Source: Podarcis melisellensis (taxonomy: Eukaryota). From it: a stretch of 64,000 nt of DNA. Below the pieces are notes generated by a model. That model worked only from the letters and a program-made list of their open reading frames with translations, did not search any database and was not told the DNA's origin. Location: the NCBI GenBank assembly GCA_964234715.1, contig OZ174276.1, one strand, 5' to 3'. This document shows, one piece after another, positions 1 to 64,000 of the stretch. Positions within the stretch are counted from its first letter, which is position 1. Every line of letters begins with the position of its first letter. The translations under genes were made by a program, and so were the position numbers.

Positions 1-226
1 ATCAATGACCTGCTAATTTAGCCCAGATTCTTACATTGATTCCCCCCCGCAAATAGATTTTATTAAAGCTTAGGTTCTGGCATTAATTTTTGATGTGACA
101 AAGTCATTGCAAGGTTTTAAAATTTCTTACCTAGGCAGGGCCTCCACAAACTTAAGTGTGGTCCTCCCAACTAAACCTTCCTCTCCCTTAAAGTCCACTG
201 TATGTTCCAAAAGACTGAAATAGGGG

Positions 227-411
227 AGGGTTGCCATATTTCAAAAAGTAAAAACCAGCACACCCCAAAATTGTTGACTTTTAAAAAAAACAAACTCCCC
301 ATTTTCCCCCCAATATTTTTTTTTACAGAAACACAAAAAACCCACACAATTTTGTAATTGCCTTTGAAATCCTGGTAATGTCCAGGAAAATCCAGACGTA
401 TGGCAGCCCTA
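227..411. mobile_element. Degenerate non-autonomous hAT-type DNA transposon (MITE)
   Basis: Terminal inverted repeats AGGGTTGCCATA ... TATGGCAGCCCTA. TSD is only weakly recognisable. Confidence 0.55.
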
Positions 412-2312
412 GAAAAGGGTGGCAGATGATAGATCTCGAATACATTTTGGGCTTTGGACTAGGCAGAGGTAGGCAAGATGTTCAGCAGGCAAGATTAAGG
501 TGGGCATTCACATACCTGCCCAAAAGAGAAAATTCCTCACTATAAAAGAGGGCACTGATTCACCAATGCTAATTTATATGGGTAGATGGAAATTTCAGAA
601 TAGTGACAGAGCTCAACCTCAGGAGGAAGGGGATGTCTCATGCCACACACTGAACTCTGATTCAGATGAAAGCTATTGTAGGACATATGTTTCTTCTACT
701 TGTTGTCTCAGTTATACAAAGCCATGACCTATTACTTTCTATAATTTCTCTACTTTAAAGTTGTTCAAAAATTCAAATGTATTGAATAAAGTGAAACTAA
801 TCTTTGAAGAGGACCATTGCAAATGAGAGGTTCCAATTTGCTATTCTCCATATCTACTAGTGTAGATATAATTATTACATACTTAATTACTGGTTAAGAT
901 TCAGTGTCTAATATGTCAGCCTGCCGGCTCTTATTCTGTAACATCATAGTTCCCATACTAAACCAACCCTTTGAAACAAATTGGCTAGACGTGTTAATTG
1001 ACAATCTGTTACCTGGCATTCAGTGTTGCATATGGTCTGTTTAGGCACACTTGAAAAGATTAGATTAAAATGGCTCCAATAAACTTTTTCCAGATAATAC
1101 CATCATGAAAAGCAAATATATTTTCCCTCCAAACCTTATTCAAAATTTTTAATGAGAGTGTCTTATCGTTGGTTGTAAGCAAGACACTGAGGCAGTAAGG
1201 CAAGTTCCATTGTTTCCCTTCAGATAGGTTTAGCATGGTTTATGAAAAGGTTTTAATCTGCGTGGTTACATTGATGCATATCAGTCTCAGAATCATGTTC
1301 CAGTTGCAGATTTCCTGCCAAACTAATGTCAACCCTAGTTTCAGGTCATTGCCATACAAGCTAAATCTGTTTACAGATCAGAAAGCAGCAAATTAATTCC
1401 AGGTTTCACTGCGATAATATGAACTAAGTTTTTGTGGTGACACTTGCGTAAACAAGTAAAAACATTGTTGCAGCCTTAAATAAATGAACTGCTTTGCATA
1501 AGCCCAATAAAAACCTAGATGTTTTCACTAATAAAGCACCATGTTAATACAAACGGATCTGCAGTGCAGTCCTATGCACATTTACTCATTATAGGAAATA
1601 AGTCCTATTGTGTCCAGCATGATCTATTTAGATGGTTTAAGCACGAGGTATTAATGTCTTCTATCATGAATGTTAGGTTTAAGTGTTTACTAGCTATATC
1701 TCTTTCTATCAGTGTTATATTTTAAACTTTCTAGATTTAAATCATTGCCCTCATCCAGCAGTCATCTTCTGCATGTTGGTAGGATTATTTGCATGTGTTG
1801 ATTCCAATGTAGGATCATCATGCAAGCTTTAAAAATGATGGAAAATCCATTATGTGCCTTTCCATTCACACAACCCGGTACAGAATAATTCTCTGATTGG
1901 AGGAAAAATAAGCCACGTGACACAGATACGAAGACTGGATTGGATTGACTTCCCTTCTAATATATAAGAGCACAAGTATGCAGAAATGAGGACAACCTAG
2001 GCAGCCTATGCGTGCCTGGTCTCTGCAATGTATGGAAGTTTACTTTAGCGCTCCAGTGTAAATGGCATACCTCCCACAGCTTCCACATTTGAATTTGATC
2101 AAATGTGGCCTGTTTTGAACATGCACTTTGGATGAAATCTTGTGTGTGTTTATCTTCCATTTTAAAAACTCTAACATATATAACACAACTGTGTGTGTGT
2201 GTGCGCATGTGCATGTGGATATATATATATGTATGCTTTCGTAGATTTTCACGGGTACAGGAATGCAGGTTTTGGTGTCCTCGGGTGTCTTCCCGTGTAA
2301 AAGTTGGGGTGT

Positions 2313-2356
2313 CTAGGCGACGTTTCGACGAGGTCTCACTCGTCATCTTCAGGCTG
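2313..2356 (-). ncRNA. Minimal type I hammerhead ribozyme motif (PLE-associated), - strand copy
   Basis: Exact reverse complement of the 2491-2534 motif; core spans 2352-2319. Confidence 0.65.
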
Positions 2357-2490
2357 GTGCTTTCGGCTTCTTGTTACTGGAACAGAGCAGGATCTCAGTG
2401 TTTGAGTTCCTATAAATACTGTTGACAGTATTTATAGGAACTCAAACACTGAGATCCTGCTCTGTTCCAGTAACAAGAAGCCGAAAGCAC

Positions 2491-2534
2491 CAGCCTGAAG
2501 ATGACGAGTGAGACCTCGTCGAAACGTCGCCTAG
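2491..2534 (+). ncRNA. Minimal type I hammerhead ribozyme motif (PLE-associated), + strand copy
   Basis: Core CTGAAGA (2495-2501), stem II GACGAG/CTCGTC (2503-2508 and 2515-2520), then GAAAC-GTC (2521-2528) with the palindromic ACGT. Predicted cleavage after C2528. Stem I is weak (about 2-3 bp). Confidence 0.65.
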
Positions 2535-3410
2535 ACACCCCAACTTTTACACGGGAAGACACCCGAGGACACCAAAACCTGCATATATATGTATGTATAT
2601 ATATATATATGGCATACTTTTTGCAATTTAACAGCTGACAGCAGTATTTATAAGCCAGTGTGACCTTCTAGGGTTCACTTTGCCCTGGAGTTTTCATAAA
2701 GCAAGCCTTGTCATTGGCTATTTCATTAACTAAAAAGCCATTGCTATGGCAAAGAACATGATTCTATTGCGTATCAGGAGTGAGTCAGTCGTATTTATTT
2801 TGAAATCCAAGTGAGATGCTGAGATGGCAGTGAAATGAGGCGGGGGTGTATGCTGAAACTGAACTGAACAGAAAGGTTTATTTATGCAGGGGTTTTGTTG
2901 TTTAATCAGTACCAAGATATAAAAATAGAAGAAGAAAGAAACTGCTGCTTCAGATCCTTCCGCTCATTAGGATAAATCACTATGTTTAAAGTGGGGGGCG
3001 GGGGATCACTTTTAATAGACGCTCCATGATAACTCTCTTTGTAAAGCCTTAATATTTCAGCCGATGATGATTCTGGAGAGAAATTACAGGCTTGGAATGG
3101 ACACTGGGTCAGTGCAAAGAAAAAGTAACGTGGTGACGTAATAGAGGGCAGATTTTCTACAGTGGTCCTCTCCCATTTACTAAGCTGAAGTAAACATAAA
3201 GTCAGAGTACGATCTGCTAGTTGCCTAAACAGGAGTTAAGCCTGTTGATAATCTCTTCACAGCTGTAGGTAAAGAGTACTTCAAAATCTGGGGTTGCACA
3301 CCAGGAATGGCAAGGACGTTCAAGAGAATGCCCAGTGGCTGGGTGTGTGCTTGGCATCTCCAACACAGAATACACTGCTCTTTTCTTCCTTGCTTCTTCC
3401 CTCTCTCTTT

Positions 3411-3463
3411 CCCTCCCTCCCTCCCTCCCTCCCTCCCTCCCTCCCTCCCTCCCTCCCTCCCTC
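3411..3463. repeat. (CCCT)n microsatellite
   Basis: About 13 tandem CCCT units; polypurine/polypyrimidine tract. Confidence 0.95.
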
Positions 3464-4203
3464 CTTAACACCTTCACTATTTCGCCATCATCCCCAGGGC
3501 ACACACTTCTGCCCTCTCCCTAGAAACTCTACCTGTCCTCTTAATTTTGTTATGCACACATTACCTATTCTGCACTCTTATACCTTAATTCACAGCCACT
3601 TTCTAAAGGAGCTTTAGGAAGAAGCCTGACATGTGCTTGAGCCCCAGTCTGAAAGGTGGCTCTGAGGGGGAAAGGGAACAAAAGCATAGCGGTGGCAGTT
3701 CGCCTGTTTTTACAGGCCTGGCTCAGATGGACTTTCACATCTCTTCTGTGCAAAAGAAGGATCCATTTTACTTCCTGCTGGCCTGAAAAGGTGTCGCAAT
3801 ACATGGCAATGCTGCTTTTGTTTTTAATACTCTGAGTAACAAAGATGCTTCTGCCTCTTCTCTAACACAAAGTATTTTACTAACACTGTGATTAGGATCC
3901 AAGGATTGTTTTTCCATACTGCTCAGGAACCTGGAATGCTAAACTTCTATTGTGAAAAGACCCTTAATAGGTGTCAATGCGAAAGAGGCACAGGTGTATT
4001 TTAAACTCATTTGTGGGGTCAAGACAGAAATAACTGTCAGCTGCATCTTTCCTCTGCATATACTGGCTTGAAAAAGTGGGTGAATTTGAAGGAAACTTTT
4101 TGTTTGCCAAGATGATTTGTAAGCACAGGTACCTATTTGTCTTCCAAGTAACGTGGATTATAAAACCTATATTGTAATTTCCTTCCTTTTAGAAAGCAAA
4201 AAC

Positions 4204-4432
4204 ATGGCAACAAAGGAGAAACTGCAGTGTCTGAAAGATTTCCACAAGGACATTCTCAAACCTTCCCCTGGCAAGAGCCCTGGGACACGCCCTGAGGATG
4301 AGGCAGAGGGGAAGCCACCACAGCGTGAAAAGTGGGCCAGCAAGATTGACTTTCTGTTGTCTGTGGCCGGAGGATTTATTGGATTAGGCAATGTTTGGCG
4401 ATTTCCGTATCTCTGCTACAAAAATGGCGGAG
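4204..4432 (+). CDS. SLC6A6: SLC6A6 coding exon 1 (MATKEK...YKNGG)
   Basis: Acceptor AG at 4191-4192, ATG at 4204, SLC6 motif [20 protein letters not shown] donor at 4433. Confidence 0.97.
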
Positions 4433-5072
4433 GTGCGTATTGTTGTCGCTTCCATAATGGTTTGGGATGTGGATAGCAGCTCCCTTTCATGTGAATGGGT
4501 GTGTGGGGAAGCAGGGCTGCTCTGAAGATGAATGAGATCAAGATTTAAAAACAACCGGAAGTGCTATTGGACTAATAGCTACTTTTCAGCTTTTTTTTTT
4601 TTTTTTTGAAAAAGGGGAAATTTGATTCGTATTAGCAAAAGCCAGTCACATATTTCCAGTATGCATTTCACTGCATTTAATTTGCTTTTTAAAAACTCTT
4701 ACAGCTGTTACATGCAGTACACTTTGTAAACAGCAAGTCATTAAATTCTGAGACATTGTAAAACAAGAAAACAATTGCCTTGAGATTTTACCTAATGTTC
4801 TAGTATGCAATGAAAGGAAACCATTCTGTTGCTCATTTTCTTTCACATTGTTCCCCATTTCTTAATCTGAAAATAGGGCATTTGTGTAACATATTTAAAG
4901 TCTGATTATTAATCTTTGCTCTCAAGTGGCAATTTCAGAACATGCTAACAAGGGCATGGGCCAGATTTCATAGTGATACTTAAATACCACCATCAGCTGC
5001 TACTCCATTAAGGGGAAAAAAAAGATTGAGTCATAGAATCTTCCTAATCTTCCTTCTGTGTTTTCTCTACAG

Positions 5073-5207
5073 GTGCATTTCTCATACCTTATTTCATTTT
5101 TCTGTTTGGGGGAGGTCTTCCTGTGTTTTTCCTGGAGGTGGCACTAGGACAGTATACCTCTGAAGGAGGAATTACATGCTGGGAAAAGATCTGCCCTATC
5201 TTCACCG
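5073..5207 (+). CDS. SLC6A6: SLC6A6 coding exon 2 ([45 protein letters not shown])
   Basis: AG/GT bounded, 135 nt, phase-compatible. Confidence 0.96.
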
Positions 5208-7462
5208 GTTAGTTATCTGCCTAATTCATGTTAAATATATATATGTACATGCACACATCTAAGTTAGTTCCCAAAATTCTGTGACATTCTTCCTTCACCT
5301 TGCAGCTATGCAAAGGAAAGGGTGAGACTATTCAGAGGCATGGTTCTCTGTGACTGGGGTCAGCAGGGCAGGAAACAGGTTTTATCCTTAACTATGCTGG
5401 TGACTCTGATTTTATTCAATTCCTATCCTTTCCTTTTAGTTTTTCCCCATCCAGCTGAATGGTTGTCACACACCTCTCTGGGGAAAAGTTAAACAGTACT
5501 GGTCTTGGAGACATTTTTGCACTGAGGGCAAAACCTGCTTGCCATACTTGGCAGGAATTCCACAGCAGGATGCAAGGCCCAGCTTGAGAATGACCTACTG
5601 TGCCAGGGTGTGCAGGACAGTGAGGACTTGAAGCTGCCTCTATGGGCAGTTCCCTCTGACATCTCCTCCACATCCACAGTGTTGCCTTCTGAGGAGGAGG
5701 AGGAGGAGATAGACCCTGAAAAGGGGGGCAGTGAAGTGCTAAAATTTTAGTCACAGAAGTACAAAAAGCTTTTTCTCCCACCTCCCCTCCAGCTCTGAGC
5801 TATTGGAGGTGGTCTTGTTTCCTGCCCTCCCTTCCACCTCCAAGTTTAGAACTGGAACGCGGAGCAAATTTCCCCCTGACCTTGTATTGTGTTTGAAACG
5901 TAACTTTAGCTTGGCAGGGGTGGATCCTGGTGAGAACAAAATTTTGGTTGGCCTCTGCTAATGCAACTTTTCTATTTAAAAAATATAAGAGCAGTATTGA
6001 AATTGATGTGTTCCTGATAGAAGGTTTAGGATTTACTATTATTTCAAATAGTAGACTTCAGAATACATGAAACTCTCTGGAACAACTTCTCTGAGATTTC
6101 ATACTATGAAATGCTTCACTATGGGTATTTGCATCAGGAGAATGTGGAATGGCTCCCATCGTCCAACAAAGCTCAATATTTAATAAGGAGCTGGTGTGTT
6201 CACAGGCCATTAAGTTGTTCCAGGGCAGTTTGGTGTTTTGTAAGGTGATTGCCAGTTTATACCAGTTCTGTGTCTCCCAAAGTACTTACTTAGAAGGAAG
6301 TTCCATTGAGATCAATAGGACTTCTTGCCAAGTGTACGGGGCTTGGATTGGAATTTATAGCTAAAGGTTTGTGCCAATTTGCACTTCATTAGCTGTGTGC
6401 ATGCCATTTGGAGCAGCAAAGGACATGACCTTATCTGCTAGTGACCCTTTGCTTGCAAAGCAAACAGGGCAGTATTTTTTTGTTGTCAAGCATTGATATG
6501 CAAGTTAAACATTTATTTTATAAATAGCAGGCATGATACCTTTGGGGGAAAAAATAGATGTGTACATATATTACAAAATTCAGTTTGCTGACCTTCTTTT
6601 GACCTTGTTTTATTTTGCACAAACATGTTGTCTTTCCTTCCCAGAATATTGTTATTACTGTTGCTATAACCAATGTTTTATGACTGTGACCCTATACATT
6701 CTTATGTAAGAGTAAGCCTCACTGAATTCAATGGCATTTATTTCTGAGTAGATATGTATAAGATTGCACTGTAAAGTTGGAGTCCTATTCACACTTTTCC
6801 TGCGAACAAGCCCTGCTGTACACAGGCAGAACACAGTGGGACTTAATTCTGAGTATACCTTCCTCTAGTTGTGCTATACATTGCAGTCAGAGGTATAAGT
6901 AAAATAACACCGTTTATAACTGCATTGCAGAGAAAGTGCATTTCACTGAATTCTGTTCCATACGTAATGATTGTCACCCTAAGTTAGGCCAACACTTCCA
7001 TTGTCCACTGTCTGCATTTGACATTGACTCAGGGAGACTCATAAGCAGATCTGGATTGAGGGAACCATCTCCTGTGATTTAGCTTTGGCTCCTGATACTC
7101 AGAAATATGTTTAAAGCTTTCATGGTGGCTTCATAATACAAGCCAGGATGTAAAGAACTACTTCAAACTATTTTCTTGGGTGTGCTGTTCCCCAGTGGGA
7201 ATTTTTTCTTTGAAGAGCAGAACATCTCCCCTCCAATACTTCATCAGAAAGTGCTTTTGAAATTCTCCTTTATTTCAAAAGCATATTGGTATGTAGCATG
7301 GAGAAACACAAGGCAATTTTTACCTTGTGCACATGGAATAATTATTCTCTTCCAACAAATACCTGCTTTAAATTGGGACTCCTTCCTAGTCTGCATTGGT
7401 TTTAGATGTTTTCTTGTTTGTATGCTTGCCGCCCTTGGCTCCTTTGGGAGCCGGGGAGGGAA

Positions 7463-7506
7463 ACTACTACTACTATTGCTGCTGCTACTGCTACTACTAC
7501 TATTGC
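7463..7506. repeat. Compound (CTA)n/(CTG)n trinucleotide repeat
   Basis: Visible tandem triplets; intronic, and the source of the poly-L/poly-S spurious ORFs. Confidence 0.85.
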
Positions 7507-7941
7507 GAGTAGGTATAGTCCACCAGGACACAAGCCACAGAGCCATAGGTACTGCATCATGTCCTTAGGTTTCCATTTTTATTTAGATAGCCCTTTGGCC
7601 CATAACTTGTAATTTTGTTGAGACAAAATGAGGTTTTAGCTAGTTGTTTTTATTTATGCCTTATCTGCTCTTCTTTTCTTTGTATTTTATTGTATTGTTT
7701 TTAATTACTGTTAGCTGCTTTGAGTACCATTTGGGGGAAACGTAGACTACAAACCTAACAAGAAATGAATTGTACCTCATTTACATGGCCATTTCCTTCT
7801 GCTCAAGTGTTGTAGCTTCAGTGGTTTTGTTGTTATTAAGCAGGGTGTTCCTAAATATTAACAGTGCAATCATATGTATGTCTACTGAGAAGAAAGGCAC
7901 ATTGAATTCAATGAGACTTATTTCCAGGTAAGTGTGTACAA

Positions 7942-8073
7942 CAGGGGTGGGCAACTTGTGGCCCTCCAGATCTTGCTGGACTACATCAGCCCTAAGCATT
8001 GGCCAATTTATGATGGGACTGATGAGAGATGACGTTCAAAAGCATTCAGAGGGCCACAGGTTACCCTTCCATG
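7942..8073. mobile_element. Small hairpin-type hAT MITE
   Basis: CAGGGGTGGGCAACTTGTGGCCCTC ... GAGGGCCACAGGTTACCCTTCCATG; related to the copies at 56794 and 62871. Confidence 0.7.
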
Positions 8074-8411
8074 GTCTATATGTTTGCAGTCCAAATGTGA
8101 TAGCCACTGCTTGCATACCTTTGCAACCTCACAACTGTGTTTTAGGAAGAACTACTACTCCTTACTGAATTCTCTGGAAACATAAAGAGGGGGAATCCCT
8201 TGATACCTTATCTGAGTCTTGAAATTCTGCATCTCCGCTTAATGCAGCAGATATATGATGTTGAATTGTTGCCTTTGTAACCCTAGACATAGAGATTCCT
8301 AAATTAGTGAATATTACATGTTCACCTGTAATACAAGGAAGCCTTACTTATGTGTGTAATTTCATATGTTCCTTTCTTCTGCTTTCTTTCTTTCTTTTTT
8401 AAAAAAATCAG

Positions 8412-8646
8412 GAATAGGTTATGCTTCCATAGTGATCGTGTCGCTTTTGAATGTGTATTACATCATCATCCTGGCTTGGGGACTGTACTATCTATTCCAC
8501 TCTTTTACAAGTAAGCTGCCTTGGGCTTTCTGCGACCAAGAGTGGAACACAAAAAACTGCATAGAAGACACTCTCAGGAAGAACAAAACCCTCTGGTTGT
8601 CACTGAATACCACTAACTTCACTTCTCCTGTGACAGAGTTTTGGGA
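8412..8646 (+). CDS. SLC6A6: SLC6A6 coding exon 3 ([17 protein letters not shown]...PVTEFWE)
   Basis: AG/GT bounded, 235 nt; TM3 and extracellular loop 2. Confidence 0.96.
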
Positions 8647-10861
8647 GTAAGCAATTTTAATTGTTGCTCTTTGGAGAACTTTATAAGAGACATAGAACTT
8701 AGAGTAAAACGGTGCCTGACTAAAATTGTAAGGGGAAGTATGGGGTATTACCTACTCCTGTAGGAGTTTTGGGTTATTATTGCAATTTTTTTTATTATTA
8801 CTAATTTTAATTATTGTCGTCTTATGATATTTGGGTATCTTTTAACATCTCTATTTACTGTTCTGGATTCTGCAAGGAGGAAGGGCAGAGTATAAGAATA
8901 ATAAATGAGTAAGTCAGGTTATAGTCTCAGAGACAATGCACACACCTGATATTCCTGTTTTGATTATGATTATGTGATTTAGCACTATTCAAATAAAGTT
9001 TCAAGTTGACTCTGTGAATGATGGCCTTGATTCACCATGCACTTTATACAGATATTTAACTTAATCATTGCACCAGGAATGGCATCTATGTGGGAGGTAT
9101 TTGTTAACTTATTACACAGAAAGGCCTTAACAAAGAACTTTGCATTTTACATTAATTTTTAAAAATAATTTTTTTTATTGGGTTTTTTTTTTTTTTGCAT
9201 CTTACCTTAATGATAAACATTCAGTAATCTTATAACTACCATATGTTATATGTATTAACAGATTGAGGTCAACTGCATTGCCCTGAGCTAGCTAATAAGT
9301 TACATAACTCAGAATAATGTATGTTGCCTCGTAAATATGTAAACCTCTTTATCATGTGTTAATTCACTTGAGTTTGGTACATTCAGAAGACAACAGTCCT
9401 ACTGTGAATGAAATAATCCTTAGGAGCTGTTACAGTGCCAGAATTATGAAGTCAAGTGCTCTTTATTAGGTGGAATGTTTCCTGAAACCTTTATCAGTTG
9501 TACTTGCTGAACACTAAACTTCTCAGGCATGGTTGGCTTTATTGAAATATTCACCTTTGTATGCTAAGTGACATCTTCCTCTTAGCAGTGCTGCTGATTG
9601 TGCATTGGAGGCCATCATTATATCTTATTTGAGCTAATGGTCTGTGTAAATCTCATGCTTGTTTGAGCAGCAGTCATAGGGGATAAGCAAATCTGGCTTT
9701 ATTTCCAGAGTCTTACCTCTTGGGATTACATCACATGCTTTGATTTCTTAGTTGTGAAGATTTTATTTCATAGTATATGGTTGCAAACATAATGAAACAG
9801 TAAGAAGCAGGGGGCAATTACCAGTAAACAAGAACTTTGATTGTTCCCTGCTACCAACCAAAAGCTTATAAGTGCTTAGGACTCAGCAGGCTTGGTTCAT
9901 GTGAAATCTCAGGAAGCTGATCACATGCTTCAGACATGCAAATCTAATAAGAGCTGAATAAAACGAAGCAAAATCCGCTTTTGGCTCATGTACACTTGAT
10001 GCTAGCCATAAATCTAGCAAAATGTTTTTGCTCTTTTCCTTCTTATGAGTGAGATCCTTGGGAACAGCTAGTTTATTATCCCCCATTTCTATTTTAAACA
10101 GTTCTTCATCGTAGCTGAAATGGGACACGCTTCAGAAGTTACACAACTCCCCTAGTTCTGTGTTTTGTTTACTTATTAAAATGGATGTCTGTGTGATTAT
10201 AGTGCTGTGATAGAAGCAGGCTGCTATCCTGTTCCCTTACCCACCCCCTTAACTAAATTTATCTAAAATAATGATGATTGATTTGTTTACAATTTAAGGC
10301 ACTATATAACAACGTTGGAGAGGTTTGTGTATTTATACCTTCCCTGCACCACAGAAATTACTAGTTATGAATAGAAATACTAAGAAGTTGTAAAGGTGGG
10401 TTTGTGGGTTGATTTATTTTATTTTAAAAAATCAATTCTTTTCATTAGTTTTAGAGTAGCCCCATCAGATTCAAAGAGCATGCGCACGTGTACATGGCAC
10501 CAAACCGGGAAGTGACCAGAAAATGTCACTAAAGGGGCGGAATGGAATACTTTACGTGGGCCCCGCCAACATGCTCAGGAGTCCAGCACGTAACCCCTGT
10601 GCAAAGCAAGGATTGCCTGTGGACAAATGGATTCAGTTCCAAGTATTCCAGAGTGAACAGAATAGTTTTAACAAGCTGAGGGATAATTATCACTCGCAGC
10701 TCTTTTGAAGACTACAAATAGAACAATGGGCCTTTCCCATGTGTCCAGTTAATCTGTTTAGGCAACATGGGAAGTATCATTCTGCTTTTAAAGACTGGTT
10801 CTTGTGAAGCAGCTGTTCAGTTTGTTTTATCACACCTTTTGTCTTGTTTCTTTCCTTTAAG

Positions 10862-10994
10862 GCACAACGTATTGAGCTTGTCTTCAGGAATTGATGAGCC
10901 TGGTGTTGTCAAGTGGGACCTGGCACTATGTCTCCTCCTTGTCTGGGTGATATGTTTCTTTTGCATTTGGAAAGGTGTAAAGTCCACTGGGAAA
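10862..10994 (+). CDS. SLC6A6: SLC6A6 coding exon 4 ([14 protein letters not shown]...KGVKSTGK)
   Basis: AG/GT bounded, 133 nt. Confidence 0.96.
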
Positions 10995-11481
10995 GTAAGT
11001 GCTCTCAGCCTCTCCCTTTGCAATTATAACGGCCTTGTTTCTTGGAGCGCTAGTATTGGCAAGTCCAAAAAGAAAATGTTCTCTTTGGATCCAAGTTCCT
11101 CTCAGTCCCACAGTGCATCTCAAACTGGGGGGGGGGGGGGCGGACTTGAACAAACTTCCAAGCTTGCTCAATCTTTCCCACACTTTTTGCTCCATAGTTT
11201 CCAATAAGAGGGAAAATGAGGTGTTAAAAAGGCCCAGAGAAATTCAAAACATTACTCTGCCTTAACTTCTGTTCGATACCAGCAGAGCATAATCTGCCTT
11301 TGAATTCCACCCTCTTTACACACATACACTTTAGGTTTATATCCTAAGTGTTTAAATAGGTTCAGAAGTTAGTTTTATGCAGTGGTTTTGCACACTCTCC
11401 ACATCATCTTGGGCTTAAAATGATTGAATTGCCTTCTTACTTAGCAAAGGCTAAGTTCCCAATGTTATTTTGAACCTTTCT

Positions 11482-11797
11482 TAGAATCATAGAATTGTTG
11501 AGTTGGAAGGGACCTTGAGGATCATCTAGTCCAGGGGTCAGCAAACTTTTTCAGCAGGGTGCCAGCCCACTGTCCCTCAGACCTTGTGGGGGGCCGGACT
11601 ATATTTTTTGGGGGAAATCCTATGCCCCACAAATAACCCAGAGATGCATTTTAAATAAAAGGACACATCCTACTCATGTAAAAATACACTGATTCCCAGA
11701 CCATCCGTGGGCCAGATTTAGAAGGTGATTGGGTCACATCCGGCCCCCAGCCCTTAGTTTGCCTACCCATGATCTAGTCTAACCCCTGCAATGCAGG
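11482..11797 (-). mobile_element. CR1-type 3' tail (LINE or CR1-tailed SINE) interrupted by a MITE
   Basis: AGAATCATAGAATT...GAGTTGGAAGGGACCTTGAGGATCATCTAGTC is the reverse complement of a CR1 3' end. It resumes at 11772 after the MITE. Confidence 0.75.
11532..11771. mobile_element. hAT (Charlie/Buster-like) MITE, 240 bp
   Basis: TIRs CAGGGGTCAGCAAACT / AGTTTGCCTACCCATG; perfect 8-bp TSD ATCTAGTC (11524-11531, 11772-11779). Confidence 0.88.
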
Positions 11798-12211
11798 ATT
11801 CACAACGTGGCTGAGGCCATACCGAGCCCTGCAAATATGCTAGCAGTTTTATTACTGCACCTCAACATATTCCTTGTTTATCCAAGGATGGAGGATGCAT
11901 TTATTTATTACATTGTTTCCTCTGTGAACTCTTTGGCTAGACCCACTCAAAACTTGGAAAAAGTTCAGAAACTCTCATAACATCTGGCTTCTGATTTTAG
12001 TTGTTTCTCCAAGGTCATAGCTGTTGAACATTCTTAGATTTTTTAATTTTTCTTTGAATTGATGAACAGGCCTCTTTGATTTTCCACATTTGTCAACAGT
12101 GTACTTCTGGAAGATAGTTCCTTGTCCAACGATAATAATTAGATAGCAGTCAAGTCTCCCTTCATTTTAAACATTTTTAAAAAGAAAAAAGTACATAAAT
12201 ATGAATGTCCA

Positions 12212-12213
<2 letters not shown>

Positions 12214-12266
<53 letters not shown>
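12214..12266. repeat. (CT)n microsatellite
   Basis: About 26 CT units. Confidence 0.95.
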
Positions 12267-12269
<3 letters not shown>

Positions 12270-13139
12270 TAATCCAAAAAGCAATTTGCATAGCTCAGTG
12301 TTTGTTCTGACTGAAAATATTTCTCTTACAATTAATTCACATTGGCAAAATATGCTAGGTTGGCTTAGTTTGAAATAATTTCTCAGTAACAATCTTGGGG
12401 TGAAAAAGCTGATGAGTTTTGTTTCTTTAAGTCAGTTTGAGTCACTTGTGGGGGGGGAGTGACTAATGAATGTAGCAATAGTAACAGCTAAAGTTGGTAA
12501 TTGTGATGAACAAAAAAAACCCTACTTACAAATACTTGTTTAATGTAAAGATGGGGGAATAACAAAGGCAAGAAAAGAAGGGGAAATAACAAAGGCAAGG
12601 ATTATATTTAAAAGCAAAACAAAATACTTTGGGAAGAAAAATTCAGGAAAAAATTACACACAGAGAAATGTAATTTACCAAAAGAAAAGCAGGGCATGAT
12701 ATGGAAGGGTGTTGCATTTAGAGATCAGACTGGCTGCAGAAATTATTATGGTGCAACAGGCTTTGATATCTGCCTGTTAAATCTCCTGAGGTTCACTTAA
12801 AAGGCAGGAAGATGCATCTCAGGAGCTTTTATCTTGCTAAACCAATTTCACAAAAACAAAGCTATATTAAAGTAGCAGAGCTGTAATTGCTGGGTGTCAT
12901 CATCTGACCCTATTAGCAGAAGAAAGGAACCAAATAAATAAATAAACATAAGTTTGAGGCAGATTTCCAGAAGGCACACATGTACTTTGGGACAATCATT
13001 GAGGTAAGCAAGGGGTACAATTCTGCTAGGGTAATCTCCTGTGCATACTGATTTTATACATCACCTTCTATTTATTCAGTTTGTGTTACAAGACATTCTC
13101 AGTTGATCATGCCCAGGTTCATCCTTTTTCTGTGCTGGA

Positions 13140-13313
13140 TACAATAGGAACAAAGTTAGGTGCCTTTGATACAGTAGTTCGGTGTTTACAACACTGACTG
13201 GCAGCAACTCTCCAGTCTTTGAAGTAGGGGTCCCTCTCAGTCCTACCTGGAAGTGCTGGGGGTTGAATCTGGGATCTTCTGTGGCAAAAAAATGTTCACC
13301 ATTGAGCTATGGC
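13140..13313 (-). mobile_element. Old tRNA-Ala-headed SINE (degenerate)
   Basis: Reverse complement gives CCATAGCTCAATGGTGAA...CCCAGATTCAACCCCCAGCACTTCCAG; same family as 46880-47054. Confidence 0.55.
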
Positions 13314-13966
13314 ACTTCAGATGATAAGTAAGGAACAGCTCTTTATTGGGTGGGTGGTTGTGATCTACATGGGGTGCCGCACATCAGTTCCAGTCTTTAG
13401 TGAATCTCCTGATGAAGAGTGTTTGATGATATTATAAATACATAAGTTCTATTGAGCATACTAAGGAAGGAAGGAACACCTCCAGTACTCAAATTTCACT
13501 GCTGTATATGTGATTTATTTATTTTAATACTACATTCTTCATTATTGTGGTGAATGCCACCTGTAGACATCTGTATAATGAGAATGAAGTGTGTTGCCTT
13601 GTCGGCCTCACTAGTGGTCCAACCAGCACAGCCCAATGGTCAGAGATGATGGTAGTTGGAGAGCACCATGTTGATCATGCCTGACATAGCGGTGATCTGG
13701 GGGAACTGGAAACAGAAATGTGACCAGTATTAAAGTCAGCATTAAAGTCCGATAATGTACTTTCTCTGTCATGATGGATATATGCGCATGCAGTTAAGGG
13801 GAACCTGCTATGATCTACTGAATAATGAAAGCTGAGAGCAAACAGGAGGATAAGAATTGAAGATAAGAGATGAGTCCATTTGTAACCTCAAATACTAGGC
13901 GTATACAATTAAAATTCTAGCTTTTTATTGTCAAAAAGTGATAACATTTTTCATTTTTAATACCAG

Positions 13967-14101
13967 GTTGTGTACATAACAGCAACATTCCCATTCATCA
14001 TGCTTCTTGTACTGTTAATCCGTGGTGTCACTTTACCTGGAGCTTCAACGGGCATCAAGTTTTATCTTTACCCTGACATTTCTCGGCTAGCAGATCCACA
14101 G
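13967..14101 (+). CDS. SLC6A6: SLC6A6 coding exon 5 ([10 protein letters not shown]...SRLADPQ)
   Basis: AG/GT bounded, 135 nt. Confidence 0.96.
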
Positions 14102-14974
14102 GTGGGTTACTAAAAACTGGAAGTGGTGATACTTTTCTTCCTATGCTCTAAACAAACTGTGAGGAGGGCAGTGGGATGATTGTGCAGTAGATTTTCTTGT
14201 AATCTTGAAGCAGTCAAAACCTAATTGAAGATTACCTCCATGGTGTTATTCCTTTCCACCGTATCTTGTCAAAAAGGTTATTATTGTTAATGTGTTAATG
14301 CATTTTCCATGTGTGTATATCTTTTTATATCAGAAGGATTCTGAGGCTTGTAGACTCTGTCCAAATATAGCATCTCAGCTTTTTTGTTGATATTAGGCTG
14401 TGGACAAGGTAAGGGAGATAATTTTTGCTTCAGTCTTTAGCTCTTAAAGGCAGCAAAACTATGGAGCAGCGAACAGAACGGTAAGGAGCACTTGTGAGTA
14501 TTTGCAAATGTCCATGTCATATGGACGCCCTTGGGGGAAGGCAGTTAAGGACAGTGAAATAAAATGGGAAATGCTGAATACCTTTCACGTTCTTTGTAGA
14601 AACTTGCTTCTATGCAAATGTTTGGAAGATAGCACCCTTAGTAAAACTCAGGAGTATAGCACTTTCTTTTCTTTATTTGCTCCATCTTCAACTGCTTACA
14701 AATTATGTGACAGTTTATTTTATGATCTGGCCAGCCACAAGCTCTACCCCATAGCAATGGGGAAATGCAAAACTGTTAAAGTAGGGTGGGGAATGCACAT
14801 AAGACTATGGTAATATTGTGATACGAGCAGTAAATGAAAAGCAACTTATGATACAAGCCGGATGAAAATGCCACTGAGTACAATCCATCTGGAACACCAT
14901 TTATAGCAGCTATGGGAGAGGTTGCTGCTTCTTTCCTGTTCTGATTCGTTAAACTCTTCTCTGTTAGCCTAAGC

Positions 14975-15322
14975 TAGGGCTGGGGAACCCCCTTCAGGCC
15001 AAGGGTCACATTCCCACCTGGGCAGCCTTCTGTGGGGCAGGGGACACGTGGGAGGGGACAGTTGCAAAAGTGGGTGAAGGAACAAATGCAATTTTTACCT
15101 TTGTACAGTGGGACTCATTTCTACACACAGCCCTTGCTATCCTCCGTCCAGGAAACCAAGAGGCATTGTCATAGTTCAAAGACATATTCCAACAAAGTGA
15201 AAACCCTTAAGGGGGATCTGAAATAGTGCTGGTGGAGGGTATGGCCTTGAGAGTGTTCTAGGCGGTAGACAGAGAGGGCTGGAGGGCAGTGTTTTGCCAT
15301 TTGGTGAGGTTCCCTACCACTG
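14975..15322. mobile_element. hAT MITE, 348 bp
   Basis: Ends TAGGGCTGGGGAACC / GGTTCCCTACCACTG; perfect 8-bp TSD GCCTAAGC (14967-14974, 15323-15330). Confidence 0.8.
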
Positions 15323-15769
15323 GCCTAAGCAGAGCGCACTGGAAGACATAGTTGGCCACAGCAAGAAAAACCCTAAGAGGTATTGGGAGGAAGCATAGTG
15401 CTATCCACCAAAAATGCCTGGGATCCTTAAACCACTGAACTGATCTTGAAATGTATCTTGTGTGTATATTAGTCTGCTGGGATCTACAATGGGTGATGCT
15501 CAAAACTGGGACTGTATATATGTAATGCTCTGTTGTTTTTGTTTAAAAGAGCTGATTGCGCTTTTATTCACTTTTATGCCAAAATGTTGTGATATGATAT
15601 TGAACAGTGTAGGTGCATTCAATAGCTAGCATTTATGAGCGGATTATTTTAAAGAGACGTCTATTGTTGTCACATTGTGGGGGTTGCATAGTCTGTACTA
15701 GCTTTAGATAAATGGCCGGTGCTGGTGCAAAATGCAGCCTTCTAATGGGCCTTTTCGTGTTTTCTTTAG

Positions 15770-15873
15770 GTCTGGATAGATGCTGGGACGCAAATCTTCT
15801 TCTCCTATGCAATCTGCTTAGGTGCAATGACTTCCTTGGGGAGCTACAATAAATACAAATACAACTGCTATAG
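15770..15873 (+). CDS. SLC6A6: SLC6A6 coding exon 6 ([35 protein letters not shown]), GC donor
   Basis: AG acceptor at 15768-15769; 104 nt ending AG|GCAAGT. Confidence 0.93.
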
Positions 15874-15981
15874 GCAAGTTTCCTACCAAAGGGGTTTAGT
15901 ACATGTTAGCTAATTGATGTGTAGGGAACCATGGGTTCAATTTTTTTCTCCAATTAACTTCCTCCATGACATATGTGTGAC

Positions 15982-16113
15982 NNNNNNNNNNNNNNNNNNN
16001 NNNNNNNNNNNNNNNNNNNNNNNNNNNNNNNNNNNNNNNNNNNNNNNNNNNNNNNNNNNNNNNNNNNNNNNNNNNNNNNNNNNNNNNNNNNNNNNNNNNN
16101 NNNNNNNNNNNNN
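15982..16113. other. Assembly gap (132 N), probable location of SLC6A6 coding exon 7
   Basis: Run of N. The expected TM7 exon ([14 protein letters not shown]...VAES) was not seen by eye elsewhere between 15874 and 19227. Confidence 0.85.
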
Positions 16114-19100
16114 CGATGGTGTCGGTGGCAGTGATGGTGGGCACTGCCACCCAGTGTGTGAGCAAAGTAATACAAACCAAATCAACCGCCCCTCTCCCCC
16201 TCCCCCCAAAAGGAGATATTTTGAAAAGTAAAATTACTCAGCATTTCAGGAGACAAAGTCTTAATTTATTTCAATGGGTGTGACAGTTTGAAACAAATTG
16301 AAAACATGCAGAAACATAAAATGGAATTGAGTTTAAAAGAAATGCCCAGAACAGAGTCAAAAATATGCGAGATGCAAACAGTTTATAAATATATGAACCT
16401 CTGTGGTTGCTCTCCATTTGCTTCAATCAAATTCCGAATAGATATGATCGCCGAAAGCTCCATAGACCCACAGCAAGTGACCTCAAGAGATTATAGCTGT
16501 GCTAGGATATGCCTTGAGTATTATTGCACCATGTATATTTTAGTGAAGGGCCATTGCTTTCCATGACAAAGCTGTATAGAAACTAGGAAGAGAGGAGTCC
16601 CCCTTTTTGTACCCTTCCTGCCCTCCCAACATATTTTACCTTTGTGCATAGAGCACTTCCATGTACAGGAAACAGTGGATTGATTCCTACACATATTTCC
16701 CTGGGATACATGTGCATTAAAAGAACAATATGTCCTTATCTCATTTACTTTCGAACAAAGCATGCATACTTTTCTGGACTTGCCTTGTAACACCTGAGGA
16801 AGCACAGCAACTCAAATTATGCCTTCGAAGCCCAGACGTGCTAGACCAAATGCTCTTTTCATTGTAGTCTATGTGAACTTACTTAAAACGATAGCACTTA
16901 GACTGGCTGGCAGCAATTTCTGCAACTAGCTAGTAAAAAGGGTATTGTAGAACCCCAGAGGTTTCTGCTGGTCATATCCATTATACACATTTTATTTTTC
17001 TCTGTGAGTGCAGGTTTGGCGAGGTTCAAAACAGCTTGAAAAGGCAAGAAATGTGCATCGGCATTGGATGTGAAGCCATTAAAAGGCTGTGACTACCCTA
17101 ATATTAATGCACACCTCAGGCAGCAGACAAAGGTCACCCATTCGGGTGCTGTGGGGAAAACTTGTACTGTGATTTTGCCGTGCCATATTGTCAAACAGAT
17201 TGGTTTTTCTTCCTATAGTGCCATTTTAATAGTGGTGAGGAATGCCAGTGGAGATTTGTATATTCCCTCAAATTTTATTTTTCTTTATTTAAGAAACAAG
17301 GCTAGTTCTTTAAGGCAGGCAGGCAGGAAAATGAGGGAGCTGGGAATGGCTGTTAACATCCCAATGCAGAGCTTAACCCTGTTGATTTCAATTAGCTTAA
17401 GCTTGCTTAAGGCTGCAATCCTGTGCGCACATATCTGAGAGCAAACCACACTGAACACAGCAGGTTTTATTTCTTCTGAGTAAGCATGTGCTTGTCAGTC
17501 TGTTGAAAGATTGTAGCCATCAGATTTAAATGTTTGATGCCTTAGTCTTACACAGCACTTTTTAAAATGAAAAGTGGCTAAGGCTGATGTTAATTTAGGC
17601 CCACTTAGTTCAGTCGGACTTACTTCCAAGTACATGTGGGTAGGAGAATCAGCCTAAGTAACTTTATGAGCAGATAAGCAACTGCAGGATACAATAGTTG
17701 GCCATAGTGAGCTCCATTGAGAGATGAGCCCAGGAAACCAGTACTTTTTAGCTCTGTATGCATAGAACAGCTTGAGGTGAGCATAGTCTTCCCCCTCTTT
17801 TTTCTATTAAAAAGGTTAAAATATTTTCAAGGGGAAGTAGAGGAACTGGATTCAGTTCTATTTCCCTTCCTAAATAACTGACTGATGCAATTTTTATTTT
17901 TTTAAAATAATGTATTCAGTCACAGCAGTTGGTTCACAAGAGGGAATAATGTGGATAAGATCCATTTGTACATTTTGTTCCTTACCCAGCAAGAGATGTT
18001 TGTCATGACCTTAAATAACCTTAAATATGCATTTGCCCCAGTGCCACCAATTCAGAGAAAAGTGGCTGCACTTGATTTCCATTGAAATCAAGGGCACGTC
18101 TAATTTAATCTCATTTATTTTAGTGGGTCATGCTCAACTATTTTTTCTGAGGTGAAGACCATAGATTCAGGATTGGGGTGCCAGCATTTTTTCATTTTGC
18201 TGCACCGATCTGCCTTTCCATTCAGTTTAATGGCATGGAAAATGGAAGGTAGCAGAGGCATTCAGTGGTGAGTGACAAGGACTAATCTGTGGAGAGAATT
18301 CTTTTGCTGTACTTTGTAACAGATAAAAGAAGAAAAACAAAGTAGAGCTATAAACTGGAATGCCAGTGTATTTTCTTTAAGCAAAAGCTTGTATGAAAAG
18401 TGTTGATGTAATATTTTTATATTAACAATACTAGTTGAGGGACATTAGCCTTATTTCAGCCACCAGCTTGTTTTCAGAATGAAAAAACAGCAGCTATTGC
18501 TTTGTATCTTAAAAGAATACTGCCTACTGATAGCAGCAAATTGATTCATTATAGACATTGGGTAAGCCATTAACACAATGCAGCTACCAACCCCTTCATA
18601 GGAAGGGATGGAGGATTGATTAGATAGTCAAGTCAGTTTTTCAGCTTCCTTTGTTGTGGTATGGAAATGCTTTTTGTTGGCATTGATAGAACTGTGGAGG
18701 GGTATAACAGCTCCAAATCTGGCCTGTGGAGCACAAATCCCAAACCCTTGAAGGCTATTTTGTTGGTTTTATTTGTCCAAGGAGGGGCTGGGGGTTGCGA
18801 AAACAAAGAACACGTATGGCATTTCCCCCCTCCTCTGTTCGTAAAGGAGCACAGGAACCGGTCATCCTATAACTATGTCTCATTTACACCATAAGCCCAG
18901 CTGCTCATCTTCTATCTTATTCACTTTCTGCATGATGCGTGTAGAGTTTGACCTATTCTTGGCATGTTGAGGCAGATGCTGAGACTGATAGTGGATAAAT
19001 AAATAATGGCTTTTGAATTTAATTATTGGAGTTCCTGTTCTAGCAATGCATGCTTCTTTGTCAGATAAAGGATCCAAGTGAATTCCATTCTGGAATCTTC

Positions 19101-19227
19101 AGTTGGGTTTTGGTTTATCTGAATCGAATCAAGCATCTGTTCTGGAGAGGCAGAGGGGGTCTTGCCTTTGAGAATGAGCTGCTTACTTATTATGTCTTCT
19201 CCTCTTTCTCTCCCTTTATTCCTTTAG

Positions 19228-19340
19228 GTCCAGGCCTGGCCTTTATTGCCTATCCGAAAGCTGTGTCCATGATGCCACTCCCAACTTTTTGGGCTATTCT
19301 TTTTTTTATTATGCTTCTGTTGCTTGGCCTGGACAGCCAG
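19228..19340 (+). CDS. SLC6A6: SLC6A6 coding exon 8 ([13 protein letters not shown]...GLDSQ)
   Basis: AG/GT bounded, 113 nt. Confidence 0.96.
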
Positions 19341-20755
19341 GTGAGTAACCATAGCAACAAACACAGCATCCATACTGTATGATGGGAAATTTAACAATGT
19401 AATTGGGTTTGTTGCATTTTCTGCTCTGGGGCAAATGCATCATAAATGTTGCAGAAAAGGATTGCTTCATTCTCTAGCAGAGAAAGGATAACAACTGTTA
19501 ATCAGTGTTAGCCTATGCACTGTTTTGAAGTGTATGAAGTGGCTAATTAAGTTATTCAGGAAGGTTTCAGCTAAATCAGAAAGGGACAAAGCCATCCTTG
19601 GGATGTGGGGTTGAGTACCCTTGCATGTCCTGCCTTTCATAAGGTCTCTTCCAGTTCAGCACCCTTGAAAACTGAAACCAGTTAGACTAAATGTGTTGTA
19701 CACATTGGTGGTGTTGTTATTCCTTGAGGAAATGGATGGCTGCCCCGCCTCCCCAAAGAGACCTATTTATATGACGCAAATAAATCTGTTAATAATTTGT
19801 AGGCTATTGCTAGTTGCACAGATGTACCAGGGATTTAGGGGGTATTTCATTGAGTTGGTTTAAGAATTTAAACTAACAAGGTTCTATTTATTCCTTGGGA
19901 AAGTAGCTTTAACATTAAATAAATCTACTTGACAGGGGCAGAAAGTTTACTGAATTCAAAACCTCTCATATGAGCAGCGATTAGTGGAGTTTTCCCTCTG
20001 GCTGTTACTCACTTGATCTCTTAAATTGGCAAAGCATTCCATTTGTTCTAAATGGCTCTTTAGTGCTTAATCTTTGAACTCCAGTGAGTGACTTTTAATC
20101 ACTTCCAAATTGAATGTTAAAACATGCTTAGTGCTGTGGTTCTGCAACCAAGTACTTATGTAAATTGAGGGTTGCCTAGTAATTTTAAGTCATTTCTCAC
20201 TGTGTCGAATAATTAAAACTAATTGGAGCACTTAATGTTTTGTTTGCTTTTGGAGCGCTGTCAGGCAGGATTTTGGAATGCTAGAATAGCTTAGGAGCAA
20301 GCTAGACTATAGTTGTATTGCAACAGAAGAAAAAAAAAACTTCTGGAAGTGTACTGTATTTTAAGGCGCTAGGTTAAAGAAAGATTTTAATACATTAGCT
20401 TGTGAGTTAGCTTTACAGAGCACAGTACTAGTGCAGCTGTTGCTCGTTAGCAGAAACAAATATGATATGTTATGTGTGTAAAGAAAATTGCTTATATCCC
20501 CATGCATAATAAACTGAAAGAAGAAGATAGGGACTTATTTTTAAATACTTGGGAGGAGGACATTCTAAGTGCAAAAACCGAGTTGGACACCACTCACAGG
20601 CTGTAACCTTGACTTGTTGAAAGGTTAAGCAAGTAAATGGATTCAGCTTCTCCAGTGAGAGTGCCAGCACTGTTTCCAAGGCATGCCTTGTATGAAAGAA
20701 TGGAACACATTCATGGCAGTTGTTCAGGGTTCTTTTTTCTTTCCTTCTCTGCCAG

Positions 20756-20893
20756 TTTGTTGAAGTTGAAGGACAGATCACGTCATTAGTTGATCTGTAC
20801 CCATCCTTCCTAAGGAAGGGTTACCGACGGGAAATCTTCATCGCTATAATATGTTTCGTCAGCTATCTTCTGGGACTATCTATGGTGACTGAA
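20756..20893 (+). CDS. SLC6A6: SLC6A6 coding exon 9 ([10 protein letters not shown]...SMVTE)
   Basis: AG/GT bounded, 138 nt; contains the TauT-typical FVEVEG. Confidence 0.96.
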
Positions 20894-20974
20894 GTAAGTG
20901 AGACGAGCTGGTGTGGGTTTGCTTGGGTTTTGCTTTCATTCTGTGAAGTCAAATAGTACAGTGCAAGAGGGAAG

Positions 20975-21165
20975 CAATCACAGTTCAATGGCAGAGCACA
21001 GGCTTTACATGTGAAAAGGGCCCAGGTTGATTTCCTGCATCTCCAGTTAAAATAAAATTGGGAGAACTTTTCCTTCTTAGAGCTTCAGAGAGCTGGTAGC
21101 AGCCAGAGCTAACAGTACTGGGCTGGATATACAAATAGTTTGGCCTGAGCATAGGGGAAATTCCT
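20975..21165 (+). mobile_element. Old tRNA-Ala-headed SINE (degenerate)
   Basis: CAGTTCAATGGCAGAGCACAGGCTTTACATGTGAAAAGGGCCCAGGTTGATTTCCTGCATCTCCAG head plus family body. Confidence 0.55.
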
Positions 21166-21505
21166 TGGTACCTAAGAGAGTAGCCTGGCTCTATAAAACA
21201 GTTACTCTGTTGTTGTTGTTGTCGTTGTTGTTTTTTAAAGCAGAAAGAACAGCTGAGAACTGATTTATCCAAAGCTTTCATTTCTCTTAAGTTCTCCAGT
21301 GGTGTCAATGTAAGGCCATGCCAGTTGCAGCCCTGTGTATTATTAGTCCTGTTTTTAAACAGCACTGCATTTCCCCCAAGCTTATTTTTATAGAAGAACC
21401 TAGACAGCGTGCTCCGTTGTGCTGTAGATCTGGAGTAAACAAAGCTAGACAGATGTGAAACATGTGGGAAATGGTGCAGGTTGAAGCCTATCTCATATTT
21501 GGGGC

Positions 21506-21710
21506 TTCAAAAGCACGTCAGAGCGCAAGTTAGATAAGGCACCGCTCCGGCGGGAAGGTAAATGGCATTTCCGTGTGCTGTTCTGGTTTGCCAGAAGCGG
21601 CTTAGTCACGCTGGCCACATGACCTGGAAGCTGTACGCCGGCTCCCTCAGCGCTACAACCCCAGAGTCGTCCGCGACTGGACTTAACTGTCAGGGGTCCC
21701 TTTACCCTTA
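21506..21710 (+). mobile_element. 5'-truncated Sauria SINE (Squam1)
   Basis: Closely matches the 3' half of the 53063 copy (GCCAGAAGCGGCTTAGTCA...CCCCAGAGTCG...CAGGGGTCCCTTTACC). Confidence 0.9.
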
Positions 21711-22234
21711 CAAGAGAGCCTTATAGGTGCTAGAAAATGGAGCAGAGGGAAATACAGTGCATGAAAGGAAAATATCATGCTAAGGGAAAAGCAGTGTCAG
21801 CCCATATATGAGGAAGCTCCTTGGTAAGTGTTGCTTCCATATATTTTGGTCCTGTTATAGCAATTTCCGTTGAACACCAATTGTTTTCTCCCACCATATT
21901 TTTCTTGTGAGAGCCCATCCTAAAATACTATCCTTTAGAAAGGAAATAGCTCAGTGTTGGAGTAGAACAAGCTAAATGGCTTAATTTTGGCCAATCACAA
22001 TCTCTTTAAAAAATGCCTTCTACATAAGAAATAAGTGCATGTTCTGAGGAGGACAACAGCATGTGCTTATAACTCCCCGACAGTTGATTGACAGTTGTAT
22101 TTGCAGATGAGTAATCTTCTCCAGAGTGAGTCATAGATGTGAAGGATAGGGATGAAGGTCATCTTGCTTGCCACAGGTTTTCTTTGTGGTTTATTAATAG
22201 CACTTGTTTCTTTTTCTCTCTTGCTCTTTTTCAG

Positions 22235-22337
22235 GGTGGCATGTATGTGTTTCAACTCTTTGACTACTATGCAGCTAGTGGTGTATGCCTTTTGTGGGTT
22301 GCATTCTTTGAATGCATTGCTGTAGCCTGGGTTTATG
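22235..22337 (+). CDS. SLC6A6: SLC6A6 coding exon 10 ([16 protein letters not shown]...AWVY)
   Basis: AG/GT bounded, 103 nt. Confidence 0.96.
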
Positions 22338-22452
22338 GTGAGTAAGTTGTAAATATCTGGCCTGGTATTTTTCCTACAGGAACAACTAAACATTGCAGGG
22401 TCTTGGAAGATTAGGCTCCTGGATCCCAGGAGTTGGGATTGTGAGGGAGGCA

Positions 22453-22486
22453 GAGCTAAAATAGGGGTCGAGCTAAAATAGGGGTC
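22453..22486. repeat. 17-bp perfect tandem duplication GAGCTAAAATAGGGGTC x2
   Basis: Seen directly. Confidence 0.9.
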
Positions 22487-22564
22487 TAAGTGACAAATAT
22501 AATTTTTCTTACTTTGCTTCCTGAGATGCAGTCCTTGACAGGGGAAAAAAAGGTTGCTATATGG

Positions 22565-22830
22565 CAGGCATGTCCAACAGGTAGATCGTGATCTGCTGAA
22601 AGATCACCGGGTGTTCCTGGTAGATCTTTGGCCCCTCAGAGATCTCCTCCCCCCCAAAAAAAGGGGGAGGAGGAAGCTGAACAACTGTGAAAATCTTTAA
22701 TAAAAACAACAACTTTGCCTTTCCCAAGAAAGCTCGACAACTTTGGCCCATCCAACAACAATGGGTAGATCACTGCCAGTTTTTTTATACTGTGAGTAGA
22801 TCGCAGTCTATTGGGAGTTGGACGTCCCTG
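22565..22830. mobile_element. hAT MITE, 266 bp, with repeated GTAGATC subterminal motifs
   Basis: TIRs CAGGCATGTCCAAC / GTTGGACGTCCCTG; TSD CTATATGG / CTGTATGG (1 mismatch). Confidence 0.82.
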
Positions 22831-23979
22831 CTGTATGGGAACAGAGTTGGTGAATGTGAAGCTAAGAATCACTTTCCTAATTGAAACAACATATTGGCTT
22901 TCTTAGGAAGTGAGCCTGAGTCCCAGCCTTGAAAAATGAAGTAGTGTTTATAATACACATTACATTGCGAGAGACATTGGCTGAATCAAGCTGGATGCGG
23001 TGGTTGGTTTGGGGAATTTTCAAAAAGTATCTCCCTTTTCCAAAAGCAAGATTTTCAGGGGGCAATTGAAAAGGCATGGCTGGGCTTTTTGAGAGGAAAG
23101 TTAATGGGGCTTGGCCCCTGTACCAGTGTTCCCTTTTGCTATGCTGCTCTGTGGCAATGAAAGTGCTGCAGTGCAGCAAACAGGGAGCATCTGCCCAGAT
23201 AGACTTTGCATGTTCATCTGAGTGCAGATGTTGCCTGTGCCTGTGCTGACACCATTAGAAGTGGTCTGGAACTTCAGAGGGAAGGCGGTGCAACTTCTGT
23301 TGCCTTTGGCACTACATAGCCAACTCTGAATGGGAATGGCTTGCCATCAATTTTACAATGTGGTGTCTTTTTAGTTGAATCCCATTGTGAAGGAGAAAGC
23401 ATAAGTTTAACTTTTAAAGCTGAAAAAATAATAATCCTGGACCAGTAGTAGACTGTGGAAGAATCACTGTTTTAACAATAAGATAGAAGGTGTGGGTTTT
23501 TCAGCACTCTTTTCAGGTTTCTTGAAAACACACTTTTTATTTCAAAACTCTGGTGCACATAAGTGTGGGAATCATCCCTACTGAGGTCAAAAAAGAACAA
23601 ATTTCTTTCTGTTTGGTATGATAGTGTTTATGTTAAACATAGCCTGTCTCCCTAGCCCTATCCCTCCCAGCCTATAAATGGCTGTGGATAATGCAATAAA
23701 ACTATGGTTTGCTGGATCTGCAGCTCATCCCCCTGGAAATTAAGTGATATCCATGTTGATATTTTTAGAAACTTGTTATAATTTCTATTATAATAAAGGT
23801 TTGAAATGCCCCCACCTTTTTGGTACCTGTTTTCTGTGATGGTTTTGTTCTACACTTGATTTTGCATTTAATAAAAAAGAATTTTTAAAATGTGGCATAG
23901 CTCCCATTATGAGGTTAGAGCCAAAGCAGGCATCTAATCCAGTCCAGTAACATTCCCTTTCCCTTTTGTCGAACTCTAG

Positions 23980-24080
23980 GCGCTGATAATTTTTACGATG
24001 CCATTGAAGATATGATTGGTTACAGGCCCGGTCCCTGGATGAAGTGGAGCTGGATTATAATCACACCAGTTCTCTGTGTG
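23980..24080 (+). CDS. SLC6A6: SLC6A6 coding exon 11 ([33 protein letters not shown])
   Basis: AG/GT bounded, 101 nt. Confidence 0.96.
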
Positions 24081-26046
24081 GTGAGTGCTTGAAACAGCTT
24101 GGCTAAAACATGGTTTTGCATCTGTAGTAGACTTTGTTGCTTTATTATTTTACTCCTCATCTTCTCCAACAGTAGCTTCATGAGTTAAGATACTGAGTTA
24201 AAAATGTATAATGTGTAAAGGAATTGCTCCCATGTTAAAACATCTCCACTGGTATTCCCTTTTTTTCCCCATGCCCACATAAAACTGCTGGACTTTTGCA
24301 TGTAAAACCATCAGCTGGGGAACCTAAAAGACCATCTTTCTCCCACGTGAACCTGCCTACCAATTTAGATCTTTTTCAGAGGCTTTCCTGTGGACCACTC
24401 TGCTGCAGCTAACAGAAATGGCTTTTAATGTATTATAGGGTGCCCAAATGATGAAATTTTCATCCCAGATATCATCATCATCATTAATAATAATAATAAT
24501 AATAATTATTATTATTATTATTATTTCTGTACCGCCCTTCATCTGAGGATCACAGGGTAGAAGGCACCCCCTGCTACTGAAGCTGCCTGAGCCTCAAGAA
24601 ACAACAATGAATACAGAAGCAACTCCAAGCTATGTGCCTATTTGCCTGGCACTCTATTAATGACCTTTTTTTCTCTAGGCAAAGTCCATTCTATTGCAAA
24701 GGAAGAATACGGAGTGCACTTTTAAGCACACTCCTGAATCTTCTTTTGCAGCCACTGCTTGAATTCAGAATGTGAAAGTTGAAGCTGGAGCTGCGAAAAA
24801 AGAAGCATGAACGCCCTTAGAGTGTGCTTCTAGTGCCTCTTTTTGCAGTCCCTACTTGAACTTCCAGTCACCTGGCTGTCCTACTCAGCTGTCAAAGTGG
24901 CCTGTGGAAGGGTTTTTATCTTACTGGTAGCTGCGTAGAGCTGCATTTTTGCTGCTTTCAGTTTTGTAAGCTGCCCTGAGGGCATCTGCAGCAAAAGGCA
25001 GGCTATAAATTCTATAAATAAACATGCAGTAAGCAGAACAGTAATCAAGCATTGTTTGAAGGCATTGGAATGTGATGGGCCGTTGCCATTAGGTGGTTCC
25101 TCAAGCTATTTCAGTTAAACTTTATATACTTTAGCACATAGGAAGCGTGAGAGAGAAGTGGATCTATAATACTAGTATTTTGAGATGGCTTACTCTGCAG
25201 GCAAGAAGAAAGCCCCACTGAACACAGCAAGATCTGCTTCTGAGTAAACATGAACAAGATTGCACTGCATATTACACAAAGCCTAAAATGTGGAAGCATT
25301 CATGTCAAGTGAAAAGAAGTAGGGCAGTGCTACGATGAATACATCAAAGCCTTCTTGTTCTTTTTGGTGTATAGTAGTGCAGCACAGGAGTAGCCAGCAC
25401 TCCCAGTGGTGTGTCTGTACACAGGGCTTATTTCCCTGTCACCTCTTTCCCCCACCCCATCATAACACAGCTGCCAGAAGGCTTGGTGTGCACCCTATCA
25501 GCTGCTCCTGGTGTGCAGCATGCTACACTTTTTCACTTTTGGTTGCACAGAATATACAACAAAACAACACTCTTACTAAATGGGGAAAGGATGCAGAACA
25601 AATTTGGCATCCCCTACCCCTGCTATTACCAATTATTACCAAAATCTCTAGCAGTGTGATTCCAGGGGCAGAGGAAGAGCTAAGGGGTTGTACTTAATGG
25701 AAAGGATGGAATGAGGTTGATGTTGTTTTCTGAATCTCAAGTTCCAAAAAGGAAGTGGAGAAAGCTTTTAGAATGTCATTTTCTCCCACTCCACAGCTTC
25801 TTGTAAACACACACTTAGGCATGTGCAGAGTTAGGCATGAAAGCAAATAACTGCAAAAACTACAGCAGAAGCTCAACTTTTGTCAACCTTATCTATTGTC
25901 AAGCTCGTGTTTTTTTCTGTAGACTGTACATTCATTGGATACTGTAAATCCATGCAGCTACTAGTGTTAGTAGCAGAAGGGTGCATACAGTTCTTCCAAC
26001 AAATCTTCAACCTGTCTGTTTTGTTTTGTTTCTTTTCCTAATGCAG

Positions 26047-26217
26047 GGGTGCTTTATCTTTTCTCTGGCCAAGTATACACCACTGACCTACAACAAGGTG
26101 TACATATATCCTCAGTGGGCCATTGGCCTGGGGTGGATTCTTGCCCTCTCTTCTATGGTCTGCATCCCGCTTGTAATGCTTATCCGTATTCTACAGTCCG
26201 ATGGCTCTCTCATTGAG
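26047..26217 (+). CDS. SLC6A6: SLC6A6 coding exon 12 ([10 protein letters not shown]...DGSLIE)
   Basis: AG/GT bounded, 171 nt. Confidence 0.96.
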
Positions 26218-27610
26218 GTAAGTCAACAACCTGGAAGCACATGAGAATGCACACTGGCCTTCACAGGCTTTTTTCTCCGAAACTGCCTTCCCAGCATCAG
26301 CTTCAGTGCTTTGCTGCAGGATCCAGGCTATTTCCAGCGCACATACATCATTTCTACATCTACAAAATTTTTCCTGGTCATTCATTCAACGGATAGGGCA
26401 ATTTTACAGGCCCTGTTATTTTGGTGCATTCACAATGCTTAAAACAGGGCATAGCATAGTTCCTCTGTTGAACTGGACAAGGTTCAGTGCAATTAAATAA
26501 GATGCCTGTTGCTTTAGTCATATTTACATTCTGGAAAAGAATACAGGTGCTCAATAATTTTAGCTTCTGGACAGCTGGAACGCGGCCAGTATAGAGCAAA
26601 GTTAGAAATGCATGGGATTGTAATATTTGCTAAAAGAACTGGTGTCCATTTACAAACCACAAAGCCCTCTCTATCCAAGTTGATTCCTCTAAGCCAGTAC
26701 AGTAATTTCCAACCTTTTCCAACCTGGGACCTTACTTAGCCCAAACATCCACACCATTTCTTAAAGGGACTTCTTTGCAATTGTACTTACTGGAGTGGAG
26801 ATACCCAGGTATAAAATGTGGAGACTCTATCACATAGGAAGTGTGCAAGCATTTGGTACTGTAATAATCAAATGCACAGAAACAGTAATCAGGCAATAAT
26901 ATAGGCCTTTTTATTAATATGTTTTTAATTAATTATCCGTTTTTAAACAACATGTATTTTAAATAACAACACTCAAATATATTCATTCTAATAAATAGTT
27001 TACAATCAGGTGTCAATACAGTTAACTTACTAATTCCTTCATTGTGTAGCAGGCTTTCCCCCCAGTATAGAACTTCTATTTTCATACATTTCTAAAGGGG
27101 CAAGCTTCAAATATGTATCCTTTTTAAATAAATCCAGGACTCATCTATTTTGCGCTATTACTATTTTGCCTGAGTATAAGAGTTGCATGAGTAGCAGTCC
27201 TCTGCCTAGTTTCTATACTGGAATCTCAGACACGTCAGCCTAGCTTTTGATGATTGTACTTTGACAAGAGCCCTAGTAAAGACGTGAAGGTCCACCTGTG
27301 GGGTCCACATGTTGAGTGTGCAGCCTCCCTTCCAGGTGCTGCACCATAGATGAGCATCCTAGCTACATAGTGTGCTGTGTGGAAGGATCTGGCCTGCATC
27401 AGCTGCACTACTGAGTTAAGAGAGCCACCTAGTGGAAGCAGTAACTTATCAGTACCTCAGGTCCAAGTGATGCTCACTGCATATTACTCACACTAGCTTC
27501 CCCCCAAAACCTTTCTTCTGTGTTGCCTTCTTGTTCTTTGCATTATCACACTTTCTCCCAGTAACAAAATCAGTTTTCTGATCATTTTTTTGCCATTTGA
27601 ACCGTGAATA

Positions 27611-28061
27611 CATAAGAGCAGCCCTGCCAAATCATACCAAAGGCATGTGTATTTCAACACCCCCCTTCCCCCCCCCCAAAGTCAGATCCTTGCAGGAAAC
27701 CCACAAGCAGCGCCCTCTTTCATTTGTTCACTAGTGACTTGAATAACTCAGAAGCATGGTGTCTCTGATCCCGAGGAAGCATACAGGCATCGTGATGGGT
27801 AGCCACTGATAGCCCTACCTTCCATCAATTGGTCTAATCCCTTTTAAAAGCCAGCAGCCACTGCCGCTGACATTTTGCAGCAGCCAATTCCCTCACTTAG
27901 CAATGTGCTGTATGAAGAAATACTCCATCTCCTTTGGGCCAAATCTATTCAGTTTATTAATTACCCCTCACCATAAGGTCCCAGGACAGGTTACATCCAT
28001 TTAAAATGCAATATTTGAAAACAGGCTACCTATTAAGTTCTCTTGGATGACTGTGTGTGTG

Positions 28062-28092
<31 letters not shown>

Positions 28093-28290
28093 TGAAAGAG
28101 ATAGGTCTCTCCTCTCTTTCCACACTATGCATCATTTTACACAACTCTGTCATGTCTTCTCTGACCTTTTTTTCTAAACCAGAAAACCCCAGGTGTTCTA
28201 ATCTTTCCACATAGCGGAGCTGTCCTTTTCTATACCCTTTCCTGTTCTACAATATTCCTCCCCCCCCCTTTTTTTTTGAGATGCAGCAAC
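27611..28290 (-). mobile_element. CR1 LINE 3' fragment (ORF2 C-terminus + 3' UTR) containing a (GT)n tract
   Basis: Minus-strand peptide ERLEHLGFSGLEKKVREDMTELCKMMH resembles CR1 ORF2 ERLxxLGLFSLEKRRLRGDMIEVYKIM. Confidence 0.75.
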
Positions 28291-29088
28291 CAGAACTGTT
28301 GGCATTGGCTTGTGTTCATTGCAGTGCTACTGCCAAGGTGCTGTCAGCACAAGGATTTTCCTTGCATGATGGGACCTTCTTCCCTTGTGCCCCCCCCCGA
28401 TCTTTTCTGGGGGTTGCCCCAACCCTCCAGAGCTGTTTTGGGAACAGCACAGGAGGAGGAAGGAATTAATGTGGGAATCCTTGTACTAGCTTCTGCTGGT
28501 GCAATGCGTTTGCTGAATATGACCCAGTGTGCTATTTCAAGTGTGCTACATCATAGGTATTGGTATTATAATACTGGCAGTTTTATTTTCAGCCCCTTTC
28601 CTAACAATTCCTAGTATGATATTCAGTTTTTTTCTACAGCTGCTGCAGGCTGAGTTGATGCATATCTACCATAACCTCTCCCCACCTCGCCTCTGCCGGT
28701 GATATTTTTCTGGTCATCACTGCCAGTTCTGTCATACACGTTTGGATTCCACTAAATTGTGTGCATAGAACAAGGTCCATTCATGCAATTATGCTTCCAT
28801 CTCCTCTTCCCACGTGCCCTTTCCTTCCAATCTGCTCTGGAGCATTGGGGAAGCCCCCAGAACAGGTTTAGGGGGCATCTGGTTGGGCTTTGCTTATGTT
28901 CTTATAAGGAAAGGAGGGAAAATCTCGAGCACACCCCATTCTGTGCACACAAGCATCCTGCTAAGCCTTACATTGAACTCTGCCCACATTCATGTATCCG
29001 TAAAGTTAGGCTTTTTCACTCCAATTTTTCACTCCATAATGATCTGGAAGCCTTTTCAAATACCATGTTTCCCTTTCTCTCTTTCCAG

Positions 29089-29229
29089 AGGGTGAAGACA
29101 GTGGCTGCCCCTCGTGAGATAACTCGGTGGGAGAAAGAAACAGAGAGCGCTGCCCCCTTCTGCCCTCCTGGAATGGCCAATGGAGAACTGATCAAGCCAA
29201 CTCATATCATCGTGGAGACAATGATGTGA
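29089..29229 (+). CDS. SLC6A6: SLC6A6 last coding exon (RVKTVAAPRE...HIIVETMM*)
   Basis: AG acceptor at 29087-29088, TGA at 29227-29229. Confidence 0.96.
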   Translation, partial: RVKTVAAPREITRWEKETESAAPFCPPGMANGELIKPTHIIVETMM

Positions 29230-32200
29230 GCTCTCTCTATGAGAGGAAGACGCCTGCTTTAAAACTGCCGTTTACTAACCATAGAATCTCTCATAGGACC
29301 AGGTTTACAGAGCTTTATATTTGCACTAGGATTTATTTTTATTTCTCACAGAGAAAGTTATTTTTTGTGTGTTCAGTTTTTATTTTTTAATATTTTGTAA
29401 AGTAAATCACAGTGGATGCCTCTCGCTCTATTTAGAGGCAGAGCTTTCATATCAAATTAGGCACACTGCAGGAATTTACTAATTTTCTCTCTCCACACAC
29501 AACATATCTATCTAACGCCTATTCATGATACCACTTTACCACTTGAGTTGATTTTCTTGCCAGCAATATATACATGGGCTGCAATCCTATGCACATTTTC
29601 TTGGGATTATGCCCCATTGAACACAGTGGGACTTACTTCTGAGTAAACATATATAGGATTATGCCAACACACAACATATATAAATATATGCATATACACG
29701 TTTCAAATTTCTTTAGGTGCTGGTGTGGTTGCGAACAGGGTAAAACCAAAACTTAAGAAAGTGAATATCTCACTGGAGGCATTTGCTTTTTTAATGCTTA
29801 TGTTGTTTTAAGAAACTGGTTTTCAAAGGTGTGGCACTATCTTCCTCTGGTTCAAGTGGGGAGAATTAAAGCAGGAAAGGGTACATGCTTTTATGCTTAT
29901 TGTGGTCCATGTAAAATATAGAGAGATTGTAGATATATATTTGTGTGCTTGTAATTGGAAAAGCTGCAATATGGGGTGGGAATTGGGAGCAGTTGGGAAC
30001 CAAGGGAACAATCCACGCAGCAGCCATCTCCCGAGTACGGTTTCTGTGCGAAAAGCCTGCAAGAGGGTGGCAAGGTCATTCCTGCTTGGGTGGCATTTTG
30101 CCAGGCAGTACCCTCTCAGGGCCATTTTCTATATCCCACAAGTCCCGTCTTCCCTAAGCCAGTTCTGTGTTAATATCCCAACAGAGGCAGAGTTTATATG
30201 TAGACTTCTGAGAAAGACATGCTGACCTTTGTGTTGCTCTACTACTATTGTTGGTATAGAAGGGTTTCTCTGAGAAGCCGCCATGTGTCCCAGATCCCTT
30301 CTTGGGTTACTTTTTGAGACACGAGAGTAACTTAACAGGTCGGCGGAGTGGACTGAAGCAAAGTGATGTGGAGAGTGGCCCGTTTTCCGCAGGCCGTACT
30401 CGAGAAATGATCTGGCTTTGACTTGAATTTTCTTAGAAAGGTAGCTTGCTGTCAAAGAGCACGTATAGAAGTGCAGCATTTGCAAGGATGCTGCAAAAGC
30501 GCTGTGCAATTCTGAAGCATTTTTGAAACCCCAAACTTGCCAAAATTTATCATTTCTAGTTCACAGAAAGGAGTGTTGGGCCTGTATCATTCAAAGCAGC
30601 GTAGTAGCATATCGGTCACTGTAAAACCTGAAATGGACCTCTAGACCCACTGCTGAGGAAGCTACTGCAGCACAGGACTATTCAGGACATGCAGCTGAGT
30701 GTGTGAGAGAGAAAGAAGGAAATGCAGGAGGCAGACTTAGATCCTGATCCTCACAGGCATTTAAGTAGAGTCATCATTTGTATCGTATGGAGATAAGTAA
30801 GCACAAGAAGATGAAATGAGCTACAAAGGCATTTTAGTTTGGATGAGGCATGAAACATCTGAACAAGATTTTTCATCAATGAACTAAGCATACAGAACTT
30901 TCCCACTTACCTCAGGAATAAGGATTTGCTTCTGGAAATCTCACCTCAGTTTTGACCAAGCCCTGGTTCTTATGGAAGGTAATAAGATGATGTTGGATAA
31001 AGGCTCTTAGACCCTCCCATATGGGCATTGATCTTGGGGGAGGTGGTGCCCCTTTTTAAGTGAGTATTGGCACTAAACGCAATATGGGCAGGATTGTAAG
31101 CCAGAAATGGCAGCAAAGCCTTTACCTGAGTACCTGTAGCCAGTTTAGTCTGTCAGTGACAGATACTGTAGTTTAAACTGGAACCTAGCCAGTATTTAAA
31201 AACATTCCTAATTACATTTTTTTAAAAGAAAAAAGAAAACCTAAGAAAATGTCTACGTGTGTCCCATGCTCTCATTGGCCACAGCGTATTGGCTTTACAA
31301 ATGCTTGCTAAGTCATGTCAGGTTTTATATGAAATGGAAACAACAACTTTAAATAAAAAAGGACCAAAGCACAGTTATTTCAAGTTTCTTGTATAGCTGA
31401 CTTTTTTTTTTTAAGGTAAGAGTCTCAAATTTATTTTTATGCGAGGGAACTGAACTTTGAGTACACACAGGTGGTCAGGGTCAGGGCTTTCATTTTCCAG
31501 TGACCATCCTACTGGAAGAGCCTTAAGCCAAACACTTCCATAATATGCGATGACATGATAGCATCGTTCTCAAATCCTAGCCCCTACCAGCTGAAAAGCT
31601 TAACCTGGAGGGCTAAGGCAGCCAAGGGAAAGCTGACCTCTCTCATCCAAGCCTCATTGCTAGCCAAAGTAGGACTCCAATTTAATAAGCACAGGTCTCT
31701 TTTCATGCTATTGGGAAGCAATGAGGAGTTAGGCCAGAAGCAGATCTTAACTGAATTCCCTTGACTCTCCCTGGTGCACATTGACCTAAATACGGTGCAG
31801 TGTATATTTTGATAAGCAAGTAAATAAATGAGTTCAGGCTTTCCAAAGCAGCTGATGATCCCAGTGCAAATATAATCAACCAGGGGATACTCTAAGCACA
31901 TATTGTGGGAGGATGAATTTCCAGAACAAAACCAGAAAGAATCAGTCCTGCGCCTTTAGAGTTCCAGCTAGGGAAGACAAGTACCCAGCCCATTTTGAGG
32001 TTAAGCTGTGCCATTTGAATCAGTAGCTTCCATGTTGAGGGTGAAAGGGTTTTATAGGCATATACACAGTGACCTTAAAAAGTTATGCTAGCTAGTTAGT
32101 GTAATTGGGGGCGGGTGGGGGTGAGCAAAGCCTCAATCAAGTTTAACACAGCCTGTCATCCCTAGGTTTTCTGTTCCAAGGAGCACATTTTCACACCGCA

Positions 32201-35200
32201 AAATCTCTGAATAATTGAATGTGGTAAATCTGAATGTCAACAGTAGATTCTGCCAAATTAAAGGGCATGGGGTGGGAGTGGGGGCAGGGTTAGGGGGACA
32301 TTGTAAACAACTGTTTGTATTTTCTACTTATTTATGATTGAAAAAAAGAAAGACTGGTTTTTTTCTAATTTACTTTGTAGAACTTTGTGGCCTATTTTAT
32401 CTGTTATTTTGTAACTAAGAAGTTAAATATTCAGTATTGTGACTAACTGTTGGTGAACTGGTTTGGATTCAGGGAGATGGGGGAGGGAGGGCGGAATAGC
32501 ATAAATGTTTGTTCACATAAGTGATTGCATTTCCAAAAAAAGAAGAAGTGGGGAGAGAATGAGAGCATACCTTGAATGCTTTGTGGGTTTGGAAAAGGGA
32601 CATGTTCTTGAAAAAGTGTTCTTGATTTGGATGAATTCCATAAATGTCCAGTTACAGATCACTTGGACGTTCAAGACACCTGCAGCCAGCAGTTGCAGAT
32701 CTGGTTCTGACCAAAGCAGTTTCCAGAGTTGTCTGGTAACTTTTGTTTAAGAGAAGGACACATCTTCCAAACTTTCAGCATTAATTCATCATTAGTCACA
32801 ATCTCGTTGAGAGGTATCAGTTAATAACAATATAACGAGAAGTACACATTTACAAAATATTTATACATACTGTAAATTAGAAAAAAATAGGAGTTAATTC
32901 ACATTATTTACACTTTGCTTCAAAACTATGTATGTGGTTCTGGTCAGATTGAATCCGCAAGGCAGAATAAGCATCAGAATCAGAGCATGGATGTTTTGAG
33001 CAACCAAAAACCTGGGTGTTTTGTTATTTAAGCAGCAACAGCTGGGCTGGGCAGCTGCTGAGGCAGGCCTAGGGAGGCAGAGGGAAGAGGAATGGCTGGA
33101 GGATAGGTGAGCAGTCAAGGCTGATGGAAGGAAACTTGCAGCTAATTTATGCAACGAGAAGGTGTGCTGCTATGGCAACAGAAATTACTGTGCTTTGCTT
33201 TAAGCCTTAAAGAGTAATGTAATTTTTCCTTTATGGTGTGACCTTAACCCATGTTTACTTGGAGGTTAAGCACCATCATGTGCAATGGGGCATGCTTCTG
33301 AGTAATATACATAGCAGATCTCCACTTCCAAATGCCACCAGGAAACAATTTCAAAGAGGCAAGAAGTGTTTCAGGGTTTTATCCAGTTGTACCTCTCCTG
33401 ACTGGCAAAAGGCTGCTTTGTCTAGTGGTGGCTTCCATACTGGAAAGCGAGAGGTTGTTTTTTGCAAGTCCCCTCTTACTCCTGCATTGCCCTGCACTAC
33501 AAAGGGCTCCCCAAATCTCTGGATCAGATTTAGGGGACTGCAGAGGGAACGGAGAATCAGCGGCAATTGCATCTTCTCCCTGCTTGTCCTCCTGTTTCTG
33601 TATGTGTAAACCTTCAGTGGATCAAAGAGACTTCCATCTACAGAGGGACACCATTGGGTACAACCCTCAGCCATTATTGCCTCTCTATCCATCAGCCAGT
33701 AGGACACTAGACAGTTGTAAACCTTGCACAGCTTTCTTTGCTTGAGAAGGACCTGAACTCAAAGCATTTAGTTAAAAAAAAACCTTTCCTCTAGCATTTT
33801 TTAGAAGTCTGTAGTTGCTAGCCTGTTATAAACTGAAGGTGATTTCCATGCTGTATTGAGTAAATCATATTGACTGGTGAAACTGTGCTGAACAGAAGCT
33901 CAAATAAGATTTTAAAGGAACAATCACATCTCCACTGAGGCACAATGATTCTTCATTATTTTTCTTTTAATAGTGATCAGTGCAGAATAAAAACTTGGTT
34001 CTTTCCTGTATGGGAAAAGGTAGTGATGTTCTGAACTACCTTGCAGTGTTTGATTTTTTTGCAAGAACTGTACACTAAAGGAAAAAATTGTTTTATCATA
34101 TGGAATGATGAACCCAAACTTGGATGCCATCTGTTTGGGACTGGAGGCGGGTTGGAACCCAAATCCAAGCTGAAATCCAGGAGCACAACCCAGCTTTCTG
34201 CACACAATTGACCAAATGTTCAGATGCTAGTCTCTGAACTGTACCACTTTTGTCCAGAGCTCAATCTCAGCCATGGTTAGAATTTGAAACCTCCTTCCAA
34301 TGTATGATTAAATAATATTGAAAATGGACGAGGAAGCTTGGAAATCATCCAGATTCAAGCTCTACAGTTTCACATTGGTTTGCTTAAATTTAGAGTGGGA
34401 GTCCAAATTGTGCTAAACGCTTGGCAGGAAGAATGTAATTTTAGACCACATGTTGGTTTCCTAGTTCCTTCTGGAAAGGAGCTGTGTATTCCACCTGTCT
34501 CTATCTAAATCTCTAAAAGTATCTGCTGACAGCCTAGTCTGCAATTCAGTTAAGCCAAAGTATTTTGATTTAAGCCAATTCTGCCTCGTCGTCTTCTATG
34601 GTACTAAATCCATAGAAGTCCCAGTCCTACAGCATGAACAAGTTGTGGATTAGGCTGTTGGTTGCCTGTTAGTACTTTATGGAAGGCTGGAGGGGTGGGC
34701 AAAAATGATAAGATGTGCATTCCTTTGTCAGGAAATAAAACGTGGTAGCTTATTTTTAAACGATAGCCTTAGGAATTCCACTGACAGCACTAATACTAGC
34801 TATGGAACTAGATCTGAAAATTCCCATGATAAGTTCAGTTTAATTTTTTTTTGGGGGGGGGAGAGAAGTAAAATGTGCTAAAAGAAAACTAACCCCTTAT
34901 TTCCTTTAAAAAAAAAAACCACAAAAAGATATTTTCAAGTTCTGCAATCCACTTAACTGATATCTACTTTAGCTGGCTGGCTCAAAGATGAACCCAGATA
35001 TGCAGACACGCAGCCTGCTCTTCAAAATGTTCAAGGGAGCTCATTTCCCTATAAATATTCTTAGGATTGCAGCTGGAATATTGTTAAGTTAGGGTTGGGG
35101 CCGGAATGAGTTTTCTAGCTCAGATGTGTTTGCCGAGCCCTATGCATTGCGCAAGCAAGTTGGCCTAAGGCTGGACGCCAACCCCTTCCTATGGGCAGCC

Positions 35201-35965
35201 AGGCAACTGAGTTGAAAAACTCTCTGGAAGGACAGGGTAACAGATGAGCTGCCAAATGGCTAACCATCAGCTGCAGAAGGGCAATGCTTGTCTGTCTGTG
35301 TGTATGTGAGCATGTGACTTATTTTAAGGAAGGACAAGGTGTTAGATGGCAGGAACCAAAGGACAGTCTGAGGCTGTTCATAAATGTCTCTTCCCACCTC
35401 CCCTCGAAGCAGTCAGTGCAGTGCTCTGATACATTCACTGTTGTAATAGAACATTGTTTGTGTTGTTGCTGTATTGTGCTGTAGCGGTTTTGAAAGGAAT
35501 GCATCTCCAGGGGCTCTACAGTTATAAAAATAAGACATGACAGCCTCTTTAGTCTACTGAAAACAGTGGTGAGCATTTTGGAATTATTATTTGAATTCAC
35601 ACTTGTGACTACCATCTGTCAGGAGTAGCCACGTGGATTGGAGAGGACACCAGACTCTCCTCCTTTTAAAAAATAATTTTTGAGAATAATTTTTTAAGAA
35701 GACATTTTAAACCTGTTGTCGTTTGTCATTCTTATTGTTCCAGAAAGGAATATTTGTATAGGAATAAGAATTTGGAGTGTACTTCAATCCAGAAAATAAA
35801 TTAGGTTTTATTTGTGTATACCGTAAATGTTTGTATTTTGCAGTTTTATCTGTTTTGCTTTTTAGATAAAGAAAATGTATATTGATATTTTAAAAGTCAT
35901 TTTTGCTTTTTTAGATGAGTTTGTAATCATCACAAACAGAAAAATAAAAAAGCCTTTCCTTTATA
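29230..35965 (+). other. SLC6A6: Putative long SLC6A6 3' UTR
   Basis: The proximal block (TCATAGGACCAGGTTTACAGAGCTTTATATTTGCACTAGG) resembles the mammalian UTR as I recall it. A U-rich terminal block has AATAAA at 35795 and 35943. The true end is not provable from sequence. Confidence 0.55.
35943..35948 (+). terminator. Candidate SLC6A6 poly(A) signal AATAAA
   Basis: AATAAA after a U-rich, TGTA-rich block typical of mRNA 3' ends; an alternative signal lies at 35795-35800. Confidence 0.5.
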
Positions 35966-38900
35966 AAGTGAGCAAGCCTTCGTTATTTCTAGCTTCTGGT
36001 GAGAGTTTACCAATATTACAATGCAATGAGCAAATCCTTTCTATTGAGTGCTGCATTGTTGAAATTCATAAAATATAAGCCAGGTACCCATGCAGCCTCT
36101 TACGTGGCCTGCTAATATTTCTTCAGAGGAAAATCTCCCTCCCTCTCCAGCACAGCAACTCGTGCCTGGGGCCAAACGTCTTCAGAGTTATCAGTCAGTC
36201 TCCAAGCCCGCTCCTCCTCAGCCCACAGGATGAAGAATATTAGCAATACAAATTGCTGTTATCTATTTTTGATCCTGCCCTGGGCAGGGCTTCTGTACCT
36301 TTTGAAACTTCGCAACACATGTGGAAATTCCTCTGGTGCAACTTGCCACTGACCAGCATGCCAGGAAACAGCTTACTAGTTGAATTCCTACTGGGGAGAC
36401 AAGCATTTAATGACACAGGTGTCTCACCAGGATGCTACTTAATCAGGAAAAAATGGGTCTCTGCTGCCACCCCTACTCCCACCTCGCATGTTTCAGACCA
36501 TGCACTCAGGCTTCAGGAACACCTGGATCTCAATCTCTCTATACAATGAACGTTGGGAAATTGTTTTAAAATGCTATTTTAATTTAAAATAGCACTGCCA
36601 GTAAACTAAAATGGTGTCTAACCCCAGTTCCCAGAGATGCAGGCCTCCAAGCAGTTTCTTCTGTTCCCACAAAAGGCCCCACTGATTTTTTGTGGATGTG
36701 GGAGAAGAAAGTGGGGAGGAGCAGATATAGCAGTGGGATGGCCAAAGAGGTTCAAACTAGTTTCTGGTAGACGGGTTGTTTCTTATGTGAAGCTGCTCTG
36801 TGCTCAGGAAGTTGCATCAAGGAAGTTGTCATGGTACCTCAGGTGCATACTGGGCACACCCCTCTGCTTGCCCACCCTACCTGTTAGGCCTTTAGCTGCC
36901 CCCAGGGGAAAGGATTTAACAAGGCTGCCTTTCACCAACCGGCTGGATTCAGCTGGCTAGCTCAGTTGGTCGGACATGAGACTCTTAATTTCAGAGTGGT
37001 GGATGCAAGACCCACATAGTGCGAAAGATTTCTGTATAGCAGGACTGGGATTGATAACCTTGGCTCTTTCCAACTCTGCACTTCTATGATCCTGCCTAAA
37101 AATCCCACAGCTCAAAGGTAGCATAGAACTAGACACGGGGTGGTATGTTCCAGGAGAACACACAGGTTTCATGAAACATGACTGAAGCATGCACTAAAGG
37201 GACAAAAAAAACCCCACAATGCTTGTTCTTAGGAGAAAGGTTTAAACATAAGAATGGTTACAAGCACATGAAAACATTCCTCCCAGTGGCGAAAAGGACG
37301 GTAAAAAGAAATGCAGCTTTAAAGACAAAGCTGGTTCCTTCTCCATTCCTTCTGTATTTTTGTTGGAAGCAACCCAGAGTGGCTGAGGCAACCCAGTCAG
37401 ATGGACAGGATATAAGAAATTTATTATTATCCCTGAAGCTAACAGCTTGCTGTTGCTTGCAGCCCCCATCCCTGAAGGTGCACTCTAGGAATTTAGAGGT
37501 GTGTGTTTCCCAACAGCAGCTTTCGCTTGTGTGCCACAAGCACCATCCTCCAATGATTATTCCTACCACCTTCCAATTGGATCCCCCAGGCAGTTCACAT
37601 TTAAAAAGTCAATCCCACAATCTCCAAACAAGCCTACATGCAAGACTTCTATTTATTGATGACAATCCATTTCCTTCATCCAAGAGTGAATACCTCAGTG
37701 CAATGCAAAAGTTTTGTGAGGGAGAAACGAGTTTGTTGCACAAGACTGCCACATCAACTTTAATTGCCCAATCTGACTTTTCTGGTATGTAACTGAATCC
37801 CACCCCAAAGTAGTTCCAGTGTGGAAGAACCTCTCATCTCTGGTTCCTGGAGCAAGTCAAAGGGAGAGTGTGATCTTTCTAAATTACTTGAATGCACTAC
37901 ACATCACATGTGAATAGATGCTGTCATATATTGCAGTGATGATGCAAAAACAGAAGAATGAAGCTCCTACTACAGAAGACTTCATGCCAACCTGCTACTT
38001 TTAGGGCCCATCAGTTATGAGAAGGGAATTCTGCTGGATTTTACCCAGGGACCATCTCTGATCAGTGGTAATGCCACAGTTTTCCTGTTACCAGACATGG
38101 AAAGCAGTTTGAGATGTTCAAGGCAGCAATTGGTGCTAGGCACTCACATTTCTGCATTGAGAAGCTTTTGCACCAAATCCAATCCCTGACCTAATACATA
38201 CTTGAAGATTTGGATGGGGAGAATTTAAAGCACATCTTTTTAAAGAAAAACACACACTACTGTAGCTATCAGTCTAGAAATCCTGCATAGTCAGGATTGG
38301 CTATTTTTAATTTTTTAAAAAATATAAATAAATCCCACAGCAGCAAGACCAGGTTTTTTTTAGTGAGTGATGAAGTGTCAGTTGAAGCCATGCAATGCAT
38401 CTCACATCTCTGCTGTCTCACATTTTTTCTCCAATCTGGGAAGTCCTTAAGTGACCTTGCCTATGCATTTTGCAGCAAAATGCCGTTGTACTTGTTGTGC
38501 AACACACTCTGCTTTTATTGTACCGCAAGTCAGTCAGTCCTCTGCTTGTAGAAACAGTGTTTGCGAAAGAAAGCCAGCAAGTCACCTTCCACAAATGCTG
38601 AAACCATGTTTGCTGCACGTTAACTGTTGACAAGCATTCTACACAGCTCTCCAGGAGGCCAGTAGGAATCTGCTGCCAAGTGCCAAACCTCCAAAGGTCT
38701 TTGCTCAGTTACAAATACCAGCCTAGAAAGCAGGCCAAAGATCACAGATAAAGAGTTGTTTACTGTAAGTAGAAATCTTCCCCGTTGAACATTAACCAGA
38801 AGAGCGGGAGGGTGTTGAGGTCAGGGAAAAGAGGTGAGAGAGAAAGTGTGTGTCCAACACAGAGGCCCCCCCCCTTTATTGCCCCTTTGTGTATGAGTTT

Positions 38901-40134
38901 ACAGCCTCATAGTTACCATACAAATAGTCTCACATATCTAAACATTGATGGAATGCCTCTGTGTTCTTAACTTCTATAAGGAATGAGTTATACAACGACC
39001 AGGAATGGTTCCTTCCCTATTTTAAAAAAACCACTACTATGCTACATGGAAGACTGTTGACCACAACCCAAAGTGCTTAAAATACCACCGATGGCAAGGG
39101 AAGATCAACAAAAAATAACTCATTTCTTCCAATGTTATCTCAACTATTATGCTAAATTCTATAAGAAAGAGCATTCAGAATCAGTGTTCAAAGTTGGGTA
39201 GCAATGCTGATGCATTGAAAGTATTGTGTTTTGTTTGTTTACATGCATACTATGGAAATCGCATTACTGGGACCCAACCAAAGTGTCACAATATTGTGAG
39301 CAAGCTTTTGTGTTAATCAGGCTGGATGCTAAACAAAACAAGGTTAAGGATGTAGCAGAAGCTCAGCTGCCCCAGAGTCTGCTGTGCAGGAGGGCTTGCA
39401 CAGATACAACTAGAACAGTATCATGAGATGAAAAAGAGATTTCAGAATGTACCCAGGGCTACCAGGACAAAGAATCAATAAGGGCTGTTTCTCCATGTTT
39501 GCAAATGTAAAATCTGAAGGGTTTGCCAGCTGGTTTGGACCAACAAAAGTATTTTGGATTTTGAGAATGTGTTGTGGGCACCAGTCACAAAATGGCTGTC
39601 GCAGGAGCATGGCACAATACAAAATTAGGGAGTGTACAGTCATTTTTGCTTCCATCCAGCCACAAGCATGAGACAACCCCAGACTTACCACATGGAGTCA
39701 GCTATGTCTTAATGGTTCTGATTGGAGGCCTGCTCTGGTTCCCTGGGAGGCAGAAGAAGCTGGAGACTGTCAGTGAAGGAGGTGAGCTGCCCACCTAAGC
39801 ATGTGCTTAAGGCAGCAATCCTGCAAGCACTTACCTGAGAGTAAGTGTTGTCAGACTCAATAAGACATGGCTCCAAGTAAACTTGTAGAGGATTGCGCAC
39901 TAAAACTCACATTCAGAATCAATAAGTATTTAAAAGTGGTTCCTTTGGCTAAAGTAAACCTCAACTTTTGCTTTTCTCTTCTGTTGATTCTGAGATGATC
40001 CAGAGATTACTTTCTGGTCTCAAGCAGGCAGCCCAGCAGAGATCCAAGTGCAAGCAGAGATAGACCACAGATGGGCAAAGTATCACTGAGATGCCAACTT
40101 TTCAAAGAAATCAGGAAACCTGTTTTGTTTTGCT

Positions 40135-40140
40135 TTTATT
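40135..40140 (-). terminator. Candidate GRIP2 poly(A) signal (AATAAA on - strand)
   Basis: TTTATT on the + strand at the edge of an AU-rich block (40140-40330) typical of a UTR terminus. Confidence 0.5.
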
Positions 40141-41487
40141 TAATTAAAAAATCTAAGTAATTGCAATACCATTTAAATACATAGATTTACAAATAGGTCC
40201 AAAACAGGACTAAAATATTCTTTGAATATTGTGCTTTCATAGATACATAAGAAAATTAGCGTATAAAAATACTTTACAAGGAATACACTCTAATATATGG
40301 ATAAAAATACACATTTAAGTAATGCATTTCATTTTTGTATCATTCAAAATGCATAGGAAGGGATACAAGGACCATTTTTTTAAAGCCTTATTAAAAGTCT
40401 TCATTAAAAACCCATTTGAAGCCACGCTGAGCTTCCGCCATTTTGGGAATATTGCATATAAAACCCCTTTTTTCTGCTCAACTGTCAATACCCTCCAGTT
40501 TCTTTTATGGCACATTATCTAGGTTATATGGCAGCCATGGTATGGAATATTGCATACTTTGAGAAGAGAAAATGGCTACAGCTAGATGCAGCCCCAAAGG
40601 GACTCCATGCACATCTTAAGGAAAGCACAGAAACTTTGATGTGGCCCAGAAAGTGAATAAGCATATTTTTTATTTAAAAAAGAAAGAAAGAGGAAAAGAG
40701 AGAAGTAGATGCAATCACAGCTTAATCTGGGCTCAGATCTGAAAACCAGTCATGGTTTACTGATCTACCGGAGAAGGTTACCCATACCAAATCATGGCAT
40801 CTTAATTTGCATCAGAATGGTACCAAAGAAAATAAAGGGCATACAAAGGAAGAGAGGAGCCAGTTTCCCATTTCCAGGGTCTTACTCAAGTTCCCTTGTA
40901 GGGGGACAGTTGAAAAAACCACCACAATAAAGTGCTATTCCAGAAACCCTGGCACAGGCCATTGGACTGGCCGGAGCGAGATTTGCAAGCCCCGGCATTT
41001 TTGACATGTGGAAAGGAAGAGATCATGGCCTTAAGTTGCAAGTCCATCTCACCTGCTGCAGGCAGATCATCCAAAGAATGTGAATATCACATCCATGATC
41101 ACTACAACGCAATTCAGTTGTGGAAGGCAGAGGGTCACATAGGCATCGTGCTCAGAAAGCCAGGGAGGAGAAGGTAACTACTAAAAACATGGGGCTGCTG
41201 CTATGACTGCTAACAACAGGGCGTCAACCCTCATCATCAGTGGGGCTTTTTTTTAAACAAACAAACGCACGCACTTGCACTAGGACGACCCACAGGGGGT
41301 GCACTGGGAGACACAATACCAATCTCGCAGAGGATGTCTCATGCTTAACAGTGACAAGGAGATACAAGGGTTTCCCCACTCCCATAGGGGGAAAAACGAG
41401 GGTCAGGGCAAAGAGGGTTATGTGAGTGACTCACATTCAGCTGCCCACTCACAGACTCATAGTTCAACCAAGAGAAAGATTCTTGGT

Positions 41488-41488
41488 G

Positions 41489-41516
<28 letters not shown>
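41488..41516. repeat. (GT)n microsatellite in the GRIP2 3' UTR region
   Basis: Seen directly; a second (GT)n lies at 41928-41956. Confidence 0.9.
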
Positions 41517-41520
<4 letters not shown>

Positions 41521-41927
41521 AGGGGGAGGCACACACAAAGTTACTGGTGACCCAGAAAAGCCAGTTTCCTGCCCTTTGTGTATGGTATCATCAGTGCTGT
41601 CTAAGAAAAACACAGTAGATAAGGAAGGAAGGAAGAAAACAAGCACACATTGTCTTGAAGTCAAATAGTGGTGGATGTGTTTAGGCTGCGCCCCAAAGAA
41701 TGAGTGCCTGAGATGTGGCAAGGGAGAAAAAAATTACATGCCCAAGCCTCGTCTTTTGTGACAAATGGCTTAGGACTTCATAAAACTTGCCAGGGGAAAC
41801 TCTGCTCTCAGTTGTGAAGGGGATCCCAAGCACCACAGTGGCTGTGAATTGGGAAAAGAACACAAGGCCGTGGGCTAAGGAAAAGCTATGGGGTAGTGCA
41901 GGGGTGGCCTTTCACAGAAACATAGCG

Positions 41928-41959
<32 letters not shown>

Positions 41960-42429
41960 TATTAAGTTTCACTGTACATGATTTAACAAAGCAAACAACA
42001 AGAAAATAGCACCATGTACCCAAGCCCTTTGAAGACAGGGGCAAAGATGATGGTCTGGTGCCCTGTGACCCCGTTCGCTGGAGAAGCTCATACCATGAGC
42101 AAAGGATGTTCTCTCCCAGGTGAGTTGTGCTGGGCACTGCTTCCTGCTTTCAGTGGCAACAGCAGCCCATCCCACCCACCGAGTTGGCCAAAGAGGGACC
42201 GACCATTTCCACCGGTCTGTCTCAGCTTGGGCCTTCAAGGCCTAGGCTGACTGGCTTCAAGATGCGACAAAAGGGAAACCCATTTCTTCATGGCAAATTA
42301 CATTACACAGAGTAATCACAATACCAGTGCAAAAGTAAAACCGAAAAAAGTGTTACAGACACCCATCAACCCCTTTTCCCCCACCCCCACAGGACCTCAA
42401 GAACAGTTGACGCCAAGCCCACCCAGCAT

Positions 42430-42621
42430 TCAGAGCGTCTGTGTGTTTGCCTTGACCTCCACACTAGGAGCCTGCCGGCCTGGCAAATCCTCATCGAGCT
42501 GGGCTTTGGCAGTGAAGGCCAGGGGATTCCGGCTGATTACCAGGTCCAGTTTGTCTCCTGCTTCAGATATCAAAGGGACAGCTAAGCAGCAGTCAAAGTC
42601 CCGGGTTCGAATGCGGTTTAC
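42430..42621 (-). CDS. GRIP2: GRIP2 last coding exon ([18 protein letters not shown]...ANTQTL*)
   Basis: CAG acceptor, C-terminal half of PDZ7, TGA at 42432-42430. Confidence 0.93.
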
Positions 42622-43764
42622 CTGAAGGGATGGGAGAAAACTCATAGTGGATTATGGGAAACACACACACGCAAAACAGGAAAATGAGACCATTTTATTT
42701 TACTGTGGTGTTTTTAAAAAAGTAACCGGTTGTAGGAAAGCACAGGTGGTGAGAGTGCTGTTACGTTCACATCCAGCTTGTAGTCTTTCCTCAGGCATCT
42801 ATCTGTCTGGTCAGCCACTGCGAGAACAGGGTGCTGGACTAGATGGGACATTGGCCTGATTCAGCAGGCTCCTATTGTGTTTTTATATTCTTAAACTTGT
42901 GTCAATGTTGAACACCAAATAGATTGTAATTTGGGAGCTGTTCTGCTACATATAAAACATAGGCCAAACAAAACTATGCTGTGCTATGCTATGGCAGAAA
43001 AATCCAGGAAAACACATTCCTGGAGCCATTCAATTCCTCAGTTATGTGAGAGAATGGAAAAGACATCTGATCAAACAGTACTCTTTTTGTGGGACACAGT
43101 TTTTGACAAAATTCTAACCAGAAGCATTAAGTCGGGGATGGTGAGCTGTTGTTGTATCCTTGTGGGGTTACTCTATTCTCCAGCCAATGATTCGGGGGGT
43201 CAGAAATGTATTTTGTAAAACCCAAGTGGTCAGGCGCCATAATGCAGTTGGGTTTCACCTTGCAGAAAAGGCTCCCCGGTTATGATGAGGTTGTTTAAGG
43301 GTGGAGCCTCTCTGATTTATTTGTCTTTAAAATATTTACTTTTTTTCTCATCCCTGATGAAAGTGTGGACAAACCTTTTATCCCAACTCATTTAAAGTTT
43401 CATTAGGGCTACCAGGGACAGATAACCCACGGATCAACATTTTTTGCATTTAGCTGACAGTGTAAGGTGGGTATACAATCAGTCAAACTGGCAGGTGGGA
43501 TCTAAATTAAGTTTACGGTAAGCACAGATGTGGATGTTAAGATCTGCTGCACACACTCGGAAGCGACAGCATCTGGAGTCAATGAAGGGCTACTTTATAT
43601 TCTAAACCCCAAGTGGTTGAGGCAGGATGACTCCTTTTGTTTCTGTAGCCTGTGAGACAAACAAGGGATGCTCTCTCCATCCCAGCTCCTCTCAGCCCAG
43701 TGCTGCCATGGGGATGAGCACAGTATGTCAGCACATGGGAGAGTGCATGGTGCATGCGAGAGAC

Positions 43765-43772
<8 letters not shown>

Positions 43773-43828
<56 letters not shown>
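43773..43828. repeat. (AG)n microsatellite
   Basis: About 28 AG units. Confidence 0.95.
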
Positions 43829-43832
<4 letters not shown>

Positions 43833-45193
43833 GTGTAAGAGAGAACGCATTGTGTGTCTGTGTGATCTGCAGATGTGGGTTTTCGTGAGATGTTTGTGCG
43901 ATTAGTGTCTGCAAGTGGGTGCATCTGAAAATGGCACGTGACCCTTGAAGGGCTGCCCAACCTCACAACCCCGAGGTCAAGGAAGGTTAATCGGCTCTAG
44001 GGTTAGTTCTTCCATTCCTCTGCATCTGATTTCCTCTGTATCAAACAAATACATCTATATTTTTCTGACCTTTAGAAAGCCCTTTACAGATCACTCCCGG
44101 CTCAACACTTTCCCCTAACTAGGATGCTACAGAGTCAGACCATTGGTTTCCCAGCCCCACCTGGAGATGCTGGCATTGCACTTGGGCAACGTCCCCTTTC
44201 AATGCCTGAGGCCAAGCAGAAATGTGCTGCCATGCCCTCCCTTACGTGAGGTGACAATGGCAGTGGTTTCCAGTGAGATCTCGCAAAAATCCAGTGAGAT
44301 CTTGCTGCAAACCAGCACTGCTTCTCTGCCACCAGCTGGGTGGACAGGGTGCCCGCAGAGACAACGCCTGAGGCGGTTGCTTCACCCCTGCACTTGGGAC
44401 TTCCTGTATGCAAGGCCGATTCTCTTCCCACCGCCTCAAGCTACAGTCCTGCTGAGACCATCATACAGAAGTGACGACAAGGTGTCCCATGCAGAGATAC
44501 TGAAGTCCTCTTCTCATGGTTCCTCTTTGGGTCTAGTATGCGTTCAAGGAGAACACTTTGGTGCTTGTGCAGGCTGTGACATTGCCAACATTCTGCAGAA
44601 ACGTGGCCGGCAGCCTAATCACTTTTTTTTTTGTTTCCCCTCTCCGCTCTTCCCCCAATTCCTTCTTTCTGCTGGTCTTTCATTTGAGGCTGAGAAAGAA
44701 CAACGGTGCAGCAGGCCAGCTGGCTACAGACCATAACAAGCACAAATGAGCCTCCCCCTTATTGTTGCCAGATTTTCAGTTACTGACCCTACATGTGTTA
44801 GAGTTAATTGTGGCACAGCCAATAAAGTCTTTTTAAATGCTGAAGGGAACAGCAAAAGAATCCTTGAGGGAATTGCAAGACTTCTAAAATAATGAATGTA
44901 ACTGCTTGCAGAGCAGGGAGGGGGGTTGTACCAACTGCCTCCAGCATTTCTGGTCCAAACAGGAGAGGCCGACAAAACAGTTTGGACCTCAAGTTGTCAC
45001 TTCTTTTCCTAGCCCCACCAGAAATGCCAGCGTGGTGTGCCAATGCATTAATAAAGAGCCTTCACCGGGGCTCCTGAAGGTCTAGGTGGCTTTTTCCTGT
45101 GGAGTAGCTACAATGAGTTCAGGGAGCCGCCACCTGAGGGAAAATGTGTGGGTATGAATGGCTTGTGCTACAGAGCTGGAGGACAGGTTAAGG

Positions 45194-45444
45194 CAGTGTT
45201 GGCCAACGCAGTGCCCTTGGCTGCCAGCGTGCCTGCTAGTACCTCCTGTAATGCCCATGAAAGGTCTCTATAAAAGCCCACAATGCATGAGAGATTGTTT
45301 GCTCCTCTTGCTCACAGTTCCTGTTTGCACTGGGCTTGCCCTTTCCTGCACCATCTTATGGCGGCCATTTTGTGACAGGCATCCCTGGCACTATGTCAAA
45401 ATTCCAAATCTGCCCCCTGGCCCGAAAAAGGGTTGCATCCCCTG
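45194..45444. mobile_element. hAT MITE, 251 bp
   Basis: Ends CAGTGTTGGCCAAC / GTTGCATCCCCTG; perfect 8-bp TSD GGTTAAGG (45186-45193, 45445-45452). Confidence 0.78.
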
Positions 45445-45640
45445 GGTTAAGGAAAACAGAAACAGTGAAATTGTGCAGCAGTAGGACAGAAAGAAAAAGA
45501 GGGTGTACCGTTTTAGACAGACTATTCCAGCAGCCACTAGTATGAACCCAGCTGGTTTGCCCCAGATACAAGTTCTTCTTCTCCAAGAAACAGACCCATT
45601 TGGGTTTCTTAAACCTTTTGCTGTTATTTATAGTTATTAC

Positions 45641-45787
45641 CTGAAGGACTCTGTCATAGGGCTTGAGTCCACACTGATCAGCTGGCCCATCTGGGCGGAT
45701 CATATTCACATAGACGCCTTTTTCCAGCAAGCCATCTGAGACACTGAATCCAAAGTCTTCAGTCTCTGGATCCTTATAAATAGTTAT
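45641..45787 (-). CDS. GRIP2: GRIP2 exon ([27 protein letters not shown]...YDRVLQ), PDZ7
   Basis: AG/GT bounded, 147 nt. Confidence 0.95.
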
Positions 45788-46879
45788 CTGAAAAGGAAAG
45801 TCTAATTTGCATGAACAGTAAAAACAGAGGACAAAGCATGAGGAGAAAGTGCCCCCCCCCCGGTGCTTCAAGAATAAATGAGGGTCTCATTTTGAAGTTT
45901 TTGAAAAATTCAGCTGTTTCAACTTAAAATGTCAAACTCGGTCACTAAGTAGCCATGGTGAATGTAAACCAACAGCTTCAGGTATGTGTTCTCCTCAAGC
46001 GGCACTGTAAGCCACAGGAACCGAGTGCAATGCTTATGCGACAAGAGTGAACGTGTGGGCATGTGGCACAGAAGTAGGAAAATGGCCAGTGTTTTCCAAG
46101 AAAGCATCAGTAGCAGAACTAGGGCACAGGACAAACAAGGACAAGGTGATAACATTGCTCTAACACCCCTCCCAATAATGATCCCTAGTTGGAATGTGGG
46201 GTCAGGAACAGAACACACTTGCAGCACAGTCCTAACCATGCCTACTCAGAAACAAGCCACACTGAATTCAATGGGGCTTGGTCCCCAGTAAGTGGGGTTA
46301 GTACTGTAGTCTGAATTACTAATCTTTACTGGGAGAGCATCAACATTGCTATCAGAAAAGGTCATTTGGTCAGACACAATGCACACATTCAGGCTCTCTG
46401 TGCGAACCAGCAATGCTGTTGCTTGGGGGGGGGCAGGCGCTGTTCCAACTTTAAATCGACTACCTCGTCAGCCTTGAGAATGAAGCTCTGCTGTTTAAAC
46501 AGGAATGTTTGGTTTCTAGCAAAATGCCTGAAAGACTTCCGAACCACCAAAAGCCTTTTCGGAGAAGCTGGTGCAATGGTAAGCATTCCTCTGCACAGGA
46601 GGTGGGGCGTGTGTTCATGGATTGCATGCCATTGCTATTAGGCAAGGTTAGATATCCCTGATAGCAATGCTGCATTTGCATGTTGAACCTCACGTTTTCC
46701 ATAGGCCTTTCAGAAGTGATAGGAAATGAGAACAGGAAGGTCTACCCTCCCCATGAGTCCTGTGCTTACACCTCTCCCCCGCCACTAAAATGAGAGCAGA
46801 AGCCATTGCGCTACTCCTGGCCTGAGACTCTTGTTTACCTGTGTGTGTCATCTGCTTTACTGCAAAGTCATCCTATTAC

Positions 46880-47054
46880 AGGAGGTGGTCTTCTACTAAG
46901 CCAGTTTATTAGGTCCACCAACCTCAGTATCACCAGCACTGACTAGCAGTGGCAGGTTCACCATGGATTCAGACAGCCCTGCCTGGAGATGCTGGAGGTT
47001 GCACATGGGACCTTTTGCATGCAAAGCATGTGCTCTACCCCTGAGCTATAGCCC
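46880..47054 (-). mobile_element. tRNA-Ala(TGC)-headed SINE
   Basis: Minus-strand head GGGCTATAGCTCAGGGGTAGAGCACATGCTTTGCATGCAAAAGGTCCCATGTGCAACCTCCAGCATCTCCAG is tRNA-Ala-like with a decayed B box. Confidence 0.7.
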
Positions 47055-47322
47055 GTTCCAGTTTTGCTAGGTGTGGGGGGTGCATTGCAAGGGAGTGGCA
47101 GGAAGAGGGCGCTGTCCCCACCAGAGGACACCAGCTGCTTACTAACATCAGTAGAACATTCCATGCCCTGCCATCCTGTGCTCAAAGACGTTTATCCAGA
47201 AACTTAGTAATGGGGCAAATCCGCCTCTGGAGATTATTCTTTTTTCAGTCCTTTACCCAGCCCTATCCTATCTTTACCCTACAGTCTTAAAACCCATAAC
47301 CAGACCATTCTTCAGCACAAAC

Positions 47323-47562
47323 CTTGTGCAGCTCAAGAGGGGTGGGAGACATGATTTCTTGGATCTCTTCCTTCATCATCTTAATCTCCAAATTCCTGTC
47401 ATTTTTCTTGGTGGGAGTGACATTGGCATTGCCCTTCCCTTCACCTGAGCTCTTGGTGTTCCCTTTTCTTGGTGGGCTCAGTCCTGATTGGTTGACAGAG
47501 TTCATGAGCAACTTGCCCCCATCAAGGTCTAGATTGTGTACACTCCCTGTCATGATGGATGC
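47323..47562 (-). CDS. GRIP2: GRIP2 exon (ASIMTGSV...EIMSPTPLELHK)
   Basis: AG/GT bounded, 240 nt; ends in the GRIP-typical EIMSPTPxELHK. Confidence 0.92.
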
Positions 47563-49092
47563 CTATGGAGGGGTAAGTAAAAAAACAACCACACAGAGAG
47601 AGAGAACACAGTAAGCTCGGTGCAAGAAGCAGCATGAACAGTAAGGTTCAGGGCAAGACGAATGTCCCAACTCCTGCATCCTCTGCTCCAGGACCTCCCA
47701 CCCAAACAAACGCTGGCAAGACAAAGTTCAGAGAGAGAACAGGGTGCCATCGCTCAAGGACGCTTCAGGACTCTTTACTATGGGATGCTGCCAAATTGCA
47801 AACTCTGCTCAGGATTCATCGTGAGTTCACTTGAATTGGCATAGATGAGATATGCCAGCCCGCATGGACAACAAAATTTTGGCCGTGCACTTACAATTTA
47901 TGGGAACTGGCCACAACACCACAATATCATGGCAAGACTTACTTCCCTATTACGATTCTCCTTTTGGCCAATGCTAGATGCACACCAGTGTCAGGTGCAT
48001 GCTGGGTTGAACACATTTGCTGTTTCTATGTGCACTTTCAACTGAATGCTATCTCAGTGTTTCCCATCCATGCTAGTGGGTGGTGCTTGGTGGGATGAAT
48101 TTGCAGTGTGTGTTGTTGTTCCCTCATCTCCATTAATACTTCCACACCCTCCCAGAGTTCTGGAAACATGAGGCCCATTGTGGACGTGCACAAAATTATG
48201 TTTACCTGCATGTGTGGCCATTAAAAAAAATTGTTACAAGTTTTCATATACACCAGATTTGCACAAAAGAGTAGGTTAAAAAAAAGAAGTTGAATTTTGA
48301 GCCCCACCAGCAACTCACCCTCTCTGAGTTTGAAAAACCTGAGGTCCATATTGGACACGCAGGCAGGTATTTGTTTACTTTTACCTGTGACCCTTTTATA
48401 AATTTTGTTTTTGAGATGACACCCAGAAAAGTCACCATGCACATGAGAGATCCAACCCACCTCCATCATGTGCTTCAGTATGTCCACAGATGGGCAATAA
48501 GCAATTTTATGTAGGATTTTTGTCTCCTTACTGCATTATTGGGGAAATCTGAACTAAACAGGGAAGTGCCACTTAGATGGGGACAATGTTACGTGTTCAA
48601 TGCAATAAACATTTAATCCACTTTAAACCTATATGTGTACCTAGCCTTACACATGGATGATAATTTGACCGCTTCAAGCACTTGAAACGCAGGAGCCATG
48701 CTTCTGACAAACAAAAAAAGATGAAAATCCCAATTTTCTGCTTGGGAGAGCAGTGCTAGTTTGGATTAGGCTGGCAAAGGCTAATATAGATTTTGGGGAA
48801 AACAGGTCTAACCTTCCTGTGTGCCTGTACCCTTGTAATACCTGCTCAACCTGCTCAAGATGCATTCTATAAGCTTCTATTGATATTACCTTGAAAGGAA
48901 GCACACTTTATAAAGGGTGACACTCTGACTATGCAGAGAAGGGGGAATATAGAGCGCTCTGTTCACCCTGCCATTAGCTCCAGCTCCCATCAGTCACAAC
49001 CAGAAAGACGCAGCTCAAGAAGAACCAAGAGAGGGGAACTTACTAGAAGTGGTACAGCTAGACACCCCTTCTGCTTTCAAAGGTTAATTTAC

Positions 49093-49213
49093 CTCAATCT
49101 CCCTCAAAAGCTCAGACTGGCCGCATGTTTCCAAGTCCTCCAAAGCTTCTCCAAAAACACGCCAAAAATTATCCTCATGTGCGGTCTCAAGGCCATTTTG
49201 GCGGTTGGGATAT
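49093..49213 (-). CDS. GRIP2: GRIP2 exon (YPNRQNG...[19 protein letters not shown])
   Basis: AG/GT bounded, 121 nt; conserved [11 protein letters not shown]. Confidence 0.92.
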
Positions 49214-50082
49214 CTGTTGTAACGTAGGAACCAAAGATTGTCAGCACTCTTCTGGAGCAGGGTGGAAGCCGCAAGGCTACAGCAAATGGCTCGCCAGTAA
49301 AAGCAGAGACTTGGCAGAGTCTTCATATACAAAAGCAAACAATATGAACTTTTCAGGCAAGAGAGAGTCCAAATACAAAACCTCCATGCACTTTCACTAA
49401 CAGGGCAAAAGTCCTTCAAGAGGAAGAATTACACTGGTGTAGTAATGCCACGTTCAAAAGGGTAAAATAAAAAGTGTCTGTAGGAAGATTGTAGGTTTAG
49501 GAAGACGTTTTGGTGAAATAGAGAAGTAAAAGAAAAAAAGGATGCATTATGGGTAAACCAGGAGCCTCAGAGACTGTTAGTACAAAGGCGGATGGGACAG
49601 AGTTCAGATCTGAGACACAGAACACCTGAGAAGAGAGAGAAAAACACAGAGGGTAACAGACGTGGTGAGAAAATGAGAAATACATCAGGTATCTGTGGGA
49701 GTATATAATGTAAAAAATGATGTATATAAAATGGCTTCCCCTAGACTAGGCAAGCAATTTAAACACTAAATGCAGAAATATACAGAGGGTTCAACAAGAC
49801 TTATATCTCTCATTTTCGCGGGTCTGTAGTTATACTTTCAATAAATCTAAATGCTAATCTATTCTGCTGCCCCTGCTCATTATATACTTCTCCCTTGAAG
49901 AAGTAGAGAGGTTTGTGCTTGCTGATATCCACACCACCCTCTCTTTTGGGGGTAAAAGGGGGGCAAAACAGTCCTTTCCCCTGTATATAAGAGTCAGTTC
50001 CCCACGTTCCGCCCCATGCTTTTAACATTCAACCACACTCCTGGGAAACCCAGATATATTGAACTCAGTTTGGGGATCTACT

Positions 50083-50209
50083 CAGTGGCGGAGAGCAGGC
50101 AGGGGCGGGGCTGGCGCGCGTCCTGGGGGTGGGGCAGCCGCAATGGCACCCCAGGATCACACTGCCAGGGGCGGTGCACTCCCCCCGCGCTCCTCTTCCT
50201 CTGCCAGTG
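50083..50209. mobile_element. Short GC-rich MITE-like insertion
   Basis: Ends CAGTGGCGGAG / CTCTGCCAGTG; imperfect flanking repeat GATCTACT / GCTCCACT; CpG-rich relative to its surroundings. Confidence 0.5.
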
Positions 50210-52221
50210 GCTCCACTGAGTGAAGCAGGCTTGAGTTTCAAATGGCTCCATTCACTTGGGACAAGAAGTGGGTGAGCCTACTGGTGTGCCGCTTTACTTT
50301 CTGTGATTCGTTGCCATTTCTTCCCCTGAGGGAAAACCAAACCGCTGCATTTAGTGCCACTGCGGTATGGAAGGTGAAGTCTGTTCTCCAACCCTGACAC
50401 TGAATGGCCTGACAGGAAGACCACAGAACAGTGCAATGCCTCTCTCCACACACAAATAAGCTATTCTCGCGATGGGCATTTTGATAGGCTATTATCATTC
50501 GTCGGCACTTAAAAAATGGCTAAGTGCATAACTGCAATGCCTGTTTCTCACTTGTGTGGACATTTCCATGTCACTTCTTAGATCGCTAAAGGGAGAGCAG
50601 CAATTAAAAATGAACTAAAGTCATATGAAATGGTTTTGGAAATTCATGCCAAGGAAATGATTATTGTTTTAATGAGTCAACACTACAAAGAACTGTGATA
50701 CAAACAGAGGGAATGTTGAGTTGAAGGTTCATGTTTTTAATTTTATGCAGTTGCCTTCTTCTGTCCTCGCCCACTTTCCCTTATCCTTTGGACAGAGCCT
50801 TGTTTGGACCAAGACTGACTTTATTTTCACAGCTGCTTGCCAACCCAGATGTAGCCAGCACTTCAGAATTCCATCACAAACCACAGCAACTCAGGTAACC
50901 CAACTGAATGGCAAGGAGTCTAAGGTCAAAGCAACCTGTAAGGTCAGTGGTTGGGCAGCCTTTGATGAACTGCTGAGGTGTGGAAGACAGCAGAGTGATG
51001 AGCAGTTAGGCCATTTGCAGGTGGCAGATTCCTGAGTTATCACAGCAAACTGATTCGGGTCACTTGGCACCCACGAGCCATGTGCCCTTCTAGCCACAAG
51101 CCCTTCTAGTTCAAACTGGAAAATTAGTGGGATTAGTTCAGGCAGCATAGGCCACTCAAAACCTTGTGGAATTGGTACCTCTCCCCTCGCCCTCCATTTC
51201 CATGTAATACTTGCTAATTTAATGCTGAATCCTGGGCTTCATCCAAACAGACGCTTACTGATGTCTAACATGCTGCACCTTAGTATTTTTTTAACCCCAT
51301 TTTATGTGTGCGAGTGTGTGTACGTACGTACGTGCAAGCACACATGCACATGCGCACACACACACACACACAGCTCTTCTAACAACATTAGTGCATGGAT
51401 CAGATTCCAGATCTGCAATACTGGATTTCTGCTCACGTGAAAAACGTTGCACCAGTGAAAAAGGAACTTAGAAATGACTTTTTGGTGACAACATCACCAG
51501 GACACACTTTTGCATGTGATCTTGTATACCTACTGGTAATCAGAAAAACAGAGAATAGATAGGATAGAGATAAAAATCAGCGTCATGTATAAGCATCCAC
51601 CCTAGATTGCTTTCATATATGGCCTTTCACATACCTAGCAGCTCTGGACTGCCATTTAGTCAACACCCAAAAGACCAAATGTGGGCCACACATTAAAGGT
51701 TTTTTAATTTCTCTCCATTGCTTGAACGCCATTGTTAAGATGACACCCTGCTGTAATGAAACTTAAGCCTGGGCGTTCAGAAAAGGTGAAACGCCGACTT
51801 CTAAATGCCAGCATTATTTCATTCCAATTAGAAATCCAACTTAATAAAATGACCACTCATCAGACCAGACCAGCAGTCCACTTGCAGTTCCATTTCTTCT
51901 CTAAAAACACAGGCGAGGTCTGAGCTCTCTGTGTGACACATCCCTTTTGTAGTGTGGACGAATAAATAGAGAGCTCAGACCTCGCATGTGAGACACATCC
52001 CTTTTGTAGTGTGGACGAATAAATAGATCTGAATGTTTTCATGTCAAATTCCTTCAGGAATGGTTGAAGCTGATATTGACCCCTTCCTTTGGGAGGAAGG
52101 ATGGGGGACAAATCGAATGGAGTCAGGTAAGACATGTAGGCATGCCTCATCCTTGAGATCCATATGAATGAGCACACACACGCCCATCCTTCCCCTCTGT
52201 TTTCTTCCAAGCCTCACATAC

Positions 52222-52375
52222 CTGCTGGGCTTCTCCCAGTCATCTTCACTGAAACTGCCATCCATAAAGGGGTAACTCTTCCTGGGATCACCAGGAGGGG
52301 TACTGTTCTTCTGTCTGCTGGATCTCCATTCATGTGGGTGAAGCGCAATGCCAACAGCTTGTGGCAAGTATGTAC
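52222..52375 (-). CDS. GRIP2: GRIP2 exon (GTYLPQAVG...EDDWEKPSR); alternative start 52378 via NAGNAG
   Basis: CAG-TAG tandem acceptor, GT donor; phase fits both neighbours. Confidence 0.88.
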
Positions 52376-52784
52376 CTACTGGGATCCGATGGGGAGCACA
52401 TAGACAAACAGGAAGGATCAGGTCATTTTTACATGGCATCGTTGAAGAAAGACAATCTTATGGTTAAGTTAGCTGGATGGGAAGTCTGTCTCCCATTTCT
52501 AGTTCTGCAGTAGACATCCTACATGTCTAGGGGGAATTTTAATTGTGCAACCAGATGGACAAAGCATCCTGCTTTGTCCATTTGCTGGTGAGGTTTGAAT
52601 CCAAACCACACCTGTAAATGGACGTTGAAGGGGCTCGCTGTAACTGCTGACCCCATGGCAATGTTTGCTTGCGTGAACCTTTATCCCCTCAGATATAAAT
52701 GTATGAACTGGCCCTCAGCAATTCAAAATGGAGTTGGGAGGGAGGAGACAAACTTATGCATTCGCACATTAAAGGCCGACTCAC

Positions 52785-52961
52785 CCTGACTTCCATAACC
52801 AGCATCAATGCCAGAACCGTCCCAGGATTCCATTGCACTGTCCACACTGGGGATTGTGGTGGAATAAATCTCAGAGAGTTTGCTAGTTTTCTGGGAATCA
52901 GTCAGGTCATCTTCTGGGTCACTCACTTCATTTATACTCCCAGACTGTTTCGGGTAAGTCC
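52785..52961 (-). CDS. GRIP2: GRIP2 exon (TYPKQSG...PSVDSAMESWDGSGIDAGYGSQ)
   Basis: AG/GT bounded, 177 nt; conserved PSVDSAxxSWDGS. Confidence 0.93.
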
Positions 52962-53062
52962 CTGGGGTCAAAATAAAGATGCACAGGTATGCACAAAAGG
53001 TTAGAGACATGTCTGTGAAGCTCGCCTGCTCTGTTTTTGTTATGTTATAATCACCAGCTAAT

Positions 53063-53411
53063 GGGTGGCACTGGGGTCTAAACCACAGAGCCTAGAGCTT
53101 GCCGATCAGAAGGTCAGCGGTTTGAATTTCCACGATGGAGTGAGCTCCCGTTGCTCGGTCCCTGCTCCTGGCAACCTAGCAGTACGAAAGCACTTCAAAG
53201 TGCAAGTAGATAAATAGGTAGTGCTCTGGCGGAAAGGTAAACAGCATTTCCATGCGCTGCTCTGGTTTGCCAGAAGCGGCTTAGTCATGCTGGCCACATG
53301 ACCCGGAAGCTGTACGCTGGCTCCCTCGGCCAGTAAAGCAAGATGAGCACCGCAACCCCAGAGTCGTCTGCGACTGGACCTCATGGTCAGGGGTACCTTT
53401 ACCTTTACCTT
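53063..53411 (+). mobile_element. Near full-length Sauria SINE (Squam1)
   Basis: tRNA-like head, characteristic body, and (ACCTTT)n tail. Confidence 0.92.
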
Positions 53412-54336
53412 AATGGTTGGTAAGTCTCATATCAGGTTGCAGGCCCAATGTTGTGTTTTCCAGAAGATGGAGGGTCTGGTGTGCAGAACAATGATGTTCC
53501 CTTATCCCTGTAGCAAGGAGGTGCTGCCCTTCTTTCCCCTTCATCCTGTAAGCCTTTTTCACCCATGGCAGCTTCAAGTTGCACCAACCAAATGTGAAAT
53601 TAAGAGTGGGAGAGCGGCTTTCCAGGTGTAAAAATCACACAGATCACGACTACTGCCAGCATGTGATAGTAAGTGCATCTGCTTGCAAGTAAGTTCAGTG
53701 AAATCAAGTAAAAAGACTTATTTCCAAGTAAGTGGCTTTTCTGATTTAGTGATTGTAAAGTGATTTATTCTTTACTCAACACTTAAAACCATCATAACCT
53801 TGACAATTTTCTCTTTCACCTTAGAACATCTCCTGAGATAAAGACTGTACTTTAAAGAAAGGGGGGAGCCCACTATAGTCTCCCCAAATTAGGATGGGTT
53901 AAATTGCTTATAATGGAGTACTTGAGATGGCTGTGGAATTCCAATTTCAAATAGCTCAGGCTTAGAATGATTGATAGGAATTCACTCTCCTCCGTTCATT
54001 TTGACTCATGTGTCATACGCAGAAAGTGCTCCAAAGAGCTTCTGTGAGTAAAAATATCATTATGACTGCTGGACGAGCTGTGCCAGCTATATCCTCTCTT
54101 GGGGAAATCTCTGCGAAAGACTATTAACGTGTTTCACACCATAATAGCTAATGGTTGAGAGCTACAGAAATCATCTCTGGACTCTGAGAGCCGTTGGGGG
54201 ATGGTGATTCCCAAACTCAGCTAAGGTTGGGCCTTTAAAGGTCTCTCTGTGAAAGAGTTTGCGGTTTTTTAGGATGATGGAGCAGAAAAGAGAGCACTAA
54301 CGTGAGAGATTGGAAGGCACATTGGAGAGGATGAAG

Positions 54337-54807
54337 GGATGGAGGAGAAATTCAATTTAGTTTGCATTTTAATAAGTCACTACCTAATGCACCTCTTAAG
54401 AAGAGAAATTGGACTAAATGGCCCTTGAGGTCCCTTCCGACCCTACAATTCTATGAAATGTGCAAATCAAAGCACACCTATCCTTTGAAATTTGCACTTC
54501 TCTGAATTTTGCAACGCAATTCTCCATCCCAAACAATGTGTAGAATATATGTTAGGGGAAAGAATGCATTAAAATTCATATATTAATAAAGAGATACAAA
54601 AATGCACCGTATTAGGGAAAATTGCTTTCAAAAACGTGTACATTAGTCAAAACTGCATACAAAAAGATGTAATTATTAGGAGAAATTCTGACAAATTTTC
54701 ATAGGGATTAAAAAAACAATAATTGCAAATTGCTGCAGAAGCATGGCAAACTGAATTTAAGATTAAAATAATGAGAAAGTGAAATTGACAGATTTGACCA
54801 TCCTTAG
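54337..54807. mobile_element. Old MITE-like element with an internal CR1 3'-end fragment (about 54408-54456)
   Basis: GGGATGG ... CCATCCTTA ends; internal TTGGACTAAATGGCCCTTGAGGTCCCTTCC...ATTCTATGA. Confidence 0.45.
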
Positions 54808-56329
54808 GTGCAGGTATTTCTCTCTGGGGGTCTGAGGTGACCCACCTGTCAGGAGTTGATCAACTCCACACATGGCTTTACTTTTATAGTTGTAAAATTA
54901 AATATTTTTAGAAACACCACAAGTCTCAAGTTTGGTCTCCTCCAAAAGCAAGTCAAACCTGAAAAGTGCTGCCTCTGCAACCTCCTGAGGAAGTTCCACA
55001 GCAGAAGAGTGTTTTTAAAGCACAACAATTTTAGTGGTAGCTTCTGCTTCCAGCAGAAACTGGGAACTACCTCTCTCCTCAAACACTTCAATTTCCCCCT
55101 CCCCAGTTGGCTCTAGGCAGGTCACAGGTCTTTTGAAGAAAAGAAAAAAAGAGAAAAGTGAGTGAGACTGGAGAGAAGTACAATAACGTATTGCAGTTGT
55201 CTTTGTTTATGGATGTCAGTACAACTCCTTGCAGCAGGAAAGAGACTTAAAGGAGATCAGAGGTGAGGCAGGTGTTTTATCTCTGCCAGAGTAAAAAGTG
55301 CTAAGAAAGCAAGAGGAAAAACTACACTCTGAGCAAGTAGGAGATTTAATTTATCAGTGGCTAGGAAGGAAAGTAGGAGGGACTGCACCCGGAAAATCCT
55401 CTGTGTTCATGAAGAGCTGAAAGAATGAATCAGAGAGGGAGGAAAATGGATGTGATTGAAATCTAATGGTCCCTTCAAGCATGAAAATTAAATTGCATGG
55501 TTACACTGTCAAGTTGTCTTCATTAAAAGCAAAGAACAGAAGGACAGAGGCCTATTTCTCAATTTTACACATGAACATAAGTCAGGACTTTAAAGTGAAC
55601 TTCAGTCCTTTCAAGAGATTGGCTGAACTCCTTAGTTTGGCAGGCAAGGTTGCTGCTGCATCAGAATTTCAAAAGTAAGGGAGACTGCAGAGACAGAGTC
55701 TGATGTGAGATGCTTGACTGACAGGTGGTTGGCAGTGAAGGATGCCGATTAAGTTTTCCCCCAATTGGCTTTTCAGCAATTCTTTCAGAAACTTAATGCT
55801 GCGTCAAAGTGGGGCTGCTTAAGGAAGGAGGGGAGAAATAAAAATCACTTTCCACATTGGCAGGTCTGAAGATGTTTTTTAAAGGGAAGCAGATAGCTCA
55901 AAATCTTAAACAGAATCTCAAGTGGGTGCTTGAGATTATACCTGTCAATGGAGTCACCTATTGATCTTGGTGCTTTCGCCTCCTTCTCCTTGTTTTAAAG
56001 AAGCCTCCCAAGGAAACTAACACATTTCCCCACAATCCAGTAGTCCAACACAACAGTGGCATTAACAGGAATAGTATTAAAAGGAACAGCAGTTTAATAA
56101 TGTAGACAGAGAATGCAACCATTATACAATGCATTTATGCCTTGACCTCATATATTTTTAAAGGTCCCCCCAATGTCCTTATGTCACGCATATGGCATCA
56201 TGCACCATGTGACATCACCTCCCCCCAATTCTCCTTCAGAAGCTGGTGCCTCTGAGCAAAGCAATACATTTGGCACCAGCTTGACTGCAGGAGTTGCCAG
56301 AAGGAGGTGTACAAGGCACCATCCAATCT

Positions 56330-57345
56330 CTTAGGGACTCCACTCTGGATTAGGTTTACTTCCTAGCCTTTTCTTCTCCCAAAGATATCTTGCAAGGCAG
56401 GGAAGGTTTAGGTCCTAAGGCTTTATGGGTCAAAGCCAGCACTTTGAATACAGCCCAGAAACTAATCGTAGCCAGTGCAGTCATGAGAGAACTGGTGTTA
56501 CGTGTTTGGACCACTCTGCCTCAGTTAACAGTCTGGCCTCTGAATTCTGCACCAGCTGCAGTCTCCAAATTATCTTAAAAGGCAGACCCATGCATTGAAG
56601 TAATCCAGCCTTGAGGTTAGCAGAGCATAGAAAACAGACTTGGCTTGCCCAGTTCACTTGAGCCTCAAGCAACAGTAATGGATCCAGAAGTATCCTCAAG
56701 CTATAGGATCTACCTGCTCCTTCAGAGGGAGTGCAACAACATCTAGAGCAGGTTACATCCCATCCATCTGGTTTAGGGAACCACCCACTAACACAGCCTT
56801 TCTCAATCTGTGGGTCCCCAGATGTTGAACTACAACTCCCATCACCCCTAGCTAGCAAGGCTCAGGGATGATGGGAGTTCTAGTCCAACAACATCTGGGG
56901 ACCCACAGGTTGAGAACCGCTGCACTAACAGGACCTCAGTCTTGTCTGATTAAGCTTCAGTTTATTGGCTCTCATCCAATCCATTACCGAGGCAAGACAT
57001 TGATCTAGCACACCCACTGCCTCACCTGAAGATGTATAGGAGAAGCAGAGATGTGTATCACCAGCAAATTGCTAACCATGTACTCCAAAACTTGAGATGA
57101 CCCCATTAAGCAGTTTCATGTAGAGGCTGAATAGCATGGGAGATAATACAGAACTCTCCAGAAGCCAACACAGAAAGGCTCCATGAGGCCAAACAATATC
57201 CCTCAAGGATCACCCTGTGAGAACAGCCACCCAAGTGGGACTGGAATCATCGCAGTGGTGGTTCCCACTCTCAATTTGCACAGCCACTCCAGAAGAAGAC
57301 AATCGTTAATGGTATCAAAAGCCACTGAGAAATCAAGGATAATAA
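56330..57345 (-). mobile_element. L2-clade LINE ORF2 (reverse transcriptase) remnant
   Basis: Minus-strand peptides LDFSVAFDTINDCLLL (cf. LDLSAAFDTIDH) and GLPFKIIWRLQLVQNSEARLLT...HVTPVL (cf. LQLVQNAAARLL...HITP); frameshifted. Confidence 0.82.
56794..56922. mobile_element. Hairpin hAT MITE (129 bp) inserted in the L2 remnant
   Basis: Near-perfect internal palindrome; perfect TSD CACTAACA (56786-56793, 56923-56930). Confidence 0.88.
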
Positions 57346-57514
57346 AACAAGGACACATTCCCACTGCAGCTCTTCCGACAAAGGGCCACCAAGGCAATTT
57401 TTGCACCCAAAGCAGGCCTAAGCCCAAGAAGTCCAAGAAGCGGAGATTGCTACATTGATCTGTACTGATTTTGGCTCCAGGTGATACACACAGATTTTTA
57501 GAATGAGGACTTAC

Positions 57515-57654
57515 TTTCGGTTTGCTTCTTGATCTTCAGAGTTACAGTTTCTCCAGCCATCTGGAGTAGATGAATGGCTTCACTCAGAGGCTTCCCCTTA
57601 AGGCTTACATTATTAATAGCTAATATCCGGTCTCCCACATGGATCGCTCCAGTC
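57515..57654 (-). CDS. GRIP2: GRIP2 exon ([46 protein letters not shown]), PDZ6
   Basis: AG/GT bounded, 140 nt. Confidence 0.95.
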
Positions 57655-58895
57655 CTAAAGAACAAGCAAATGAAAATTCCAACTGTTATGCAAGACAGTA
57701 ATTTCATTAAGCCAGCCCATAAATAAAGATATCCATGTTCAGTTGATGGATGCACGTGTGGCAAGATTTAAAGTTCTGTGGTAATCAGAAGGAAAACATG
57801 AAAACAAATGCACAACTATTTACAGATTAGCAGGCACTTCTCCAAATTCAGTGATTTATAATTGAAAGAGAAGCCCATGTCTTCACCCGTTCTACACATA
57901 ATGCTTCTCATTCATCTATAAAGGCTGATCCATGAATTCCAATTGAAACAAACAAACAAACAAACAAAAAAAACCCCAGACCTGTATATGCATATCTCTG
58001 CATAGACAATCTGCCAGGGTTTGGGAACCTTCACTTCTTGGGCCCCATTAGGCCCAGCACAGATCCCAAATTGGCCCATGGGGTGGTTTCTCACAAACCA
58101 TCTGCACACCTGACATCATATGTCATATGGACATGGATTTAAGGGAGCTCTCAATTGCTCCTTGGCCAGCTGACTGGGAGCCATGCTGGGATCAGCTACA
58201 CCAGGGAGCTCCCCAATGGGCTTTGAACCCAAGCTGCGTCCTCTGCAGAGGGGAAAATGCTCCATTTATAAATACTGTGTTTTTACTTCTGCAGAGACAT
58301 CAAAGTGGTTACCAATCAGCTGTTTGGTGGTTACCGCAATCTCCTTTGAAGATGCCCTTTCAGCGATAGTCAGCTGATTGGTGCTAGAGGGTGCATTCAG
58401 AGTGGCTTGTTGTAACCACCAATCTGTTGATCAGTGACCTCCTTTGAACTGTGACAGGTTTCAACCACCTGCAGTCATTATGATGCCATGTGAGCAGCAA
58501 CTGGGAAGTCCCTTTGCCCTCACTGCCATGGGAAGAAGCCACAGCCAATGTCTGACATCATGATGTCAAGAATACCTGTAAAAAAAATAAATGGGTTGCC
58601 ATAGCCAATCAGAACAAATGGCAGTGAAGTCAAAGAAGGCACAAGACAGCGATGTCAAATAAGAAAGGGGGGGGTAACATTGCCCCAGAGTAGCAGGCAG
58701 AGGAACAAAAATGTGCCAAGCAGCAGAACGTCATCCAAATGTTTGGTGAGGCCAATATTTTGCCTTGTCATTTGTCTGGCTATGGTGAATAGACTAATTT
58801 TGATTTGCATTACATAATGTATGGTGCCCATAATAAAAGATATGATTCACCTATGAACACTACAAAACATACAAAACACAGTGAAGATGGTATAA

Positions 58896-59138
58896 AGCCA
58901 GTGTGGTGTAGTGGTTAAGAGTGATAGACTCGTAATCTGGGGAACCAGGTTCGCGTCTCCGCTCCTCCACATGCAGCTGCTGGGTGACCTTGGGCTAGTC
59001 ATACTTCTCTGAAGTCTCTCAGCCTCACTCACCTCACAGAGTGTTTGTTGTGGGGGAGGAAGGGAAAGGAGAATGTTAGCCGCTTTGAGACTCCTTCGGG
59101 TAGTGATAAAGCGGGATATCAAATCCAAACTCTTCTTC
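58896..59138 (+). mobile_element. Squam3-like CORE SINE, young full-length copy
   Basis: tRNA head with A box (TGGTGTAGTGG) and B-box-like GGTTCG, CORE-like GGGTGACCTTGGGCTAGTCA, CTT tail, and TATAAAG flanking repeats (58891-58897, 59139-59145). Confidence 0.85.
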
Positions 59139-60452
59139 TATAAAGAAAGAGTATTCCTCAGGGAAGTGACCCATTCAGTTTGATCCGGGCTTGCTTGACT
59201 TTAGTAATTCATCTAAATAGACTGTGAACTACAAGGGGTTGAGTGAGTTTCACCTGACCCTTGGGGTGCTGCACACGGAGACCACAATAATAAAGGCTGC
59301 CTTTGCATGACCTAAGTACACCATCCAGCTCACAGGTGGAATTCAAGGTACGGCTCAACTCTGGGTTGTTTTCCAATGGATGCAAAGGCCAATTGTGTCA
59401 TATCCTGCATTTAGATCACAGTTATTCCATTAAGCTACAGCTGCAACAGACATTCATTTCCTTGCATGCTCTAAATTGCACTACAACTCAAGCATTGGTT
59501 AAGTACACAGAGACCAATGGCCGGCCAATTTCAGAATGCTTGCTGTACCCATGTCCATTTTCCTTGTGCTTCTGCTGTTCTAGCCATCAGCTGTGGTAAA
59601 ATCTCCAAGAATTGTCATTTAAGCATATTTTATCTTCCCATCAGAAGAGTCTGTCTTAGCTACTCCACTCCCTTCCGGGAGTAAATTACTTTTGCTTGCA
59701 GATCTCCCAAACAAAAGAACGCTGTCTATTTTCAGTCACAGAAAACAAAAGCTTAGCACACAGAACAGCAATCAGTTTTGGAAATCTTGTTTGTTGGCAG
59801 CTTATAAGGATATAATTCAACTTCTTTATATTTTATGCTCTCTCTCCCCCCACCCTGCTTTTTCCTTTGAGTCAGGATTGATTTCTCAACTATCCACTAG
59901 AGGTCACTATGGTGCCAGTTTAAATAGCAAAGTTAACTTTATTTCCAAACAGTGGATTAGTGAACTGAAATTATAAAATTCCTCTGTTTTCAATAGCAGC
60001 TGAATGGATTGGTATAAATTATGGCTCAAAAATTCTGGGAAGGGAATGTGCATGGACCCAAAGATTCACCTTGTATCTATTTTGTTTTTAAACTGATCCG
60101 TTTCCGAATTGCACTATGCTTTTTACACTTCGATCTGCGCTCCATGTTCCGAGCCATTCTGTATAAAGTGAAGTTCTGCGTTCTCCATTCATTACAACTG
60201 GGAAATATAAAAAATGGGTGCTGTTTGCAAATACGGCCGCCCCTTCTGAGCAAATGAAGCCTGCCCAATTTCAGAATGATAGTTTCAGGGGTTCTCCTGC
60301 AAGGACAGACTTTACCAGTTTGCAGTGACTGCATGTGAATGGGGTGATGGTGGTGGAACAAGGATCCACAGGAAAAACTGAGGTGGGGGGGGAAATGTCA
60401 TGTACCCCCAACAATTTCACAAGCATGTAAACAAACAGTCCACAAATTACAA

Positions 60453-60596
60453 GCGGGATAGCTCAGTTGGTTAGGGCATGGTGCTGATAATGCTAAGGTT
60501 GCAGGTTCAGTCCCCATATGCTACAGCTACGTATTCGTATATTGCGGGGCGTTGGATTAGATGAGCATCAGGGTCCCTTCCATCTCTATGATTCTA
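60453..60596 (+). mobile_element. tRNA-Ile-headed SINE with CR1-like 3' tail
   Basis: Head GATAGCTCAGTTGGTTAGGGCATGGTGCTGATAATGCTAAGGTTGCAGGTTCAGTCCCC; tail GGTCCCTTCCATCTCTATGATTCTA. Confidence 0.75.
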
Positions 60597-60656
60597 AGGC
60601 TATGTGGCTGCACATTTTGAACGCAGCACTCCTGATTGGTTCCTTGCTTGTAACTG

Positions 60657-60657
<1 letters not shown>

Positions 60658-60696
<39 letters not shown>
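60658..60696. repeat. (CA)n microsatellite
   Basis: Seen directly. Confidence 0.95.
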
Positions 60697-60698
<2 letters not shown>

Positions 60699-61054
60699 CT
60701 TGCACAAACATATCCACCAATGCATAAACATAATAGCACTGAATATACTACCTGGAAGAAGCTTCACAGTTTCCCCAAGCAACACAAAATTGCCCGTTGG
60801 GAGCTCAGAAACTGTGACAGCCATTCAGCACACAAATCTCTCACGTCTCCTCTCAAGATCACGTGCAACCAAGTTCTCTCTCCTCTCTTTCCTTACACGC
60901 ACAGCCACGTAACTGTGCAGAAAGATCTACACCACCCACGTATGCAGGCTCTATTTAATTCAGTGGTACAAATGAGCAGAAGAGCTTCCCAGTGGATTAC
61001 ACTCGGAGTATCATTCTATCATGCCTGCCCATTAGGATGCAAATTGCAACTCAC

Positions 61055-61199
61055 CTTTCCGCCAGCCCTCGTTTTGTCAGTCCTGAAATGACAATTGGGT
61101 CAAAAGGCTCCTCGGTCCCTGAAATAGTGATTCCCAGGGGTCCACCGTATCTCTTTAGCTCCACTGTGTAGATGATAGCACCAGTTGTTTCTTGCTCAT
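61055..61199 (-). CDS. GRIP2: GRIP2 exon ([49 protein letters not shown]), PDZ6
   Basis: Read manually (not in the ORF track); AG/GT bounded, 145 nt. Confidence 0.95.
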
Positions 61200-62285
61200 C
61201 TGTTAGGAGGAAAGGAGGGCTCTGATTATAGAAATCACCCTAAACTAAAGGAACTCCTGAGATTAGTCCTAGATCATCTAGAAGATACAGGCTGATTATA
61301 AACTTCCATTAGACCTACTGCTTGTTCTTTCCAGTTATCAAAAAACCCCAGTAACCGCCAAAGAGGATTGTGAAATGATCATTTATTGCTTAATAGCTAG
61401 TAACATGTGATTACTAATTTCATTATAATACAGGAAGGAATGAAGTGCATATTTTAATTTTTTTCCTCCCCGCTTCCTACAATTTCCCACGAATTCTAAT
61501 TGTTATTGATACAAAATACCTTTAACTTGTAGTCACTGATCTAAGTTAATGCATCAATTCGTATTTGTAATTAATTCTGGTATATATGCTTTGATGCAAC
61601 TTTGCTAATTAATATATCCAGAAACAATTATCTGCGTGTTTATTGCCGTTTGGATTTCAATTTTAAGGAATTGCTGCGTGCCACATGCTGTAATTCAAAC
61701 AAATATATATCTCAATGCAACCATGTTAAAACAGTTTAAAGATGAAAATGAATAAAAACGATGTCACAAAGAAAAACAATAAGGGAAGGAAAACAGGTGG
61801 AATCTGAAAGTATTGGACTGTACATAACTGCATTTATTAGCTAGGCAATTTTGTTTCCATTAATATACCTATGTTTCTAATAAGGCCATTTAGATACTGG
61901 TACTCTGTTCAATGCATAAACACTTATTTAATAATGATAAGGAATCTTCAAGGTATGCATCATAGCTGTCAACTTTTCCCTTTTCTTGCGAGGAATCCTA
62001 TTTGGAATAATGGAATTTCCCTTAAAAAATGGAAAACGTTGACAGCTATGGTATGCATCAAACCTCAAAGTATTTCCTAGCAAAAGAGTAAGTAACTTTT
62101 AAGCCTTAAAGTAGGTTTGTAGGCACTTGCTGTGAGCACATGCGCACCAACACATGAATGCACAGGCACATGTACACACTCATTACTTGAATAATGGTTT
62201 TCCAGTTTCTCTGCCAGGCTTTTCTTAAGTATTGGAGTGTTTTATTAAAATGGCTCAGAAACAGCTTGATTCAGTGCTTTCGTAC

Positions 62286-62431
62286 CAGAATTATCCTCAT
62301 CCTTCCTGATCTTCAATTTGACAAGTTCTTCACACTGCTTTAAGATCTGCACCGCATCCTCCATTGAGCAATTGTCGAGTCGGATATTATCAATGGCTAA
62401 CAGCTTGTCTCCGGGCTCTAAGGTGCCAGTC
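62286..62431 (-). CDS. GRIP2: GRIP2 exon ([30 protein letters not shown]...KDEDNS), PDZ5
   Basis: AG/GT bounded, 146 nt. Confidence 0.95.
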
Positions 62432-62870
62432 CTGTGAGCAATGGGAGGAAAAACAAGCCTGTGTTTAACACATTCCAAATAGCTGCATACTTAGTTCTTC
62501 TCCAAGAGCTGTTGCAGTACTGTGAGTGGTATGGCAACTCTTCTGCAGAAGAGAATTTGCCCAGGTTAATGATTAAAAAAAGACAAGATATTTCTGCATA
62601 GAAACAGGTTCAAATAACTAAAATCCAGCCTGAGAATACACCTCATTATTAGCAATTCCCTCAACTGGTGAAAGTTAGGCAGCCTTTCAACATTTCAATT
62701 GGGGTACCTTAAATAAGTGAGAAAATAAAAAAACGAGTCACAGGTAAATGTGAAGGAAGCTGGTGTCAAGAAAGTGTTTTGTGAATTACAGTTTTTTCCA
62801 TACATCATGAAAGGACATAGGGAGGTGCTGTTATTGGCTGTCCTCATCTCTCATGGTGCGTCATCCAGAG

Positions 62871-63002
62871 CAGAGGTAGCTAACTTGTTGCCCGACAGAT
62901 GCTTGACCACAACTCCCATCAGCCCTGATCACTGGCTTTGCTGGCTGGGGCTGATGGGAGTTGTAGTCCAACTACATCTGGAAGCCTCCATGTTGGCTAC
63001 GT
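62871..63002. mobile_element. Hairpin hAT MITE (older copy)
   Basis: ACAACTCCCATCAGCCC / GGGCTGATGGGAGTTGT internal inverted repeat; same family as 56794. Confidence 0.72.
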
Positions 63003-63366
63003 CAAAATAATATAGACCAGTTTATACTGTGTGTAACTCAGAGAGCAAACTCTTAAGGCATGCATGTTCTACTTTTATATAACAAGGCAGTGCTGGCAAC
63101 ACTGCTTGTACTGGAATCAAGTAGGCTTAAGTGAGATTCCAGGAGTCAGTATGCTTATAAAATACTAATTTATTAAAGCCAGCACTGTACTCTAATTAGA
63201 CCTACTTCTATACTGAGGCCAAAGGAAATGTCAGGCCATGGCACACCTTGTGAATAACTTCAGCAAGTCTAATTACGCACAGGAGGAGAATATGCAAACA
63301 TCTGTGAACTTCGGAAGACATGGAAAATGTTTGGTGTTACAGTTCATTGGTCCTGATGTTTGGGAA

Positions 63367-63590
63367 GGAGCCATCGCTTGGAGGAAGAACGCACATACTT
63401 TGCACAATGAACGTCCCAGTTCAACCCCCAACATCTTAAGCTGAAAAGATCTCGGGAGGCTGGACTAGGAAAGAGCTTTTCTGTTGCCTTCAGGCCCTGC
63501 TTGCTGGCTTCTTATAGGCATCTGGTTGGACACTGTATGAACAGGACGTTGGATTGGATAGGGTGATCCAGCAGGGCTTTTCTTATGCTT
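63367..63590 (+). mobile_element. Degenerate tRNA-headed SINE with CR1-like tail
   Basis: Head ...CTTTGCACAATGAACGTCCCAGTTCAACCCCCAACATC; tail TGGATTGGATAGGGTGATCCAGCAGGGCTTTTCTTATG. Confidence 0.5.
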
Positions 63591-63781
63591 ATTCTTTGTA
63601 TCTCTGACATCTATTTTTCCTCTCCTCATTCTTCTTATATTCTTAGAACTACAGATAGTCAGAGCAGACAATATGCTGGCTTGGAAGTCTGAACCAATAT
63701 AAGGGTCTTCATATGTCTTAACTGGGTTCAGCTGATTTAGTGTCTGAGACTTGTAAGTGGAAAATTAGATTCTTCACTTAC

Positions 63782-63845
63782 CTGTGTGCTACACTTCCCT
63801 TCTTGATATCAGAGATAATTAAAGGCTCCCCAGACTTTCTGCTTG
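63782..63845 (-). CDS. GRIP2: GRIP2 exon ([21 protein letters not shown]), PDZ5
   Basis: Read manually; CAG acceptor, AG|GTAAG donor, 64 nt. Confidence 0.9.
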
Positions 63846-64000
63846 CTGTTGTGAGAGAGATACCAGAGTCAAAACTCAATCTGTACCTCTAGGATAATCT
63901 TTAGCATTACACTAACTTCACAAAGTAGGCATTATACAAGTCTTTAGAGTTCAAAATTGAATGGAAGATTCATGCTGAGAAAGCCTAACACTTGGCCTAA

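Follow-up and report, generated by a model that had tools for sequence, protein, structure and literature searches.

A perfect head-to-head palindrome in the Podarcis melisellensis genome is most probably a young insertion of a Penelope/Poseidon-type retroelement

A stretch of 64,000 nucleotides from Podarcis melisellensis (assembly GCA_964234715.1, contig OZ174276.1; called the window below) contains a palindrome that carries a hammerhead motif on each strand. Which element left this structure behind, and how was it integrated? The first-pass annotation had described an exact palindrome around a TG centre, a 13-nt direct repeat in an AT microsatellite and a tail on one side only. All three features were confirmed. 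The arms (2263-2422 and 2425-2584) are 160 nt long, 100% complementary without a single mismatch, and are separated by 2 nt (TG). The direct repeat ATATATATGTATG is present at 2223-2235 and 2583-2595, and the extra piece of 27 nt (2236-2262) lies on the minus-strand side only. The whole unit (2236-2584) is an insertion of 349 bp (Table 1). Taken alone, the 13-nt repeat is weak evidence for a target-site duplication, because it lies inside a microsatellite and could have originated by chance. The element contains 16 CpGs, with an observed/expected ratio of 0.82 compared to 0.22 for the window. A blastn search of the unit against the window yielded no further copies; an 18-nt likeness of the palindrome centre to 2635-2652 (E = 0.76) was put down to chance.

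Table 1. Features of the insertion and its surroundings (window coordinates; strand of the feature where applicable).
Feature	Position	Strand	Remarks
Left 13-nt direct repeat, candidate target-site duplication	2223..2235		within (TG)n/(AT)n microsatellite
27-nt tail, PLE ORF nt +85 to +111	2236..2262	-	outer end matches distal RT start site
Left copy, sense on minus strand	2263..2425	-	5'-truncated PLE end: pLTR part and ORF nt 1-84
Predicted minimal type I hammerhead motif, left copy	2319..2352	-	predicted cut after C2319
Palindrome centre TG	2423..2424		joins the two 5'-truncated ends
Right copy, sense on plus strand	2425..2584	+	same 5'-truncated PLE end; stops at ORF nt +84
TATA-like box TATTTATA of pLTR	2429..2436	+	conserved in L001; mirror 2411-2418 (-)
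Predicted minimal type I hammerhead motif, right copy	2495..2528	+	predicted cut after C2528
First 28 codons of PLE ORF	2501..2584	+	peptide homology to P0002
Right 13-nt direct repeat	2583..2595		first 2 nt shared with end of right arm
Start-codon exon, taurine-transporter-like SLC6 (SNF family) gene	4204..4437	+	1.6 kb downstream of insertion

Homology identifies the arms as the end of a Penelope-like element (PLE), as the first-pass annotation had proposed. Arm and tail together were 81% identical to positions 40-229 of L001, the 5' region of a public contig with reverse transcriptase (RT) and GIY-YIG domains, and the positions of the features agree with the landmarks of the PLE Poseidon_Ac described below. 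In a search that took in 1.84 billion representatives, the 37-aa peptide encoded from the AUG through the tail matched P0002, with 68% identity over residues 1-37. P0002 is itself encoded on L001, where the next ORF carries RVT_1 (2e-17) and GIY-YIG (0.0015) domains. The Pfam score of the latter, 19.2 bits, is under the curated cut-off of 22.6, and the RT of this ORF was confirmed by other libraries in a generic sense only. The ORF also contains a GVYxIPCxxC...YIGxT core with two cysteines, as does the translation of Poseidon_Ac. Pfam gave no match for the 37-aa peptide. The top phmmer match, P0001 (830 aa), was rejected as spurious: the protein is repetitive, its matches are weak and only 26 residues long, and Pfam assigns it a neuraminidase-like hit. 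The parent element of the family was not seen in this genome; the relative with both domains, L001, is 81% identical. It is through L001 that the locus belongs to the canonical endonuclease-bearing PLEs, which combine RT and GIY-YIG, since the copy in the window is a 5'-truncated fragment without either domain. A literature search returned nothing specific on PLEs in lacertids.

Each arm is composed of the last ~76 nt of the pLTR/5'UTR, which include the TATA-like box and the 5' half of the hammerhead motif, and of PLE ORF nt 1-84. The earlier description as an ORF-less pLTR therefore misses the coding part, while it is right in that no functional ORF is left: 28 codons are kept per arm and 37 with the tail. 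The ORF AUG is made of A9, the bulged U and G10.1 of the ribozyme motif, and the ATG of the left copy is located at 2346-2344. The tail is in frame with the ATG and 24/27 identical to L001:203-229, where the ORF runs on beyond the tail. Read contigs of other copies cross the boundary between tail and arm (2262/2263).

These positions were compared with Poseidon_Ac of Anolis carolinensis, a PLE of the Penelope/Poseidon clade (Frangieh et al. 2024, PMC11167929; Arkhipova 2006). There, the AUG is placed at the start of stem II, the cleavage site is at nt ~30, and the tail, nt ~85-119, lies between two RT start sites (PMC11167929). The printed supplement was compared by eye, not through a computed alignment. 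In both elements the hammerhead core spans the pLTR-ORF junction, with the AUG formed by A9, the bulged U and G10.1. The predicted cut falls after nt +28 here and at about +29/30 in Poseidon_Ac, the tail starts at +85 in both, and the +111 end found here is within the Poseidon_Ac start sites 111-118. Further common features are an AT-rich target, a weak helix I (2 bp here, 3 bp in Poseidon_Ac, by eye) and the N-terminal domain of P0002, which is about 50% identical to residues 36-88 of Poseidon_Ac (by eye). However, the sequence has strongly diverged. Helix II is GACGAG/CUCGUC here and GCCUGC/GUGGGC in Poseidon_Ac, with pairing kept (by eye), the loop is shorter by 1 nt, and the present locus consists of a 349-bp double fragment without RT or endonuclease. 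The outer ends at +84 (right) and +111 (left) match the two adjacent internal RT start sites of Poseidon_Ac, and the 27-nt tail is the ORF sequence between the two. Folding of L001 RNA around the RT start sites revealed no significant stem-loop (z = -1.2).

Read data show that the family is very abundant. In three DNA runs, the summed depth of element contigs exceeded that of the flanks by a factor of thousands. In these runs and in RNA reads, the +84 end adjoins (AT)n in most other copies; ORF nt +84 is where family copies usually end on the 3' side. An (AT)n target is evident at this locus and in the other copies; the flanking 13-nt repeat may be due to chance within the microsatellite. Other copies go beyond the palindrome centre into more pLTR sequence. 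Their reads match the left arm through 2424/2425, where they have loose ends. The left copy therefore exceeds the right one by 2-3 nt, and the nucleotides at the centre belong to the family sequence and are not filler. The 5' ends of other copies recur at 2460-2463 (three joints, and loose ends 'before 2463' in X8 and X4). We infer a transcription start near 2460-2463 (mirror 2384-2387) and read the TATA-like box as a putative promoter. The same data bear on another reading, in which the unit is a DNA transposon of the fold-back or MITE type, bounded by long terminal inverted repeats, and resembles a PLE end by accident. A palindrome flanked by a direct repeat fits such an element. Yet the other family copies are not palindromic and differ in sequence past the centre (loose ends at 2424/2425), the ends of the unit are unequal owing to the 27-nt tail, and the arm aligns at 81% identity with the 5' region of an element that carries RT and GIY-YIG. 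Since family copies are not bounded by inverted repeats, this reading is already contradicted, and we give it next to no credence.

An empty-site allele was found in X8, where a 2638-nt contig joins 2175 to 2616 via 64 nt instead of 440. This contig comes from a different individual that carries the same organism label. The youth of the insertion, proposed earlier from its mismatch-free arms and many intact CpGs, is sustained by this empty allele, by the high copy number of the family and by the CpG ratio given above; the perfect identity of the arms reflects both their formation in a single event and their youth. In X2, the flank contigs left and right of the insertion do not bridge, as is expected if the site is filled. 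Long-read libraries are known to yield perfect palindromes, and PLE structures trouble assemblies (Craig et al. 2021, PMC8557442). A single real arm, with the second one added by a fold-back chimeric read or by the assembler, was considered for these reasons. The palindrome itself rests on the assembly and on an argument from its ends; among the contigs shown, none crosses the centre at this locus. However, the left flank should also be mirrored in a fold-back read, whereas the right arm stops at the canonical +84, has no tail and gives way to the proper right flank. The empty allele of X8 joins this right flank to the left one. The unit is bracketed by a direct repeat, inverted junctions of the same family occur at other loci in independent runs, and the unbridged flank contigs of X2 point to a filled site. 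An artefact is in our view very unlikely.

We conclude that 2236-2584 is, with high probability, one young insertion of a canonical endonuclease-bearing Penelope/Poseidon-type PLE, in which two 5'-truncated terminal copies lie head to head, and that two-sided priming is its most likely source. The GIY-YIG endonuclease of the element would cut both strands of the (AT)n microsatellite, and each 3'-OH would prime reverse transcription of the PLE RNA, one per start site. The two antisense cDNAs would then meet by their 3' ends, possibly through the quasi-palindromic TTGA overlap at 2422-2425, and would be completed on each other, which would render the arms identical from birth. In vitro, AT-rich DNA is cleaved by Poseidon_Ac, and both strands are cut and extended (PMC11167929).

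Both copies share the same truncation point (within 2-3 nt), which is not explained by two independent primings alone and needs a shared RNA 5' end or another mechanism. One such mechanism is snap-back. Here, a single cDNA from +111 would halt ~190 nt in, its 3' end would fold back or switch template and copy outward, and the resulting hairpin would be joined to the other side of the break. Equal truncation and identity of both arms are accounted for together in this way, and a second locus has a nearly symmetric inverted junction (2387>2462, two runs; family positions 36/38). Other inverted junctions of the family are asymmetric, however (2288>2460, and 2321>2462 with an AGAG filler), and 2 nt at the centre leave too little room for a hairpin to prime intramolecularly. 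Furthermore, the stop of the right arm at +84, which is the (AT)n end of most copies, would be a coincidence unless a tail-bound protein blocks synthesis, and the Poseidon_Ac protein is able to cut and extend both strands in vitro (PMC11167929). We regard snap-back as the less likely route.

The preferred reading is in line with the known structure of PLE insertions, for which an inverted 5'-truncated copy, a 30-40-bp tail, frequently at one end only, and a bias for (TA)n sites are reported (Craig et al. 2021, PMC8557442). The present locus shows the same heavy 5' truncation with an adjoining inverted 5'-truncated copy (two copies of 160-163 nt), a short tail at one end only, the right arm being without one, and a hammerhead at the pLTR-ORF junction with the AUG within its core. 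With complex PLE insertions (Evgen'ev & Arkhipova 2005; PMC8557442) it shares the inverted 5'-truncated neighbour, the one-ended tail and the (TA)n microsatellite site. It differs from them in being minimal, with symmetric copies of 160-163 nt and no full-length unit between or beside them, and its tail of 27 nt is slightly under the quoted 30-40. The insertion is dead on arrival and an ordinary product of a known element class. In L1 elements, 5' inversions arise by twin priming, in which both target strands prime and an inverted segment is formed within one insertion. The second priming occurs internally on the same RNA and leads to an inversion with deletion or duplication. Priming of both target strands and an inverted segment in a single insertion are thus common to twin priming and the mechanism proposed here, but the palindrome seen here is perfect and has a canonical 3' end on either outer side, which twin priming does not produce.

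The hammerhead motif, CTGAAGA-T-GACGAG-TGAGAC-CTCGTC-GAAAC-GTC, is found at 2495-2528 (+) and 2319-2352 (-). Within the window, a descriptor for minimal hammerheads matched these two places only, with 0 matches in 200 shuffles. The type I catalytic core (C3-U4-G5-A6-N7-G8-A9, G12-A13-A14, A15.1/U16.1 and H17) is complete, and CUGAAGA ... GAAA-C-G-U-C can be read directly from the sequence. Helix II comprises 6 bp (2503-2508/2515-2520) and is closed by G10.1-C11.1, U2502 is bulged after A9, and helix III is a palindromic ACGU with a palindromic 15.2-16.2 pair. Hammerhead numbering placed the predicted cut after C2528, in agreement with the first-pass annotation. Helix I is short, with 2 bp only (C2494-G2529 and G2493-C2530) followed by an A/C position. 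It is not formed in the MFE fold, and the 66-nt and 115-nt ribozyme regions fold helix II alone, with energies that are not unusual (z about -0.9 to -1.0). The motif features match the minimal hammerheads of metazoan PLEs (Cervera & de la Pena 2014, PMC4209133), except that helix I has 2 Watson-Crick pairs instead of the usual 4-5; the D. virilis motif also has 2. Published minimal hammerheads of PLEs cleave poorly in vitro (PMC4209133).

Rfam models, suggested earlier as a check, did not recover the motif: no hammerhead family matched at E up to 10, over 2 kb or over 91 nt, likely because loop 3 is missing and helix I is weak; the sole hits were miRNA matches below threshold. In one run, the ends of RNA reads did not accumulate at 2528/2529 or at its mirror 2318/2319. 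For Poseidon_Ac, likewise, no RNA ends were seen in vivo at the predicted cleavage site (PMC11167929). The Poseidon_Ac motif cleaves only with its protein; the hammerhead described here is a predicted one. The motif is 34/34 identical to L001, compared to 114/156 over the rest (Fisher p = 1.4e-4). Judged from the sequence, the hammerhead is an inherited, conserved PLE feature. The motif is indeed present on both strands, but the claim of a ribozyme whichever strand is transcribed does not hold for read-through transcripts, in which perfect antisense precedes the ribozyme arm. As this antisense is always transcribed first, the hammerhead is unlikely to act in such transcripts at this locus.

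Animal non-LTR retrozymes (Cervera & de la Pena 2020, PMC7229834; Li et al. 2026 preprint, 10.64898/2026.07.22.740005) are similar to the unit in that they are short, non-autonomous, PLE-related and equipped with a type I hammerhead. They form head-to-tail tandem repeats able to give circular RNAs, whereas the present locus is one head-to-head pair that provides a single sense ribozyme in each transcript and lacks a tandem dimer. A retrozyme identity was rejected, as there are two inverted copies only, and the unit does not recur in direct orientation within the window. Lizards are not mentioned in the 2026 preprint (10.64898/2026.07.22.740005).

The perfect 160-bp hairpin folds at -337 kcal/mol (z = -43) and is hit by Rfam miRNA models at E about 1e-8. 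Together with family RNA of both strands in one RNA run and with the start-codon exon that follows on the same strand after 1.6 kb, this could indicate an exapted RNA locus, either a hairpin or miRNA-like precursor or an active ribozyme, that regulates the SLC6 neighbour or silences the PLE family. The miRNA matches, however, reach 46-50 bits against a gathering score of 88 and are scattered across many unrelated families, because any long hairpin would give such matches. The unique flanks of the insertion were without RNA depth in the RNA run, the predicted cut was without read ends, and the insertion is missing from another individual (X8) and so is not conserved. Exaptation is highly improbable. 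The insertion is non-autonomous and most likely has no function; for the SLC6 host gene it is most likely neutral.

A more far-reaching reading combines several of these elements. Each arm retains the pLTR TATA box, the presumed start near 2461 (mirror 2386), the entire hammerhead and the AUG. Head-to-head PLE mini-dimers might then be the traces left in vivo when target-primed reverse transcription proceeds from both sides, with one start site per strand, the unit might work as a small divergent promoter whose outward transcripts carry an uncaged ribozyme, and the read-through hairpin might feed small-RNA silencing. We consider this combination unlikely. If it were true, one outward transcript would be aimed at the SLC6 start-codon exon 1.6 kb downstream, and read-through would generate a 160-bp hairpin with possible small-RNA silencing of the PLE family.

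No class of retrotransposons is less well understood than the PLEs, and the steps of their integration beyond first priming have not been worked out. The locus is a clean, minimal and recent PLE integration product and in this respect mechanistically informative. Both of its outer ends lie on RT start sites that were mapped in vitro for the Anolis element, in a family about as distant from that element as another lizard lineage would be. These end positions support the generality of internal initiation and suggest priming of both strands in vivo. Perfect inverted repeats of 160 bp make DNA fragile, and assemblers as well as read mappers have trouble with them; annotators of this genome should be prepared for many such repeats. 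The empty allele and the very high abundance of the family point to a PLE family that is active now, or was recently active, in this genome.

The unit at 2236-2584 is a head-to-head pair of Penelope-like element (PLE) end fragments. As claimed by the first-pass annotation, it was found to be an exact palindrome with 160-nt arms, 100% complementary around a TG centre. The hammerhead core placed on each strand (CTGAAGA-T-GACGAG-TGAGAC-CTCGTC-GAAAC-GTC) was likewise present, as were a one-sided extra piece of 27 nt on the left (the tail) and a flanking 13-nt direct repeat, ATATATATGTATG, whose copies sit within a (TG)n/(AT)n microsatellite. The claim of many intact CpGs also held (16 in the unit, observed/expected 0.82 vs 0.22 window-wide). 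No further family copy was detected in the 64 kb, and the 132 N in the window do not affect the finding. In the right flank, 18 nt are 89% complementary to the palindrome centre, with CAGTATTTATA in common; given a blast E-value of 0.76, this likeness is probably due to chance. The insertion is located 1.6 kb upstream of the start codon in an SNF-family (SLC6) transporter gene. The exon carrying this codon, at 4204-4437, encodes a taurine-transporter-type N-terminus, and the gene is probably taurine-transporter-like.

Features of the insertion and its surroundings, with identities to the PLE-bearing public contig L001
Feature	Position	Strand	Identical to L001
Direct repeat, left copy	2223-2235		
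Tail	2236-2262		24/27
Left arm	2263-2422		
Right arm	2425-2584		
Direct repeat, right copy	2583-2595		
Hammerhead, right arm	2495-2528	+	34/34
Hammerhead, left arm	2319-2352	-	
pLTR (pseudo-LTR) part			48/73
Cut site to +84			42/56
129-aa mechanical ORF	1957-2346	-	
Stretch resembling palindrome centre	2635-2652		
SNF-family transporter exon	4204-4437	+	
SNF-family transporter exon	~5072-5137	+	
SNF-family transporter exon	~10923-10997	+	
SNF-family transporter exon	~19227-19289	+	

Searched with phmmer against 1.84 billion representatives, the peptide encoded by arm plus tail (37 aa) yielded two matches. P0001 was rejected as spurious. P0002 (189 aa) showed 68% identity over residues 1-37, and it runs on into a domain about 50% identical, by eye, to residues 36-88 of Poseidon_Ac, an Anolis PLE. 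P0002 is encoded on L001 (2989 bp), where its ORF is overlapped and followed by a 773-aa ORF with an RVT_1 match (2e-17) and a GIY-YIG match (0.0015), the latter scoring under the Pfam cut-off. This ORF and Poseidon_Ac both have a GVYxIPCxxC...YIGxT core and two internal cysteines. Arm plus tail aligned gap-free to L001:40-229 with 81% DNA identity, supporting the proposed PLE origin. The hammerhead was significantly better conserved than the remaining sequence (Fisher p = 1.4e-4). The segment identities thus mark hammerhead and tail as conserved modules, which would fit their proposed roles. Beyond the tail the L001 ORF reads straight on; the tail is therefore ORF sequence and not filler. On L001, the N-terminal domain (119-688) and the RT-EN part (669-2987) lie in two overlapping frames. 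This may be due to a frameshift of that particular copy or contig, or else be a genuine -1/+1 arrangement.

In Poseidon_Ac, the ORF AUG is located at the start of stem II, cleavage occurs at about nt 30 and reverse transcription has two adjacent internal start sites, with the genomic tail of ~34 nt being the stretch between them, about nt 85-119 (PMC11167929, Frangieh et al. 2024). In the unit, the AUG at 2501-2503 is made of A9, the bulged U and G10.1 of the hammerhead. Counted from its A, the predicted cut follows nt +28, the right arm stops at +84 and the left arm extends via the tail to +111. The AUG, cut and tail landmarks thus agree with Poseidon_Ac to within a few nucleotides. Both outer ends of the unit are RT-initiation ends. 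The frame is open across all 37 codons of arm plus tail. A mechanical ORF of 129 aa from the left-arm AUG through the tail to unique flank is most likely a chance extension; its first 37 aa had no Pfam match.

Three DNA runs were analyzed over 2000-2800, X2 and X8 from organism A and X4 from organism B. Summed contig depth at 2243-2593 was thousands of times flank depth; this is not a copy number and is taken to show only that the family is very abundant. In all three runs and in RNA reads, other copies continue into (AT)n beyond 2263, the +84 end. Thus, copies of the family usually end at +84 on the 3' side and usually target (AT)n. Contigs over 2262/2263 also revealed copies with the tail after the arm. 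Past 2424/2425 other copies run into common sequence, part of which (ACCACACCCCC in sense) is also found ahead of the TATA-like box of L001; hence, the palindrome is not a property of the family itself. Inverted junctions at other break points, 2387>2462 (X2 and X8), 2288>2460 and 2321>2462 with AGAG between, indicate that head-to-head pairs are recurrent. These three joints, together with loose ends 'before 2463' in X8 and X4, make five independent observations of 5' ends at 2460-2463 (mirror 2384-2387) in other family copies. A conserved TATTTATA (2429-2436) is located 27-33 nt upstream of these ends, making 2460-2463 a candidate pLTR transcription start.

An X8 contig of 2638 nt containing both flanks has 64 nt between 2175 and 2616, not 440. 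Hence, the X8 individual, of the same organism label as X2, carries an insertion-free allele. The flank contigs of X2, which is probably the source sample, were unbridged. No contig among those displayed crosses the locus centre, so the reads give no direct proof of the palindrome. Even so, a palindrome created by a fold-back read or assembler error would mirror the tail and left flank. Such an artefact should not leave a right arm that ends at +84, the canonical site, and then passes into the correct right-hand flank, the one that adjoins the left flank in the empty allele. We consider it very improbable.

The insertion occupies an AT microsatellite, and at its centre the two copies abut through their 5'-truncated ends. 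On the in vitro precedent of Poseidon_Ac (PMC11167929), the endonuclease may have cut both target strands. The plus-strand 3'-OH at 2235 would have primed cDNA starting from +111, and the minus-strand 3'-OH cDNA starting from +84. Both antisense cDNAs could then have paired via their 3' ends, where TTGA (2422-2425) is able to self-pair by two Watson-Crick and two G-T pairs, each being completed with the other as template. A weak point of two-sided priming is that both copies end at the same family position, within 2-3 nt. Snap-back of a single cDNA, the main rival, gives this symmetry for free, but it leaves the +84 end unexplained without an extra assumption and is strained by the 2-nt centre; we regard it as possible, if doubtful. 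For two-sided priming, a shared RNA 5' end would account for the equal truncation and also for the recurrent 2460-2463 ends elsewhere; no sign of an RNA end was seen at 2425.

The minimal-hammerhead descriptor (CTGANGA box, optional bulge, helix II of 4-8 bp closed by G-C, GAAA, paired 15.2/16.2, U-H) matched only the two arm sites across the 64 kb and had no match in 200 shuffles. Rfam models, suggested earlier as a check, did not recognise the motif. The arm was judged by two published descriptions (PMC4209133 and PMC11167929). Metazoan PLE minimal hammerheads have a G10.1-C11.1 pair, a long helix II, a short helix I and a palindromic 15.2-16.2 pair without loop 3 (PMC4209133, Cervera & de la Pena 2014). 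The window motif conforms to this apart from helix I, which has two pairs only (C2494-G2529 and G2493-C2530). Given the head-to-head layout, transcription on either strand passes through the antisense arm before it reaches the sense ribozyme arm. The folding energy of the complete hairpin was -337 kcal/mol, compared with about -12 kcal/mol when the ribozyme region was folded locally. Transcripts reading through the unit should trap the motif in double-stranded RNA; only those begun at the putative internal promoter would leave it free.

In one RNA run, family reads were present and the unique flanks of the unit had no depth. Since the majority letter at 2389 was T, not A, most of these reads were assigned to other copies. 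At 2353 and 2355 (family positions 70 and 68), in sense just after CAG and before CUGAAGA, six and seven reads depart from family sequence, each set continuing into a different, unrelated sequence. This CAG just upstream of helix I looks like a splice acceptor used in chimeric or PLE transcripts, recalling Penelope of D. virilis, whose intron terminates at helix I (PMC4209133). Read ends did not pile up at the predicted cut in this run. An equivalent negative result was reported for Poseidon_Ac, in which in vitro cleavage depends on the protein of the element (PMC11167929). With these results and a motif missed by Rfam, ribozyme activity of the family appears plausible but unproven; relevance at the window locus is unlikely.

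PLEs are already described as having inverted copies truncated at the 5' end, a tail on one side only, a preference for (TA)n and hammerheads in the pLTR (PMC8557442), and the unit therefore belongs to a known kind of insertion. The data point to a family that is highly abundant and recently active in the source genome. The unit is a clean, minimal and polymorphic example, linking in vitro start sites with an in vivo product.
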